Shown: positions 1-64,000 of the stretch, piece after piece
Layout: each line of letters begins with the position of its first letter
How positions within the stretch are numbered: the stretch's first letter is position 1
Source of the DNA: Methanocaldococcus sp. 16A
GTDB taxonomy: Archaea > AGJL01 > Methanococci > Methanococcales > Methanocaldococcaceae
Strand: one strand, 5' to 3'
NCBI GenBank assembly: GCA_049860595.1
Contig: CP187551.1
Length of the DNA stretch: 64,000 nt
Translations under genes and position numbers: made by a program
Notes under the pieces: model-generated
Told to the model about the DNA's origin: nothing
What the model saw: the letters and a program-made list of their open reading frames with translations, nothing else
Databases searched by the model: none

Positions 1-640
1 AGTTGTTGTAAGTTGTTCCAGAGCCAACAATAACAGGAACATCAACCAATTCTTTAGCTAATTTTAGTTTTTCAACATCTACCTCTTTTCCAGTTCTCTT
101 TCCACTAACAACTACAGCATCAGCTAAACCTCTCTCAACGGTATCTACTAATGAGCTTTCAAAATCCATAAAATGATATGCATGCTTCACATGAACATCT
201 GCAAAAACCTTTATTTTACTTGGAAGTAATTTTTTTAGCATTGCTAATTCATGAGCTTTTCCCTCAATAATTCCTTGGTCAGTAAATGCTACTCCAGAAA
301 GAACATTAACCCTAATGAAATCTGCTTTAACCGCATAGGCAATTGAATAAGCTCCAATGGCATCGTTTCTTAGAACATTTATTCCTAATGGAAGAGATAT
401 TTCTTCCCTTATAGCTTTGGCTATTACTGTCATTGAAGCTATGGTTATTTTATCTACTTCTTTTTTAAATGGGACGTCTCCAAAATTTTCAATTAATATA
501 GCATCAAAATTAGCATCTTCAAGCTTTTTACTCTCCTTTATAGCAAAATCTAAAATTTCATCAAAATCTTCATTATAATGATAAGAGCCAGGCAATGGCT
601 TTAAATGAACCATTCCAATTAAAGGTTTTTTCTCAAACAT
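1..640 (-). CDS. BtpA/SgcQ family TIM-barrel protein (3' end outside window)
   Basis: Manual translation from ATG at 640: MFEKKPLIGMVHLKPLPGSYHY...ENFGDVPF...GINVLRND, typical BtpA motifs; RBS-like GAGTGA upstream. Confidence 0.85.
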   Translation of the reverse strand, partial: MFEKKPLIGMVHLKPLPGSYHYNEDFDEILDFAIKESKKLEDANFDAILIENFGDVPFKKEVDKITIASMTVIAKAIREEISLPLGINVLRNDAIGAYSIAYAVKADFIRVNVLSGVAFTDQGIIEGKAHELAMLKKLLPSKIKVFADVHVKHAYHFMDFESSLVDTVERGLADAVVVSGKRTGKEVDVEKLKLAKELVDVPVIVGSGTTYNN

Positions 641-669
641 GGTATCACTCAATCAAATAAAGATTTCTT

Positions 670-2196
670 TTAAAATTCACTAACAATCTTTTTCTTTAAC
701 ATATCTAAGAATTCATTAATCCTCTTTTTTGAAAATCCATATTTCTTAGCAACTTTGTAAATCATCTTCTCTCCACCACTTCCATATTGAGCGGCTTTTT
801 TTGGTCTGAATGCAATATAATCTGGTAAATATTTTGCTGCTACATCTCTTAAAATCTTCTTTCTGAGTTCAGATATTTTGTAATCTGTAGGAATTGATAA
901 TGCTATTCCCACAACTTCCTCATCTAAGAATGGAACTCTCAACTCTACACCATTAGCCATTGTGCAGTGGTCATCTCTCTCTAAATTCACTTTATATAAG
1001 TTATTTACATCTTTTAATAACTCTTTTTTTAATTCTTCCTCTCCTTTTTCTTTGTAAATCCTTTCATGCCTTGCATAGCCACCAAATAACTCATCAGCTC
1101 CTTGTCCAGATAAAACAACTTTTAAACCATCTTCATTAGCCATCTCAGAAGCTACATAGATTGGAATACCAACACCTATTTTCATTAAATCAACTTCATC
1201 TATTGCTTTGGCAACTCTAAATATATATTTCTCATACTCTTCTTCTGAAATAATCTTCTTTCTCAACTTTAAATTTAAATCTTTAGCCAATCTTTCAGCA
1301 TAAATTAAATCTTCGCTATTTTCAGTTCCAACAGCATATAAAATAACTTCGCAATATTGGGAGGCTAATTTTGCAATCAATGAACTATCAACTCCACCAG
1401 AGCATATAATTCCTACTTTATCCAATCCCCTAACTCTCTTTAAAACAGCCTTTTTTAATGCTTTATCTAAATATTCCTTAGCTTCTTCATAACTTCTCTC
1501 TTTCATATAATTTAGCTCTATCTTTTTAAAGTTCTCAATGATATCAAACTTATTATCATCTAAATAATAAATTAGCTGTGAATTTGGTTTTAATGTTTTA
1601 ATTTTACTATTTAATTTATCTAAATCTTTTTCACAGCCATCAATATTTATTAATAAATGCCACAATGCCTTTCTCTCTGAAGCAAATGCAAAATAATTTG
1701 GCGTATCTATATAAAATAATGGCTTAACTCCAAATATATCCCTTGCTAATAAAACTATATTATTTGATTTGTCGTATATGGCATAGGCATAATCTCCATC
1801 TAACTCTTCCAACATTCCTTCTTCATATAAGTGAATTATGACTTCATTATCGCTATCTGTTCTAAATTCATGATATTTTTTTAAATATTCAGTTAATTCA
1901 ACATAGTTGTAAATTTCTCCATTACAAACCAGCCATATATCTTCATCTTCATTAGGTATTGGTTGAACTCCATATCTTCCAACAATTGCCAATCTGTTGT
2001 GTGCTAAGCTTAAATTTCCAATCATCTCATCTTTTAAATCCTCAACATCTTTAAAATCCTCAAAGTAAATTACTTCATCATCCAACAACAGCCCAGAGGA
2101 ATCTCTCCCCCTATGCTTTAAAATTTTCATCATATCTATTGCATATTTTGCAGGAATTTGACATTCTTTAACAATTATCCCACTTATTGAACACAT
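670..2196 (-). CDS. asnB: Asparagine synthetase, glutamine-hydrolysing
   Basis: N-terminal Ntn Cys (MCSISG), HRGRD, NGEIYN, SGGVDSS, SGQGADELFGGY. Confidence 0.9.
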   Translation of the reverse strand: MCSISGIIVKECQIPAKYAIDMMKILKHRGRDSSGLLLDDEVIYFEDFKDVEDLKDEMIGNLSLAHNRLAIVGRYGVQPIPNEDEDIWLVCNGEIYNYVELTEYLKKYHEFRTDSDNEVIIHLYEEGMLEELDGDYAYAIYDKSNNIVLLARDIFGVKPLFYIDTPNYFAFASERKALWHLLINIDGCEKDLDKLNSKIKTLKPNSQLIYYLDDNKFDIIENFKKIELNYMKERSYEEAKEYLDKALKKAVLKRVRGLDKVGIICSGGVDSSLIAKLASQYCEVILYAVGTENSEDLIYAERLAKDLNLKLRKKIISEEEYEKYIFRVAKAIDEVDLMKIGVGIPIYVASEMANEDGLKVVLSGQGADELFGGYARHERIYKEKGEEELKKELLKDVNNLYKVNLERDDHCTMANGVELRVPFLDEEVVGIALSIPTDYKISELRKKILRDVAAKYLPDYIAFRPKKAAQYGSGGEKMIYKVAKKYGFSKKRINEFLDMLKKKIVSEF

Positions 2197-2229
2197 ATCT
2201 CTCACATTTTTAAATATGCTATCAATTTA

Positions 2230-2337
2230 TAGTTGTGTGCAAAATAAAATAAACTTTAAAAGGAAAATTTGAATGCCTTCCAAAAGGAAGGCATTCTTTA
2301 ATTCCTTATTCATTATAAGCACTTTTGCACACAACTA
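2230..2337. mobile_element. MITE-like element, family B, copy 1
   Basis: TIR TAGTTGTGTGCAAAA/TTTTGCACACAACTA, flanking TA on both sides, central hairpin GAATGCCTTCC-AAAA-GGAAGGCATTC; near-identical copy at 40901. Confidence 0.85.
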
Positions 2338-2387
2338 TATAACTCTAAACAAATATTTATAGATAATTAATTTTGAGAGGTTTTAAA

Positions 2388-2969
2388 ATGGACGCTTTAA
2401 TTATGGCTGGTGGCAAAGGAACGAGAATGGGAAATGTGGAAAAGCCATTAGTTAAAGTTAATAGTAGATGTCTTATAGATTATGTCATATTCCCTTTATT
2501 AAAATCAAAGATAAAAAATATATTCATTGCTGTATCACCCAATACTCCAAAAACAAAAGAATACGTAATATCAACTTATAAGAGTTATAAAAATATTTCA
2601 GTTATATATACTTCTGGTAACGGTTATATAGAAGATTTAAATGAATGCATTGAATATTTCTCAGAGCCATTTTTAGTTGTTAGCTCTGATTTGATTAACT
2701 TAACATCGAAAATTATTAATAGTATAGTTGATTATTTTTACTGTATTAAATCTAAAAATCCAGATGTTGAGGCTCTGGCTGTTATGATTGATAAGGAAAG
2801 ATATCCAAATCCATCAATATCTTTTAATAACTTAGTTCCTGTGGGGATAAATGTTTTGTCCCCAAAGCAGGGATATCAAAAAGAAGAAATTATGGTTATT
2901 GATGAGTTGGTATTTAATGTTAATACTAAAGAGGATTTAAAACTTGCTGAAATACTTTTGAGGGGATAA
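2388..2969 (+). CDS. cobY: Adenosylcobinamide-phosphate guanylyltransferase
   Basis: MDALIMAGGKGTRMG..EKP NTP-transferase motif, C-terminal NVNTKEDL. Confidence 0.8.
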   Translation: MDALIMAGGKGTRMGNVEKPLVKVNSRCLIDYVIFPLLKSKIKNIFIAVSPNTPKTKEYVISTYKSYKNISVIYTSGNGYIEDLNECIEYFSEPFLVVSSDLINLTSKIINSIVDYFYCIKSKNPDVEALAVMIDKERYPNPSISFNNLVPVGINVLSPKQGYQKEEIMVIDELVFNVNTKEDLKLAEILLRG

Positions 2970-2970
2970 A

Positions 2971-3237
2971 ATGGAAAAAATGCCTGCTAAGTTGTTATTT
3001 GAAAGAAATGTAATAGGAAATATGGGTAGTGTAATAGGTAAAGTTAAGGATATTATTTTTGATGAAAAAGTTGGAAAATTAGTTTCTTTAGAGATTGAAC
3101 CTGTTGAACATAGCCCAGTATATATTGAAGAGGGAAAAAATGTTTTAATTCCTTATAAAATTGTAGTTGCTGTTAAAGATGTTGTCGTAATAGATGAAAA
3201 ATGTTTAAATAGAGTTAATATAAGACCTTCAACTTAA
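2971..3237 (+). CDS. PRC-barrel domain protein
   Basis: IGKVKDIIFDEKVG...LIPY..V.AVKDVVVI PRC-barrel pattern. Confidence 0.8.
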   Translation: MEKMPAKLLFERNVIGNMGSVIGKVKDIIFDEKVGKLVSLEIEPVEHSPVYIEEGKNVLIPYKIVVAVKDVVVIDEKCLNRVNIRPST

Positions 3238-3283
3238 TAAATTTTATTAAATTTAATATAAAAACTATTTTTTGGTGTGGAAA

Positions 3284-4171
3284 ATGGAATTTACAAAGAT
3301 GCATGCACTTGGGAATGATTACATAGTTATTAACGAATTTGATGGAGAAAAGGTTAAAGAAGAGGAAAAAGGAAATTTTGCTAAAAAAATTTGTAGAAGA
3401 GGTTTTTCAGTTGGGGCTGATGGAGTTATATTTATCCAAAAACCTACATCTGATGAATATGATGTGAGATTTAGAATCTTCAACAGTGATGGTTCTGAGG
3501 CTGAGATGTGCGGCAACGGTATAAGATGCTTCTCAAAATACGTTTATGAGAGGATAATGAAAAAAAATCCTTTAAAAGTAGAGACAAAAGGGGGTTTAAG
3601 AATTTCTGAAATGGAAATAGAAGGAGATGAAGTAAAGAAGATTAAAGTTTATATGGGTGTTCCAAAGTTTAAATTAAAAGATATACCAATGGTTATTGAA
3701 GGTTATAAAGAAGATGATGAATTTTTAAATGGAGAGTTAAAATTAAAGAATCCATATTTACCTAAAGTTAAGTTAAGTGTTGTAAATGTAGGAAATCCAC
3801 ATGCAGTTATATTTGTTGAAGATAACGGCATTGATTTAGATTTTGTTAGAAAACATTTAAATGTTATTGGAAAAGAAATAGAGCATCATGAAGCATTTCC
3901 AGAGAGAATTAATGTGCATTTTGTAAAGGTTTTAAGTCATAATGAAATTAGAATTGTTACTTGGGAGAGAGGAGCTGGATACACAACCGCATGTGGAACA
4001 GGAACAACAGCTTCAGTTATTATAGCTCACAAACTTGGTAAAACAAGTAATAGGGTTTTGGCTCACTTAGATGGTGGAGATTTAGAGATTGAGATTAAAG
4101 ATGATGGCGTCTATATGATTGGAGATGCAGTAATGGTTTATGATGCTAAATTACTAAATATTGGATGGTAA
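3284..4171 (+). CDS. dapF: Diaminopimelate epimerase
   Basis: FTKMHALGND, EMCGNGIRC, VGNPH, ERGAGYTTACGTG. Confidence 0.95.
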   Translation: MEFTKMHALGNDYIVINEFDGEKVKEEEKGNFAKKICRRGFSVGADGVIFIQKPTSDEYDVRFRIFNSDGSEAEMCGNGIRCFSKYVYERIMKKNPLKVETKGGLRISEMEIEGDEVKKIKVYMGVPKFKLKDIPMVIEGYKEDDEFLNGELKLKNPYLPKVKLSVVNVGNPHAVIFVEDNGIDLDFVRKHLNVIGKEIEHHEAFPERINVHFVKVLSHNEIRIVTWERGAGYTTACGTGTTASVIIAHKLGKTSNRVLAHLDGGDLEIEIKDDGVYMIGDAVMVYDAKLLNIGW

Positions 4172-4174
4172 ATT

Positions 4175-5023
4175 ATGAAAGATACTAAAATTAACTTAAC
4201 TGTTGAATATAAAGGAAAATTAATTACGCCAAATCAAATAAAACTCTTAATAGCTTTACATAAAACAAAATCCCAAAATGAGGCATCTAAGTTATTAAAT
4301 ATATCCCCTTCTTCTTTTAATATTCAATTAAAAAGATTAGAAAATAAGTTGGGAGTTAAATTATACTATTCCTCTCCAAATGGGACTGTTTTAACAGATA
4401 CTGGATTAGAGATTTTAGAAACCTACAACATACATAGTAAAAGACTAAAACATCACTTTTTTACAGTTTCTGGGTTTGTAAGTGGAGAGATTGCCAAAAT
4501 ATTATTTGAAAATCCACTAATAACATCTTTTGATAATGCTTTAAGATTATTAAAAATGGGTTTTGTTGATATTTTGGGAGTTGATGATAGCTACTGGATT
4601 TATAGGTTGGGTGATGAGAGGTTTTTGAAGTCAGAAATTGGTAGTACTGATTTTAATATATTTTTAATAGCCTATGACAACTTTGTAATGGTTAGTAAAA
4701 AAGAGTTTGATTACAAAAATTTAGTAGGAATTAGATTTAGCTCTCAAAGAATAGTTTATAATATTTTAAAGAAGGAAGGGATAAAATTTAAGGTAAAAAT
4801 TAAAACAAAAAATCCATTTAGGGCTATAGAGTTGGTTGAAGAGGGATATAGCTTATTTTTAAATGAAAGCTTGTTAAGATATGTAGATGATTATAATATA
4901 ATTTATCCTAAATTTTATGAAAAGACAGTTCATGCAATAAACTTTATAAGTTTTGGTAGAGAAGTTGAAATAGATAAAAAAGAACTTAAAAAAATAAAAA
5001 AATTGGGGTTTAAAATTCTATAG
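4175..5023 (+). CDS. LysR/ModE-like N-terminal wHTH transcription regulator
   Basis: SQNEASKLLNISPSSFNIQLKRLENKLGVKL...GTVLTDTG helix-turn-helix. Confidence 0.7.
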   Translation: MKDTKINLTVEYKGKLITPNQIKLLIALHKTKSQNEASKLLNISPSSFNIQLKRLENKLGVKLYYSSPNGTVLTDTGLEILETYNIHSKRLKHHFFTVSGFVSGEIAKILFENPLITSFDNALRLLKMGFVDILGVDDSYWIYRLGDERFLKSEIGSTDFNIFLIAYDNFVMVSKKEFDYKNLVGIRFSSQRIVYNILKKEGIKFKVKIKTKNPFRAIELVEEGYSLFLNESLLRYVDDYNIIYPKFYEKTVHAINFISFGREVEIDKKELKKIKKLGFKIL

Positions 5024-5650
5024 GTGGATTTTGTGAATGCTTTTGACAAATACGCTGAGGAATATGATAGATGGTTTGATGAAAACTCTATTATTTACAA
5101 ATCAGAGATTGAGGCATTAAAAAGGCATATTCCAAAAGGAAAAGGATTAGAAATTGGAGTAGGTACTGGAAGATTTGCCAAACCTTTTGATATAAAAATT
5201 GGTGTTGATGTATCAAAAGAAATGGCAAAAATTGCTGAAAAAAGAGGAATAAAAGTTATAATAGCAAAAGGTGAAGATTTACCTTTTAAAGATAAAGAGT
5301 TTGATTTCGTTTTAATAAATACTGTTTTGGAATTTTCAGAAAATCCAAAAAAGATGATAGAAGAAGCAAAGAGAGTTTTAAAGAAAGGAGGAAAGATAAT
5401 TATTGGAATTATAGATAAGAATAGCTTTTTAGGAAAGATATATGAGAAAAAGAAGGAAAAAAGTTTATTTTATAGAGATGCTAATTTTTTATCAGCTAAG
5501 GACGTTATAGAAATGCTAAATGGATTAGGATTTAGAAATATAAAATCTACTCAGACAATTTTTAAAGAAATTGATAAAGTTGATAAGGTTGAAGTTAAAG
5601 AAGGTTATGGAGAAGGAGGATTTGTAGCAATCTCAGCTGAAAAGGTTTAA
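5024..5650 (+). CDS. Class I SAM-dependent methyltransferase
   Basis: LEIGVGTGRF motif I, LPFKDKEFD, EAKRVLKKGG. Confidence 0.85.
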   Translation: MDFVNAFDKYAEEYDRWFDENSIIYKSEIEALKRHIPKGKGLEIGVGTGRFAKPFDIKIGVDVSKEMAKIAEKRGIKVIIAKGEDLPFKDKEFDFVLINTVLEFSENPKKMIEEAKRVLKKGGKIIIGIIDKNSFLGKIYEKKKEKSLFYRDANFLSAKDVIEMLNGLGFRNIKSTQTIFKEIDKVDKVEVKEGYGEGGFVAISAEKV

Positions 5651-5662
5651 TTGGTGTTAATT

Positions 5663-7747
5663 ATGAAGAAAGTTTTAGATATTTTAAGAGATTTAGGTAT
5701 AGAGGAGCTTAGACCGCCGCAAAAAAAGGCATTAGAGAGAGGTTTATTGGATAAAAATAAAAATTTTTTAATTTCTATACCAACAGCCTCAGGAAAAACA
5801 CTAATTGGAGAAATGGCTTTAATAAATCACTTATTAGATGATAACAAAAAACCTACAAATAAAAAAGGCATCTTTATAGTGCCTTTAAAGGCATTGGCAT
5901 CAGAAAAATATGAAGAATTTAAAAGCAAATATGATAGGTTTGGATTAAAAATAGCTTTATCAATTGGAGATTACGATGAAGATGAGGATTTAAGTAGATA
6001 TCATTTAATTATAACAACAGCTGAAAAACTTGACTCTCTATGGAGGCATAAAATTGATTGGATTAACGATGTTTCTGTTGTTGTAGTTGATGAAATCCAT
6101 TTAATTAATGATGAGACAAGAGGAGGGACATTAGAAATTTTATTAACTAAATTAAAAGAATTTAATATACAAATTATTGGTTTGTCAGCTACAATAGGGA
6201 ATCCAGATGAATTGGCTGAGTGGCTTAATGCTGAGCTTATAGTTGATGATTGGAGACCTGTTGAGTTAAAAAAGGGAATTTATAAAGAAGGAGTTATAGA
6301 ATACATAAATGGAGGAAATAAAGAAATAGAAGCTATTAATGATAACGATATATACAACTTAGTTGTTGATTGTGTGAAAGAAGGAGGATGCTGTTTAATA
6401 TTTTGCAACACCAAAAAAGGAGCAGTTAATGAGGCAAAAAAATTAAATTTAAAGAAATTTTTAACAGATAAGGAAAAGAGAAAGCTAAAAGAAATAGCTG
6501 AAGAGATTTTATCCATCTTAGAGCCACCAACTGAAATGTGTAAAACTTTAGCTGAATGCATTTTAAAAGGGGTTGCGTTTCATCATGCTGGTTTAACTTA
6601 TCAGCATAGAAAAATTATTGAAAAATCTTTTAGAGAGAGGTTAATTAAAGTTATTTGCTGCACTCCGACGCTTAGCGTTGGCATTAACGCGCCTTGTAGA
6701 AGGGCAATAGTTAAAGATTTAACGAGATATACAAATAGAGGAATAAGATACATTCCAATAATGGAAATTCAGCAATGTATAGGAAGAGCAGGGAGACCTG
6801 GCTTAGATCCTTATGGAGAGGGAATAATAATAGTAAAAAATGATAGAGATTATTTTAGGGCTTATCAGGCATTGACTCAAAAGCCAGAGCCTATATATTC
6901 AAAGCTCTCAAATCAGGCAGTTTTGAGAATACAACTTTTAGGGCTTATAGCTACAAGAGAGATTAAAGATGAGTATGATTTAGAATGGTTTATAAAAAAT
7001 ACTTTCTATGCTCATCAATATGGAAATTTGAGGGAAGTTGCTAAGAATATTAATGAAGTCATTAGATTTTTGGAAGAAAATGAGTTTATTGTTGATTTTA
7101 TACCTACTGAATTAGGAAAGAGGGTTTCTGAACTTTACATAGACCCGCTGTCAGCCAAATATATAATAAATGGTTTATATGAAATGGAAAATGAAGAAGA
7201 GATTTATTATCTATACTTAATCTCAAAAACTTTAGAAATGAGGCCAAATTTAAGAGTTTATAAATCTGAGGAGTTGGATTTAATTGATGAAATGTATAAT
7301 CTTGGAATAAAAAGCTTTGAGATAGAGGATTTGGAGGCATTTAAAACAGCTAAAATGTTATATGATTGGATTAATGAAATTCCAGAAGATGAAATTTTAA
7401 AGAAATACAAAATTGAGCCGGGGATTTTAAGATATAAGGTTGAAAATGCTGTTTGGATGATGCATGCTTTAAAAGAGATTGCTAAAATAATTGGCAAAAG
7501 CTCAGAAATTCCAGAGAAGTTAGAAATAAGGTTGGAATATGGAGCTAAGGAAGATATTATTGAGCTTTTAAGTGTAAAATACATTGGAAGAGTTAGAGCG
7601 AGAAAGCTGTATAATGCTGGAATTAGAAGTGTTGATGATATTATAAACAATCCTTCAAAAGTAGCCTCAATTATTGGAGAAAAGATAACTAAGAAGATTT
7701 TGGATGAGTTAGGAGTTAAATTTGGACAGCAAAAATTAAATCTCTAA
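5663..7747 (+). CDS. hel308: Hel308/Ski2-like SF2 DNA helicase, no intein
   Basis: PTASGKT, DEIH, LSAT, FHHAGL, QCIGRAGRPG, C-terminal HhH (IGRVRARKLY). Confidence 0.92.
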   Translation: MKKVLDILRDLGIEELRPPQKKALERGLLDKNKNFLISIPTASGKTLIGEMALINHLLDDNKKPTNKKGIFIVPLKALASEKYEEFKSKYDRFGLKIALSIGDYDEDEDLSRYHLIITTAEKLDSLWRHKIDWINDVSVVVVDEIHLINDETRGGTLEILLTKLKEFNIQIIGLSATIGNPDELAEWLNAELIVDDWRPVELKKGIYKEGVIEYINGGNKEIEAINDNDIYNLVVDCVKEGGCCLIFCNTKKGAVNEAKKLNLKKFLTDKEKRKLKEIAEEILSILEPPTEMCKTLAECILKGVAFHHAGLTYQHRKIIEKSFRERLIKVICCTPTLSVGINAPCRRAIVKDLTRYTNRGIRYIPIMEIQQCIGRAGRPGLDPYGEGIIIVKNDRDYFRAYQALTQKPEPIYSKLSNQAVLRIQLLGLIATREIKDEYDLEWFIKNTFYAHQYGNLREVAKNINEVIRFLEENEFIVDFIPTELGKRVSELYIDPLSAKYIINGLYEMENEEEIYYLYLISKTLEMRPNLRVYKSEELDLIDEMYNLGIKSFEIEDLEAFKTAKMLYDWINEIPEDEILKKYKIEPGILRYKVENAVWMMHALKEIAKIIGKSSEIPEKLEIRLEYGAKEDIIELLSVKYIGRVRARKLYNAGIRSVDDIINNPSKVASIIGEKITKKILDELGVKFGQQKLNL

Positions 7748-7767
7748 AATTTCAAATTTTATTTTTG

Positions 7768-7865
7768 AATAGGACTTTCGCAGTTTATATATTAAATTTT
7801 GACCTTTGACACCTCTAAGTGTCCTATATTTAATAGATAAAATTCATTCTTGCGAAAGTTCTATT
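7768..7865. mobile_element. MITE-like palindromic element, family A (left border of nif island; overlaps nifE 3' end)
   Basis: TIR AATAGGACTTTCGCA/TGCGAAAGTTCTATT, central GACAC-CTCTAA-GTGTC hairpin. Confidence 0.8.
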
Positions 7866-9184
7866 TTAAACTCAATCATCTTCCAAATTGGATGATATAT
7901 TGCTTTATAAATTTCCCTTGCAAGATTTAAGAAACCAATAAATCCTGTGAATGGATAGAAATCTTGAGGAAATGATAAGAATGGGATGCCAAATTTTACA
8001 GCCATGTATTTTTCTTTTGTTCCACCAACAAAGATATCTGGCTTTTTGTGCTTAAATATCAACTCTAAATCAATTTTTGAAGCATCATCAACTAAGATAG
8101 TGTTGTCATCTACATTAATATAGGCATCTAAGTAATCTTCTAAACTCCCAAATTGTGAGCCAACAGACACAATTTCCATATCTAAATCTTTAAAGGCAGA
8201 TGTTAGCATACCAATTTTTGAAGCTCCCATAAATATGCCAACTCTTTTCCCTTTCAACTTTTCCATATAAAATAATAACTCATCCTTTATTTTTTCAAAC
8301 TCTTCTTTTATAACCTCTCTTCCCCTATCTTCAATCCCAAAGAATTTTGCAATCTCCATTATTGACTTTTGGGTGTTGCTTAATCCAATAAATGAAACCT
8401 TTAATTGTGGGATACCATATTTTTCTTCCATATAATCAGCTATATATTTACCAGTTCTTCTACAATGGACAAGATTTAGCTTAGCATTTTTTGAATTTTT
8501 TATATCTTCTATTGTGCAATCTCCTGTAAATGTTGCTATAACCTCTATACCCAATTTATTTAGCAAATCTTTAATAACCTTTGTTTCATTACATATATCA
8601 TATTCTCCAATGATATTAACTGTTAATTTATCTTTAAATCTTTTTTTGTACTCTCCTTCTTTAATTAATCTAAATAATGCCTTCATTGCAATTTCATGAC
8701 CCTTTGATTGATGATATCCGCAAAATCCAGGACAAATTATTGGAATTATAGGAACTCTTAAAATTTCTTCAGCATCTTTACAAATGCTTTCTATGTTATC
8801 TCCAATCAATGCTGGAACGCAAGTTATATAAACAAAAACCGCATCTCCTCCCAATTCTTTATGAGCTTCAATTATTGTGTTGTATAATTTTTTTTCTCCC
8901 CCATAAACTACATCTTCAATCTGCATGTCTGTTGAAGCTATGACATATCTTTTTTTCCTAACATTCTGCCCATAAAAAGCACAACCTACTGGTGAGTGTA
9001 TAATATGAAGAGTGTTTTTTATTGGAGCTAAAATCCATCTTGCTCCATAGTATGGACAGCTTCTCTGATTAACAACACCAGGAGATGATTTTTTATCTGA
9101 TAATGGAATCCCATCCTTTTTTAGTGTAATTTTGTATGGAAGAACTTTTACATTATTAGCTTTACCATAATTTGTTTTATTCAT
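7844..9184 (-). CDS. nifE: NifE-like nitrogenase cofactor scaffold subunit (no adjacent nifN)
   Basis: RSCPYYG, HSPVGC, STDMQIEDVVYGGEKKL, ITCVP, QSKGH, LVHCRR; lacks the NifD His442 motif. Confidence 0.8.
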   Translation of the reverse strand: MNKTNYGKANNVKVLPYKITLKKDGIPLSDKKSSPGVVNQRSCPYYGARWILAPIKNTLHIIHSPVGCAFYGQNVRKKRYVIASTDMQIEDVVYGGEKKLYNTIIEAHKELGGDAVFVYITCVPALIGDNIESICKDAEEILRVPIIPIICPGFCGYHQSKGHEIAMKALFRLIKEGEYKKRFKDKLTVNIIGEYDICNETKVIKDLLNKLGIEVIATFTGDCTIEDIKNSKNAKLNLVHCRRTGKYIADYMEEKYGIPQLKVSFIGLSNTQKSIMEIAKFFGIEDRGREVIKEEFEKIKDELLFYMEKLKGKRVGIFMGASKIGMLTSAFKDLDMEIVSVGSQFGSLEDYLDAYINVDDNTILVDDASKIDLELIFKHKKPDIFVGGTKEKYMAVKFGIPFLSFPQDFYPFTGFIGFLNLAREIYKAIYHPIWKMIEFKIELSQE

Positions 9185-9816
9185 ACTATCTCCTTCAGCA
9201 CTTCAATTAATTTTTTGTAATCGCTGAAGTATTCACTTGGTGGATGCAAAATGTATAAAGAGCCATTTTTGAAAATCTTAACGCCTAAAATCTCTCCCTC
9301 ACTATTCTCAATAATTGGTTCATAGTCCCAATGTTCATAATCACAAATTAAAGAGAGGGTATCAACTATCCCCAACTTTCCATCTTCATCTTCAATATCA
9401 TATATATGGCTGTATTTTTCAATTAAATCAACATATTTTGAAAATTTTTCATCTTTAGCTTTAATATCCTCCCCATCTTTACATTTAACAACGAATTTAT
9501 CTCTTGTTAGATGTTTCATCAAATAATGCTCTAATATTCTTCCTTTTGATATATTTTTGAAATATGGGTCTATAACAACAACTTTTGGCTCATTCTCGCT
9601 TTCTAAAACTTCTTTAACTTTTATATCCTTCAATATTGTGAAAATACTTGATTGATTTGCTGAATATGAAGTTAAATCCTTAAAGAATAAAGGAAGGTAG
9701 ATTATTGATAAATCATACTTTGCTACGTCTATTTTGTTGAATGGGATGAATAAACAATCCTCTACATCGTAAGAATCGACATCATCAAGTTTTTTTCCTA
9801 AGAATAAAACTTTCAT
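9181..9816 (-). CDS. Hypothetical protein translationally coupled to nifE
   Basis: 211-aa ORF, GAGGT RBS, ATGA overlap with nifE start, own NrpR/BRE/TATA cassette. Confidence 0.75.
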   Translation of the reverse strand: MKVLFLGKKLDDVDSYDVEDCLFIPFNKIDVAKYDLSIIYLPLFFKDLTSYSANQSSIFTILKDIKVKEVLESENEPKVVVIDPYFKNISKGRILEHYLMKHLTRDKFVVKCKDGEDIKAKDEKFSKYVDLIEKYSHIYDIEDEDGKLGIVDTLSLICDYEHWDYEPIIENSEGEILGVKIFKNGSLYILHPPSEYFSDYKKLIEVLKEIV

Positions 9817-9864
9817 GCTTTCAACCTCTACATTTTCTTGTTATCTTAAAATTTTTAATGAATG

Positions 9865-9900
9865 ATATATAAACTTTTCGGTATTAGGAAACTTATTTCC
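9865..9900 (-). promoter_or_regulatory. NrpR operator (GGAA-N6-TTCC, 9887-9900) + BRE + TATA
   Basis: Minus strand GGAAATAAGTTTCC-TAATA-CCGAAAAG-TTTATATA. Confidence 0.8.
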
Positions 9901-9976
9901 TTATAAATTTAAAATATTAAAATGATAAAAAATTATAAGAAAAAGTAGTTAAAAATAAAATACAGCAAAAATAGAA

Positions 9977-10162
9977 TTACTCTTCTAAAATTATTGCATC
10001 ATTTGGACAGGTATCTTTGCAAACCTCACAATAAGTGCAATCTTCCTCTTTTGCAACAACTACTTTATCTCCATCAACTTCAAAAACATCCATTGGACAG
10101 ACATCTACACATTCTGCACATTCAGTTCCTTTGCACAAGTCGTAATTTATCTTTACTGCCAT
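9977..10162 (-). CDS. 2[4Fe-4S] ferredoxin
   Basis: CKGTECAECVDVCP and CTYCEVCKDTCP; GGTGA RBS before ATG at 10162. Confidence 0.9.
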   Translation of the reverse strand: MAVKINYDLCKGTECAECVDVCPMDVFEVDGDKVVVAKEEDCTYCEVCKDTCPNDAIILEE

Positions 10163-10172
10163 TCCATCACCA

Positions 10173-10424
10173 TTAACTATGATTTTGAATATATTTTTGA
10201 GCAACTACTCTATTTAATCTCCTCAATACCGTTGTAATCATCATCTTTAATTCTTCTGTTGTTATCTCATCGTGTATCCTATTTTCTATTCTTTTAATAA
10301 CCTCTTTAACTAATTCTTCATCCGCCCCAGAATTTCTTAAAGAATTTTTAACCTTTTCAAAGTCAAATTTTTCTTTGCTTCCATCACTCTTTGTTATATA
10401 CACCTTTGCTAACACTTCATCCAT
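10173..10424 (-). CDS. Stand-alone ATP-cone domain protein
   Basis: YITKSDGSKEKFDFEKVKNSL...ITTEEL, the V.KRDG..E.F..KI ATP-cone pattern. Confidence 0.8.
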   Translation of the reverse strand: MDEVLAKVYITKSDGSKEKFDFEKVKNSLRNSGADEELVKEVIKRIENRIHDEITTEELKMMITTVLRRLNRVVAQKYIQNHS

Positions 10425-10702
10425 TTTATACCCCCAGTAATTGATAAATTTGGTTTTATGTAGAAAATATTTAATTTTCTTAATTTTTTTAGCATAGAAG
10501 AGAATTTAGCTTTTAAATTAAAAGTTTTAAATTCATAATCAAAATTGTAAGAGTTATAGACCATAATTTTATCTCCAACCTTGATGTTGTTAGCAATTGG
10601 AATTATCATCTCTCTAATCTCTCCATTAATCTCAATTAGTGGAACTTTAACATTATCTTTTATTACAAATCCTCTAAAAATTCCCACTTCTCCATAGCAC
10701 AT
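10409..10702 (-). CDS. Divergent HypC/HupF-like small OB-fold protein
   Basis: Starts M-C; GEIREM...IKVGDKIMVY resembles HypC GVKREV...VKVGDYVLVH. Confidence 0.5.
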   Translation of the reverse strand: MCYGEVGIFRGFVIKDNVKVPLIEINGEIREMIIPIANNIKVGDKIMVYNSYNFDYEFKTFNLKAKFSSMLKKLRKLNIFYIKPNLSITGGIKWMKC

Positions 10703-10712
10703 AATTCCACCG

Positions 10713-11042
10713 TTATTTTTCTGCTTCTCTAACCTTAAATAACCAATTTATTCCATATTTTTTTAGAGTTTCCTTTATTGTATCAATTATATCATCAGGA
10801 ACTCCATAATTTTTTAATTCATCAACGCTATTAACCTCTTCAGGACTTCCATAACCGCTCTCTATTTCATCAATCAAATACTTTGCCACAATTCCTGGAG
10901 TATTTTCAACCTTCACGGCCTCAAATAATAACGCATCTTTATGAGGAATCTCTTTCTTTTTTATATAAAATACAATACAATGAAAGTCATCTCCTTCAAC
11001 AATATTCCCAAATTCATCGTATTTTTTAAATTCTACTATCAT
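10713..11042 (-). CDS. Hypothetical protein directly downstream of nifK
   Basis: 109-aa acidic ORF with GAGGGGG RBS. Confidence 0.75.
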   Translation of the reverse strand: MIVEFKKYDEFGNIVEGDDFHCIVFYIKKKEIPHKDALLFEAVKVENTPGIVAKYLIDEIESGYGSPEEVNSVDELKNYGVPDDIIDTIKETLKKYGINWLFKVREAEK

Positions 11043-11106
11043 AATCCCCCTCTTTAAGTTTTAATAAAAAATTAAAAGATAATTAAAAAATAAAAATAAC
11101 AAGGAA

Positions 11107-12501
11107 TTATTGCTGTTTCTGGTCCCATGGAACTTGTGTATCTAATATTGTATTAACTATATCATCAAAGAATCTTAAGCTTCCCATATATCCGACAATT
11201 GGCCATCTGAAGTATCCAACTCTATCATAGATAGGGAAACCCATTCTTACTAACCCAATTCCTAAATCTTCAGCTATCTTTGCCCCTCCTCTTGGATGTC
11301 CAATTAGTAAATCTACTCCAATTTTTTTAACTGATTTTTCAAAGTCCCATAAATCAGAGAACTGTACTTCAATATCAACGTCATACTCTTGAGCTATTGC
11401 CTCCATGTCTTTCTTGTATGTTGTAGATGGAGTTTGTGTATTAACAACAACTGGCTTCATTCCCATCTCACAAGCAAATCTTGAAACTGCTATAACAAAG
11501 TCGGGGTCTCCAAAGATTCCAACTTTCTTATCCATTGTGTAGTGGATTGTATCTACTATAGCATCTATCAACTTCCCTCTCTCATCCAACAACTTGTCAG
11601 GAATCTCCATTCCAGTAACTTTTGCTATATTTATGATGAAATCATCAGTATTTTTAATTCCAATTGGTAATCCATAGTAAGCAGGAATCTTGTATCTTCT
11701 CTGCAAGAATAAAGCCCCGCTACCACCAGCATGCCTACATAAAACAAACAATGCCTTAGCATTAATTATCTCTTCAAATTCTTCAACTTTAGTTCCACCT
11801 TTTGGATAGTAAGGAATTTCTTTTATTGGCTCTCTTAACGGCTGATATAATGTCTCACTAATATCAAATAATACTGAATAATCTTCCCCTTCTTTTAATC
11901 CAAACATATCTAATATCCTTTTAATCTCCAATATATCTCCAGGATTAACTCCAAATCCTGGAACTATCATTATTTTTTCAGCTTTTTCTTCATCTCTTTT
12001 CTTTCCAGATGTGAAGTATTGGAAAAATGCCTTTACAGCATTATCATAACCTTTAACATGGCTTGCCTGGTAAGATGGACAATGTACTGGAATTATTGGC
12101 AACTTAGCTTTTTCTTCTCCAAACTCTGCTGCAATCTTCTTTCTTGCAGCCCTAATAAATGCTTCAACATCATCTCCAATGGTCTCAGATGAACATGTTG
12201 TTACAACTGAAATTAAATCAGGGTCGTATCTTGCTACTAAGTTTCTAACCCCTTCAACTAAGTTTCTCATCCCTCCATAAACAGCGGCATCTTCGTGGAA
12301 TGAGGCTACAGCAATTGTTGCAGGCTCTCTAAAATGTCTGTTGAATGTATATCTTACATAAGTACAACATCCTTGAGAACCTTGTACAAATGGAATTCCT
12401 CTATGCACTCCCAAAGTAGCCCACATTGCACCAATTGGCTGACATGTTTTGTTAGGGTTTATAGTTCCTGCTCTCTCTTTTTCAACATAAGTTATTCCCA
12501 T
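11107..12501 (-). CDS. nifK: Nitrogenase component I beta subunit
   Basis: INPNKTCQPIGA, GSQGCC, TTCSSETIGDD, PSY, GFPIYDRVG; P-cluster ligands present. Confidence 0.95.
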   Translation of the reverse strand: MGITYVEKERAGTINPNKTCQPIGAMWATLGVHRGIPFVQGSQGCCTYVRYTFNRHFREPATIAVASFHEDAAVYGGMRNLVEGVRNLVARYDPDLISVVTTCSSETIGDDVEAFIRAARKKIAAEFGEEKAKLPIIPVHCPSYQASHVKGYDNAVKAFFQYFTSGKKRDEEKAEKIMIVPGFGVNPGDILEIKRILDMFGLKEGEDYSVLFDISETLYQPLREPIKEIPYYPKGGTKVEEFEEIINAKALFVLCRHAGGSGALFLQRRYKIPAYYGLPIGIKNTDDFIINIAKVTGMEIPDKLLDERGKLIDAIVDTIHYTMDKKVGIFGDPDFVIAVSRFACEMGMKPVVVNTQTPSTTYKKDMEAIAQEYDVDIEVQFSDLWDFEKSVKKIGVDLLIGHPRGGAKIAEDLGIGLVRMGFPIYDRVGYFRWPIVGYMGSLRFFDDIVNTILDTQVPWDQKQQ

Positions 12502-12545
12502 AAATATCACCTATAAAAATATAAATTTAGTTTAAAGAGATTAGA

Positions 12546-13988
12546 TTAGTTGTTTGTGTTTTCTTTCTTTTTAAATTCTTCAAATTTCTTCTCTCCTTCT
12601 TTTAAAATGTTCCAAATTGGATGATATACTGCTTTGTAAATATCTCTTGCGAAATTGACAAATCCTTTAAACGCAGCATAAGGTCCTTGTTCATAGCTGT
12701 GAGAGTTAATTGTTGGAATTCCAAACTTTCTGAATAAATATCTCTCCTTTAGTCCAGTAAGCATAAAGTCAGGTTTGTATTTTTCAACAGCTTCCTCTAA
12801 CTCAAGTTCATTTGGTGCATCTATAACTAAAGTTCCTTTAAGCCCAGCCTTTTTCAAGTTTTTATTTAACTTTTCATAATCATCTTCATGAGCAAATGTA
12901 CAGCATGCTACTACAACATCTATTCCTAACTCTTTCATTGCCCTAACCCAGTGCCATGTTCTTGGTCCCCCAACATAGACAAGGCAAGTTTTTCCTTCTA
13001 ATTTTGATTTATAAAAATCCAATTGTGGTTTAATTGCCTCCAATTCTTCTTTTATAACTTCCTCAACTCTTTCTTTAGGAATTCCTAAAGCTTCTGCAGT
13101 TTTTCTTAATGCTTCAGCAGTTTGCTCAATTCCAAATAGAGAGACCCAAATTCTTGGGACATTGAACCCATCTCTAATCATCTCAGCTATATAGTTAGCT
13201 GACCTCTGACAATGGACAACGTTCAATTTAACATCCGGCAATTTGAACAAATCATCTAAGGATGCATTTCCTGTAAAGACTGCAACAACTCTACATCCAA
13301 TTTTTTCAAATAATGGAACTATTACTTTTAAATCCCAGTCCATGTTGTAATCTCCAATTATTGCAATATCGTAAGGTGTTTTTTCCTCATCTTTCAAGCA
13401 TTTTTCAGGATATCTTTCCCTTGCCTTTTTTAACCATCTATAGAACTCTGTGTTGAGTATGTGATGCCCCTTTGATTGAGAAACCCCTGCATATCCTGGA
13501 CAGTTACAGGCAAAGACTGGTTTTCCTATTTTTTCCTCAACTTTTCTTGCCACAGCCTCTAAGTTATCTCCAATTAATCCAGTTGTACATGTTGCGTAAA
13601 TAAATATTCCCTTAGCTTCTGGAAATTCAGCAGCTGCCTCTAAACATGCTTTCTCTAATTTCTTCTCTCCACCATAAACAACATCTGCCTCTTGCATATC
13701 TGTTGTAAAACAATATCTCCTATGCAACTCACAATCAGATAGGTTTCTTCTTGTACCCCATGTATAGAATGCACATCCAACAGGGCCATGAACCATGTGA
13801 ATAATATCTTTAATTGGCCCACCAACGACCCCTCTTGCTCCAGCAAACGAACAACCTCTCTCTGTCATATCTCCTGGAACTGTTTTGATATTACATGCTG
13901 GAATTATCTCTTCTTCAGGGTCGTAGATGTACGTATGTTTCATCCTTTCTGGAATTGGCTTATCACAGTTAAGCAATACGAATGGCAT
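12546..13988 (-). CDS. nifD: Nitrogenase component I alpha subunit
   Basis: RGCSFAG, HGPVGC, ATCT, QSKGHH, VHCQRS (Cys275 equivalent), NSHSYEQGPY (His442 equivalent). Confidence 0.95.
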   Translation of the reverse strand: MPFVLLNCDKPIPERMKHTYIYDPEEEIIPACNIKTVPGDMTERGCSFAGARGVVGGPIKDIIHMVHGPVGCAFYTWGTRRNLSDCELHRRYCFTTDMQEADVVYGGEKKLEKACLEAAAEFPEAKGIFIYATCTTGLIGDNLEAVARKVEEKIGKPVFACNCPGYAGVSQSKGHHILNTEFYRWLKKARERYPEKCLKDEEKTPYDIAIIGDYNMDWDLKVIVPLFEKIGCRVVAVFTGNASLDDLFKLPDVKLNVVHCQRSANYIAEMIRDGFNVPRIWVSLFGIEQTAEALRKTAEALGIPKERVEEVIKEELEAIKPQLDFYKSKLEGKTCLVYVGGPRTWHWVRAMKELGIDVVVACCTFAHEDDYEKLNKNLKKAGLKGTLVIDAPNELELEEAVEKYKPDFMLTGLKERYLFRKFGIPTINSHSYEQGPYAAFKGFVNFARDIYKAVYHPIWNILKEGEKKFEEFKKKENTNN

Positions 13989-13997
13989 TTTATCACC

Positions 13998-14384
13998 TTA
14001 GTTACCTACTGCCTCTGCACCAAACTCTCCTGTTCTTATTCTTATTGCATCTTCAACTGGTAAAACAAAGATTTTCCCATCTCCTGGCTTTCCAGTTCTA
14101 TTTACTTTCATTATAATTCCAACAACCAATGGAACATCAGCATCGTCCACAACTATAGAAATCATCCTTTTTGGGATGTATTTCATTCTCATTCCCAACT
14201 TTTCCCCTTCTTCAATAATTTTCTCTTTATCTACAACATCTGGTAAATTTACATCAATATATCCTTTCTCTTTACCCCTTCCAAAGCATTTAATAACAGT
14301 CATCGCTGGAAAGCCAACAGCTTCTAATGCTTTCCCTGTTTTTGAGACCATATTTGGTCTAATTATAGCCAAAACCTCTTTCAT
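13998..14384 (-). CDS. nifI2: PII-family nitrogenase regulator NifI2
   Basis: MKEVLAIIRPN, GRGKEKG, GDGKIFV, IRIRTGE. Confidence 0.92.
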   Translation of the reverse strand: MKEVLAIIRPNMVSKTGKALEAVGFPAMTVIKCFGRGKEKGYIDVNLPDVVDKEKIIEEGEKLGMRMKYIPKRMISIVVDDADVPLVVGIIMKVNRTGKPGDGKIFVLPVEDAIRIRTGEFGAEAVGN

Positions 14385-14397
14385 TATTTCACCAAAA

Positions 14398-14715
14398 TTA
14401 TAACTCTTTAGCTCCAGTTCTGATTGTGTATGCTTCCTCTATTGGCTGAATGAAAATTTTTCCATCTCCAAAGTTTCCAGTGTAAGCGTTAGTTTTTATA
14501 ATTTCTACAACTTCATCAACTTCATCATCATTAACACCAATTAGTAGCATTGTTTTTGGCAATTCGTCATAGAATATCTCTCCAACTTTCAATCCTCCCT
14601 GCTTTCCCCTACCAACAACATCAATTTTTGTAAAAGATGGATAACCAGCTTTTTCTAAGGCATCTATTACATCATCAACTTTTTCTGGTCTGATAATTGC
14701 TTTTATTAACTTCAC
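14398..14715 (-). CDS. nifI1: PII-family nitrogenase regulator NifI1
   Basis: AIIRPEK, VVGRGKQGG, YDELPK, GDGKIF, TIRTG. Confidence 0.92.
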   Translation of the reverse strand: MKLIKAIIRPEKVDDVIDALEKAGYPSFTKIDVVGRGKQGGLKVGEIFYDELPKTMLLIGVNDDEVDEVVEIIKTNAYTGNFGDGKIFIQPIEEAYTIRTGAKEL

Positions 14716-14799
14716 ATTTCCACCCCAATTTAGTTGAATTTAATAAAATATTTAAATAGAATATTTGAGCGATAAGGAATAAATATAATTAATTTGCCT

Positions 14800-15707
<908 letters not shown>

Positions 15708-15735
15708 GATGACAGTTTTATAATTTTATCTTATA

Positions 15736-15771
15736 ATATATATACTTTACGGTTATAGGCTACCTTTTTCC
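15736..15771 (-). promoter_or_regulatory. nifH BRE/TATA with degenerate upstream NrpR site
   Basis: ATATATATACTTTACGGTTATAGGCTACCTTTTTCC aligns ungapped to the 36-bp cassette. Confidence 0.65.
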
Positions 15772-15815
15772 TTAATAATTAATAATAAAAAAAGATAATT
15801 TTTTATGAATAAATA

Positions 15816-16313
15816 TTAAGTCTTAGCTTTTTTCTTCTTTTTAACATGGAAATAATTTATTAATCCGCCAGCATCCAAAATTTCTCTCTCAATTCCTTTT
15901 GGAACTTCACATTTTAAAATGAGATTATCATTAACTATAATCTCCTCTCTATCTAAATCAATCTCAATTATATCTCCATCTTCAATCTCATCAGTATTAG
16001 CAATAATAGGGATTAATCCAATATTTATGGCATTTCTATAAAATATTCTTGCAAAACTTTTAGCTATAACTGCTTTAATTCCACAGTATTTTATTGCTAT
16101 TACTGCTTGCTCTCTACTTGAACCGCATCCAAAGTTTTCTCCTGCAGCTATTACATCTCCCTCTTTAACCTTCTTTGGAAAGTCTTTATCAATTCCATAC
16201 ATGCAATATCTCGCCAATTCATGTCCATCTGTTGTTTTTAGATATGGACCTGGAATAATTGCATCTGTATCGACATCATCTCCAAATTTATGAGCTTTTC
16301 CTCTAATATACAT
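15816..16313 (-). CDS. hacB: Homoaconitase/isopropylmalate isomerase small subunit (HacB/AksE-like), nif-linked
   Basis: KFGDDVDTDAIIPGPYLKT, NFGCGSSREQA, SFARIFYRNAIN; very close to methanogen HacB as recalled. Confidence 0.75.
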   Translation of the reverse strand: MYIRGKAHKFGDDVDTDAIIPGPYLKTTDGHELARYCMYGIDKDFPKKVKEGDVIAAGENFGCGSSREQAVIAIKYCGIKAVIAKSFARIFYRNAINIGLIPIIANTDEIEDGDIIEIDLDREEIIVNDNLILKCEVPKGIEREILDAGGLINYFHVKKKKKAKT

Positions 16314-16357
16314 AAATATCCCTCAATTCCTATTTTGTATATGAATTTATTTACATA

Positions 16358-16393
16358 TTATATAAAAGTTTCGGTATAAGGAAACTTATTTCC
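16358..16393 (-). promoter_or_regulatory. NrpR operator (16380-16393) + BRE + TATA for hacB-like gene; overlaps modC stop
   Basis: TTATATAAAAGTTTCGGTATAAGGAAACTTATTTCC, 32/36 identical to cassette at 9865. Confidence 0.8.
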
Positions 16394-17429
16394 GTATAAT
16401 GATAGAAGAAGCTATAGATATTTTTACTTCCATTCCTTTTTTGAGACCCATCCTATTTGCCTTAGACCTTATAACTTCACAAATTAAATTAATGCCATTA
16501 ACATCTAAAATAGCCCTAACAGTAGATAAGCTTAAAGGATAAATTTCAACGATTTTAGCATCAAAGAGGTTGTCTTTTTTGTAATGGTATCTACAGCCCC
16601 CATCTCCAACCAACATAATATCTTCAGGTCTTATTGCTAAAACTGCCTCTCCACACTCGTAAGGTTTATCAAGATAAATGTTTAAATCTCCTTCAAATAT
16701 ATAGTAGCCATCTTCTTTTTTAATTTTTCCTTTTAAGAAATTTTTGTATCCTACGAATTTTGCAACAAATTCATTTTTTGGATTGTTTATAATTTCATTA
16801 ACATCTCCAAACTGCTCTATCTTTCCATTCCTTATTATTGCCATTCTCTCTGCTAAGGCAATTGCTTCAATAAAATCATGAGTTACATGAACAAACGTTA
16901 AATTAGTATTTTTATGAATTTTTTTAAGTTCTAATATTAAATTTTCATGTGTTAGTCTATCTAAAGCATTTAAAGGTTCATCCAATAAAACAACCTCTGG
17001 TTCTACAACTAAAGCCCTTGCTAAAGCTACTCTCTGCTGTTCCCCTCCACTTAATGTGTCTGGTCTTCTATTTAGAAGATGTTCTATTCCCAGTAATTCA
17101 GCAATTTCTTTGACTTTCTCTTCTCTCAATTTTCTATCTTTTATACCAATGCCTATATTATCTTTAACACTTAAATGTGGAAATAAATATTTTCCATGGC
17201 ACATTACTATTTTTCTTTCATTTATTGGTTTGTTCGTTATATCTTTTCCATTCAAATAAATCTTTCCGCTATCTGGTTTTCTAAATCCGGCGATAATTTC
17301 CAATAGTGTAGTTTTTCCACTACCACTCAAACCTAAAACAACAAAATAATCATTTTTATATATTTCAAGTTCATCAATTTCAAGATTAAAGTATGCCAAT
17401 TTCTTCCTTAAATTTTCAATTTTGAGCAT
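16386..17429 (-). CDS. modC: Molybdate/tungstate ABC transporter ATPase with TOBE domain
   Basis: GLSGSGKTT, LSGGEQQRVALAR, LLDEP, VTHD. Confidence 0.85.
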   Translation of the reverse strand: MLKIENLRKKLAYFNLEIDELEIYKNDYFVVLGLSGSGKTTLLEIIAGFRKPDSGKIYLNGKDITNKPINERKIVMCHGKYLFPHLSVKDNIGIGIKDRKLREEKVKEIAELLGIEHLLNRRPDTLSGGEQQRVALARALVVEPEVVLLDEPLNALDRLTHENLILELKKIHKNTNLTFVHVTHDFIEAIALAERMAIIRNGKIEQFGDVNEIINNPKNEFVAKFVGYKNFLKGKIKKEDGYYIFEGDLNIYLDKPYECGEAVLAIRPEDIMLVGDGGCRYHYKKDNLFDAKIVEIYPLSLSTVRAILDVNGINLICEVIRSKANRMGLKKGMEVKISIASSIIIRK

Positions 17430-17431
17430 AA

Positions 17432-18139
17432 TCATCTCCCGAGGATGCAAAATCTCTCAACTCCTAATATTTTAGCCATTCCAGCAATTGTAGTTCCATA
17501 AAAAATAATTCTTTTATTGTATTTTTTAGCCAACTCCCAAATCTCTTCAAATGTTCCATTAGCTATCGTTGAACCAGTAGCTAAAACAACATCTGAATTT
17601 TTTATTAAATCCTCATTATACTTTCCATGAATGATTTTAGCTCCATATTTTATTTTTCCTACATTTTCTGGGTTTAAGTCACTAACTAAAACATTCTCTG
17701 CTCCAAAGTTATTAACAACCTCTTTAACAAATGCTGGCTGAAATCCAATAATACCAATTTTTTGTGGGTTTAATTCCTTTAGGTATTTAACAAGCTCTTT
17801 TGCACATTTTTCTGGCTCATCTCCAGTACAATGAACAGTTCTATCAACTAAGCCAAGAAATCTCATAACTGCATTTAAAGTTGCTATTATTTCAGCCCTA
17901 TTTCCTTTATCTAAAAGCTCTCTAATTGTTCCTTTAAACTCAACTGGTTTGTCTGTGAAGGCATCTCCATAACAACCTTTAAAATTAGCTCTCAACAAAA
18001 TCTCTTTACCACTCATTAAAGGGTAATCTTTGATTCTTGTTGTATCTAACTTAGTGTCTGATATTTTAATCTCAATTTCTTCATTTAGTAAGTTATTTTC
18101 TTCTGTAAGTTCTTTTAAAATTTCTTTAGCATCTACCAT
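17432..18139 (-). CDS. DUF364/Rossmann-like putative metal-chelation protein within mod operon
   Basis: ATLNAV, HC...PEKC, KIGIIGFQP, SDVVLATGSTIANGT. Confidence 0.7.
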   Translation of the reverse strand: MVDAKEILKELTEENNLLNEEIEIKISDTKLDTTRIKDYPLMSGKEILLRANFKGCYGDAFTDKPVEFKGTIRELLDKGNRAEIIATLNAVMRFLGLVDRTVHCTGDEPEKCAKELVKYLKELNPQKIGIIGFQPAFVKEVVNNFGAENVLVSDLNPENVGKIKYGAKIIHGKYNEDLIKNSDVVLATGSTIANGTFEEIWELAKKYNKRIIFYGTTIAGMAKILGVERFCILGR

Positions 18140-18929
18140 AGCTACCACCATTTAGATTTATTGCAAATTTTATCAATGAAATAACCATTATTGCAATTGC
18201 TATATGGATTACAGCAATAGCCAATGCTAATTCTATATTTCCAATTGAAACATTTAAAAATATTGCTATTGGTAATGTCTCTGTCTTCATCTTAGTAGCT
18301 CCAGCGAGCATTAATGTTGCTCCAAACTCTCCAATAGCCCTTGCCCATCCAAGAATTGCCCCAGCAACAATACCATTTTTTGCCATTGGAAGGGTTATTT
18401 TTAAAAAGCTCTCAAATCTACTCAATCCCAAACTTTGGGCAATATACTCATATTTGACATCAATTCCTTCAAACACAGCCCTTGTAGTTCTAATAATAAA
18501 TGGCGTTGCAATTATAAATTGAGCCAATATAATTCCATTTTGTGTAAATACAATCTCTACAATATTTTCTGAGATAAAATTGCCTATGGGTGTATTTCCT
18601 AACAGTAAGAGTAATCCAAAACCTAAAACCAATGGAGGAAGTAATATTGGCAAGTTTATTAAGCTGTCTATAATTTCCTTACCCTTAAAATTATTTCTTG
18701 CTAAGGCATATCCAGAAGGAATCCCAATTAATAGAGCAAGTAAAGTAGCTATAATTGAACATTTGACACTTAAAATTACAGCAAATTTAACCTCTTCTGA
18801 TAACAATGCATCAAATAAGTTTTCTATTGATATTTTGCTAAATATACAGACTATTATACAAACAAGTATCCCAAGGAATAAAATTAAGGGAATACCCATA
18901 AAAAATTTTAAATTATTATTTTTAATCAT
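18126..18929 (-). CDS. modB: Molybdate ABC transporter permease
   Basis: LPILLPPLVLGFGLL, ITLPMA, WARAIGEFGAT. Confidence 0.88.
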   Translation of the reverse strand: MIKNNNLKFFMGIPLILFLGILVCIIVCIFSKISIENLFDALLSEEVKFAVILSVKCSIIATLLALLIGIPSGYALARNNFKGKEIIDSLINLPILLPPLVLGFGLLLLLGNTPIGNFISENIVEIVFTQNGIILAQFIIATPFIIRTTRAVFEGIDVKYEYIAQSLGLSRFESFLKITLPMAKNGIVAGAILGWARAIGEFGATLMLAGATKMKTETLPIAIFLNVSIGNIELALAIAVIHIAIAIMVISLIKFAINLNGGSYGRC

Positions 18930-18944
18930 AATTATCACTTGATT

Positions 18945-19724
18945 TTATTGCTCAATAACTTCGAAACCATGCTTCTTAAATATCTCTTTTCCTTCTGTTA
19001 AAACAAAGTTGTAGAATTTCTCAGCAGTTTCTTTATTTTTTGTAGTTTTTAGTATTGCAATAGGAACTGTCTTTATAACATTGTATTTTGGATTTATTGG
19101 GATAATATCAACCTTATCTTTGTTTTCTATGGCATCTGCCCTCCACACAACAGCAACATCTGCCTGACCTTCTATAACATACAATAATACCTGTTTAACT
19201 GTAGCTCCTCTAACAACTACATTTTTATTTATTTTTTCTGTTATTCCTGGATTGTCTTTTTCTGCCTTTGCAAGAATCTTTTTAAATGTCCTACCAATTG
19301 CTATGTTCTCATCACCTAACGCTACTTTAACTCCTGGTTTTCCTAAGTCTTCAAGACATGTTATATTTTTTGGATTTCCTTTCTGAACTACAATAACTGG
19401 GATATGTTTGGTGAAGTTTGTGTATTTTAAGATGTATCCTCTCTTTTCAAGTTCTCCAACATAGAAATAAGCCCCTGGCATAAAAATGTCTCCATCATTT
19501 GATGCTAAAATTTTTGAATATAGGTAGCCGCTTCCAGCGTAATCATATTCAACTTTTATCCCATATTTTTCTTCAAAGAGCTTTCCTATCTCATCCATCG
19601 GTTTTTGCATTCCAGCACCAACATAAGCATGTATAACTTCTTCTTTTGATTCTTTATTTGTGCATCCAGAAGCTAAGACTATTGCTACAATTAATAATCC
19701 AAATATTGTTATTTTTCTGTTCAT
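18945..19724 (-). CDS. modA: Molybdate-binding lipoprotein
   Basis: Lipobox LASGC, YAGSG, DIFMPG, AIG, TVKQV. Confidence 0.85.
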   Translation of the reverse strand: MNRKITIFGLLIVAIVLASGCTNKESKEEVIHAYVGAGMQKPMDEIGKLFEEKYGIKVEYDYAGSGYLYSKILASNDGDIFMPGAYFYVGELEKRGYILKYTNFTKHIPVIVVQKGNPKNITCLEDLGKPGVKVALGDENIAIGRTFKKILAKAEKDNPGITEKINKNVVVRGATVKQVLLYVIEGQADVAVVWRADAIENKDKVDIIPINPKYNVIKTVPIAILKTTKNKETAEKFYNFVLTEGKEIFKKHGFEVIEQ

Positions 19725-19836
19725 AATATCCCAAGATTTAGTAATTAAATATAATTACATTTTGAGGTCGTATGTAATTACTATTACTTGTCATACGCCT
19801 TTTCTATATAAACCTTATCTTTAGAATTTATATATT

Positions 19837-19872
19837 ATATATAAACTTTTCGGTATTAGGAAACTTATTTCC
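19837..19872 (-). promoter_or_regulatory. NrpR operator (19859-19872) + BRE + TATA for mod operon
   Basis: Exactly identical to 9865-9900. Confidence 0.82.
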
Positions 19873-19910
19873 TACATTTTTTAAGACAATTATAATACTA
19901 ATAGAAAATT

Positions 19911-19946
19911 ATATATAAACCTTTCGGCATAAGGAAGTATAATTCC
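19911..19946. promoter_or_regulatory. NrpR operator (19933-19946) + BRE/TATA, abutting RBS of MBL gene
   Basis: ATATATAAACCTTTCGGCATAAGGAAGTATAATTCC. Confidence 0.75.
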
Positions 19947-19959
19947 GTGAGGTGATATT

Positions 19960-20556
19960 ATGATAAAACTTCTTTATAAGGGAGAACTTATAAGAGAAAA
20001 TGATGTAGTAAAGAAAGCGTCATCTTCAGTAACTTTAATACAAACAAAAAATCATAATATTATTGTAGATACTTCAACAAAAGATAAAAGGGAGTTAATT
20101 ATTGATGAATTAAAAAAATTAAACTTAGACCCAAAAGATATTGATGTAGTTATAAATACTCATAGACATCATGACCATATAGAAAATAATGATTTATTTG
20201 AAAATGCAAAGATTTATGCTTCTGCACAGGAATGTATTGTTGAATGTAAGGGATGTAAATTGTATTCAAATGTTGAAGATGTTGAGGAATTTATACCAAT
20301 TGAAAAATTTTATGATGATGAAATAACTATAATAAAAACTCCTGGGCACACTTATGGTAGTATATCTGTGGTTTATGAAGATTACGTTATTGTAGGAGAT
20401 GCAGCTCCTTTAAAGAATAATATTTTGGATGATATTCCTCCATCAATTATGGTAGATTATAGAGCAGCAAAAGGTAGCTTAAGAAGGATAAAATTATTAA
20501 AAAAGAATGTTATAACTGGACATGATGGTATTGTTTATAAAGAGGAGTTTCTTTAA
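19960..20556 (+). CDS. Metallo-beta-lactamase-fold hydrolase with extra Cys cluster
   Basis: THRHHDH, TPGHT, VGDA, TGHD; CxxxCxxC insert. Confidence 0.85.
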   Translation: MIKLLYKGELIRENDVVKKASSSVTLIQTKNHNIIVDTSTKDKRELIIDELKKLNLDPKDIDVVINTHRHHDHIENNDLFENAKIYASAQECIVECKGCKLYSNVEDVEEFIPIEKFYDDEITIIKTPGHTYGSISVVYEDYVIVGDAAPLKNNILDDIPPSIMVDYRAAKGSLRRIKLLKKNVITGHDGIVYKEEFL

Positions 20557-20650
20557 TAGGACTTTCGCAGGAATAAATTGTTTATTGAACATGGACACAT
20601 TTATTGTGTCTAACTTCCAAATTAATATATAAATCTGCGAAAGTCCTATT
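20555..20650. mobile_element. MITE-like palindromic element, family A (right border of nif/mod island)
   Basis: Perfect 16-bp TIR AATAGGACTTTCGCAG/CTGCGAAAGTCCTATT; central GACACA-TTTAT-TGTGTC. Confidence 0.88.
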
Positions 20651-20664
20651 TAATATTTCTAAAG

Positions 20665-21660
20665 CTAATTTTTAACCTTTAGCTTAGCCATAAATTTTTT
20701 TAGTTTAGAATTATCAATTTTTATTATGTATCCGCAAAGGATTCCGATAATGATTCCAGCAAAAATATCAAAAGGATAATGCACACCGACATAAACTCTG
20801 CTATAGGCTACAAGAATTGCCCAAATTAAAAACAATAATCCTATTTTTCTTGAAAGATGTAAGAGGGTTGTTGCTAACGTAAATGCTAAGGTAGTATGCC
20901 CACTTGGAAAACTTGGTTCATATCCTTCGTAGCATAACAAATGGACATTCTCTAAAACCAAATAAGGTCTTGGCTCATTTATCAAATATTTTAAAGAGAA
21001 TGCAATTACAGCAGCTAAAAATAAAACAAAAATTAGCTTTATCCCAAATTTTCTATTTTTTATTAAGATTATTAGAATTGTGATAGCAATTAATGGATAT
21101 ACGGTTTTAGAGATTATTGGCATAATTGTATCGAGGATAGAATTATAGTGAGAGTTTATTAAATAAAAAAGCCAAATATTAAACTCATTCAATTTATTTA
21201 CATTTCCTAAAATATCTCCAAAATAAGCTACAGCCAAAAATCTCGGTAATCTTCCAATTATTGTCCCAATTGTAAATAATAACTTATGCATTTCAAAAAT
21301 TCCTGAAAGCCATGCAATAACTTTATATGGCAATGGAGAAATACCTGCTATAATTACTCCATAAACACCATACTTGTTGAAAAACTCCTCTCCTTTATAT
21401 AGATATTTCTCTCCAAAGAGTTTTATAAATATTGGATGTCCCAATCTATCCCCCAAAAAATAGCCAAATAATCCTCCTAAGGTTGAGCCAATAGTAGCAA
21501 CTATCGCAGAAATTATTGGATTTAAACCAAAATAAGATGCTCCTATTATAAATACATCCGGTGGAATGGGCTGTATAACCGCCTCTGTAAATGATATTAT
21601 GAATATCCCAATGTATCCATAATTCATTACAAGTTGTTCAGCTATTGCATATAAATCCAT
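20665..21660 (-). CDS. DedA(VTT)-PAP2 phosphatase fusion membrane protein
   Basis: [12 protein letters not shown]...PLPYK (DedA); [27 protein letters not shown] (PAP2). Confidence 0.85.
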
Positions 21661-21695
21661 AAATAGCCCTCCAGTGTAATTATTGTAAGGCAAAC

Positions 21696-22220
21696 TTATT
21701 TTAATCTTATTGGATCCCAAGTTTCAATAAATCTATCAATAATTTTATCAAGAAAGCTTTCTCTGTAGGTTATTAAGATATTAACAATCTTTTCAGGATT
21801 TTTAATTTTAAAGAAACTTTCTCTTCCTATTTTTTCTTTCTCAACAATCCCTGCATTTATTAAATTATTTAAATGCCAAGATACTGTTGATGGTGATAGG
21901 TTTAAGTCTTTTGCAATGTTTTTGTTATTAGTAGATTCTCTGCTCAATAAATATAAAATAATATATCTTGATGTCCTTCTTCTTAAGAATGACATTATCT
22001 TTTTTTCATTTTCATCTAATTGGCAGTCTTTTGGAAAATATCTTACATAACCGCCATCATTTTCAGATTTTATTAGGTTTTTCTTTTCTAAATATTGGAG
22101 ATGATATTGTAAATTACCAGTGGCTATGTTTAATTTTCTTTCTAATTCTCTAAAATGAATTCCTGGATGTTTTTTTATTAAGTTGTATATCTTTCTTCTT
22201 AACTCAAGCTCTAACTCCAT
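21696..22220 (-). CDS. Double winged-HTH (ArsR-like) transcription regulator
   Basis: [17 protein letters not shown]; [17 protein letters not shown]. Confidence 0.85.
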
Positions 22221-22227
22221 ATTTTCC

Positions 22228-22515
22228 CTACTTATCCATAACTATCGCCATGAAAAATAATGCCAATATTATAAAATCAAGTAAATTAGCAAAAATTTCA
22301 ATAAACTCTCCTTTTTGTGGAATAAAAATATCTGAAACTTTTAGAAATCCTTTCAATGCATAAAAAAAGAAAGCCATTGATACTAAAAAAAGCTTTTTTC
22401 TACGTTCTCTATGGTATGCAATTATAGATATGGTGAATATTAAAAGTGCAAGAATACTTGATAGTAATCTTATTATCTCATCAACATCGGCAACCACTAT
22501 AAACACCTCATTCAC
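22228..22515 (-). CDS. Small 3-TM membrane protein
   Basis: Three hydrophobic segments; GTG start. Confidence 0.7.
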   Translation of the reverse strand: MNEVFIVVADVDEIIRLLSSILALLIFTISIIAYHRERRKKLFLVSMAFFFYALKGFLKVSDIFIPQKGEFIEIFANLLDFIILALFFMAIVMDK

Positions 22516-22629
22516 ACAATTAAAAGATAAAAAATCAAAAATTGTTAATATAGTTTAGTTTAAATAAATCTTTTGGTTCAAAAATCGAATAATTCACCAA
22601 TAAAAAAATAAAAGTAAATTTTAAATTGT

Positions 22630-23076
22630 TTATTGCTCATTTATGCTATCGTTATTTTCTTCTTGTATGTTATCATCGTTTGTTTCTTTATCATTATCTG
22701 TTTTGTCATCATTTGTTTCTTTATCGTTTTCTATTTCATTTTCTTTTTCATTGCCGTCCTCAATCTTTAATATTTCCCCGTTTTTAGCATCCACTTTAAC
22801 ATCTTTTATACCGTTAGATGTTGAGATTTCTACACCATACACAATATTACCATCTTCATTTTCAAGCTCCACTTTAACAACTTTTCCTGGAACTTTTGAA
22901 AGTGCTATACTCTTTGCATCTTCTTCTGATATTTTTGCATATTTTGCAAGAATAACATTTTCAGAGGAATCTTCAGAATTTAATGTAGTAGTCTGTGTAT
23001 ATGTAGTGGCAAATACTGCTCCAACTCCCAATAGAGCTATTGATAGTAGTATAGCAAAGAACTTTTTAAATTCCAT
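22630..23076 (-). CDS. Secreted PepSY-domain protein with acidic repeat tail
   Basis: Signal peptide; ISEEDAKSIALSKVPGKVVKVELENEDG..VYGVEI...VKVDAKNGEIL; NDKETNDD x2. Confidence 0.85.
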   Translation of the reverse strand: MEFKKFFAILLSIALLGVGAVFATTYTQTTTLNSEDSSENVILAKYAKISEEDAKSIALSKVPGKVVKVELENEDGNIVYGVEISTSNGIKDVKVDAKNGEILKIEDGNEKENEIENDKETNDDKTDNDKETNDDNIQEENNDSINEQ

Positions 23077-23299
23077 ATTTCCACCAATTTTAAATTTTTT
23101 GCGTGTTTCATTGGAGCCACTCTAAGTGACTCCACTATTATCTGTATTTATCTACTAATAAATTGTTTTTGGTTCAAAACTCAAAGATTAGTACAATTTT
23201 AGAAGAATATGGTTTCTTAGATTGAATTATGGTAGGTGGATAAAATTTTATATATTGAATTTTCATAATCTATTTTAACAAAAATCTAAAAAATTAAAA

Positions 23300-24538
23300 A
23301 TGGAGGGAGGGAGAATTAAAAGAAGAGCACTTTTAGTTTTAAGAAAAGATAGTAAGTTTGACAATAAAAGTATAGAAGAACTAAAAGAATTGGCTGAAGT
23401 CCTTTACAATCCAATAAAAACAGTAGTCCAAATAAGAAAGCCGGACCCAAAATATCAAATTGGTAGTGGATTAGTAGAGAGAATAGCTGAAAAAATTAAA
23501 GAGGAGAATATAGACATTGTTATAGTTGGGAATCAGCTAACACCTTCACAAAAATATAACTTGGCTAAGAAATTTAAGGTTGAAGTTATTGATAAGATTG
23601 AACTTGTTTTGAGAATATTTTATAAGCATGCGAGAACTAAAGAAGCTCAATTACAAGTTAGATTGGCAGAGTTGCAGTATGAATTGCCAAGAGCGAGGGA
23701 AATGGTTAGGTTAGCTAAGATGGGGGAGCAACCAGGATTTGGAGGATATGGAGATTATGAAGTTGAAAAATACTATCAGAAAGTAAAGAGGGAAATTTCA
23801 AGTATAAAGAAGAAATTAGAAAAGCTTAGAGAACATAGAAGGATAACAAGAAAGAGCAGAGAGAAATTTGATTCAGTAGGTTTGATTGGGTATACAAACG
23901 CAGGAAAAACAAGTTTATTAAATGCTCTAACTGGAGAAAGCAAAGAATCAAAAAATCAAGTTTTTACAACATTAACTACCACAACAAGGGCTATAAAGGG
24001 CATTAAAAGGAAGATATTAGTTACTGACACAGTTGGATTTATCGATGATTTGCCACCATTTATGATTGAGGCATTTTTATCAACAATTGAGGAAAGTGCA
24101 GATAGTGATTTAATTTTGATTGTTGTAGATGCATCTGATGATATTGAAGAAATTAAAAGAAAATTAAAGGTAAATCATGAAATTCTAAGTAAAATTAATT
24201 GCAAATCACCAATAATAACTGTATTTAACAAAGTAGATAAAATTACAGAAGAAAAAAAGAAAAAGATTTTGGAGGAATTGAATAGATACATTGTAAATCC
24301 AATATTTGTTTCTGCAAAATATAATATAAATATTGATTTGTTAATTGAGAAAATTATTGATAATTTAAACTTATCAATAGGAACAATAGAGACAAACAAT
24401 CCAAAACTCATATCTTATTTATATGAGAATACTGAGATTATTGAAGACATTTTAGATGAAGATAAACACATAATAACATTTAGAGCTAAAGAAAGAGATG
24501 TAAATAGAATTTTAAAGTTGTATAAAACTACAGCATAA
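23300..24538 (+). CDS. hflX: GTPase HflX
   Basis: EAQLQVRLAELQY, GYTNAGKTS, FTTL, DTVGF, NKVD. Confidence 0.93.
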   Translation: MEGGRIKRRALLVLRKDSKFDNKSIEELKELAEVLYNPIKTVVQIRKPDPKYQIGSGLVERIAEKIKEENIDIVIVGNQLTPSQKYNLAKKFKVEVIDKIELVLRIFYKHARTKEAQLQVRLAELQYELPRAREMVRLAKMGEQPGFGGYGDYEVEKYYQKVKREISSIKKKLEKLREHRRITRKSREKFDSVGLIGYTNAGKTSLLNALTGESKESKNQVFTTLTTTTRAIKGIKRKILVTDTVGFIDDLPPFMIEAFLSTIEESADSDLILIVVDASDDIEEIKRKLKVNHEILSKINCKSPIITVFNKVDKITEEKKKKILEELNRYIVNPIFVSAKYNINIDLLIEKIIDNLNLSIGTIETNNPKLISYLYENTEIIEDILDEDKHIITFRAKERDVNRILKLYKTTA

Positions 24539-24550
24539 ATTTTTTAGGTG

Positions 24551-25399
24551 ATGAGGTTGGATGTATTAAAAAATTTACCTATTACAGACAATCATATCCA
24601 TGTTGATGATAAAAATGGATATGGAGCTGAGAAAGTTGCTAAAACATTCTATAATGCTGGAGGAAAGGTGATGATAGTTTTAAATAAACCAACATTTGAT
24701 GGGGATTTAACAAAATCAATGGATGTATTGGTTAAAGATGTAGAGAGAATAAATAAAAACACACCTGTTAAGGCTTTTGGTTTAGTTGGAGTACATCCTG
24801 CTGAATTAACATATTTAATAAAATTTATAAGCTTAGATAAAGCAAAACAAAAGATTATTGATGCCTTAAATTATGCAAAAAAGCTTATTGAGGAGAATGA
24901 TTTTATTGTTGGTATTGGAGAGGTTGGAAGGCCACATTATAATGTAGATGAAAATGTTTGGAAAGTTTCAAATGAGATTTTAAAATATTGCATGTGTTTA
25001 GCCAAAGATTTAGATTGTGCTATACAAATTCACGCAGAGAGTTCTACAGAAGAGCAATTTAAAGAATTTTCTGAAATGGCTAAAGAAGTTAATTTAAATC
25101 CTGAAAGAGTTGTAAAACATCACTGTGGGGATATGGTGGTAGAGGGAGAGAAGTATGGAATATTTCCATCAATTTTAGCTTCAAGAGTAAATGAAGATAT
25201 TATTAAAAAATCTCTAAGGTTTGTTATGGAAACTGACTACATAGATGATTTAAAGAGACCCGGTGTTGTTTTGGGAATAAAAACAGTTCCAAGAGTTACA
25301 AGAAAATTAATTGAAAAGGGGATTTTAAATGAAGAGATGATTTATAAAATTCATAAAGAGAATATAGAAAAGATTTACAATATAGATTTAGAATTTTAA
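24551..25399 (+). CDS. TatD-like amidohydrolase-fold protein
   Basis: DNHIH, GVHP, GIGEVGRPH, IHAE, METD. Confidence 0.85.
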   Translation: MRLDVLKNLPITDNHIHVDDKNGYGAEKVAKTFYNAGGKVMIVLNKPTFDGDLTKSMDVLVKDVERINKNTPVKAFGLVGVHPAELTYLIKFISLDKAKQKIIDALNYAKKLIEENDFIVGIGEVGRPHYNVDENVWKVSNEILKYCMCLAKDLDCAIQIHAESSTEEQFKEFSEMAKEVNLNPERVVKHHCGDMVVEGEKYGIFPSILASRVNEDIIKKSLRFVMETDYIDDLKRPGVVLGIKTVPRVTRKLIEKGILNEEMIYKIHKENIEKIYNIDLEF

Positions 25400-25405
25400 C
25401 TTTAT

Positions 25406-25699
25406 TTACTCTTTATCTTTTTCTTTTAACATTTCATTAATCTCTTTTTCCATCATGTGTCCTTCAACAACAACTTCTACACTTTTAACTCCTTCTAATG
25501 ATTTAACAGCATCTTTTGCTTGAAATGCCATTCCTAAGACGCTCATACACGCTGGATTAGTTGGAATTAATTTAAATTTAACATTTCCTTCATCATCAAC
25601 TTCTAAATCTCTAACTAAGCCCATATCTACAATACTAATTCCCATGTGTGGGTCTGCAACTGTTTTTAAAGCCTTTATAACATCTTCTTTGGTTACCAC
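25406..25699 (-). CDS. DUF59/SufT-like metal-sulfur cluster assembly factor
   Basis: ALKTVADP...SIVDMGLV...TNPAC. Confidence 0.85.
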   Translation of the reverse strand: MVTKEDVIKALKTVADPHMGISIVDMGLVRDLEVDDEGNVKFKLIPTNPACMSVLGMAFQAKDAVKSLEGVKSVEVVVEGHMMEKEINEMLKEKDKE

Positions 25700-25810
25700 A
25701 TTTACACCTCAAAAGTTTTTTAAATCAATCGAATAATTTTTAGTATTAATTCATCTTATAAATATCTATTTAACTGCATTTATACTCTTTTTTACACATA
25801 AGTGGAAAAA

Positions 25811-27418
25811 TCATTCCACATATCTCGCTCTCTTTTCAACATCTTTCATCAAATCTAATATAATTTCCCATCTATCATAGACGCTTTTATAACCTTCTAA
25901 GAATTTATCCCAAATTTCCTGAAACTTTTCATGGTGTGTTGATAACACAGCTTTTTTAAAGACTATTAAATCAACAGCTTTATCCTCATCAAGATTTGAA
26001 ATCTTTCCTAAACCAAAGTCAATAATATAGAGATTTCCATCATATAAAAAGTTAGATGTGGTTAAATCATTATGAATTATATCATTTTTATGTAATTTTC
26101 CAACGATTTCTCCAATTTTATAGGCGATATCTAAGTTATCTTCAATAACATCTTTAGCTAATTTTCCATTAATATAGCTCATCATAATTCTTTTATTGTA
26201 TAAATCAACATCAAAGATGTATGGTGCTGGGATGCCAAAATCTTTAACCATTGCTAAATATCTTGCCTCTCTTGCTGTTCTACTTTTTCTTATCTTCTCA
26301 TCTAATCTCTCATCTCTATAGCTTTTTTTAACCCTCTCTTTTATTATAACATCAAAATCCAAATACTTATCTTTTTTAATATCTGCCTCTGCCCCTTTGC
26401 CAATTAAATGTTCTGGAATCTTCCTCTCTTTACCTTTAATTTCTTTTATCCAATTAACTTCAACCATATCAGTCCTATAGTTTGGAATTACCTTTGTTTC
26501 ATCTAAACTCATAAATTTTCCATTTTTATGCATTAACAAACCAAGCCATGCAATCATAGCTCCATTATCTCCACAAAATTCTTTTGGTGGCACATAGAAC
26601 TCTACATTCTGCCCTTCACACATTGCTTTTAACATATCTCTCAATCTGTTATTTGCCGCAACACCACCAACAAGCATAACCTCTCCTTTATTTGTGTGAG
26701 CTAAAGCTCTTTCAGTTATTTCAGTAAGCATTGAGAATGCATATTCTTGTAGAGAATAGCAGATATCCTCCAATCTCTCTCCAGCGTCATAAGCCCTCAT
26801 AGCGGCAGTTAATAAACCTGAAAAGGCGATGTCCATTCCTTTAACTGTATATGGCAAATCAATTAATTTTTTTCCTTTCTTTGCTAATTCCTCTATATAA
26901 GGTCCCCCAGGATGTGGAAGATTTATATATCTTGCAAACTGGTCTAAGCAGTTACCAACGGCTATATCTAATGTCTCTCCAAAGACCCTATATTTTTTTG
27001 AAACATAAGCTATAACTTGAGTGTTTCCTCCACTAACATATAGGGTTAGAGGGTCTTCAGCTTCAGTAGTTAATTTACCAATTTCTATATGAGCTATGCA
27101 GTGATTAACTCCAATTATTGGTTTTTTTAATGTTAAAGAGAGAGTTCTTGCTACTGTTGCAGTTACTCTTAAACTTGGCCCTAATCCTGGACCTTGAGAA
27201 AAGGCAATCAAATCAATCTCATTTTTATCTACAACTTCAAAAGCCTCTTTTATAAGCTTAGGAAATGTTTCAGCATGATGGTCAGCGGCTTCTCTTGGAT
27301 TAATTCCTTGTTTTGGAGGTTTATACAATATAGTTTTGTTAAATAAAACTTCTCCATCTGAAGTAACAATTCCTACTCCAGTTTTTTCTGCAGTTCCTTC
27401 TAATCCTAAACAAATCAT
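25811..27418 (-). CDS. kae1: Bifunctional Kae1-Bud32 (t6A synthesis, KEOPS)
   Basis: GLEGTA, NHCIAH, SGGNTQ, DNGAMIA; kinase [17 protein letters not shown]. Confidence 0.95.
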
Positions 27419-27523
27419 AGTATCACTCAAATTGAAAGATTTTATCTTTAAAAAATAGTTAATATACATTCAATAATATAGTGGCATCCTTAAAAAAGTT
27501 TAAAAAAGTTTTATTTTAAAAAT

Positions 27524-28456
27524 TTATTCAAATTCAATGGTTGCTGGTGGTTTGTCAGTTATGTCAAACACAACTCTTGCTACATTAGGTATTTCTGAAG
27601 TGATTCTTTTACTAATTCTTTTTAACAAATCAAAAGGAATCTCTGGAACATGGGCAGTCATTGCATCTAAAGATTTAACCATCCTTAAAGCAACAATCCA
27701 GTTGTATTCCCTTTCATCTCCTTTAACTCCCGTAGCTTTGCAATCTAAAACAACAGCAAAATATTGCCATAAATCTTTATCTAAATTAGCTTTTTTAACT
27801 TCTTCTTCAACTATTGCGTTTGCCTCCCTGCAGATGTTTAATTTTTCTTCTGTAACCTCTCCTAAGACTCTAACAGCCAATCCAGGACCTGGGAATGGTT
27901 GCCTATAGACAATACTATCTGGCAATCCCAATTCCTTAGCTAATAATCTAACCTCATCTTTGTATAGCTCTCTCAATGGCTCAACAACTTCCAAAACCAT
28001 TCCATGAGGCAAAGCTACATTGTGATGGCTCTTTATATTTCCTTTTGTTTCAATCCAATCTGGGGCTATAGTTCCCTGAACTAAAACCTCTGCTTTAATT
28101 TCTTCAGCAATCTCTTCAAAAACATCAATAAATAACTTTCCTATAATCTTTCTTTTCTCTTCTGGGTCTGTAACTCCTCTTAAAGCATTTAAAAATCTAT
28201 CTTTTGCATCAACAACTATTAAATTTAATCCTAATTTATCTCTAAATGTTTTTTCAACTTCTTCCCTCTCTCCTTTTCTCATTAATCCAGTATCTACAAA
28301 TACAGCAGTTAGCTTATCTCCAATAGCTTTGTGGGTTAAGACGGCAGCAACAGAGCTATCCACTCCTCCACTTAAAGCAATTATTGCTTTTCTATCACCA
28401 ATTTGTTGTTTTATCTCTTTTACAGCCTCTTCAATAAATTTCTGTGGGTTAAACAT
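27524..28456 (-). CDS. guaAB: GMP synthase subunit B (ATP pyrophosphatase)
   Basis: [35 protein letters not shown]. Confidence 0.95.
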
Positions 28457-28499
28457 AAAGATATCACCTTTAAATTATTTTAAATATGACTAAAGTATT

Positions 28500-28555
28500 T
28501 ATGATGCTAAAAGTATCACTTTGTATTTAAAAATTTTTCCTGCGAAAGTTCTATT
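28500..28555. mobile_element. Truncated family A element
   Basis: Single TIR CTGCGAAAGTTCTATT plus TGATGCT-AAA-AGTATCA hairpin. Confidence 0.6.
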
Positions 28556-28557
28556 AA

Positions 28558-28917
28558 TTATTTTTCTTCTTTCTCAACATTTTCACCATTATTTTCATCT
28601 TCTTCTAATATAATAATGTTTTTCTTACAGCTGTTTAGATGTTTAAAAGCATTTTCTTCAAGTTTTTTAGCTAAATTTTTTGGAACATTATCCATATTAT
28701 TAGCCAAATAACTGGCTACACAGGCAGATAATAGTAATATAGCAGCTTTTTGTTCACTTTTAAGTCGATGAATATGATGGGGTTTAATATCTAAAGTTTC
28801 ATAGATTTCGAATAATTTTTTGCATTCATTATTTGTATTTTCAAAATCATCGTTTATAATTTCTTTTACAACATAAACAAAAAATTGATGAAGTTTCATT
28901 AACTGTTCTTTGTGCAT
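28558..28917 (-). CDS. UPF0058 family protein
   Basis: MHKEQLMKLHQ...I.PHHIHRLKSEQKAAI. Confidence 0.75.
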   Translation of the reverse strand: MHKEQLMKLHQFFVYVVKEIINDDFENTNNECKKLFEIYETLDIKPHHIHRLKSEQKAAILLLSACVASYLANNMDNVPKNLAKKLEENAFKHLNSCKKNIIILEEDENNGENVEKEEK

Positions 28918-29005
28918 GTTATCACTTTAAATATTAAAGAAGAAATTTAAAACTTAAGATTAATAATAAAATTGGCTAAGAAATATATAAAATTTTGGTG
29001 AGATT

Positions 29006-30277
29006 ATGAGAGATATTATTAATAAGCTTAGCCCCATTATAATAGAAAAAGCTGACAAAAGGTTTGGAGTTTCAAGAATATTAAAGAAGTATGATGGAAA
29101 GCCAGTGTATATAAAAGACGTAAATGGATTTGAGGTTGTAGGAAATCTCTGCAGTAGAGAAACTCTCTCAAAGATTTTTAATGTAAAGAAAGAGGATTTT
29201 ATATTCTTTATGATAGATGCAATGGAAAAAGAAAAAGAAGGGATATTAAAGATAAATAACAAATTGAAAGAAAAATACATTATTGAAAGTCCAGAGAAGA
29301 TTAAGAATTGGCCTATTCCAATCTATTATGAAAAAGATGCCGGACCTTATATAACAAGTGGTGTTGTTGTTGTAAATGATAAAGATTATGGTTGTAATTT
29401 ATCAATCCATAGGATTTTGGTTAAAGACAATCATTTAGTTATAAGAATGGTTGAGCAGAGGCATTTACACTTTTTATATACTAACGCAATAAAAGAGAAA
29501 GGTTATTTAGATGTGGCTATAATTATAGGGGTTCATCCAGCTGTTTTGTTAGCTGGCTCTACTTCAGCAGATATAACATTTGATGAGCTTAAATTTGCAG
29601 CTGCTTTGTTGGGTGGAGAAATAGAGGTATTTGAGCTAAATAACGGTTTATTAGTACCAGAGGCAGAGTTTATTATTGAGGGAAAAATATTGCCAGAAAT
29701 GGATGATGAAGGGCCTTTTGTGGATATAACTGGAACTTATGATATTGTTAGGAAGCAGCCAATAATTAAAATTGAAAGATTGTATAGAAAAGAAAAGCCA
29801 ATATTTCATGCTCTATTGCCAGGAGGAATTGAGCATAAGACATTGATGGGTATGCCTCAAGAGCCGAGAATTTTAAAAGGAGTAAGAAATACTGTTCCAA
29901 CAGTGAAGAATGTTGTTTTAACTGAAGGAGGCTGCTGTTGGCTTCATGCTGTAGTGCAAATAGAAAAAAGAACAGAAGGAGATGGAAAAAATGCTATATT
30001 GGCAGCTTTTGCATCACATCCAAGTTTAAAACATGTAGTTGTTGTTGATGATGACATAAATATTTTTGATATAAATGATGTTGAGTATGCAATAGCTACA
30101 AGGGTGCAAGGAGATAAAGACATTGTTATAATCCCTGGAGCAAAAGGTTCATCTTTAGACCCTTCAAGTGATTTAAAAAATAAATTAACTGCAAAAGTAG
30201 GGATAGATGCAACAATGAGCTTAGTTAAAGGAAAAGAGCATTTTGAAAGGGCTAAGATTCCTGATGATTTAGAATGA
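29006..30277 (+). CDS. UbiD-family decarboxylase (probable anhydromevalonate-phosphate decarboxylase)
   Basis: DAGPYIT, NLSIHR, EGPFVDITG, VVVDDDI, AIATR. Confidence 0.8.
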   Translation: MRDIINKLSPIIIEKADKRFGVSRILKKYDGKPVYIKDVNGFEVVGNLCSRETLSKIFNVKKEDFIFFMIDAMEKEKEGILKINNKLKEKYIIESPEKIKNWPIPIYYEKDAGPYITSGVVVVNDKDYGCNLSIHRILVKDNHLVIRMVEQRHLHFLYTNAIKEKGYLDVAIIIGVHPAVLLAGSTSADITFDELKFAAALLGGEIEVFELNNGLLVPEAEFIIEGKILPEMDDEGPFVDITGTYDIVRKQPIIKIERLYRKEKPIFHALLPGGIEHKTLMGMPQEPRILKGVRNTVPTVKNVVLTEGGCCWLHAVVQIEKRTEGDGKNAILAAFASHPSLKHVVVVDDDINIFDINDVEYAIATRVQGDKDIVIIPGAKGSSLDPSSDLKNKLTAKVGIDATMSLVKGKEHFERAKIPDDLE

Positions 30278-30949
30278 TTTAAGCTTAATAATTAATTCCC
30301 CAAACAATTTTTCCTGAATTAACTCTGCCTTTCCATCATTAGCTAAGTATAAAGAGGGTATAAAATACCTTACTCTCTCTTCCTTTGTTTTAAACCTTTC
30401 CTGATAGATTATAATCCCCTCTTTCATTAAATCTTCTAAGAGTTCTGCTATTATGTCTGAAATATCTTCATCTTCTATAAGCTCTTCTATAATCTCTTCA
30501 ACTTCATTTGTCTTCTTCTTTCTCTTTCTCGATTTTTTTACTTTATTTAACTCTTTCTCGATAGTTTTAATTAATTCATCAACAGTAACTGGTTTTTTAC
30601 TTTTTTTATTTTTTTCTTTATCCTCTTTTTCCTTTTTTCTGCTTTTTTTGGATTTATTTTCTATCCCATCATCGTAGTAATAATCATCATAGTAATCATA
30701 ATCATCTTCATCTTCTTCAACTTTGCATTCATCATATAAAGCTTCAGATTTCATTCTCAATAAGATGCCACCAACAAGAATAACATCGGCAGACAACCTA
30801 ATATCAAATTTTTTAAGCTCTTTGATTTTTTGTATATAATAATCTGCTACTTCAGCAATATTAACATCCCAAGGGTTTAGATTTTTCTTCTCTATTCCCT
30901 CTTTAATCATTCTAACCCAAAAAACAATGTCAAAATTGGCATCAACCAT
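30269..30949 (-). CDS. scpA: Segregation/condensation protein A (kleisin)
   Basis: NPWDVNI..VADYY, LLRMKSE, C-terminal LYLA...QEKLFGE. Confidence 0.85.
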   Translation of the reverse strand: MVDANFDIVFWVRMIKEGIEKKNLNPWDVNIAEVADYYIQKIKELKKFDIRLSADVILVGGILLRMKSEALYDECKVEEDEDDYDYYDDYYYDDGIENKSKKSRKKEKEDKEKNKKSKKPVTVDELIKTIEKELNKVKKSRKRKKKTNEVEEIIEELIEDEDISDIIAELLEDLMKEGIIIYQERFKTKEERVRYFIPSLYLANDGKAELIQEKLFGELIIKLKSF

Positions 30950-30958
30950 AATAATCCC

Positions 30959-31420
30959 TTATTTATCCTTAATTTTTTCAACAACTCTAATTCCAAAAAT
31001 TTTCGTCTCTGGATAATTCCCAGTTTCGTCTTTTTCAACAGATTTAACCATATCCCAAATTGTCAATAAAGCTATAGAGACACCAGTCAAAGCTTCCATT
31101 TCAATTCCTGTCTTATATGTAGTTTTTACTGAACAAGTAGCTTTTATTTTATCTTCAAATATTTCAAAATCAATATTTACTGAAGTTATTGGTATAGGAT
31201 GGCACATTGGAATTAGCTCATAAGTTTTTTTAACTGCCAAGATTCCGGCTATTTGGGCAGTTGTTAAGACATTCCCTTTTTTAATTTTTTGTTCTTTTAT
31301 CAATTTAATTGTTTCAGGTTTTAATTTTATATAACCTTCAGCAATACAAAACCTCTCAACATCTTCTTTTTTAGAGATATCAACCATCTTAACTCCTTTA
31401 TCATCAACATGAGTTAGCAT
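30959..31420 (-). CDS. moaC: Cyclic pyranopterin monophosphate synthase
   Basis: [32 protein letters not shown]. Confidence 0.95.
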
Positions 31421-31483
31421 TTAATCACCACTACTTTATTAAACTAAATACAACAGTATATAACAGTTATATAAAATAATATA

Positions 31484-31582
31484 ATTAAGACTTTCGCACT
31501 TTATATTACTTAATTAAGGAAAATATGATGCCAAGGACATTAAATTCACATTTCAATATTTATTACTTGCGAAAGTTCTATA
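31484..31582. mobile_element. Degenerate family A element
   Basis: AAGACTTTCGCA...TGCGAAAGTTCTAT ~99 bp apart; decayed central GATGCC hairpin. Confidence 0.7.
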
Positions 31583-31640
31583 TATAAATCATTTTTAAAT
31601 ATATTTATATATGTAAGTTTAAAGTTTATTGGTGATTATC

Positions 31641-33254
31641 ATGGATGAAAAGACAAAGTTAATGAGATGTATCATTGAAAGAATTTTAGATGAACACAAC
31701 AAAGGAAAAATTTTAGATAAAAAGAGAATAGAGCAGATTAAAGCGGAGTGCTTAAGAATACATAGAATTGGTATTGGGCATCCATCAAACTCTGAAATTT
31801 TGCAGTATGCTACTGAAGAAGAAAAGAAAGTGTTAATTCCAATATTAAGAAAAAAACCAGTTAGAACAATCTCTGGTGTTGCAGTTGTTGCTGTCATGAC
31901 CTCTCCAGAAAAATGTCCTCATGGAAAGTGTATGTTCTGTCCAGGAGGAGTTGGAAGTGTGTTTGGAGATGTACCTCAAAGCTATACTGGAAGAGAACCA
32001 GCTACTATGAGAGGTTTAATGTTTAACTTCGACCCATATCTACAAACAAAGGCAAGGATTGAGCAGTTAGAAAAGGTGGGACATCCAACAAATAAAATAG
32101 AGCTTATTATAATGGGAGGGACATTTCCAGCGAGAGAGATAGATTATCAAGATTGGTTTATTAAGAGATGCTTAGATGCTATGAACGGTATTGAGGCTAG
32201 TAGCTTAGAGGAAGCTCAAAAGATAAATGAAACTGCAGAACATAGATGTGTAGCTCTCTGCATAGAAACAAGACCTGATTATTGTGGAGAAAAAGAGATA
32301 AACCAGATGTTAAAATTAGGGGCTACAAGAGTAGAATTAGGAGTTCAAACAATTTATAATGAGATTTTAGAATTCTGCAAGAGAGGACATAGTGTTGAAG
32401 ACACTATAAAGGCTACTCAATTATTAAAAGATAGTGGTTTAAAAGTATCTTATCACTTAATGCCAGGAATGCCTGGTTCTGATATGGAGATGGATAAAAA
32501 GATGTTTAGAGAGATATTTAGCAATCCAGATTTTATGCCAGACATGGTTAAAATCTATCCATGCTTAGTTATTGAAGGAACTGAACTATATGAAATGTGG
32601 AAGAAAGGGAAGTTTAAACCATACAGAGAAGAGGAGGCAATAGAGATAATTAGCTATGCAAAATCAATAATGCCAAAATGGGTTAGGACTTCAAGAATTC
32701 AGAGAGATATTCCAGCGACTGTAATAGTTGATGGAGTTAAGAAAAGCAACTTGGGAGAGTTAGTTTATAAGTATATGGAAAAGCATGGAATTAAATGTAA
32801 GTGTATAAGATGTAGAGAAGTTGGGCATGTGATGTATAAAAAAGGAATAATGCCTTCAGTAGAAAATATAAAGCTGTGTAGGGAGGAGTATGAAGCCAGT
32901 GGTGGAACTGAGATATTCCTATCCTATGAAGATGTAAAAAATGATATATTAATTGCTTTCTTAAGATTGAGAGAGCCATATAAACCATTTAGAAAAGAGA
33001 TTGATGATAATACTATGTTAGTTAGGCAGTTGCATGTCTGCGGACAAGAAAAACCTTTAACAAAAGATTTGAAAGAAATTACTTGGCAACATAAAGGTTA
33101 TGGAAAAAAACTTTTAGAAGAAGCTGAAAGGATAGCTAAAGAAGAGTTTGGTAAGAAGAAAATTTTAGTAACAAGTGGTATTGGTGTTAGAGAATACTAC
33201 AGAAAGTTAGGATATGAGAGAGTTGGGGTTTATATGGGTAAATATTTAGAATAA
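31641..33254 (+). CDS. elp3: Elp3 tRNA uridine(34) acetyltransferase (radical SAM + GNAT)
   Basis: CPHGKCMFCPGG, ETRPD, QHKGYG, GVREYYRKLGY. Confidence 0.95.
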   Translation: MDEKTKLMRCIIERILDEHNKGKILDKKRIEQIKAECLRIHRIGIGHPSNSEILQYATEEEKKVLIPILRKKPVRTISGVAVVAVMTSPEKCPHGKCMFCPGGVGSVFGDVPQSYTGREPATMRGLMFNFDPYLQTKARIEQLEKVGHPTNKIELIIMGGTFPAREIDYQDWFIKRCLDAMNGIEASSLEEAQKINETAEHRCVALCIETRPDYCGEKEINQMLKLGATRVELGVQTIYNEILEFCKRGHSVEDTIKATQLLKDSGLKVSYHLMPGMPGSDMEMDKKMFREIFSNPDFMPDMVKIYPCLVIEGTELYEMWKKGKFKPYREEEAIEIISYAKSIMPKWVRTSRIQRDIPATVIVDGVKKSNLGELVYKYMEKHGIKCKCIRCREVGHVMYKKGIMPSVENIKLCREEYEASGGTEIFLSYEDVKNDILIAFLRLREPYKPFRKEIDDNTMLVRQLHVCGQEKPLTKDLKEITWQHKGYGKKLLEEAERIAKEEFGKKKILVTSGIGVREYYRKLGYERVGVYMGKYLE

Positions 33255-33780
33255 ATGACACAATGAAGGGGAGATATAAGTTATCATCTATTTTTATTTT
33301 TTTACTTATAAATTCAGAAAATGATGCTATTAGTGAAACTAAAATTCCATAAATTCCATAAAATGGATATAAAATTAATGAAGCAGAGATAAAAAATGAC
33401 AAAAATCCTTCAATTGTTTTTCCAAAGTATTTTACCTTTATTTTTCCCCTAATGCCTATGAAGGTAGCTAAAGCATCTCCAATGGCAAATACCAATATAC
33501 CAAAAAATATGGCGTTTATATCATCAATTAACAATAATGAGACTAACATACCAAAGGCAAAGTATATAGCTCCTTTCCCATCTTCTTTTTCTCTTTTACA
33601 AATATTTAATAAATCTGAAATTATTGGAACATAATGCCTTTTACATAAAAAATATAGATAGATTCCAACAACTATACTAATAATTAATGGAATTATTAGC
33701 TGTTTTTTAAATATCAACACTGAAAAAGCTATTAAAATCCCAGCAACTAAGTGAATTGTTTGTCTACAAAATTCTTTCAA
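33187..33780 (-). CDS. Dolichol/phytol kinase-like membrane protein
   Basis: RQTIH, GDALATFIG, KTIEG, DDNL. Confidence 0.75.
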   Translation of the reverse strand: MKEFCRQTIHLVAGILIAFSVLIFKKQLIIPLIISIVVGIYLYFLCKRHYVPIISDLLNICKREKEDGKGAIYFAFGMLVSLLLIDDINAIFFGILVFAIGDALATFIGIRGKIKVKYFGKTIEGFLSFFISASLILYPFYGIYGILVSLIASFSEFISKKIKIDDNLYLPFIVSFILNIYPYKPQLSHILTFCSIL

Positions 33781-33875
33781 ACTTTCGACCTTTTTAATTT
33801 GTTAATACTTAATGATTATTGTAGATAGAAACTTATTAATATCTTTTTGGTTAAAATAAACTAATAGGTGATAAT

Positions 33876-34409
33876 ATGAAAGATATCAAAAAACTTCTTC
33901 TCTTAGTTTTTGCAGTTGCTATAACAGTTAGCTTTTCAGGATGTGTAGAGCAGCCAAAAATTGAAGTTATTGGGCAGAAAATCCAAAAACTGAATGCAGA
34001 TAACACAAAGATAGAGATTCAAGTGTTGGTTGATAATCCAAATCCTATTGGGATAACCATTGACAAAATTTCATTTGATATTTATGCTTTGGTTGGTGGG
34101 GATAGAATATATTTGGGACATGGAGAGCAGAGAAATATTAAAATAACCTCTGGAAATAACACTTTCACTCTACCAATAACCATATCCAACAAAAAACTTA
34201 TTGAAGTTGCTGTAAATGGTAAAAGCACAAAAATACCTGTAGAAATTAAGGGAGATATTGCAGTTAATTTAATTATAACAACTGTAAATATTCCAATAGA
34301 TATTCAACAAGAAATAGATGTCTCTGCGATAGTAAAAGAAGAGATGTTAAATCAATTAAGTAATCTAAATAACTTAAATGCTAACCAAATACAATCAGTA
34401 ACTCAGTAA
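33876..34409 (+). CDS. LEA_2/WHy domain lipoprotein
   Basis: Lipobox FSGC; VDNPNPIGI. Confidence 0.75.
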   Translation: MKDIKKLLLLVFAVAITVSFSGCVEQPKIEVIGQKIQKLNADNTKIEIQVLVDNPNPIGITIDKISFDIYALVGGDRIYLGHGEQRNIKITSGNNTFTLPITISNKKLIEVAVNGKSTKIPVEIKGDIAVNLIITTVNIPIDIQQEIDVSAIVKEEMLNQLSNLNNLNANQIQSVTQ

Positions 34410-34412
34410 TTT

Positions 34413-34506
34413 AATAGGACTTTTGCAGGAATAAATATTTTTTATTGAATATAGACACCTAAAGGTGTCAAAGTTCCAAATTTATATAAACTGCAAAAGT
34501 CCTATT
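34413..34506. mobile_element. MITE-like palindromic element, family A
   Basis: Perfect TIR AATAGGACTTTTGCAG/CTGCAAAAGTCCTATT; central GACACCT-AA-AGGTGTC. Confidence 0.88.
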
Positions 34507-35206
34507 ATTCTTCTTTTTCTTCTTTTATAATTTCCACTCCATACCTAACAACATTGTCTCTCATCAAATAATCCCTAAACTCACATATTTTGTAAGTCAT
34601 TTCCATAATCTTTTTTGCATACAACGGCTCAACTAACGTGTTTAAAAAAGCTCTCAAGTCGTAGGGATTTTTTATCTGATATTTATTTTCAGCATCAGTA
34701 CATATAACAACAGGCACATCAAACTTTTTTGCCAATTTTAAGTTATTTCTAAAAAATATCAATGTTCTTGCCCTCTCATATCCATCTTTGTTTATTAGAT
34801 TTTTGAGATTTATTTCAATAGCAACTCTATGATTTGATGCTAATCTTGCCAATACATGGTCTATGCCACTATCTTTTCTTCCAAGTTCAGGGGTTGATAA
34901 AATATCAACATCATGCATCTCTACAGCAGCTCTATTTATTTTTAAAATGCCTCCTTCAACCAATATTATATGACATTTATTTCTAAACTTTTTTACCTTG
35001 TTTCTTAATTCTTTAGAACTTTTTGCCTTTATTTTAACTCCAGAATATACTTTTAATTTGTAATTTTCACCAATAGCTTTAACTTCTTCATATTTTTCTT
35101 TGCAAAATTCATCATCGTATTGATAAAAAACAAATCCATTCCATTTTAATTCTTTGAGTAATTTAATTTCCTCTTCATTTTCTATCCTGTTTATATCAAT
35201 CCTCAT
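34505..35206 (-). CDS. rnp3: Ribonuclease P protein component 3 (Rpp30)
   Basis: GG.LKINRAAVE..VDILS, GIDHVLARLA, PHP-like fold. Confidence 0.85.
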   Translation of the reverse strand: MRIDINRIENEEEIKLLKELKWNGFVFYQYDDEFCKEKYEEVKAIGENYKLKVYSGVKIKAKSSKELRNKVKKFRNKCHIILVEGGILKINRAAVEMHDVDILSTPELGRKDSGIDHVLARLASNHRVAIEINLKNLINKDGYERARTLIFFRNNLKLAKKFDVPVVICTDAENKYQIKNPYDLRAFLNTLVEPLYAKKIMEMTYKICEFRDYLMRDNVVRYGVEIIKEEKEE

Positions 35207-35219
35207 GATATCCCATTAA

Positions 35220-35894
35220 TTATTTAAATCTAATAACCTTACTTTCTTCTTTATTATAAATACCAACTGCATCTATACTATTTTCCAATAACGCAAACAT
35301 CACATCTCTCTCATAACCAAGATTTTTTAGATTTTCTGCAGATGAAGAATTTAAAATCAAAGACATCCAATCGTGTTTAGTTAATTCTACGGCAGCTTTA
35401 ATGAATTCATCAAACTCTCTGTTAAGGTATTTAGCTATAATACCACATCCAATAAAATCATCTATTGCAAAGTTATTCTCTCTGTGGCAAGGAACTAAGC
35501 TTATATCTTCAAACTCTTTAACAGCTTCAGCAACATACTTTGCATTAACTATAGCCCCTATAAAGATATGCTCTGCATCTAAGTTTTTTAAAACTCTTGT
35601 TCCATTTGTCGTTGTTAAAATAACCTTCTCTCCATTCTCATACCTTTCCTTTATGATATCTTTATTCGCTAAAATCTCAGTTGGGGAATTTCCAAAGTCA
35701 AAGTTCTCTATTTTTTTACCTTTTCTCTCTCCAATATATATGGCATTTTCTTCTCTACATGTTGAGGTGGTTATATATACTTCATCAATAAATGATAAGA
35801 GTGTTGTTATTGTTGTAGAAGCTCTCAAAACATCAACTACTATAGCTACATCATTACATTTATACTCAGCAAATTTATTACATAAAGTTATCAT
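35220..35894 (-). CDS. comB: 2-phosphosulfolactate phosphatase (coenzyme M biosynthesis)
   Basis: VDVLRASTTI, GERKG, FDFGNSP, TTTNGT. Confidence 0.92.
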   Translation of the reverse strand: MITLCNKFAEYKCNDVAIVVDVLRASTTITTLLSFIDEVYITTSTCREENAIYIGERKGKKIENFDFGNSPTEILANKDIIKERYENGEKVILTTTNGTRVLKNLDAEHIFIGAIVNAKYVAEAVKEFEDISLVPCHRENNFAIDDFIGCGIIAKYLNREFDEFIKAAVELTKHDWMSLILNSSSAENLKNLGYERDVMFALLENSIDAVGIYNKEESKVIRFK

Positions 35895-35946
35895 GCTATC
35901 AACCTTTAGAAATTTTTAATTTTAGAACTTTTGTAGGAATAAATTT

Positions 35947-36603
35947 TTGAAAACTTTAGGAGGGAAGATATTGAGTGTAGAAGGATTTTTACAAATTATA
36001 GGAATAATAACAATAACAATATTTGCATTAGCATTTATATCCTTCATCTTAATTTTAATTATCGGCTATGTATTATTAAAAAAGAATAAATTAATATTCC
36101 CAAATTTGGCTTTATTTTTAATGGACAATTTTTACTCAATACTATTAAAGATATTCCTACTAATAGGAACAGAGGATACATTTTATAGAGTAGGGATAGA
36201 ATTTTACAACAAATATTATAAAGATAAGTTTAAAAAAAATAAGAAGAGAGTTTTAATATTACCTCATTGTCTTAGAGATACGAAATGTCCAGCTAAGCTA
36301 ACACCAAAGGGTGTTGAGTGCATATTTTGTAATAGATGTAAAATTGGGGATATTATAAAAGTTGCTGAAGAAAATGGTTATAAAGTTTATATAGTTCCTG
36401 GCTCTACATTTTTAAAGAGAATTTTAAAGGAAGAGAGACCAGAGGCGGTTTTTGGAGTAGCATGTAATAGAGATTTATTTTATGGAATGAACTCATTATC
36501 AAGAAAAGGTATTCCTTCACAAGGACAACCTTTATTAAGGGATGGATGCATAAATACTCTGGTCGATGTTGATGAATTAATAACAAGATTAAAATCATTA
36601 TAA
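35947..36603 (+). CDS. DUF116 family membrane-anchored Cys-rich protein
   Basis: LPHCLR..CPA, C..C..C, VPGST, GVAC..DL. Confidence 0.8.
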   Translation: MKTLGGKILSVEGFLQIIGIITITIFALAFISFILILIIGYVLLKKNKLIFPNLALFLMDNFYSILLKIFLLIGTEDTFYRVGIEFYNKYYKDKFKKNKKRVLILPHCLRDTKCPAKLTPKGVECIFCNRCKIGDIIKVAEENGYKVYIVPGSTFLKRILKEERPEAVFGVACNRDLFYGMNSLSRKGIPSQGQPLLRDGCINTLVDVDELITRLKSL

Positions 36604-36621
36604 TAATTAAGGTGAGATTGA

Positions 36622-38611
<1,990 letters not shown>

Positions 38612-38676
38612 TACTAATCACACAAAAGGTTTTTATCTAAGTTAATGGTAAAATAATATATATGAGGTGGATATTT

Positions 38677-38916
38677 ATGGGTTTGGAACATCTAATTTTA
38701 TTGATATTAATAGTTGTAGTAGGACTTTTATTCTTTAAGCTAACTTATAAAATATTAAGATATTTAGCGGTGAATACAATAATTGGTTTGATATTGGTAG
38801 GAATTTTAAATTTCCTCGGAATTGTGCATATAAAGCTAACTTTAATAAACTTATTAATAATATCAATTGGGGGGATAATTGGAGTCTTTATCTTAATTTT
38901 GCTTTCAATTTTATAA
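38677..38916 (+). CDS. Small membrane protein (BofA-like)
   Basis: N..IG...L, GGIIG hydrophobic pattern. Confidence 0.6.
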   Translation: MGLEHLILLILIVVVGLLFFKLTYKILRYLAVNTIIGLILVGILNFLGIVHIKLTLINLLIISIGGIIGVFILILLSIL

Positions 38917-38933
38917 AAAATAAAAAAAAGATA

Positions 38934-39131
38934 TTAAGCTTTCATTGAATACTCATAAGCTTGGCAAGCCCAATAATCTAAAACATCTTTTATTGATTTT
39001 AAGTTTTTTTCCTTTCTTTTTTTAATTCTGGCCATGTTTCTTAATATTTTTAATGTTCTCTCAATTTCGTCCTCACTCATTAAGGTGGCATCTATTAATA
39101 AGCTTATTGCCTTCTTATCTATGTCATCCAT
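38934..39131 (-). CDS. Small hypothetical protein
   Basis: 65 aa, AGGTGG RBS, upstream BRE/TATA. Confidence 0.7.
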
Positions 39132-39337
39132 AATACCACCTTTTAATACTACAATTTAGATTAGTATTATGATATATAAGATTTTCGGTTGGTAGTATGA
39201 AGCCTTTATTTTATTTTTTTCAATCAAGTAAAAGTTATTTTATAATTATTAAAATTTTTTGTATTATTATAAGTATAAATATTTAAAATAACAAATTAAC
39301 ATTATAAAAATAAAAAGAAAAAGAGATATTTAGAATC

Positions 39338-40369
39338 TTACTGAATTCCCATTGCTTTATTTGTTTTTTCAATTGATTTAAAGTTGTCATCTTCCATTTG
39401 GAGCATAGCCCTTATACAGTCAATATTTTCAGGAACTACGATACTCTCTTGATGTACAGCTTGCATTAAGAATATCTCATTTTCTAAAACATTAACGCTC
39501 TCTTCCCAAACAACAAGCTCATTTAAATCATATCTCAATCTTCCTAAGTCTCTTCCATATTCTATTATCTTAGCTGTTGAAGTAAATCCGTCTTCTGCTT
39601 TAACAGTCATAACTCTTGGAGTTTTTTGAATTGCATCTAAAACATCGTCTCTACTAACATCTCCATCAACTTCAACCATTAATGTGTGTTGGTGCATTAA
39701 TGTTGTTGGAACTATAACTGCTGAAGTTAATATCTTTCCTTCAAACTCTGGAATAACTGAAACTACATCAGGACCGTGATGGGAAGGAACTGTAACTGGG
39801 TTTGGTGTTATAGCATTTACTGGACCTGTTTTGTCATCATTTGGGTCTGCTGCCCTTCTTACTAAAACAACTCTTGCTTTCTTAACATCTGCAACTGAAT
39901 TTATTGCATATAATATTCTACACAAACCAGTAGTGTTGCATGAAACAACTCTTACATAATCTTTTCCATAACATCTGTTATAACTCCATAAAGCGTTGAA
40001 GTTGTCTTCAACATCTTTTGCTTTTTCTCCTCCTTGTAATATAGCTTTAACTTTGTGAGGCTTGTAAATATTTTCTAAGTTTTGCTTTCCAATCTTCTTA
40101 GGAGCTCCATCAACAACAATATCTGCCTCTTCAATAATATCTAAAATAGTTCCTTCTATTGGAATTCCTGCATCTTCAAATAATTTAACTCTCTCTTTAT
40201 CTGGAATTGCTACAAATAACTTGTATCCTTTCTCAACAGCTAATCTTGCTTCAAAATCAGGTTTTGTCTTTGTAACTCCTATAACTTCCATATCATCTTG
40301 CATTGAAACTGCATCAGCTACTCTCTTACCAATTGAACCATATCCATTTATTAATACTTTTGCTGACAT
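39338..40369 (-). CDS. gap: Archaeal glyceraldehyde-3-phosphate dehydrogenase
   Basis: [31 protein letters not shown]. Confidence 0.95.
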
Positions 40370-40557
40370 CAAAGCTCACCATTGGAATTTGTTGTAGGAA
40401 TATAATAATTATTGTTGGCAATATATATTTTTATAATTTGTTTATTTTAATAATAAAATATGGAATTATTTTAAAAATTAAGGAAAATAAATATCATAAA
40501 GAATTTTTCCAATTAAAAAGAATAGTTTAGGCAATCTCTATATAGCAATTGGATAAA

Positions 40558-40884
40558 TTAATCATATTCTCTCCATGTATGACCACATTTCTTACACTTG
40601 TAGAATCTTGTTTCTGGTTCATCAGCACATCTTGTCTGTTGTAGCCACCAATAAGCTTCATTATGCCCACACTTTGGACATTCAACTCTTGTTGTTGGCA
40701 ATGTTTCTAAGCCCTCACTTTCAATAACAGTAATTTTTTCCTTCTTATTCTCTAAGTGTTCCTTGTATTCATACTCCTTACTTCCTTCAGCTGTTGTTTC
40801 TTCTTCATAACCACAGACTACACATCTTAACTTTCCGTCCTTTGGTAGCATTAAGTTGTTGCATTTTGGGCAAAACTTAACCAT
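40558..40884 (-). CDS. tfs: Transcription cleavage factor TFS
   Basis: FCPKC..., QTRCADEPETRFYKC. Confidence 0.93.
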   Translation of the reverse strand: MVKFCPKCNNLMLPKDGKLRCVVCGYEEETTAEGSKEYEYKEHLENKKEKITVIESEGLETLPTTRVECPKCGHNEAYWWLQQTRCADEPETRFYKCKKCGHTWREYD

Positions 40885-40900
40885 TTTTCCACCTCATATA

Positions 40901-41009
40901 TAGTTGTGTGCAAAATAAAATAAACTTTAAAAAGGAAATTTTGAATGCCTTTCAAAAGAAAGGCATTCATTAATTCATTATTCACTATATATACTTTTGC
41001 ACACAACTA
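40901..41009. mobile_element. MITE-like element, family B, copy 2 (inside 3' end of Nudix gene)
   Basis: Same TIR as 2230, TA duplication, hairpin GAATGCCTTTC-AAAA-GAAAGGCATTC. Confidence 0.88.
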
Positions 41010-41497
41010 TAATCTTCAATTATTTTTTTATGGTCAAAAGCTAATTTTGGTAGATTATTTAAATCAAAAAACTCTGCCTCTTTTGCATCATCTCCTGCTT
41101 TTAATTCTCCTCCTATAACATCTAATATAAAGACGATTGAGATAACATGCCCTCTCGGGTCTCTATCTGGTGAAGAATAAACACCTAATAAACTTTTTAC
41201 CTTTGTTATTAAACCAGTTTCTTCTCTAATTTCTCTAACAACTGCTTCTTCAACAGTTTCTCCACACTCGACGAATCCTCCTGGAAGGGCATAACAGCCT
41301 TTAAACGGATTGTTCTTTCTTTTTATTAATAGAATTTTATTATCTTTCACTATAATTCCATCAACAGCAATTGCTGGATGAAGATATAGCTTATATTTTT
41401 TTAAGTCTCTCTTTTTTATGATTTTTTTAGAATATCTTTTTCCAAACAAATTTAAGGCAAATATTTTCCCACTTATGCAAAAACATTTTTTAGCCAT
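40985..41497 (-). CDS. Nudix hydrolase (ADP-ribose pyrophosphatase-like)
   Basis: PGGFVECGETVEEAVVREIREETG Nudix box; RDPRGH; LAFDH. Confidence 0.9.
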   Translation of the reverse strand: MAKKCFCISGKIFALNLFGKRYSKKIIKKRDLKKYKLYLHPAIAVDGIIVKDNKILLIKRKNNPFKGCYALPGGFVECGETVEEAVVREIREETGLITKVKSLLGVYSSPDRDPRGHVISIVFILDVIGGELKAGDDAKEAEFFDLNNLPKLAFDHKKIIEDYSCVQKYI

Positions 41498-41591
41498 ACT
41501 CTCACAATAACAAAAAAATATTAATAAAATTTAATGAAATTATGACTTTATAAATGAATATAATGAGATATATTTAAAATTTGTGGTGTCT

Positions 41592-42137
41592 ATGAAGGAT
41601 GAAATAGAGGTTATAGGTTTTGATGATGCGCCTTTTAATAGAACAGATAAGGAGTGTATTTTGATAGGCACATATATGAGAGGTAATAAAATTATAGATG
41701 GTGTCTATTTTAGAAAATTTAAGAAAGATGGAATGGATGTTACAGAGAAGATAATAGATATTATTAAAGAAAAGCATTATAAAAAAATAAAAGTAATTTT
41801 TTTATCTGGAATAACATTTGGAGGGTTTAATATAGCCAATTTATGGAAAATAAATGAAGAGACAAAAAAACCAGTTGTTGTAGTTATAGATAAATATCCA
41901 AATAAAAAGAAGATATTCTCAGCTCTTAAAAAATACTTTAATGATGCAGATGAGAGAATAGAGCTTATAAACAGCTTCCCAGAGCCAGAAAGAATTGACA
42001 ATATTTATGTGCAATATATAGGAGCTGATATAGATTTTGTTAAAAATGTTATTAAAAAAACACGACTTAAAAGTAAATTTCCAGAATGTTTAAGGATATC
42101 TCATTTAATAGGAAGAGGATTTTTAGGATTGAAGTAA
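41592..42137 (+). CDS. DUF99/UPF0215 endonuclease V-like protein
   Basis: IGFDDAPF, GITFGGFN, PECLRISHLI. Confidence 0.8.
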   Translation: MKDEIEVIGFDDAPFNRTDKECILIGTYMRGNKIIDGVYFRKFKKDGMDVTEKIIDIIKEKHYKKIKVIFLSGITFGGFNIANLWKINEETKKPVVVVIDKYPNKKKIFSALKKYFNDADERIELINSFPEPERIDNIYVQYIGADIDFVKNVIKKTRLKSKFPECLRISHLIGRGFLGLK

Positions 42138-42159
42138 AAATAATTCAAATTTATAAAAT

Positions 42160-43093
42160 TTATTCAAAGAGTCCAAAAGCTCTCTTATAACATTCTAAAG
42201 CATCCTCAATTTTTCCTAATTTTTCAAGAGCTACCGCTTTACCATGCCAAGCATATACATTAGTAGGACTAATTTCTAATACTTTATCAAACCACTCTAC
42301 TGCTTTTTTATATTTTCCTAATTTGTTTAGGACTATTCCATAATAAACATAAAGTAATAAGCTTTGGGGGTTTAATTTCAATGCTTTTTCGATGTATTCT
42401 TTAGCCTCAGTTATTTTCCCGAGGAAAACTAAAATTTGTATAATATGTACTAATGCACGGATATCTTTCCCATTTTTCTGAAGTATCTTTTCAAAGCATT
42501 CTAAAGCTTCATTATACTTTCCTAGCTCAAATAGTATTTCTCCTCTATATAGCAAAGAAAAATAATCTTTGGGATTCACTTTTAAAGCCTTTTCAAAACA
42601 TTCTAACGCTTCTTTTAATTTTCCTTCGCTATATAGTATCTCTCCTTTCTCTGCCCAAGCAATGGCTGAATTTGGATAGTCTTTAAACATAGTTTCAAGG
42701 ATTTTCAATGCTTCATCAAATTCTCCAAGTCTCATTAATATAGTAGCAGTTATACATTTAGCACCTATATTGGATTCTTGCTTATCTAACTCTAATAATT
42801 TTAAAAAAACTTCTTTTGATTCTTTTAATCTACCTAAATTCATTAATAAGACTCCTTTTAAAAAGTATGCTCTACTATAATCTGGTTTTAATTTTAATGC
42901 TTTATCTAAACATTCTAAAGCTTCATCATACTTTCCTAATGATTTTAATAATCTTGCTTTTCTTACATATAAATCTGGAGTTTTTTTAATATCCAAAAGT
43001 TCATCAAGTATTGAAAGGGCTTTTTCATAATCTTTTTTTTTCAACAGCTTCTAAATATTTATTCCATAAATTATTTCTATAGTTGGTTTCCAT
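42160..43093 (-). pseudogene. TPR-repeat protein, natural start out of frame by +1 in an A9 tract
   Basis: GAGGGA RBS + ATG at 43093 gives METNYRNNLWNKYLEAVEKKRL*; A8 would join the 294-aa TPR ORF (42160-43044). Confidence 0.65.
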
Positions 43094-43434
43094 AAAAATC
43101 CCTCATTAATGAGATATATCATAATGATAATATATTATTTTTATTACTTAATTATTATTACATTGAGGGTATATTATATTATTAATTAAATAACATTCGC
43201 AAGAATAAAATTTTTAGTTAAGAAAAATTAGCTGTCTGAATGTACTTTAAATTTATATTAAAGAATTTATATTAGGGATTTTGCGATTTATATAATAGTT
43301 TGTTATTATATTATTATATTAACTTATATTAGCCCTTTAACAGCTTTTTTATTCTTAAAAATATTCAATAACCTTAATGTAAAAGCAAGACTTTTAATAT
43401 ATATTATATTAATAGTTTTACCATTAGAGATTTG

Positions 43435-44787
43435 TCATAAAATTACATTATTTAGGCTATAAATGTATTTTCTCCTATTAAATTTCTCTTTTATCAAACC
43501 ACAGAATATTAGTTTATGTAATTCATTGTAAAACTCTTTTGGTGACATACCTTTTTCTTTTGCAAGCTCTAAAAATCTTCCTTTACCTTTAATTGACCCA
43601 TATTCTTTTAAAATATCTATTAACTTACTCTCAACTTTCATATCAAATTCTTTTAAAATTTTATTTATTCTATCCTTTATATTGTCTTCTTTAAGCTCTT
43701 TAATTTTTTCTTTTGGTGCATAAATGGAGATATTCCATAATCTCATTTCAGAAGGTTTTAAGCTCTGAGCTAATGGAGAAACTTCATCTAATCTCTTAAC
43801 TCCTTCATCCAAAATTATATAGACATTATGCTCTTCCATTTTAGGAATTGGATAGATGTCAATAAATATATCGCATCCAAATTCCTCATAGAACCTACTT
43901 TCCAATGATAATATTTGTTTTTCATCTAAATTAACAAAAATCCATTTTTCTATTGGATTTAAATCAAAATATCCATAGGTTATGAGATTTTTATAAAGAT
44001 TTCTTTTATCTATCCTTTCCATCAAATAGTTGTTAGAGTTTCTTAAAAATGCCACTAAAGCAATATCATCCATATTAGCTAAATCTTTTATATTTAAATT
44101 TTTTTCTCGTATTTCTTTTATAACTGCCCTTTTCATCATTGTATCAGCTATTCTAACTGTTGGATGCATATAGACAGCTGAGTACATTTGATGCCTCGCT
44201 ACTAATAACGATTCAATTGCCTGAATACCTTTCTTTAAAATTCCTAATTTAATCTTTCCAAAATGTTCAAAGGTTGTTATTGCTCTCAAAATTCTTGGTA
44301 AATCTATCATTCCATAAGCTGTTCCAGTGTGATAACTATCTCTTAACAAATAATCCATTCTATCTGCATCAACATCTCCTGAAATTATTTTTCCTTCTAA
44401 ATTTTTCCTACTTAGAGTTTTTATAATTTCATTTTTTGAAAAATTTTCCAAATCCATGTGTTTAATTTTCTTTCTACCAAAATTTTCATGGTTGTAGCCA
44501 CAAATTTCCAATGTATGAGAAAATGGAGGATGCCCAATATCGTGTAATAATGCTGAAACTCTTGTAAGTTCAACATCAGCATTAATTTTCTCTGCTATCT
44601 TTGATGCAATAAACATAGTTCCTAAAGAATGCTCAAATCTTGTATGATTTGCTGACGGATAAACTAAGTGTGTTAAACCTGTTTGTTTTATGTTTCTCAA
44701 TCTCTGAAATTCCTCACTATCAACAATCTTTAATTCATTTTCATCTAAATATATGTCTTTATGAATAGAATCTCTAATAACTTTCAT
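43435..44787 (-). CDS. HD-domain phosphohydrolase (SAMHD1/dGTPase-like)
   Basis: FQRLRNIKQ, HTRFEHSLG, LLHDIGHPPFSH, DADRMDYL. Confidence 0.88.
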   Translation of the reverse strand: MKVIRDSIHKDIYLDENELKIVDSEEFQRLRNIKQTGLTHLVYPSANHTRFEHSLGTMFIASKIAEKINADVELTRVSALLHDIGHPPFSHTLEICGYNHENFGRKKIKHMDLENFSKNEIIKTLSRKNLEGKIISGDVDADRMDYLLRDSYHTGTAYGMIDLPRILRAITTFEHFGKIKLGILKKGIQAIESLLVARHQMYSAVYMHPTVRIADTMMKRAVIKEIREKNLNIKDLANMDDIALVAFLRNSNNYLMERIDKRNLYKNLITYGYFDLNPIEKWIFVNLDEKQILSLESRFYEEFGCDIFIDIYPIPKMEEHNVYIILDEGVKRLDEVSPLAQSLKPSEMRLWNISIYAPKEKIKELKEDNIKDRINKILKEFDMKVESKLIDILKEYGSIKGKGRFLELAKEKGMSPKEFYNELHKLIFCGLIKEKFNRRKYIYSLNNVIL

Positions 44788-44824
44788 CTTCTCCCAGATT
44801 TTTATTTACTGTTATTGTTTTTAA

Positions 44825-46636
44825 TTATTCATTTTTATTCTTTTTATTTTTATCTTTTTTCTGATTTTTTCTCTTTTCCATTTGCTCTATAATCCATTTA
44901 TAAATAATTCCTTTATATCCAACCATTTTAAATCCTTCTAATGCCTTTTTCCAATTTTCCTCCTCTCTATATAAGCAGATGGCTTTTTGAATCTTTTTCT
45001 CTTTATAAGTGTATGGAACATAAACTTTCTCGTTAGTTATTGGATTTATGCCAGTGTGATACATTGTAGTTGATAATGTCATAGGAGTTGGAGTGAAAAC
45101 TTGCACTTGCCTTGAATAGCAGTTATTTTTATGGATGAATTCTGCTAACTCAATCATCTCTTTAATAGAGCAGTTTGGATGGGCAATAAGCCAATATGGC
45201 AAAACTTCTTTTATTCCATTAACTTTTTCAGCTATTATTCTATATTTCTCTAAAAATTTTTTAAATAACATTCCGTCAGGTTTTTGTATAGCTTTACAAA
45301 CTTTTTTAGAGATATGTTCAGGAGCCACCTTCAATCTTCCAGAGACATGATATTTAGAGAGCTCTTTTACGTATTCCTCTCCATATTCCTCATCATACAG
45401 TATTAAATCATATCTAACTCCACTTCTGACATAAACTTTAGTATCTTCTCCAACAATATCCCTAATTTTTCTATAGAGTTTAATTAGTGGTTTGTGATTA
45501 ATAATTAAATTTTCACATGGCTCAGGATAGAGGCAATTTTTTGGACATTTATGGGCTATTTCCTTTTTACATCCCATTCTATACATATTTGCAGTTGGAG
45601 CTCCAATATCTTGAATAACTCCTTTAAAATCTTCATGATTTAACAGCTTTCTAATTTCCTTTAAGATGCTTTTTTCACTTCTATTTTGAATAACCTTACC
45701 TTGATGATGTAATATTGAGCAAAAAGAGCAACCTCCAAAACATCCTCTATGTGTTACAACTGAAAACTGAACTGGAACTAAGCCAGGAACATAAGAATAA
45801 GAGGGATAAGCTCTTCTCTCAAACGGCATCTCATATATTTCATCCATTTCCTTTTCAGTTAAGTAAATAGGTGGAAATTGGATTAAATATTGATTTCCAA
45901 CTTTTTGATAAATAACTTTATCCATTGTCATTAATTTTCTATGCATTTCAGCGTATTTTTCTTTACTATTTGCAACTTCTTCATGAGAAGGGAGTTCTTT
46001 AACTTCATATTTTTCCTTTATCTCATCTAACTTTTTTTTATTAGCTCTAATTACAGTTCCATTTATTTCTAAATCTTTTATGTTCTCTCCATTTTCTAAT
46101 GCTTTAGTTATTGATAAAATACTCTTCTCTCCCATTCCATACATCAAAATATCTGCTTTAGCATCAATTAAAACACTCTTTCTAACTTTATTATCCCAAT
46201 AGTCATAGTGAGAAAATCGTCTTAAAGAAGCTTCAATCCCACCTAAAGCTATTGGAACTCCTTTGAAAGCCCTTTTTATTAAATTGGTATAAACAATTGT
46301 AGCCCTATCTGGCCTCTTTCTTATACCTTCATTAGACATTGAGTCAAAATCCCTCAACCTTTTTTGAGGAGTGTAATGGGCAAGCATACTATCCAAATTT
46401 CCAGCAGTTACTGCAAAAAAGTAATTTGGTTTTCCTAATCTCTTTATATCATCTAAATTTTTCCATTCTGGTTGAGATATTATTCCAACTCTATAACCAT
46501 GCTCTACCAAATATCTCCCAACAACAGAAGCTCCAAATAGATAATGGTCTACATAGGCATCTCCAGTAACAATAATAACATCTAATTCTTCCCATCCCCA
46601 TTCATCCATCTCTTCTTTAGTAGTAGGCAAAAACAT
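44825..46636 (-). CDS. YgiQ/UPF0313 radical SAM protein
   Basis: MFLPTT, TGDAYVDH, RGCFGGCSFC, APEH. Confidence 0.88.
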   Translation of the reverse strand: MFLPTTKEEMDEWGWEELDVIIVTGDAYVDHYLFGASVVGRYLVEHGYRVGIISQPEWKNLDDIKRLGKPNYFFAVTAGNLDSMLAHYTPQKRLRDFDSMSNEGIRKRPDRATIVYTNLIKRAFKGVPIALGGIEASLRRFSHYDYWDNKVRKSVLIDAKADILMYGMGEKSILSITKALENGENIKDLEINGTVIRANKKKLDEIKEKYEVKELPSHEEVANSKEKYAEMHRKLMTMDKVIYQKVGNQYLIQFPPIYLTEKEMDEIYEMPFERRAYPSYSYVPGLVPVQFSVVTHRGCFGGCSFCSILHHQGKVIQNRSEKSILKEIRKLLNHEDFKGVIQDIGAPTANMYRMGCKKEIAHKCPKNCLYPEPCENLIINHKPLIKLYRKIRDIVGEDTKVYVRSGVRYDLILYDEEYGEEYVKELSKYHVSGRLKVAPEHISKKVCKAIQKPDGMLFKKFLEKYRIIAEKVNGIKEVLPYWLIAHPNCSIKEMIELAEFIHKNNCYSRQVQVFTPTPMTLSTTMYHTGINPITNEKVYVPYTYKEKKIQKAICLYREEENWKKALEGFKMVGYKGIIYKWIIEQMEKRKNQKKDKNKKNKNE

Positions 46637-46862
46637 AAAATATCACGTTTTTTTGGCTATATTTTTATTAAATAGAAATATAAAACAAAATTTTATTTTT
46701 AATATTTATTAAGATTTATTTAACTTATAAAAATTAAACTATGGTAGTAAAATTACGATAAAAATTAAAATTAATAATATAATTCATCATCTCGTAGCTT
46801 CTAAACCATTTAATATTATTTTATTCCAATAATATCCCTGAAGTGCCATAATTGGTGTAATA

Positions 46863-48545
46863 ATGGCAGAGAAAAAAATTATAACAAATGAGGAATTTAT
46901 TGATAAATTTATAAAATGTTTAGAAAATGGGGAGGATTTTGGATTATCTAATGCAATTGTTGAAGGAGATGTTTCAATTAAAGATATTTATGAAAAGATT
47001 AAAGATAGGGAACTAAAAGGCTGTAAAATTGATATAAAAAATGATGAAGATACTAAAACAATAATAATATCTATTAATGTAAATATTCACATAGATAATG
47101 TTGAATTTTATGGAAAATTTGAAATGCTCTATGGAGGGGTTGAAGTCAATAGAAAGTTTGAAAAGCTCTATATTAGGGGCATATTAATAAAAGTAATATT
47201 TAATAAAGATATAACATTTCGAGCTATATTTAAAAGAAGTGCAAATTTTAGGGGAGCTAAATTTGAAGGGAGGTCAGATTTTGGAGGTACTAACTTTAAA
47301 GGATTAGCAAATTTTGGAGATGCTGAATTTAAAGGAGATGCATATTTTTTAGGGGCTGAATTTGAAAATGAAGTAATTTTTGGGAGAGCAGAATTTGAAA
47401 AAGCAGTAAGTTTTACAAATACTATATTTGAAGGAGAAGCAAAGTTTTGGGAAGCTGAATTTAAAGGAGAAGCATATTTTATGAAAGCTATATTTAAAAA
47501 AAAGGCAAATTTTATAGGGGCTACATTTGAAGGAACAGTAAATTTTTTGGATGTTAAATTTAAAGGAACAGTTAGTTTTATAGAAGCTATATTTATATAT
47601 GGGATATTTGAATATACCACATTTGAAAAAGATGCCAATTTTAATAATACAAAAAATTTAAAATTAAAATTTAATAAATCAACATTTAATAACATCGCAG
47701 ATTTTAGGGATATTTGTTTTGGCTTATTATCTTTTGTTGATTGCACTTTTAAAGAGGCTGGAATGTTTAAGAGAAATAATAATATAGAAAAAAAGAAGAT
47801 AGATAATAAAATAAAAAAAGTAAATGAACTATTGGAAAAAATAAAAAATCATATAAAAAAATATGGAAGTTTTGCAATATTTTTAAATGTTCAATTTTTA
47901 AATAATCATACAAAAATAGAGAATTTTCCATTATCAAAAACATCATTTTTAAAAACTGATGTTAGAGAAGTTATGTTATTATGTGAAATAACTGATGAAA
48001 AAATACTAAGCCATTATCTTTATGAAAAATACAAAAATAATACTAATGAAAATAAAGATAATGATATTTATTATGAAATATATAAAAGACTTAAGAATCA
48101 TTTAAATGAGTTTTCAATTATTGCTGAATATAGAAATATAAGATTATCTATTGAAAACAACAGAAGCTATGAAGAAGCGTCAAAGATATATATAAATGAA
48201 ATGAAATTTCGTGAAAAATTTACAAAGAATAAGCTTGAAAGATACGCAATAGAGTTTTATGGTCTTATATCTGATTACGGAGAATCTATTGAGAAAATAG
48301 CATATAATATTTTTAGAACTTTAATTGCTTTTACATGTATAGTATTTATCATTAAATATGATGGAAACCTATATAGAACATTTGAAATTGCCTATATTTC
48401 ATTTATTGAAGTTTTAAGAGTTTATTTACAATTAAAAACAGAAGATGAGCGTTTATATATATTAGAGCCTTTTATAAGAGTTACAGCATTGGTTTTGTTT
48501 GGTGTTTTGTTCATAGCTATTAGAAGAAAATTAAGTAGAAAATAA
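46863..48545 (+). CDS. Pentapeptide/11-residue repeat beta-helix protein with C-terminal membrane domain
   Basis: About ten AxFxGxAxFxx repeats; YGLISDYGES followed by TM helices. Confidence 0.8.
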   Translation: MAEKKIITNEEFIDKFIKCLENGEDFGLSNAIVEGDVSIKDIYEKIKDRELKGCKIDIKNDEDTKTIIISINVNIHIDNVEFYGKFEMLYGGVEVNRKFEKLYIRGILIKVIFNKDITFRAIFKRSANFRGAKFEGRSDFGGTNFKGLANFGDAEFKGDAYFLGAEFENEVIFGRAEFEKAVSFTNTIFEGEAKFWEAEFKGEAYFMKAIFKKKANFIGATFEGTVNFLDVKFKGTVSFIEAIFIYGIFEYTTFEKDANFNNTKNLKLKFNKSTFNNIADFRDICFGLLSFVDCTFKEAGMFKRNNNIEKKKIDNKIKKVNELLEKIKNHIKKYGSFAIFLNVQFLNNHTKIENFPLSKTSFLKTDVREVMLLCEITDEKILSHYLYEKYKNNTNENKDNDIYYEIYKRLKNHLNEFSIIAEYRNIRLSIENNRSYEEASKIYINEMKFREKFTKNKLERYAIEFYGLISDYGESIEKIAYNIFRTLIAFTCIVFIIKYDGNLYRTFEIAYISFIEVLRVYLQLKTEDERLYILEPFIRVTALVLFGVLFIAIRRKLSRK

Positions 48546-48592
48546 ATCAAATCATAAAATATTAAAAAATAAAAAAATGAAAGATTAGGGAT

Positions 48593-51340
<2,748 letters not shown>

Positions 51341-51421
51341 TTAAAATAATATACCGTTGAAGTTCTATATAAATTTTTCGATTTTGTTCATATTTATTGC
51401 ACAACCATACTCAATCATAAG

Positions 51422-51775
51422 CTATTCAGGGATATCCAATATATGGAACTGATAAACCCTTGTAAATCCGCAATTTCTACATCTTACAATCATCTTAGTC
51501 TCTGTTATTGCTATATCTTGTATGGCTTCTTTTTTACAGTTAAAGCAAACCGCTAATTTCTCTAAAAACCATGGTTCATATTTATGTTTTTTCTTTTTTT
51601 CTTCTTCTATTATGCTTTCATCCTCAATCCCCACTCTTCTTAAAATATAATATCTTGTAGCTCCGCAGTTAGAACACTTAACAAACGCCTGATTTGCATA
51701 AATTTCTATTATTTGGTCTACTTCTTTCTTACAGTTGAAGCATACTGCTAATTTTTTTAACTCCCATTTTTCCAT
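51422..51775 (-). CDS. Tandem double zinc-ribbon protein
   Basis: Two copies of KLAVCFNCKKE...CxNCGxTR. Confidence 0.75.
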   Translation of the reverse strand: MEKWELKKLAVCFNCKKEVDQIIEIYANQAFVKCSNCGATRYYILRRVGIEDESIIEEEKKKKHKYEPWFLEKLAVCFNCKKEAIQDIAITETKMIVRCRNCGFTRVYQFHILDIPE

Positions 51776-51922
51776 AAAATCACCAACTTCTACACAGTTA
51801 CCAAACACATTGAAAAACTATTCTATTCTATATAAAAATTATAAAGCTAAATTATATATACTATTTTTGATTTGATTTAATAATTCTAAATTTATATAGT
51901 TATATATTTTATATAACTAATT

Positions 51923-52855
51923 GTGAGGGAAATTATGATATGTAGTTGTGGAAATGAAGCATTTTACTATCAAAAATATTCAAACAAGTATTTATGCAAA
52001 GAATGCTTTAAAAAAGATATTGAAAGAAGAGCTAAAAAAGTTTTGGGAAGAGATATTATAAGAAATAATGTTAAAATAGGTATTGGAATTAGTGGTGGAA
52101 AGGATAGCTTAGTTATGGCATTAATTTTAAAAAAGCTTTTTAAATATATTCCAAACGCTAAGCTAATTTGTTTTTTTATTGATGAGGGAATAGAGGGTTT
52201 TAGGGAAAAAGCTAAAGAATACATTAAAGAGTTTTGTGAAGAGCAGGGATTAGAGTTGAAGATTATAAAATTTAAAGATGAAATTGGTTATACGTTAGAT
52301 GAAATTGTAAAAAATGATTATTTAAGTGAATTAAATATTGGAAAGCCATGTTCCTTTTGTGGAGTTGTTAGGAGGTATTTATTAAATAAATATGCATTAA
52401 AAGAAGGATGTGATTATTTGGCAATAGGTCACAACTTAGATGATTTCTGCCAAACAATTTTAATGAACTATGTTGAAGGAAATGTAAAAAATATTATTCA
52501 GTTTGGTAAGGAGTTTGAAGGAGAGGGGTTTGTTAAAAGGATTAAACCACTAAAATTAATCCCTGAAGATGAGGTTAGGTTGTATGCTGATATAAACAAT
52601 ATAAAGTATCAAAAAGAGCCATGCCCTTACTCATCTTTATCTTATAGGCATAGAATGAAGAAGGTAATTAAAATTTTAGAAGAAGAAAAACCAGGAGTTA
52701 AGTTTAGTATATTAAGAGGGTATGAAAAGCTCTTGAAATATATAGATGTTAAAGAAGATGTTAAAAGATGCGAGATTTGTGGATTTCCGTGTAGTGGAAA
52801 TATTTGTAAGGTATGTTCGTGGCTCATAAAATTGAAAGAGATTAATAGAGACTAA
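51923..52855 (+). CDS. tRNA 2-thiolation protein (NcsA/TtuA/Ctu1 family)
   Basis: SGGKDS PP-loop, CSFCGVVRR, GHNLDD, CPY, terminal Zn fingers. Confidence 0.85.
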   Translation: MREIMICSCGNEAFYYQKYSNKYLCKECFKKDIERRAKKVLGRDIIRNNVKIGIGISGGKDSLVMALILKKLFKYIPNAKLICFFIDEGIEGFREKAKEYIKEFCEEQGLELKIIKFKDEIGYTLDEIVKNDYLSELNIGKPCSFCGVVRRYLLNKYALKEGCDYLAIGHNLDDFCQTILMNYVEGNVKNIIQFGKEFEGEGFVKRIKPLKLIPEDEVRLYADINNIKYQKEPCPYSSLSYRHRMKKVIKILEEEKPGVKFSILRGYEKLLKYIDVKEDVKRCEICGFPCSGNICKVCSWLIKLKEINRD

Positions 52856-52922
52856 TATAATAAAAAAATTATTACATTATTTTATTTACTTACGTTAATG
52901 GATAACTTTTTGGTGGTAACTT

Positions 52923-54860
52923 ATGATAGGAGATTATGAAAAATTTAAAAAACTTAAAAAGAAGGTAGCTGAATCATTAAACATTAGTGAGGAAGAATTG
53001 GATGAAATGATTAAAGAAAAAATTAAAGAATTTGGAGGAATTTTGCTAAAAGATGCCGCTTTAATGATGATTGCAAAAGAACATGGCATTGATATTGATA
53101 AAAAAGAAGTAGAGGAGTTTTTAATTAAAGATATTGAAGAAGGACAGATAAATGTTGAAATTACTGGGGTTGTTACAGATGTTTCTGATGTAAAAACATT
53201 TACAAGGAAAGATGGAAGTGAAGGAAGATATAGAAGAATAATTATTGCTGACAAGTCAGGAACGATTAGAATGACTTTATGGGATGAATTGGCTGATATG
53301 GATATTAAAGTTGGAGATATTTTAAAAATAAAGAGGGCAAGGGCAAGGAAATGGAACAACAGGATGGAGCTTAGTTCAACATCAGAAACAAAGATTGAAA
53401 AGTTAGAGAACTATGAAGGAGAAATTCCAGAGATTAAAGATATATATGATATAGGAGAGCTAAGCCCAGGAATGACAGCAACATTTGAAGGAGAAGTTAT
53501 TTCAGCACTACCAATAAAAGAATTTAAAAAGGCAGACGGTAGTTTAGGAAAATTAAAATCATTTATTGTTAAAGATGAGACAGGAAGTATAAGAGTTACA
53601 TTATGGGATGAGCTAACAGATATTGATGTTGGTAGAGGAGATTATGTTAGAGTTAGAGGATATGTAAGAAATGGTTACTATGGAGGATTGGAATGCACAG
53701 CAAGTAATGTAGAGATATTGAAAAAAGGAGAGAAAATAGAGAGTGAAGAAGCAAATGTTGATGATTTATCAAAATATGAAGATGGGGAGTTGGTTACAGT
53801 TAAAGGTAGAGTTGTTGCTATAAGCAGTAAAAGAATGGTTGACTTAAATGGAGATACTGCTAAAGTTCAGGAGCTTTTATTAGACAATGGTACTGGTAGA
53901 GTTAGAGTATCATTTTGGAATATAAGAACTGCTTTATTAGAAAATATAAAAGAAGGGGATTTAGTGAGGATAACAAACTGTAGAATAAAAACATATTATG
54001 ATAGAGATGGGAATAAAAGGGCTGATTTAGTGGCAACTGCTGATACTGAAGTTGTTAAAGATGATAGCATTGAAGCTCCAGAGTATGAGATAAAATACTG
54101 CAAAATAGAGGATATTTATAATAAAGATGTTGATTGGAACGATATAAATTTAATAGCCCAAGTTGTTGAAGATTATGGAATTAATGAAGTTATGGTTGAA
54201 GATAAAATAAGAAAAGTAAGAAATTTAATTTTAGAGGATGGAACTGGAAGAATAAGGTTGAGATTATGGGATGATTTAGCTGAAATGGACATTAAAGAGG
54301 GAGATATAATAGAGATTTTACATGCTTATGCTAAAGAGAGAGGAGATTACATAGATTTAAACCTCGGAAGATATGGAAGAATAATTATAAATCCCGATGG
54401 AATTGAAATTAAACGTAATAGGAAATTTATAGCAGATATCGAAGACAATGAAAGTGTCGAAATTAGAGGAGCTATTGTTAAAATATTGAGCGACAATCTT
54501 TTCCTTTACCTATGCCCAAATTGTAAAAAGAAGGTTGTAGAGATTGATGGCATCTATAACTGCCCAATTTGTGGAGATGTAGAGCCAGAAGAGATTTTGA
54601 GATTAAATTTTGTTGTAGATGATGGCACAGGAACTTTGCTGTGTAGAGCTTATGATAGAAGAGTTGAGAAGTTGTTAAAGATGAATAAAGAGGATTTAAA
54701 GAACTTAACTATAGAAATGGTAGAAGATGAAATCTTAGGAGAAGAATTTATTCTATATGGAAATGTTAAAAAAGAGGATGACAGATTAGTTATGATTGTG
54801 AGAAGAGTTAATGATGTGGATGTTGACAAAGAAATAAGAATATTGAAGGAGATGGAATGA
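52923..54860 (+). CDS. rpa: Replication protein A (multi-OB fold + Zn finger)
   Basis: Repeated D.TG.IR.TLWD OB motifs; CPNC...CPIC. Confidence 0.92.
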
Positions 54861-54930
54861 CAAAAAATAAATAATTTTCCAAATATTATTTTCTAATACT
54901 CTAATACAATAGACTGTTATGGTGATAACA

Positions 54931-56232
54931 ATGATAGTTGAAAAAGTAGAGGAATATTTGGATAGAATAGAAAAAATTAATAAAGATATTAACGCATTAA
55001 TAGAAATAAATCCAGATAGAGTTTTGGAGGAAGCAAAAAAATTAGAAAAAGATGAAAAAGCTAAGAAAAAGCCATTATATGGAAAGATTATTGTAGTTAA
55101 AGCAAACATAAACGTTGAGGGCTATACAATATCCTGTGCATCAAAAACTTTAGAAAATTACATAGCCCCTTATGATGCTACTGTTATAGAGAAGATTAAA
55201 GAAAACGGTGGGTTGATAATTGGAATTGCAAATATGGATGAATTTGCCTGTGGTAGTAGTGGGGAAACTTCATATTATGGACCAACAAAAAATCCTAAGG
55301 CGAAGGATAGAATTCCTGGAGGAAGTTCTTCAGGAAGTGCTGCAGCTGTTGCAGCTGATTTATGTGATATGGCTTTAGGTAGTGATACAGGGGGAAGTAT
55401 AAGAAATCCAGCCTCTCACTGTGGAGTTGTTGGATTTAAGCCAAGTTATGGAGTTGTTAGCAGATATGGTTTATGTGACTTAGCTATGAGTTTTGACCAA
55501 ATAGGGCCTTTAACAAAAACAGCTGAAGATGCATTATTATTAACAAATATCATTAAAGGAAAAGATTTGAGAGATACAACAACAGTAGAAACTAAACCTT
55601 TCGAAAGGAGAGATATTAAAGGATTTAAAGTTGGAGTAGTTAAGGAATTTATGGAAGTTACTGATGAGAAGATAAGAGATAAGATAGAGAAAGGTATTGA
55701 GGTCTTTAAAGATTTAGGCTGCGAGATTGTTGAATTAAGCTATAAATATGTTGATTTAGCTCTACCAACATACTATTTAATTAACTATGTTGAGTTCTTC
55801 TCATCTACAAGAAGGTATGATGGAAGAAGATATGGATATAAAATAGAGGAGGTTTGTGGAGAGGAGGTTTTAAGAAGAATTATGATAGGTTCAATGATTA
55901 GTCAAAAAGAATATAGTGGTAAATATTACAAAAACGCTTTAAGAGCAAGAAATTTAATGAAAAATGAGATGATCAAGATTATGAAGGATGTTGATATTAT
56001 TATAGGGCCAACAGTTCCTAAGCTACCACACAAATTGGGAGAGAAGTTAACACCAATGGAAATGTATAGCTATGATGTTTTAACAGTTCCAGCTAACATT
56101 TGTGGTTTATGTGCAGGAGTTGTTCCTTGCGGAGAAATAAATGGAATTCCAGTAGGTTTACAAATCCAAGGAAAACCATTTGAAGATGAAAAAGTTTTAA
56201 GTGCAATGATTGCATTTGAGAAAGCATTATAA
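54931..56232 (+). CDS. gatA: Glu/Asp-tRNA amidotransferase subunit A
   Basis: NMDEFA, PGGSSSGSAAAV, GSDTGGSIRNPA. Confidence 0.93.
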   Translation: MIVEKVEEYLDRIEKINKDINALIEINPDRVLEEAKKLEKDEKAKKKPLYGKIIVVKANINVEGYTISCASKTLENYIAPYDATVIEKIKENGGLIIGIANMDEFACGSSGETSYYGPTKNPKAKDRIPGGSSSGSAAAVAADLCDMALGSDTGGSIRNPASHCGVVGFKPSYGVVSRYGLCDLAMSFDQIGPLTKTAEDALLLTNIIKGKDLRDTTTVETKPFERRDIKGFKVGVVKEFMEVTDEKIRDKIEKGIEVFKDLGCEIVELSYKYVDLALPTYYLINYVEFFSSTRRYDGRRYGYKIEEVCGEEVLRRIMIGSMISQKEYSGKYYKNALRARNLMKNEMIKIMKDVDIIIGPTVPKLPHKLGEKLTPMEMYSYDVLTVPANICGLCAGVVPCGEINGIPVGLQIQGKPFEDEKVLSAMIAFEKAL

Positions 56233-56311
56233 TAACATAATAATTACTCCATATATCTAATAAGAAGTAAATGATGCCAAAAACCTCAAAAATTCCTTAC
56301 AATATTTAATT

Positions 56312-56327
56312 CTGCAAAAGTCTTATT
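56312..56327. mobile_element. Remnant TIR of family A element
   Basis: CTGCAAAAGTCTTATT between convergent genes. Confidence 0.5.
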
Positions 56328-56982
56328 AAATCCCCTTAAAATCCTCTAAAACAACCATATTCTTTTTTGTATCATAAACAAAATAACTCTTTGGAGAAGG
56401 ATTTACAACTATTGTTTTTCCAATTTTGTCTATACATCTACTTTCATGTATATGCCCACAGGCACAGAATATTATATTTTCATTAAAATCTTCAATTATC
56501 TTTCTTATAGATTTGCTTCCAACATGAATATCATTATCTAAATCAACAATATCAGCCATTGTATTATATGGAGGAGTATGGCTAACCAAAAATATATTTC
56601 TTAAATTTTTAACCACATTTATAAGCTTATTATGTATCTCTTCTTCTGTATATTCATTAGGAGTGTTAAAAGGGGTTTTATTACTTCCCCCTATTCCAAC
56701 AAAATTTATATTGCCTATTTTTTTCACTTTTCCATCTATGTTTAAATTATAGTTATTTAACTCATCTATAACCTCTTTAGTATCACAATTTCCTGGAACA
56801 CAAAGAACTTCCATATAATCTGACAATTCAGCCAACTTTTCTATAACCTCAATTCCTTTACCAAAGTGGGTTATATCCCCACAAACAACCAAAATATCTG
56901 CAAAATCCTTAAATTCTTTAACCACTGGAGGAAGTTTTCCATGTAAATCGGTAATTCCTACAATTTTCACAATTTTCACCAT
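56326..56982 (-). CDS. Metallophosphoesterase (calcineurin-like)
   Basis: TDLHG, GDIT, PGNCD, SHTPP, GHIHE. Confidence 0.88.
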   Translation of the reverse strand: MVKIVKIVGITDLHGKLPPVVKEFKDFADILVVCGDITHFGKGIEVIEKLAELSDYMEVLCVPGNCDTKEVIDELNNYNLNIDGKVKKIGNINFVGIGGSNKTPFNTPNEYTEEEIHNKLINVVKNLRNIFLVSHTPPYNTMADIVDLDNDIHVGSKSIRKIIEDFNENIIFCACGHIHESRCIDKIGKTIVVNPSPKSYFVYDTKKNMVVLEDFKGI

Positions 56983-57103
56983 TTTTATCTTTTTTAAATA
57001 TTTTAAAAGTTTTAAAAATTTTTATTTTAAATTTTAGTATCATATTAAAACACAATAAAATTTTAATAGCTTAACATTAAAATTATTATGTGGAGGTGAT
57101 AGG

Positions 57104-57757
57104 ATGATAACATGGTATGGTCATGCATGCTTTAAAGTAGATAACGTTTTAATAGACCCTTTTGTTCCTAATCCTTTGTGTAATTTGCCTTTTGATGAAA
57201 TAATGGAAGGTGTTGATGTAATAGCAGTAACTCATGGACATGCAGACCATTTAGGTAATGCTGAAGAGTTAGCTAAAACCTACAATGTTCCAGTGGTTAC
57301 AAACCATGAGATTAGTGTTTATTTATCAGAGAGAGGAGTTAATGCAGAAGGAATGAATATTGGAGGGACTATAGAGATAAATGGAGCAAAATTAACAATG
57401 GTTATAGCTGAGCATTCATCAGACATATCTCCAACTATAAGTGGAGGAGTGGCAGCTGGATTTATTATAAATGATAGAGTTTATCATGCAGGAGATACTG
57501 GTTTATTTGGAGATATGGAGTTGATTGGAGAAATATATGCTCCACAGATAGCTTTATTACCAATTGGTGGAAGATACACAATGGGAATTGATGAGGCGTT
57601 AGTGGCTATTGAGCTAATATATCCAGAAATAGTTATTCCAATGCACTATAACACATTCCCATTGATTGAAGTTGATGTAAATGAGTTTGTGAAAAAAGCA
57701 GAGGCATTGGGAGTTGAGGTAGTAGTTCCAAAGATTGGTGAGCCAATAGATTTATAA
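57104..57757 (+). CDS. UPF0173 MBL-fold metal-dependent hydrolase
   Basis: WYGHAC, THGHADH, YHAGDT, PMHYNTF. Confidence 0.88.
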   Translation: MITWYGHACFKVDNVLIDPFVPNPLCNLPFDEIMEGVDVIAVTHGHADHLGNAEELAKTYNVPVVTNHEISVYLSERGVNAEGMNIGGTIEINGAKLTMVIAEHSSDISPTISGGVAAGFIINDRVYHAGDTGLFGDMELIGEIYAPQIALLPIGGRYTMGIDEALVAIELIYPEIVIPMHYNTFPLIEVDVNEFVKKAEALGVEVVVPKIGEPIDL

Positions 57758-57773
57758 AAAAGCTTTTATTACT

Positions 57774-58718
57774 TTATATATTTTTTAACATTGATTTTAT
57801 GTGTTCAATTAACTCAAGAGCATCATCCATCTTTTTTAGCTCTTCAATACTAACAACTGGTAGGTTTTTATATTCTTTCTCTTTCTCTTCTAATATTAAT
57901 AATGAATATCCATCTAACAACCTTGATAATTCTCTAACGAATAACGCCTTTCTTTTTACCTCTTCATTACTCTTTTCTTCAATATTTGTTAATAGAATAT
58001 TCAAATTGTTATCCATATCTTTTTCAGCTACAGCATCAAATGGAGCTTTTTCAACAACAAATGATTTAAATCCTAACTCGTTTAGAAAATTTATAGCTTC
58101 TTTCTTAAAATCTTCTAAATTCTCTAATTTATTGTCAATATCTTCATCATTAACAGGTTCAAATAAATCAATACCTTTAACCAAAGGCACATCTAAGTAT
58201 TCCTCAATCTTTATAGCTACATCTACTGAAGGATTAGCCATCTGAGTCTCATATTTATATATTGCCTTTCTTGAAACTCCAGCTATTTCAGCCAATTTTC
58301 CAACAGATATTCCCATAGCTTCTCTAACTTCTTTTAAAACCTTTCCATCTATCTTTACAAAGAATCCCCCTCTATTTGCATAAACTACTGGAGGACTTCC
58401 TTCTAAATAATCCCTAAACGTTTCAAAGGTTACTGCTTTTATATTGTATCTATCATAAACAACCCCAGGCTCCATAGGGGCATTTCTTGTTCTAATTCCA
58501 ATTATTAGGGGAGTACCATGTAGTATTTTACTAATCTTTTTCAACTCTTTTGACTGCTCTCTACTCAAACTATCGATATTTTTTAAAATCTTTAAAATTA
58601 ATCTAACATCATCCCTACTTGCAACCATGTCAAAGCAACTTCTACCTAATGGTTTTGAAACTGTAAATTTGTGAGCTCTCAATAATTCTATACATTCAGA
58701 TATTAAAATCTCTCTCAT
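57774..58718 (-). CDS. Conserved archaeal Cro/C1-HTH regulator
   Basis: GISVGKLAEIAGVSRKAIYKYE; N-terminal FD..A..LK.L.NIDS. Confidence 0.8.
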   Translation of the reverse strand: MREILISECIELLRAHKFTVSKPLGRSCFDMVASRDDVRLILKILKNIDSLSREQSKELKKISKILHGTPLIIGIRTRNAPMEPGVVYDRYNIKAVTFETFRDYLEGSPPVVYANRGGFFVKIDGKVLKEVREAMGISVGKLAEIAGVSRKAIYKYETQMANPSVDVAIKIEEYLDVPLVKGIDLFEPVNDEDIDNKLENLEDFKKEAINFLNELGFKSFVVEKAPFDAVAEKDMDNNLNILLTNIEEKSNEEVKRKALFVRELSRLLDGYSLLILEEKEKEYKNLPVVSIEELKKMDDALELIEHIKSMLKNI

Positions 58719-58969
58719 AATCATCACCATGAAACTTTCTAATCTAAATCCTCATGATATTTATTTTTTGCGGTTTGGTATTTTTTATATTATTAACTTT
58801 ACCAATATAAAGTTTTTCTACCAAAAATAGAACTTATATTCCTTTATGGTGAACTATTAATTAACAATGTGAGCATAGCACACAGTATTATAAAAGATTT
58901 TCTACTTAAACTTCATACATAGTATTTATAAATGAAATTATCTAACTAAAAGTATGTCCATGTGGGAGA

Positions 58970-59416
58970 ATGCCAGAGCATATTCTATCAGGAATAAAGG
59001 CAATAGTGGCAATGAAATTAAGGAGAAAGGGTCTTATTCAGAAAGAAATAGCAAAAATTATTAAGAGTGATAGGTCAATCGTCTCTCATTATCTCTCTGG
59101 AAGATATCCAAAGAAGAAAATTTTAAAAATAGCAAAAACTATTGAAGAGCTTCCTTCAGAATATGGAGCAAAAATAATTCATTCTTTAACTGATGACAAA
59201 GAACTTGCAAAGAGCTTAATAAAAGAATTATATGGAATAAAACTTTTATGGGATGAAAATTCATGCATAGCTTGTGGCTCTTGCTTGGTGTGTGTGGCAC
59301 TCACACTTGATGATTTCACCATCAATATAGATAACGATTCCTGCTGTCTATGTGCATCTTGTATATTCAGATGTCCTACGAACTCATTAAAATTTGTGAG
59401 GGAGAGTTATGATTGA
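58970..59416 (+). CDS. fwdH: FwdH (HTH + ferredoxin)
   Basis: HTH plus two Cys clusters, first gene of fwd operon. Confidence 0.8.
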   Translation: MPEHILSGIKAIVAMKLRRKGLIQKEIAKIIKSDRSIVSHYLSGRYPKKKILKIAKTIEELPSEYGAKIIHSLTDDKELAKSLIKELYGIKLLWDENSCIACGSCLVCVALTLDDFTINIDNDSCCLCASCIFRCPTNSLKFVRESYD

Positions 59417-60476
59417 GCAAGTAAAAGAAGTTTATGAAAATGGATTTACCATATATAGAGATGGAGAAGTAGAAAAAAGAGAGCTGTTTTGGAATGATGA
59501 CTCCTGTGTAGGTTGTGGAATCTGTGCTGATATCTGTCCAGTAAGTGCTATAGCTATGGGTCCGTTAGGAGCTATAGCTAAGGGAGATATAATAGCACCA
59601 AAATTGGATATTGATAAAGATGTCTGCGTTTTATGTGGAATGTGTGCTTCAGCATGTCCATTTGATGCAATGGATTTAAAAATCAATGGAAAATCAATAA
59701 AAGAGGATGAAAGATATCCAAAAATTAAGAGGGATATTAAAGTTTACCAAGATAAGTGTGTTTTATGTGAGCAGTGTGAAATGGTTTGTCCTCAATCAGC
59801 AATAGAAGTTGAAAGAACATTAGCTGAGAGGAAGAAGTTTGTTATTGGTGAGATAAATATAAACAAAGAGAAGTGTGTTTTATGTGGAGTTTGTGCTGAA
59901 TACTGTCCAGCAGATGCTATTGATTTAAAATACAACTATCCATCTCCAACAAATCCAAAACCAATAACTGACATTGAAGTTGATAGAGATAAGTGTGTTT
60001 ACTGTAAAGTTTGTGAATTTGTTTGTCCACATGATGCCATTGAAGTTATTTGTTACAAGTGTCCAATGATGAAGAGAATTCCACAAGCAAAATTATATGA
60101 AGATATAAATGGAAAAACAGTTGTTGATAAAGATGCCTGTGTAACCTGTGGATGGTGCGCTTTCATCTGTCCTGCAGAGGCTATTGAAGTTGAGAAACCA
60201 TTCAAAGGAGAGGTTATAATTGATGTTGATGCATGTAACGCTTGTGGAGCTTGTGTTGCTATATGTCCATGTAGTGCTTTAGAATTCCCTAAACCAAAAG
60301 ATAAAGCTGAAAAAGTTCCAAGATTGGTTGTTAATCAAAACTTATGTGTTTTATGTGGAGCTTGTGCTAAATCATGTCCAGTTAATGCAATAAAAGTTAA
60401 AAGAACAGAAATTAACTTTGAAAGAGAACCAAAAGCAATAGCTTGGAAGAAAGCATTTGAAAAGTTAATGGGATAA
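59409..60476 (+). CDS. fwdF: Polyferredoxin FwdF
   Basis: Eight CxxCxxCxxxCP motifs. Confidence 0.9.
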   Translation: MIEQVKEVYENGFTIYRDGEVEKRELFWNDDSCVGCGICADICPVSAIAMGPLGAIAKGDIIAPKLDIDKDVCVLCGMCASACPFDAMDLKINGKSIKEDERYPKIKRDIKVYQDKCVLCEQCEMVCPQSAIEVERTLAERKKFVIGEININKEKCVLCGVCAEYCPADAIDLKYNYPSPTNPKPITDIEVDRDKCVYCKVCEFVCPHDAIEVICYKCPMMKRIPQAKLYEDINGKTVVDKDACVTCGWCAFICPAEAIEVEKPFKGEVIIDVDACNACGACVAICPCSALEFPKPKDKAEKVPRLVVNQNLCVLCGACAKSCPVNAIKVKRTEINFEREPKAIAWKKAFEKLMG

Positions 60477-60513
60477 ATAAAAAATAATATAAAAATCATC
60501 GAAAGGTGAGGAA

Positions 60514-60762
60514 ATGAAAGCTTATGAGTTGGTTGTATATCCAGAAAGATGTCATGGTTGTGGAAACTGTGTTGTTTCTTGCCCAGTAAATGCAAAACAT
60601 CCAGAGACATGGGGAGGTAAAGGTCCTTACAGTGATGAAGTAGTTATTAGAGTTGAGAATGGAGTTGTTACTGTAGTAAATCAAGATTTATGTGGTGGAT
60701 GTGGAGCTTGTATAGAAGCATGTCCAGTAAATGCCATAGAGTTAGTTTTTAAAAGAAAATAA
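60514..60762 (+). CDS. fwdG: Ferredoxin subunit FwdG
   Basis: CHGCGNCVVSCP, CGGCGACIEACP. Confidence 0.9.
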   Translation: MKAYELVVYPERCHGCGNCVVSCPVNAKHPETWGGKGPYSDEVVIRVENGVVTVVNQDLCGGCGACIEACPVNAIELVFKRK

Positions 60763-60774
60763 TTTGGTGAGATA

Positions 60775-61176
60775 ATGAAATTTGTCTTAAACACTGGAAG
60801 AACTATCTGGCAAGGGGAGGCAATAGAAGCAGGAAAAAACCTTGATTTGTATGTTAGGGCTGCTGGAGTTATATATATTAATGAAGAAGATATGGAAAAA
60901 TTAGGGGTTAAGGAAGGAGATAATGTTAAAGTTAAGTCAGAGTATGGTGAAGTTGTAGTTAAGGTAAAAAAAGCTACTCAAAGAATGCCAGAAGGTATGG
61001 TTTTCATACCAATGGGCCCATGGGCTAATTGTGTAGTTAAGCCAGAAACTGAAAGCACAGGAATGCCAAGTTTTAAAGGATATCCTGGATTTTATGTAGA
61101 TGTTGAGAAAACAGATGAAGAAGTCTTAGATATGAGGACTTTAATGAGAAAGAAATACATAGAATCAGTAGAATAA
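60775..61176 (+). CDS. fwdD: Formylmethanofuran dehydrogenase subunit D
   Basis: LNTGRTIWQG, FIPMGPWAN, GMPSFKG. Confidence 0.92.
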   Translation: MKFVLNTGRTIWQGEAIEAGKNLDLYVRAAGVIYINEEDMEKLGVKEGDNVKVKSEYGEVVVKVKKATQRMPEGMVFIPMGPWANCVVKPETESTGMPSFKGYPGFYVDVEKTDEEVLDMRTLMRKKYIESVE

Positions 61177-61193
61177 ATCAGATTGGTGATAAA

Positions 61194-62897
61194 ATGGAAT
61201 ATATAATAAAAAATGGAATTGTTTATGACCCATTAAATGGAGTTAACGGAGAAAAAATGGATATTTGTGTTAAAGACGGTAAGATAGTTGAAAGTGTCTC
61301 TGATGATGCTAAAGTTATTGATGCTTCTGGATGCGTAGTTATGCCTGGTGGAATTGATTCCCACACCCACGTTGCTGGAGGTAAAGTTAACCTTGGTAGA
61401 ATGTTTAGACCAGAGGACAGTAAAAAAGAAATCTTTGCTAAGAAAGGATTGAGAAGTGGTACGGGTTTCTCAGTTCCATCAACATACAAAACAGGTTATC
61501 AATACTCAGAGATGGGATACACAACAGTTTTTGAAGCAGCAATGCCACCATTATTAGCAAGACACACACATGAAGAGTTTATGACAACTCCTCAAGTAGA
61601 TAAAGCAGTTTTAACCTTAATGGGTAACAACTGGTTTGTTTTTGAGTATATAAAAGAAGGAGACCTTAAAAAATGTGCTGCTTATGTGGCATGGCTTTTA
61701 AGAGCCACAAGAGGTTTTGCTATAAAGATTGTTAACCCAGGAGGAACAGAGGCTTGGGGTTGGGGTAAAAACGTCCATAGTATAGATGACCCAGTTCCTT
61801 ATTTCGATATAACTCCAAGAGAAATTGTTAGAGGGCTTTGTGAAGTTAATGAAATGCTTGGACTTCCTCACTCAATTCACGTTCACCCAAACAACTTAGG
61901 GCATCCAGGAAACTGGGAAACTACACTTGCAACAATGGAATGTGTTAAAGGTATAAAAGCAAAACCAAGATATGGAGAAAGAGAAACAGTATATTACAAC
62001 ACACATGTTCAGTTCCACTCATATGGAGGAACTTCATGGAAAGATTTTGAAAGTAAAGGAGTAGAGATTGCAGAATATGTAAATAAAAACGACCATGTAA
62101 TAATTGATGTTGGGCAGATTACATTAGATGAAACAACAACCATGACCGCTGATGGACCAATGGAGTATGACTTACACATGACTAATGGATTGAAATGGGC
62201 AAACTGTGATGTTGAGCTTGAAACAGGTTCAGGAGTAGTTCCATTCATCTACTCACCAAAAGGTCCTGTTTATGCTGTCCAGTGGGCTATTGGTTTAGAA
62301 CTCTTCCTATACACAAATACAGATAAAGTATTATTAACAACAGACCATCCAAACGCAGGACCATTTACAAGATACCCAAGAGTTATTGCATGGTTAATGA
62401 GCAAAAAATACAGAGATGAATGGTTATACAACAAGGTTCATAAGTGGGCTCAGCAGAGAAGCCAGGTAGCTGATAGTGATAAAGAATACGACTTGTTTGA
62501 GATAGCAAAAGTAACAAGAGCTAACCAAGCTAAGGTTTTAGGATTAAGTAAGGAGAGAGGACACTTAGGAGTTGGAGCTGATGCTGATATAGCAATTTAT
62601 GAAATAGACCCAGAAGAAAAAGATGGTAAGAAAATAGAGAAGGCATTTAGATATGCTAAGTATGTATTGAAAAGAGGAGAAGTAGTTGTAAAAAATGGAA
62701 ATGTAGTTAAAGAAGTCTTTGGAGATACAATATATGTTGATGTTAAGGTAGATGAGTCATTAGAACAAGAAATTATGAAAGACTTGAGAGAGAAATTCAC
62801 AAAATACTACTCAATTAACTTAGAAAGCTACCCAGTTTCAGATGAATATGCAAACAGTTGGAAAGTTATAAAGATAGATGCAACAGATATTAGTTAA
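61194..62897 (+). CDS. fwdA: Formylmethanofuran dehydrogenase subunit A
   Basis: IDSHTH, KIVNPGG, TTDHPNAGPF. Confidence 0.95.
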   Translation: MEYIIKNGIVYDPLNGVNGEKMDICVKDGKIVESVSDDAKVIDASGCVVMPGGIDSHTHVAGGKVNLGRMFRPEDSKKEIFAKKGLRSGTGFSVPSTYKTGYQYSEMGYTTVFEAAMPPLLARHTHEEFMTTPQVDKAVLTLMGNNWFVFEYIKEGDLKKCAAYVAWLLRATRGFAIKIVNPGGTEAWGWGKNVHSIDDPVPYFDITPREIVRGLCEVNEMLGLPHSIHVHPNNLGHPGNWETTLATMECVKGIKAKPRYGERETVYYNTHVQFHSYGGTSWKDFESKGVEIAEYVNKNDHVIIDVGQITLDETTTMTADGPMEYDLHMTNGLKWANCDVELETGSGVVPFIYSPKGPVYAVQWAIGLELFLYTNTDKVLLTTDHPNAGPFTRYPRVIAWLMSKKYRDEWLYNKVHKWAQQRSQVADSDKEYDLFEIAKVTRANQAKVLGLSKERGHLGVGADADIAIYEIDPEEKDGKKIEKAFRYAKYVLKRGEVVVKNGNVVKEVFGDTIYVDVKVDESLEQEIMKDLREKFTKYYSINLESYPVSDEYANSWKVIKIDATDIS

Positions 62898-62927
62898 GTT
62901 TTTTACTTTAAATTTAATTTTTTATAC

Positions 62928-63206
62928 GTGATTTTGATGATAACTTCTACAACTGACAACTTAGAAGGTTTTAAAATTATCAAGTATTTAGGCGTTGTAA
63001 TTGGTTATGGAGACGACCCAGATGATGCCTTAGAAGATTTAATAGATGTAGCTAAAGATATGGGAGCTAATGCAGTTATTGGTATAAGGATTTCTAATGA
63101 ATTAACAACTGAAATTATATCTGATGAAAATTATGCAGTTCCAGAATTAACTTACTATGCTTATGGAACAGCTGTTATAGTTGAGAAAATTGATGATAAA
63201 AAATAA
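62928..63206 (+). CDS. YbjQ/UPF0145 (DUF74) heavy-metal-binding family protein
   Basis: TTDNLEG..I..YLG.V; AKDMGANAVIGI; AYGTAV. Confidence 0.8.
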   Translation: MILMITSTTDNLEGFKIIKYLGVVIGYGDDPDDALEDLIDVAKDMGANAVIGIRISNELTTEIISDENYAVPELTYYAYGTAVIVEKIDDKK

Positions 63207-63222
63207 TAAAGCCGGTGATGGT

Positions 63223-64000
63223 ATGAAAGAGTTGATATTAACATTACAAAAAGAGATAATAGTTCCAGTAGAGATGGATAAAGTCTTGCCAGAAGTTATT
63301 GAGAACATGAGCTTAGAGGAAATAAAAAACATTGAGTTGGTTCAAGGAAGAAAGAGAATTAAAGTTGCTGACATTTTTGATGTTGAATTAAACGATATCG
63401 AAGGAGAGCCAAGAATTGTAATTAAAAACTCAAGTCCAAAATTAAAATATGTTGGTTCAAAGATGACAAAAGGAGAAATTATTGTTGAAGGAGATGTAGG
63501 AATGTATGTTGGGGCTGAAATGAAAGGAGGAAAGATAATTGTTAATGGAAATGCTGACAGCTGGGCTGGGCAGAATATGAAAGGAGGAGAGTTGTTAATT
63601 AAAGGAGATGCAGGGGACTATGTTGGTTCTTCTTATAGAGGGGATTGGAGAGGTATGAGTGGAGGAACAATCATTGTTGAAGGAAACGCTGGAAACGAGA
63701 TTGGAGAGTTTATGAGTAAAGGACTCATACATATAAAAGGAAACGCTGGAATGTTAGCTGGAATTCACCAAAACGGAGGAATAATCATTATTGATGGAGA
63801 TGTTGATGTAAGAGTTGGAGGGGAAATGAAGGCAGGAGCTATAGTTGTTTATGGAAAGGTTGAAGAGATTTTACCATCATTTAAGTTCGAAGGAATTGTT
63901 GAAAATCCAGTTATAAAATTAAGTAAAAAAGATGAAGGATTCCCAATAGAAGGAACATTCTATAAATTCACAGGAGATTATGTTTATAATAAACCAAAAG
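63223..64000 (+). CDS. fwdC: Formylmethanofuran dehydrogenase subunit C (3' end outside window)
   Basis: Manual translation MKELILTLQKEIIVPVEMD... with GxxMxxG repeats, YRGDWRGMSGG. Confidence 0.93.
   Translation, partial: MKELILTLQKEIIVPVEMDKVLPEVIENMSLEEIKNIELVQGRKRIKVADIFDVELNDIEGEPRIVIKNSSPKLKYVGSKMTKGEIIVEGDVGMYVGAEMKGGKIIVNGNADSWAGQNMKGGELLIKGDAGDYVGSSYRGDWRGMSGGTIIVEGNAGNEIGEFMSKGLIHIKGNAGMLAGIHQNGGIIIIDGDVDVRVGGEMKAGAIVVYGKVEEILPSFKFEGIVENPVIKLSKKDEGFPIEGTFYKFTGDYVYNKPK

Follow-up and report, generated by a model that had tools for sequence, protein, structure and literature searches.

Orphan gene hp4 coupled to a lone nifE in the nifN-less genome of Methanocaldococcus sp. 16A

Judged by sequence comparison, Hp4, the 211-aa product of a gene directly upstream of nifE in Methanocaldococcus sp. 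16A, is a true orphan that is tied only to lone nifE, is unrelated to NifN, and is strongly conserved. The locus lies in a 64,000-nucleotide stretch of genomic DNA, referred to below as the window, and is almost certainly the hp4-nifE system published for nifN-less diazotrophic Methanocaldococcus, as indicated by the gene layout and the published description. The hp4-nifE observation and all three scaffold ideas are already in print (Lie et al. 2022, PMC8809328). The case has been recognised before and is being studied genetically, so the finding opens nothing new; what our comparisons add to the published picture is the distribution of Hp4, its orphan status, the selection acting on it, and the grouping of the lone NifE with that of thermophilic bacteria. 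Completion of FeMo-cofactor without NifN bears on the minimal nitrogen-fixation gene set, which is relevant to nitrogenase transfer into crops, and on the maturase-first versus nitrogenase-first question. The locus is part of the best natural test case, in which a hyperthermophile relative makes authentic FeMoco with only nifHDKE and nifB.

Gene layout, promoter, and the published system

The features of the locus and of the neighbouring nifH operon are as follows (positions in the window).

5651-7747, plus strand: Hel308-like helicase gene, convergent with nifE on its 3' side
7844-9184, minus strand: lone nifE (446 aa), encoding a NifE-type maturase subunit whose NifN partner gene is missing
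9181-9184, minus strand: ATGA overlap of the hp4 stop and the nifE start, read directly from the sequence
9181-9816, minus strand: hp4 (211 aa), putative orphan accessory gene that fits the published hp4 description
9824-9829, minus strand: Shine-Dalgarno-like agaggt, 7 nt ahead of the hp4 ATG, read from the sequence
9866-9880, minus strand: BRE/TATA-like sequence cgaaaag-tttatata; the hp4 operator lies 6 nt upstream
9887-9900, minus strand: predicted NrpR-type operator GGAAATAAGTTTCC, upstream of hp4 in the 160-bp spacer
9977-10204, minus strand: 2x[4Fe-4S] ferredoxin gene, part of the nifH operon tail (9977-11042)
10173-10424, minus strand: hp3 (ATP-cone), part of the same tail
10409-10702, minus strand: hp2, part of the same tail
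10713-11042, minus strand: hp1, part of the same tail
11107-12510, minus strand: nifK, nifH operon (within 11107-15666)
12546-13988, minus strand: nifD, nifH operon (within 11107-15666)
13998-14384, minus strand: nifI2, named by translation and BLAST reciprocity with relatives
14398-14715, minus strand: nifI1, named in the same way
14800-15666, minus strand: nifH, named in the same way
15694-15707, minus strand: predicted NrpR-type operator of the nifH operon, downstream of the nifH TATA-like box

The preliminary description had reported an unknown 211-aa ORF translationally coupled to nifE in a separate NrpR-controlled operon. The ATGA coupling was confirmed at 9184-9181, and the same overlap was found in four of six orthologous loci examined, the window's own included. 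The separate operon was also upheld, with its own operator and BRE/TATA-like element ahead and the helicase gene behind; since the 3' end of nifE faces this convergent gene, the operon consists of two genes. We take cgaaaag-tttatata to be BRE/TATA on the basis of the archaeal consensus. NrpR control is predicted: the window has seven copies of GGAA-N6-TTCC where 1.35 would be expected, seven being attained in none of 100 shuffles, and the genome carries an nrpR-type gene as a 542-aa frame with two PF01995 domains. The exact GGAA-N6-TTCC lay ahead of hp4 in five of the six orthologous loci, and a CCGAAA(A/G)-TTTATATA element followed the operator in four. The order of the elements differs between the two operons, the operator being upstream of BRE/TATA at hp4 and downstream of the TATA-like box at nifH, a difference that counts against the mechanism preferred below. 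Through the predicted NrpR-type operator, nitrogen limitation signals plausibly control the translationally coupled hp4-nifE transcript.

Lie et al. 2022 (PMC8809328) describes an hp4-nifE operon of Methanocaldococcus sp. FS406-22 with a 4-nt overlap, an NrpR operator, and missing nifN, and proposes NifE alone, NifE-NifK, or NifE-Hp4 as the scaffold. The present locus has the same order, nifH-I1-I2-D-K-hp1-hp2-hp3-fd and then hp4-nifE with the 4-nt overlap, an operator and TATA before each operon, no nifN, and nifB elsewhere in the genome. It belongs to a different genome, and no functional difference is apparent. As described in that paper, deletion of hp4 caused a lag and slower diazotrophic growth and was complemented; a deletion that removed the nifE ribosome site as well was worse, with growth on N2 persisting, and neither hp4 nor, apparently, nifE was strictly essential. 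No report of a clean nifE deletion was found in the accessible part of that paper. The published phenotype of the hp4 deletion is mild, an observation that counts against the reading of Hp4 function preferred below. In the hyperthermophile M. infernus, which has an equal gene set, NifDK bears FeMoco "chemically identical" to that of Azotobacter; accessory proteins did not co-purify, and native preparations showed only NifI1,2 associated. The words NifE, NifN, Hp4, and maturase are absent from the Maslac et al. preprint.

The lone NifE and the Hp4 family

The NifE protein was a full-length member of PF00148 (338 bits), its residues 43-429 covering positions 1-398 of the 399 in the profile. It scored 402.4 bits against TIGR01283 (nifE equivalog; cut-off 505.1) and slightly higher, 410.2 bits, against TIGR01862 (generic alpha-subunit; cut-off 486.05), which is under the cut-off in both cases. 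Cys43, Cys68, Cys122, and Cys241 were invariant in an alignment of 50 sequences and aligned with Cys of NifD and NifE chains, so the Cys ligands noticed in the preliminary description are indeed retained. By equivalence with Azotobacter residues, we take three of these to be the Cys of the interface cluster and the remaining one to correspond to the cofactor-binding Cys of NifD. Where NifD has the His of "NSHSYE" (chain 9spz_A), which is the Mo ligand, the present protein has Phe405 in the alignment, a difference that sets NifE apart from NifD. Like the Azotobacter vinelandii NifEN (PDB 3pdi), the locus has a NifE-type subunit with full-length PF00148 and conserved Cys, and this subunit could be aligned end to end with a fused NifEN (9i0g, E 1.7e-81) and with 3pdi_A (E 1.7e-57). 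Unlike canonical NifEN, it has no NifN partner, its TIGR01283 score is below the cut-off, and it falls in a separate clade.

A search of all 1.62 Mb of the genome, which is 99.98% complete, yielded no nifN: TIGR01285 matched only nifK, at 271 bits and below its cut-off of 326.8, and the PF00148 genes genome-wide were four, namely nifK, this nifE, nifD, and a 355-aa CfbD-like frame. The absence of nifN that had been noted for the nif island therefore extends to the entire genome. The gene for NifB was located elsewhere in the genome, outside the nif cluster.

The nearest relatives of this NifE outside its own group were lone NifE of thermophilic bacteria, with 40-48% identity, and in the tree it grouped with these, apart from the NifE of nifN-bearing Methanococcales. 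In this unrooted tree, lone NifE of bacteria and archaea formed one clade (99 SH-aLRT), within which the archaeal proteins were sister to a Caldicellulosiruptor-type group (96 SH-aLRT); the clade joined canonical NifE, away from NifD, at 99 SH-aLRT. The lone NifE is thus nested in a bacterial lone-NifE clade, and the suggestion of an ancestral assembly route was not borne out. According to Garcia 2020, trees cannot separate nifN loss from primitive absence. The nearest relatives are the lone NifE proteins of thermophilic bacteria and their fusions with NifX, from "F-Mc" or group C clusters (Garcia 2020; Dos Santos 2012); some of these bacterial NifE carry a NifX-like domain, whereas the archaeal proteins have none and the bacteria have no Hp4. 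The NifX-like PF02579 domain was present in 12 of the 120 NifE relatives listed, none of the carriers being archaeal. We also considered Hp4 as the counterpart of this fused domain. The idea was rejected because the domain was C-terminal in all five fusions checked and hp4 lies upstream of nifE; moreover, none of the nine Hp4 family members matched PF02579 (NifX/NafY-type cofactor carrier) at an E-value of 1 or less.

A scan of genome contigs for lone-nifE neighbourhoods listed mostly canonical nifEN loci, with the Caldicellulosiruptor-type sisters outside the set. Among the matches listed, three bacterial or MAG lone-nifE loci had a short radical-SAM NifB-like, a homocitrate-synthase-like, and a ModA-like neighbour, and neither an adjoining NifN nor an Hp4-like ORF was found in the three. 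Hp4 would accordingly be an add-on and is, to judge from these gene neighbourhoods, no requirement of lone NifE.

Of 40 Methanococcales genomes, eight encoded Hp4, and in every one of these its gene immediately preceded a lone nifE; it was missing from all 12 nifN-bearing genomes and from all 20 genomes without nif genes. The 211-aa ORF therefore co-occurs with nifN-less nifE; it is not widespread in non-diazotrophs, and it is linked to nifE (8/8 adjoining), although the sharing and the co-occurrence span only two genera of close kin and perhaps reflect one evolutionary event. The genes between nifK and hp4 differed among genomes and the hp4-nifE pair was constant; in one genome (G016), the pair lay about 215 kb from nifHDK with its two genes still together. 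The closest Hp4 among the 40 genomes was 91% identical, and the closest NifE was 88% identical. The orthologues, source-named hypothetical proteins of M. infernus, M. indicus, and Methanotorris igneus, were 67-91% identical. Among 5.8 billion proteins, nine Hp4 relatives were found, and all the named ones were from Methanococci; the Hp4 profile had two matches among 1.84 billion representative proteins, both of its own family and with no outside relatives. Hp4, called unknown in the preliminary description, matched no Pfam or NCBIfam family, and the nine members searched singly against Pfam at E up to 1 gave only chance hits of single members. The profile found nothing below E 0.28 among PDB sequences, and the hhalign probability was 0.2% with NifN/NifK and 0.3% with NifE. 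The dN/dS values of hp4 were 0.05-0.08 and those of nifE 0.07-0.09 in the three least saturated pairs; hp4 is under purifying selection as strong as that on nifE. One Cys (Cys21) and four His (His97/102/137/191) were invariant in Hp4.

Structure prediction was blocked because the Hp4 family is shallow (Neff 1.55). Mean pLDDT of the AlphaFold2 models was 35.2 when the nine-sequence alignment was supplied and 43.6 from the Hp4 sequence alone, and since both were poor, they gave no fold and no predicted ligand site. The best fold matches of the single-sequence model among 48,161 PDB chains were PH-like domains, confined to residues 131-211 and with Z of at most 6.4; they were discarded, because this is under the noise level of 7-8 and the model had low confidence. 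A NifE-Hp4 complex predicted from alignments of 50 and 9 rows, respectively, without controls, gave an ipSAE of 0.00 in both runs, which neither supports nor opposes binding. In the ESM Atlas, Hp4 had unnamed-cluster matches at 0.94-0.95 with 152-160 common features. The named matches at 0.90-0.93 were MJECL34, a beta-galactosidase trimerisation domain, LBP_M, DUF2194, and ThuA, and the tool rates the family call as probably wrong; several of them belong to one alpha/beta fold class, and we treat these matches as no more than a lead.

Cofactor assembly in a genome without NifN

Since nifN is missing genome-wide and the 211-aa ORF is tied to lone nifE, a non-canonical cofactor route can fairly be proposed; to this extent the non-canonical scaffold suggested at the outset stands, without the ancestral origin attached to it. 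We propose for Hp4 the role of a lineage-specific accessory factor, produced together with lone NifE, itself a helpful but non-essential maturase. Hp4 would most likely bind NifE and stabilise or load it, for example when the NifB product is handed over at very high temperature, and would be no structural stand-in for NifN. The beta-type partner of NifE would be NifE itself or NifK, and NifDK would retain a slower NifE-independent route. Our confidence in this joint mechanism is middling, and it is one that we infer, because the structure and complex predictions failed. Hp4 could also act on NifK, NifB, or the supply of Mo or homocitrate rather than on NifE.

A non-homologous replacement of NifN by Hp4, one of the ideas in Lie et al. 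2022 (PMC8809328), would make a NifE-Hp4 heteromer the scaffold, in which Hp4 would contribute what is missing at the interface cluster or in the cofactor site or pocket. If true, hyperthermophilic methanogens would have invented a novel type of heteromeric FeMo-cofactor maturase. The strict co-occurrence with nifN-less nifE (8/8 against 0/12 nifN-bearing genomes), the translational coupling, and the invariant Cys21 and His97/102/137/191 are consistent with it. We nevertheless regard it as unlikely, as Hp4 has 211 aa against about 440-470 aa in NifN and no profile similarity to NifN/K, bacterial lone NifE occurs in clusters without Hp4, and the hp4 deletion strain is described in PMC8809328 as still fixing nitrogen. 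NifE might instead borrow NifK to form a hybrid scaffold, with Hp4 aiding the mixed assembly or acting otherwise. In NifEN, the three Cys of NifE need a fourth ligand from the partner; the present NifE retains three Cys, an invariant Cys column is common to NifN and NifK in a 12-sequence alignment, and the genome has no NifN homologue other than NifK, which reaches 271 bits with the nifN model. This hybrid, likewise proposed in Lie et al. 2022 (PMC8809328), seems to us possible but doubtful; native M. infernus NifDK with only NifI1,2 associated speaks against it, although this bears on NifDK and not on NifE.

Comparably tentative is a NifE homodimer or homotetramer as the scaffold, as proposed for the F-Mc clade (Garcia et al. 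2020), with Hp4 in an independent role, for instance delivering Mo or homocitrate or giving protection when temperatures are high. The well-supported lone-NifE clade across bacteria and archaea (99 SH-aLRT) suggests a common partner-independent solution, but an independent Hp4 fits poorly with hp4 staying by nifE, and not by nifHDK or mod genes, even in the split cluster of G016. Strong purifying selection on hp4 and nifE, the nitrogen operator conserved in five of six loci, and the slower diazotrophic growth upon hp4/nifE loss, with hp4 complemented (PMC8809328), make it improbable that NifDK simply matures itself as in Roseiflexus and that NifE and Hp4 are dispensable leftovers or have a non-FeMoco role. 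That reading draws on the growth on N2 of the strain without hp4 and the nifE ribosome-binding site, as described in PMC8809328, and on the Roseiflexus NifDK, which needs no NifEN and matures without it (Paya-Tormo et al. 2024, PMC11573651). Roseiflexus sp. RS-1 resembles the present case as a thermophile off the nifHDKENB minimum with a possible basal route via NifDK; it is without both nifE and nifN (PMC11573651), whereas here nifE is kept, regulated, and selected. Among thermophilic Methanococcales, near-identical NifDK is accompanied by one of two maturase modules that are unrelated to each other, either hp4-nifE or a nifEN that is rooted separately.

Gene organization of the nif island and the NifE-like protein

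The host genome of the window (order Methanococcales, 1.62 Mb, 99.98% complete; proteins of its relatives bear the name Methanocaldococcus in their source records) carries the following genes in and beside its nif island; the G+C content of the window is approximately 30%.

18945-19724, minus: ModA-like, Mo/W-type ABC transporter operon
18126-18938, minus: ModB-like, same operon
17432-18151, minus: 239-aa ORF without assignment, same operon
16386-17450, minus: WtpC/ModC-like ATPase, same operon
within 15816-16393: homoaconitase small-subunit gene (HacB_Meth, 293 bits), directly upstream of nifH
14800-15666, minus: nifH, first of the nif genes on this strand
between nifH and nifD, minus: nifI1, nifI2
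12546-13988, minus: nifD
11107-12510, minus: nifK
after nifK, minus: orphan ORFs of 109 aa and 97 aa
after the two orphans, minus: ATP-cone protein, 83 aa
after the ATP-cone protein, minus: two-cluster ferredoxin, 75 aa
between the ferredoxin gene and hp4, minus: spacer, 160 bp
9181-9816, minus: hp4, 211-aa ORF
7844-9184, minus: NifE-like gene (nifE), 446 aa

The longest nifH ORF has a GTG start, and an ATG nine bases further downstream, after gaggtga, looks like the real start. Homoaconitase substrates are intermediates of the homocitrate pathway, and homocitrate is a component of FeMoco; no nifV was found in the nif island of the window.

The NifE-like protein matched PF00148 over its full length. 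Against the nifE model it scored 402 bits and against the generic alpha-subunit model 410 bits, each below the respective cut-off. Cys43, Cys68, Cys122, and Cys241 were invariant among 50 relatives and lined up with conserved Cys in NifD and NifE chains of known structure; in the alignment, Phe405 stands where NifD has the His of 'NSHSYE'. We take these positions to be cluster or cofactor ligand sites; because the four Cys are invariant and aligned with the solved chains, the earlier statement that NifE keeps its Cys ligands holds, the ligand role itself being presumed. Genome-wide profile searches gave no nifN, in agreement with the lone nifE of the preliminary description: the nifN model matched nifK alone (271 bits, below the cut-off), and the whole genome had four PF00148 genes, namely nifK, nifE, nifD, and a 355-aa CfbD-like frame. 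A NifB-like radical-SAM gene, covering just positions 10-305 of the 441 in its model, lies far from the nif island, and one PF02579 ORF of 104 aa is located elsewhere in the genome.

The hp4-nifE pair and its putative operators

The ATGA overlap shared by hp4 and nifE was read directly, and the unit consists of two genes, since a Hel308-like helicase gene convergent with nifE lies downstream; the separate two-gene operon described earlier was thus recovered. Its predicted control by NrpR is made plausible by an NrpR-type gene in the host genome and by a candidate operator in the hp4 spacer, GGAAATAAGTTTCC at 9900-9887, followed by 6 nt and then cgaaaag-tttatata. GGAA-N6-TTCC occurred 7 times in the window versus 1.35 expected, a count reached in 0 of 100 shuffles. 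One site stands before nifH, and the GGAAACTTATTTCC site at 16380-16393 precedes the homoaconitase small-subunit gene. The molybdate/tungstate-type ABC transporter operon adjoining the nif island (16386-19946, minus strand) has two sites upstream (19859-19872 and 19933-19946), and looks like nitrogen-regulated Mo uptake. Two more matches, at 11600-11613 inside nifK and 25804-25817 at the edge of a Kae1-Bud32 gene, are probably due to chance or of unclear meaning.

An exact operator motif was observed upstream of hp4 in five of six loci; the sixth had a two-mismatch version, just 44 nt past the ferredoxin gene. In the hp4 spacer (9866-9900) the putative operator comes first, with 6 nt between it and the BRE/TATA-like element that follows, an order recurring in 4/6 hp4 loci; at nifH (15694-15745) the order is reversed, the TATA-like box preceding the operator.

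Distribution and conservation of Hp4

Among 40 Methanococcales genomes, including the present one, Hp4 was found in eight, and a NifE-like gene started directly downstream in each. Six of the eight belong to genus g1, and the other two are the only g5 genomes in the set. Seven of the eight had exactly one NifK/NifN-family match, which was NifK, and the eighth (G008, 86% complete) had none. Hp4 was absent from all 12 Methanococcales genomes with both NifK and NifN and from the 20 without nif genes. The 211-aa gene therefore tracks nifN-less clusters and is linked to nifE rather than being common in non-diazotrophs. As the genomes are close kin, this pattern may represent just one or two events.

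In G016 (loci L019 and L020), a congener of the present genome, hp4-nifE is located approximately 215 kb from nifH-I1-I2-D-K-hp1-hp2 and retains an operator and TATA of its own. The set of genes that separates nifK from hp4 varies from genome to genome; together with the split in G016, this indicates that hp4-nifE is the constant pair. The ATGA overlap was present in 4/6 loci, the remaining two having spacers of 2 and 26 nt. At one locus of genus g5 (L014, G038:C119), two separate stretches of a single 498-aa frame, the NifE-like gene, matched the nifE model, as would be expected if some 35 residues had been inserted; the protein (P0017) is 492 aa in its source record.

Hp4 is an orphan by sequence comparison. 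Searches of 5.8 billion proteins gave nine relatives, those named being all Methanococci (67-91% identity) plus one fragment, and the Hp4 profile had two matches among 1.84 billion representatives, both of the same family. No match was found in Pfam, NCBIfam, or PDB sequence searches, and profile comparison gave probabilities of 0.2% against NifN/NifK and 0.3% against NifE. In the three least saturated genome pairs, more distant ones being saturated, dN/dS was 0.05-0.08 for hp4 and 0.07-0.09 for nifE. Cys21, the single invariant Cys, is among the fully conserved residues, as are His97, His102, His137, and His191. hp4 is a real, conserved gene.

Origin of the lone NifE and proposed role of Hp4

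Trees were built with FastTree (137 rows) and with IQ-TREE (quick search, mixture model, 40 of those rows picked to represent each group), and the points common to both are given here. Archaeal lone NifE formed one group (100) nested among the lone NifE proteins of thermophilic bacteria (clade support 99); its sister was a Caldicellulosiruptor-type group (96), a join that FastTree flagged as long branches meeting. The lone-NifE clade joined canonical NifE (99). In genera g3 and g4, which carry nifN, NifE fell on the NifD side (SH-aLRT 99), and in these thermophiles (L022-L026, L029, and L030) it was just 35-40% identical to lone NifE, with NifD and NifK 72-80% identical to those of the present genome. 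Thermophilic Methanococcales with near-orthologous NifHDK thus hold two unrelated maturase modules, and the sequences suggest a separate origin or exchange for that of g3/g4. Because no root was inferred in either tree, they give no choice between an ancestral route and loss.

Among the 120 NifE relatives listed, 12 carry a NifX-like PF02579 domain, C-terminal in all five fusions checked (P0020, P0024, P0034, P0038, and P0053), which are bacterial members of the lone-NifE clade. Three lone-nifE loci outside Methanococcales, among the loci listed, had short radical-SAM, homocitrate-synthase-like, and ModA-like neighbours and neither NifN nor an Hp4-like ORF.

Lie et al. (2022, PMC8809328) described the same nif cluster in Methanocaldococcus sp. 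FS406-22, with four orphans named hp1-hp4, a 4-nt overlap of hp4 with nifE, a TATA box and NrpR operator ahead of each operon, nifB located elsewhere, and, as in the present genome, no nifN. In-frame deletion of hp4 caused a lag and slower diazotrophic growth, which was complemented; a deletion also taking the nifE ribosome-binding site was worse, although growth was still seen, and deletion of hp1-hp2-hp3-fd had no negative effect. The options that they discussed (NifDK self-maturation, NifE alone, NifE-Hp4, and NifE-NifK aided by Hp4) cover all three scaffolds of the preliminary description. The observation made there is confirmed, and a non-canonical, nifN-less route is a reasonable interpretation of it, but neither is new, both having been in print with genetics since 2022. 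The missing nifN had been noted by Dos Santos et al. (2012) and Garcia et al. (2020), the latter proposing a NifE homodimer or homotetramer for the 'F-Mc' clade. We found no paper resolving the mechanism in the literature on hp4/nifE, NifE, NifN, and FS406 from 2022 on, and the question of how the cofactor is completed without NifN is still worthwhile.

Joint action of Hp4 and NifE is suggested by their translational coupling, by the strict pairing of the genes even in a split cluster, by selection of the same strength on both, and by the nitrogen operator that they share. Hp4 might replace NifN; however, the two are unrelated, NifN is twice as large, and bacterial lone NifE copes without Hp4. 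For these reasons we favour an accessory factor that might stabilise or load NifE. To our knowledge hp4 is confined to hyperthermophilic genera, so that this accessory role may have arisen as an adaptation to growth at very high temperatures.

NifDK might also keep a slower, NifE-independent route, as suggested by the growth of the double-defect strain (PMC8809328) and by the Roseiflexus precedent, in which NifDK matures entirely without NifEN (Paya-Tormo et al. 2024, PMC11573651). The Maslac et al. preprint reports that the FeMoco in M. infernus NifDK crystals is 'chemically identical' to that of Azotobacter, NifDK itself being free of bound accessory proteins.

Follow-up and report, generated by a model that had tools for sequence, protein, structure and literature searches.

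The homoaconitase of methanogens (HacAB) consumes (R)-homocitrate on the way to coenzyme B, and the FeMo-cofactor of nitrogenase (FeMoco) requires homocitrate. A gene for a homoaconitase-type small subunit, referred to here as hacB-K, is located among the nitrogen fixation genes of Methanocaldococcus sp. 16A. The question raised by this locus is why a nif region should include an additional small subunit with an altered substrate loop, and whether this subunit could influence the supply of homocitrate to FeMoco. The DNA analysed is a stretch of 64,000 nucleotides from contig CP187551.1 (GenBank assembly GCA_049860595.1), the whole of which is referred to as the window.

A second HacB in the nif/mod island

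The hacB-K gene is located on the minus strand between modC and nifH (Table 1). Its open reading frame, its translation and its score with the NCBIfam equivalog HacB_Meth (NF040604; 292.9 bits, above the curated cut-off of 230) agree with one another, and they bear out a preliminary description of the locus, made from the DNA letters, which had reported a HacB-like gene with a Y24-L-K26-T27 loop directly upstream of nifH. The housekeeping HacB of the same genome scores 295.6 bits with this model. With the LeuD equivalog TIGR02084, hacB-K fails (177.4 bits; cut-off 245.85), while PF00694, of the aconitase domain-4 type, gives 76.6 bits.

Table 1. Positions of the hacB-K gene, its control elements, the surrounding island and two genes located elsewhere. 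Coordinates are those of the window, except where C1 is given.
Feature	Position	Strand	Remarks
hacB-K	15816..16313	-	165-aa homoaconitase-type small subunit ORF; paralogue of housekeeping HacB
Substrate-recognition loop Y24-L25-K26-T27	16233..16244	-	from translation and DNA
Gene-conversion tract, 194 nt (CDS nt 145-338)	15976..16169	-	100% identical to housekeeping hacB
NrpR-type operator of hacB-K, GGAAACTTATTTCC	16380..16393	.	GGAA-N6-TTCC; overlaps modC stop codon
BRE/TATA-like element, CCGAAAC TTTTATATAA	16358..16379	-	5 nt downstream of operator; putative promoter
NrpR-type operator of nifH, GGAAACCTATTTCC	15694..15707	.	downstream of TATA-like run
Two operators, interval between modA and divergent MBL gene	19859-19872, 19933-19946	.	
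Operator cassette before 211-aa/NifE-like genes	9865-9900	-	
nifH	14800..15666	-	ORF; name from position and similarity
nifI1	14398-14715	-	named by order and similarity
nifI2	13998-14384	-	named by order and similarity
nifD	12546-13988	-	named by order and similarity
nifK	11107-12510	-	named by order and similarity
modA	18945-19724	-	TIGR01256, 98.4 bits vs 62.5
modB	18126-18938	-	TIGR02141, 203 bits vs 182.6
DUF364 gene	17432-18151	-	PF04016
modC-type ATPase	16386-17450	-	under every equivalog cut-off; directly upstream of hacB-K
MBL-fold hydrolase, island copy	19960..20556	+	housekeeping paralogue elsewhere in genome
211-aa ORF	9181-9816	-	no known family; far end of island
NifE-like gene	7844-9184	-	TIGR01283, 402 bits, below cut-off 505
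Housekeeping HacB (YLRT)	C1:335,805-336,293		84% identical to hacB-K
NrpR-type gene	C1:390,476-391,828		two PF01995 domains in one 542-aa frame

Among solved relatives, 2pkp_A (E 4e-86), a 'Homoaconitase small subunit', is the closest to hacB-K. The known HacB of methanogens (M. jannaschii, PDB 2pkp; NF040604) and hacB-K have the same fold family and length, and the substrate motif GCGSSRE is present in the hacB-K translation as well. There are clear differences, however, between the two. In the alignment with 2pkp_A, YLKT is positioned opposite YLRT, such that the Arg26/YLRT signature of HacB is absent from hacB-K and Lys26 (codon AAA, 16236-16238) takes the place of the arginine. Residues 30 and 31 are Gly and His, and unlike the known HacB the gene is a second copy, lies in a nif/mod island and has an NrpR-type operator. 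The protein is 84% identical to the YLRT HacB of its own genome. The substitutions beyond R26K, P30G and Y31H, are found in the K copies of this genome (G000) and of three others (G007, G038 and G039).

Arg26 of the YLRT loop is said to have been identified as a specificity determinant of HacB by Jeyakanthan et al. (in Biochemistry, 2010), and their R26K mutant of the M. jannaschii subunit reportedly gave a relatively efficient isopropylmalate isomerase. That engineered protein is nearly identical to hacB-K and shares its substitution at residue 26. It was a laboratory mutant of a housekeeping gene, whereas the change in hacB-K is natural, linked to nif, probably regulated and maintained by selection.

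The genome (1.62 Mb) encodes three small subunits, HacB-R (YLRT), HacB-K (YLKT) and a subunit of the LeuD type (YLVY). The separate housekeeping hacB with YLRT that the preliminary description had anticipated is located 930 kb from hacB-K, the chromosomal site of which is approximately C1:1,263,8xx. There are two large subunits, at C1:588,9xx and C1:1,011,7xx, both far from the window, in keeping with the earlier remark that no large subunit lies near hacB-K. One of them is HacA, with 835.5 bits on HacA_Meth (cut-off 550); the other, of the LeuC type, reaches 538 bits and falls under this cut-off. The natural reading is that HacB-K would share the single HacA with HacB-R, because the rest of the protein is near-identical to the housekeeping HacB.

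The HMGL domain is found in three synthases of the IPMS/CMS/HCS type and in one pyruvate-carboxylase-like protein. Three synthase paralogues are as expected for LeuA, CimA and AksA. The top score with the NifV model TIGR02660 is 399.9 bits, and no gene in the genome reaches its cut-off of 462.9 bits; the absence of nifV from the island, described before, thus holds for the whole genome.

The nif/mod island has a size of roughly 13-15 kb. Its flanking genes are 15.5 kb apart in the window, compared to 1.6 and 0.9 kb in two nif-free relatives (G001 and G005), and the island is an indel. Its nifH shares 94-99% identity with the genes found at the nifH position in related nif loci. The linkage of the K copy to nif/mod, which the earlier account had put forward for wider comparison, is observed in all four two-copy genomes of the source genus (G000, G003, G007 and G016) and in two metagenome contigs (L188 and L246), in each of which hacB-K follows modC. 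In G016 and L246 the gene no longer adjoins nifH. The linkage does not extend to G038 and G039, where the K copies are not beside nif; the divergent neighbour of hacB-K in G039 is the MBL-fold hydrolase gene that the island has as a second copy.

Promoter elements and predicted nitrogen control

The operator of hacB-K is located 67-80 nt upstream of the ATG. The site GGAA-N6-TTCC occurs seven times in the window (1.35 expected), a number reached in none of 100 shuffles, and 62 times in the genome, compared to 15 for a reversed control. Exact copies of the 14-mer operator of hacB-K precede modA and the 211-aa/nifE genes, and after each such 14-mer there are 5 nt followed by CCGAAA and a TTTATATA box. 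Operator and BRE/TATA together make up a promoter cassette of 36 nt, which is identical at 211-aa/nifE and modA and matches at about 32 of 36 positions at hacB-K. The operator stands upstream of the BRE/TATA at hacB-K and downstream at nifH. With this cassette and an NrpR-type gene in the genome (Table 1), the NrpR cassette that had been noted for hacB-K stands, and hacB-K probably belongs to the NrpR regulon and is nitrogen-regulated.

An operator is present within 200 nt upstream of three of the six K copies, and of none of the six R copies or the 31 single-copy HacBs. In G007 and G016 it has the same position as in the source genome. In G003, the K copy abuts modC, and modA of this operon has an operator. 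In the L188 contig, which ends inside modA, hacB-K comes after modC with little or no gap. In both of these loci hacB-K would ride on the mod transcript, because of the small or absent gap to modC. In genus g5 (G038 and G039), the K copies have a BRE/TATA of their own, and the operator is absent. Overall, the gene is a real, nif-linked and probably nitrogen-regulated specificity isoform of HacB.

Gene conversion and the distribution of Lys26

On either side of the 194-nt tract shared by hacB-K and the housekeeping hacB, identity falls to about 75-80%, with many synonymous differences. A tract that is 100% identical, synonymous positions included, amid such diverged flanks is therefore the product of gene conversion. 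Six genomes have two HacB genes, one with YLRT and one with YLKT in each case, and the identical tracts between the K and R copies are 194 nt long in G000, 320 in G003, 204 in G007, 291 in G016, 330 in G038 and 128 in G039. Codon 26 differs between the two copies in all six, and K26 is kept in every extra copy. The first 365 nt of the G016 pair differ solely at nt 74, the middle base of codon 26 (AAA versus AGA), and the chance of a random single difference falling there is roughly 1 in 1,000. The G003 pair is 96% identical, with the identical tract beginning right after codon 26. The K reading frame is intact in the six two-copy genomes and in two metagenome contigs.

These patterns point to selection for the K26 form, because conversion homogenises the copies yet never erases the difference at codon 26. 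Selection has thus kept or re-created the K/R difference, whatever the age of the K copies. With regard to that age, the K copies of two genera have common signatures at the N terminus (MYIRGKAH...YLKT(T/M)DGHEL) and the C terminus (INY(F/Y)H), and in a full-length tree the K copies fall inside their own genera. When the termini only are used, a tree in which five K copies are grouped exceeds the free tree by 1.21 log-likelihood units (p-AU 0.54), this group having been defined after the sequences were seen. A single K lineage is not rejected by the termini, nor is it proven.

The relation between K26 and nitrogenase was examined in 40 Methanococcales genomes, and a phylum-wide scope returned the same 40. 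NifD is found in 19 of them, and G008 has a NifE-like match alone. Of the 18 genomes in which NifD and a HacB are both found, 16 have a HacB with K26; none of the 17 that are clearly NifD-free does. Six of the 18 have R plus K, ten have a single HacB with K26, and two are without K26: G004, the only HacB of which has YLRA, and G020, with YLRT only and with nifD and nifE that look intact. The loop is YLRT in all 17 clearly NifD-free genomes and in all six housekeeping copies. One further genome (G030, 64% complete) has K26, and nifD was not found in it. When the K loop was searched for as a degenerate DNA pattern, the genomes matched were precisely the 16 nif-containing K26 genomes and G030, with no control matches. 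The conservation of K26 in diazotrophic Methanococcales that had been suggested earlier therefore holds for 16 of 18 nif genomes and for all six extra copies, and fails in G004 and G020.

The species proxy was a tree built from a single marker protein of 903 aa, over which K26 and nif are scattered. In this tree, G031 (K, with nif) nests among G024, G027 and G028 (R, without nif), and the nearest relatives of G000 are nif-free. There are six independent contrasts, of which about 5.3 have K with nif and 0 the opposite (sign-test median p 0.0625); the single-copy genera alone give three contrasts (p 0.25). Five genomes were dropped from this test: G029 and G035 (no HacB found), G008 (ambiguous nif status), G030 (its marker is a 265-aa fragment, at 64% completeness) and G034 (54% complete, with neither marker nor HacB found). 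The tracking of nitrogenase by K26 is suggestive, not conclusive. In genus g1 the co-occurrence is partly automatic, because the island itself contains the K copy.

Two genomes are described separately. In G008 (86% complete), the mod operon and the 211-aa/nifE pair are kept, and neither nifD nor a K copy is seen; its lack of both was counted for the homocitrate reading discussed below. So was G004, the exception with nif, as its sole HacB is also altered in the loop (YLRA).

Possible functions of HacB-K

The whole account favoured here, that HacB-K is a nitrogen-regulated alternative subunit for HacA with weakened handling of its substrates, which leaves homocitrate for FeMoco, is tentative, and we would put it a little short of an even prospect. 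Its steps of induction, HacA pairing, kinetic effect and homocitrate link, which we infer, would be as follows. The hacB-K gene would encode an alternative small (specificity) subunit of methanogen homoaconitase. Its transcription would come from its own NrpR-operator promoter or from the mod operon under NrpR control, and the subunit would be made when fixed nitrogen is short because one or the other drives the gene. HacB-K would bind HacA, in competition with HacB-R; this binding is expected because gene conversion keeps the non-terminal part of the protein near-identical to HacB. The functional difference would be concentrated in the substrate loop and retained there by selection, and HacA/HacB-K would be more relaxed, or weaker, in its handling of tricarboxylates. 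The (R)-homocitrate pool would be supplied by AksA, the sole homocitrate source in a genome without nifV. As the enzyme would be weaker, the drain of homocitrate into coenzyme B would be less tight, and the spared homocitrate, together with imported molybdate, would enter FeMo-cofactor assembly. Where a genus has just one HacB, K26 in that copy would produce the same state constitutively.

The sparing of homocitrate for FeMoco is plausible but unproven, and we infer it because the genome has no nifV, hacB-K is linked to mod and nif, and the K state is correlated with nif. The homocitrate switch proposed in the preliminary description gains from the third small subunit, the operator, the nif linkage and the conserved K26. 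A necessary role does not stand, because G004 and G020 have nif without K26: hacB-K is not required in every diazotroph. For M. infernus, growth with N2 as nitrogen source is reported at about 92 C, together with a 'minimal nif operon' and a FeMoco that contains homocitrate (PMC13554218), and nitrogen fixation reported with so small an operon also argues against necessity. The nif locus of G004 has a minimal layout like that reported for M. infernus, and hacB-K is absent from it. Arguing against a switch are also the K copies of genus g5, because they have no operator, the R26 of the sampled Methanosarcinales loci, and the fact that LeuD proteins ordinarily have Lys here.

The last point leads to the first alternative, in which K26 would turn the HacA-bound subunit into part of a broad hydro-lyase, active as homoaconitase and as isopropylmalate/citramalate isomerase, and the benefit under nitrogen limitation would lie in the synthesis of 2-oxoacids or branched-chain amino acids and not in the supply of homocitrate. 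Metagenomic proteins with ARYLKTTDK pass NF002458 (249-250 versus 167 bits) and TIGR00171, and the TIGR02084 equivalog cut-off is exceeded by short metagenomic proteins with YLKT(S/V)D (251-256 versus 245.85 bits). Lys at position 26 is thus the isopropylmalate-isomerase state, because many metagenomic YLKT proteins are LeuD by curated cut-offs. The loop of bona fide LeuD proteins is therefore that of hacB-K, the R26K mutant of Jeyakanthan et al. reportedly gained isopropylmalate isomerase activity, and the single-copy K26 HacBs evidently still serve coenzyme B synthesis, which suggests that specificity is broadened and not lost. However, every genome examined has a separate LeuD-type subunit, G000 has a LeuC-type large subunit as well, and leucine synthesis shows no apparent gap. 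Moreover, hacB-K itself is under the LeuD equivalog cut-off, and a broad enzyme would leave unexplained both the tracking of nifD by K and the position of the gene between modC and nifH. Such a promiscuous isoform is rather unlikely. Among the best 80 loci of a contig search there is a single YLKT case, in a Methanothermococcus MAG, and the Methanosarcinales and Methanotrichales loci, one Methanosarcina included, have YLRT.

Less likely again is a spare or xenologous copy that rides as a passenger on the nif/mod island, with K26 as a tolerated lineage marker that has no nif-specific role. The island is an indel, as seen from the spacing of its flanking genes (15.5 versus 1.6 and 0.9 kb), and it also has a second MBL copy with a housekeeping paralogue; K and R are separated by one transition (AAA/AGA); and nif without K26 occurs in G004 and G020. 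A passenger is difficult to reconcile, however, with conversion in six genomes that never removes the K/R difference, above all in G016 with its value of about 1 in 1,000, with a reading frame that is intact in six genomes and two metagenome contigs, and with a dedicated operator promoter kept in three genomes. In addition, the unlinked single-copy HacB also follows nif, as for example in G031 compared to G024, G027 and G028.

2-Oxoglutarate is the effector of NrpR and also a substrate of AksA. A brake that spares carbon, in which the K26 subunit, induced by nitrogen limitation, would tie up HacA in a less effective enzyme, leaving 2-oxoglutarate for ammonia assimilation at the expense of coenzyme B and with no aim at cofactor supply to nitrogenase, would draw on the same regulation and the same evidence for a shared HacA as the homocitrate account, but it is very improbable, as NrpR-regulated ammonia assimilation also occurs in nif-free relatives and K26 in 0 of 17 of them, species with a single K26 copy would be braked constitutively, and cofactor flux is in general small next to glutamate synthesis.

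The homocitrate account can be extended to a broader proposition, that in archaeal diazotrophs without nifV, HacB residue 26 acts as an adaptive switch that partitions homocitrate. Nitrogen fixation in Methanococcales would then select a Lys26 enzyme that spares sufficient (R)-homocitrate for FeMoco; the mesophilic and thermophilic genera would have fixed K26 in their only HacB, and the hyperthermophilic genera would have kept R26, as an efficient enzyme for coenzyme B, and added a K26 isoform, which in the source genus would be under NrpR control and co-transcribed or co-located with molybdate import; and loss of nif would be followed by reversion of K to R. In this general form the proposition is doubtful.

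The sparing of homocitrate by an alternative subunit has likenesses in known systems. The isopropylmalate isomerase of Arabidopsis is described as having one large subunit and three alternative small subunits, the loop of the small subunit determining substrate preference in this family (PMC7308503). As in the role proposed for HacB-K, alternative small subunits that are differentially expressed would share one large partner and differ in the same loop. The division in Arabidopsis is that between leucine synthesis and glucosinolate chain elongation and is tissue-specific (PMC7308503), whereas the HacB division would be between coenzyme B and a state of nitrogen limitation, with isoforms that are kept alike by gene conversion. 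NifV of the bacterial nif clusters would be comparable to hacB-K in being linked to nif and in serving the organic acid that FeMoco contains; NifV makes homocitrate, whereas hacB-K would act on its consumption.

Among the papers listed by the literature searches there is no description of a nif-linked or nitrogen-regulated HacB, and nothing on the sourcing of homocitrate for FeMoco versus coenzyme B in methanogens without nifV. The main text of the transcriptome study of diazotrophy in M. thermolithotrophicus does not mention homoaconitase or isopropylmalate (PMC9765008). What appears to be new here is the retention of K26 against gene conversion, together with the tracking of nif by K26 in Methanococcales.

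The locus offers a testable handle, as it is a natural R26K substitution in a structurally known subunit, held against conversion and travelling with nitrogenase. If the homocitrate account is false, the locus would still illustrate cleanly how two genes can evolve in concert while selection preserves a single difference. If it is true, hacB-K would be a component of metabolic partitioning for the minimal archaeal nif systems that are being moved into plants and other hosts, and it would show that in prokaryotes, too, small subunits of the aconitase family can be swapped under regulation.

Operator cassettes and the genes behind them

The operator cassette, consisting of an NrpR-type operator (GGAA-N6-TTCC), a BRE and a TATA box, occurs in three copies in the nif/mod island (see the table). 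The copies in front of the 211-aa gene and modA are identical to each other, and the copy of hacB-K, the island homoaconitase small-subunit gene with the YLKT loop, matches at about 32 of the 36 positions. The operator is located 5′ of the TATA box in all three cassettes; the arrangement at nifH is different.

Features of the island and the tree marker
Feature	Position	Strand	Remark
NifE-like gene, 211-aa ORF and operator cassette	7844-9900	-	TIGR01283, 402 bits for the NifE-like gene
Operator + BRE + TATA cassette, 36 nt, three copies	9865-9900; 16358-16393; 19837-19872		
DUF364 gene ('putative heavy-metal chelation')	17432-18151	-	Within the molybdate transporter operon
MBL-fold hydrolase, island copy	19960-20556	+	Best matches weak: lactonases, glyoxalase II
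903-aa protein used as tree marker	48593-51304	-	

The cassette resembling that of hacB-K precedes the 211-aa ORF, which is without an NCBIfam match and lies upstream of the NifE-like gene. The TIGR01283 score of the latter (402 bits) is under the cut-off of 505. No nifN-like ORF follows it at this locus, as the next ORF is on the opposite strand. The 211-aa/nifE pair is kept in six other Methanococcales genomes (G003, G004, G007, G008, G016 and G039). The DUF364 gene is positioned between modB and modC in all the islands examined, and in the split island of G016 it is found at each of the two halves.

An operator is also located 14 nt upstream of the ATG of the MBL-fold hydrolase. Both the island copy and a housekeeping paralogue (61-74% identity) are present in the nif+ genomes G000 (the genome studied here), G003, G007, G016 and G039, and in G039 the island copy is the divergent neighbor of hacB-K. 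Action of this hydrolase on homocitrate lactone is a matter of speculation.

The tree-marker protein

In the other family, the marker has matches over residues 1-677 only. The homologous frames have 728-747 residues in genera g3-g5 and about 790-815 in g2. Those in G006, G008 and G010 span 1299-1345 residues, a length that points to an insertion, for instance an intein.

HacB variants and synthase paralogues

The sole HacB of the nif+ genome G004 (locus L049) has the loop YLRARD, with Arg26 kept and the Thr27 position altered; this loop is found in none of the other genomes examined. In the nif-free genomes G021-G023 of genus g2, HacB (L056-L058; 192-214 residues in total) carries a low-complexity, Asn/Lys/Glu-rich insertion of 30-50 residues in its C-terminal half.

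Three HMGL-type synthases are present in G000 and G042. The Methanosarcinales genomes G040, G041 and G043 (of loci L157, L181 and L138, respectively) have a fourth paralogue beside the usual three, scoring 215-237 bits against the NifV model, under its cut-off of 462.9. If this paralogue is a nif-related homocitrate synthase, it could be the reason that R26 suffices in those Methanosarcinales.
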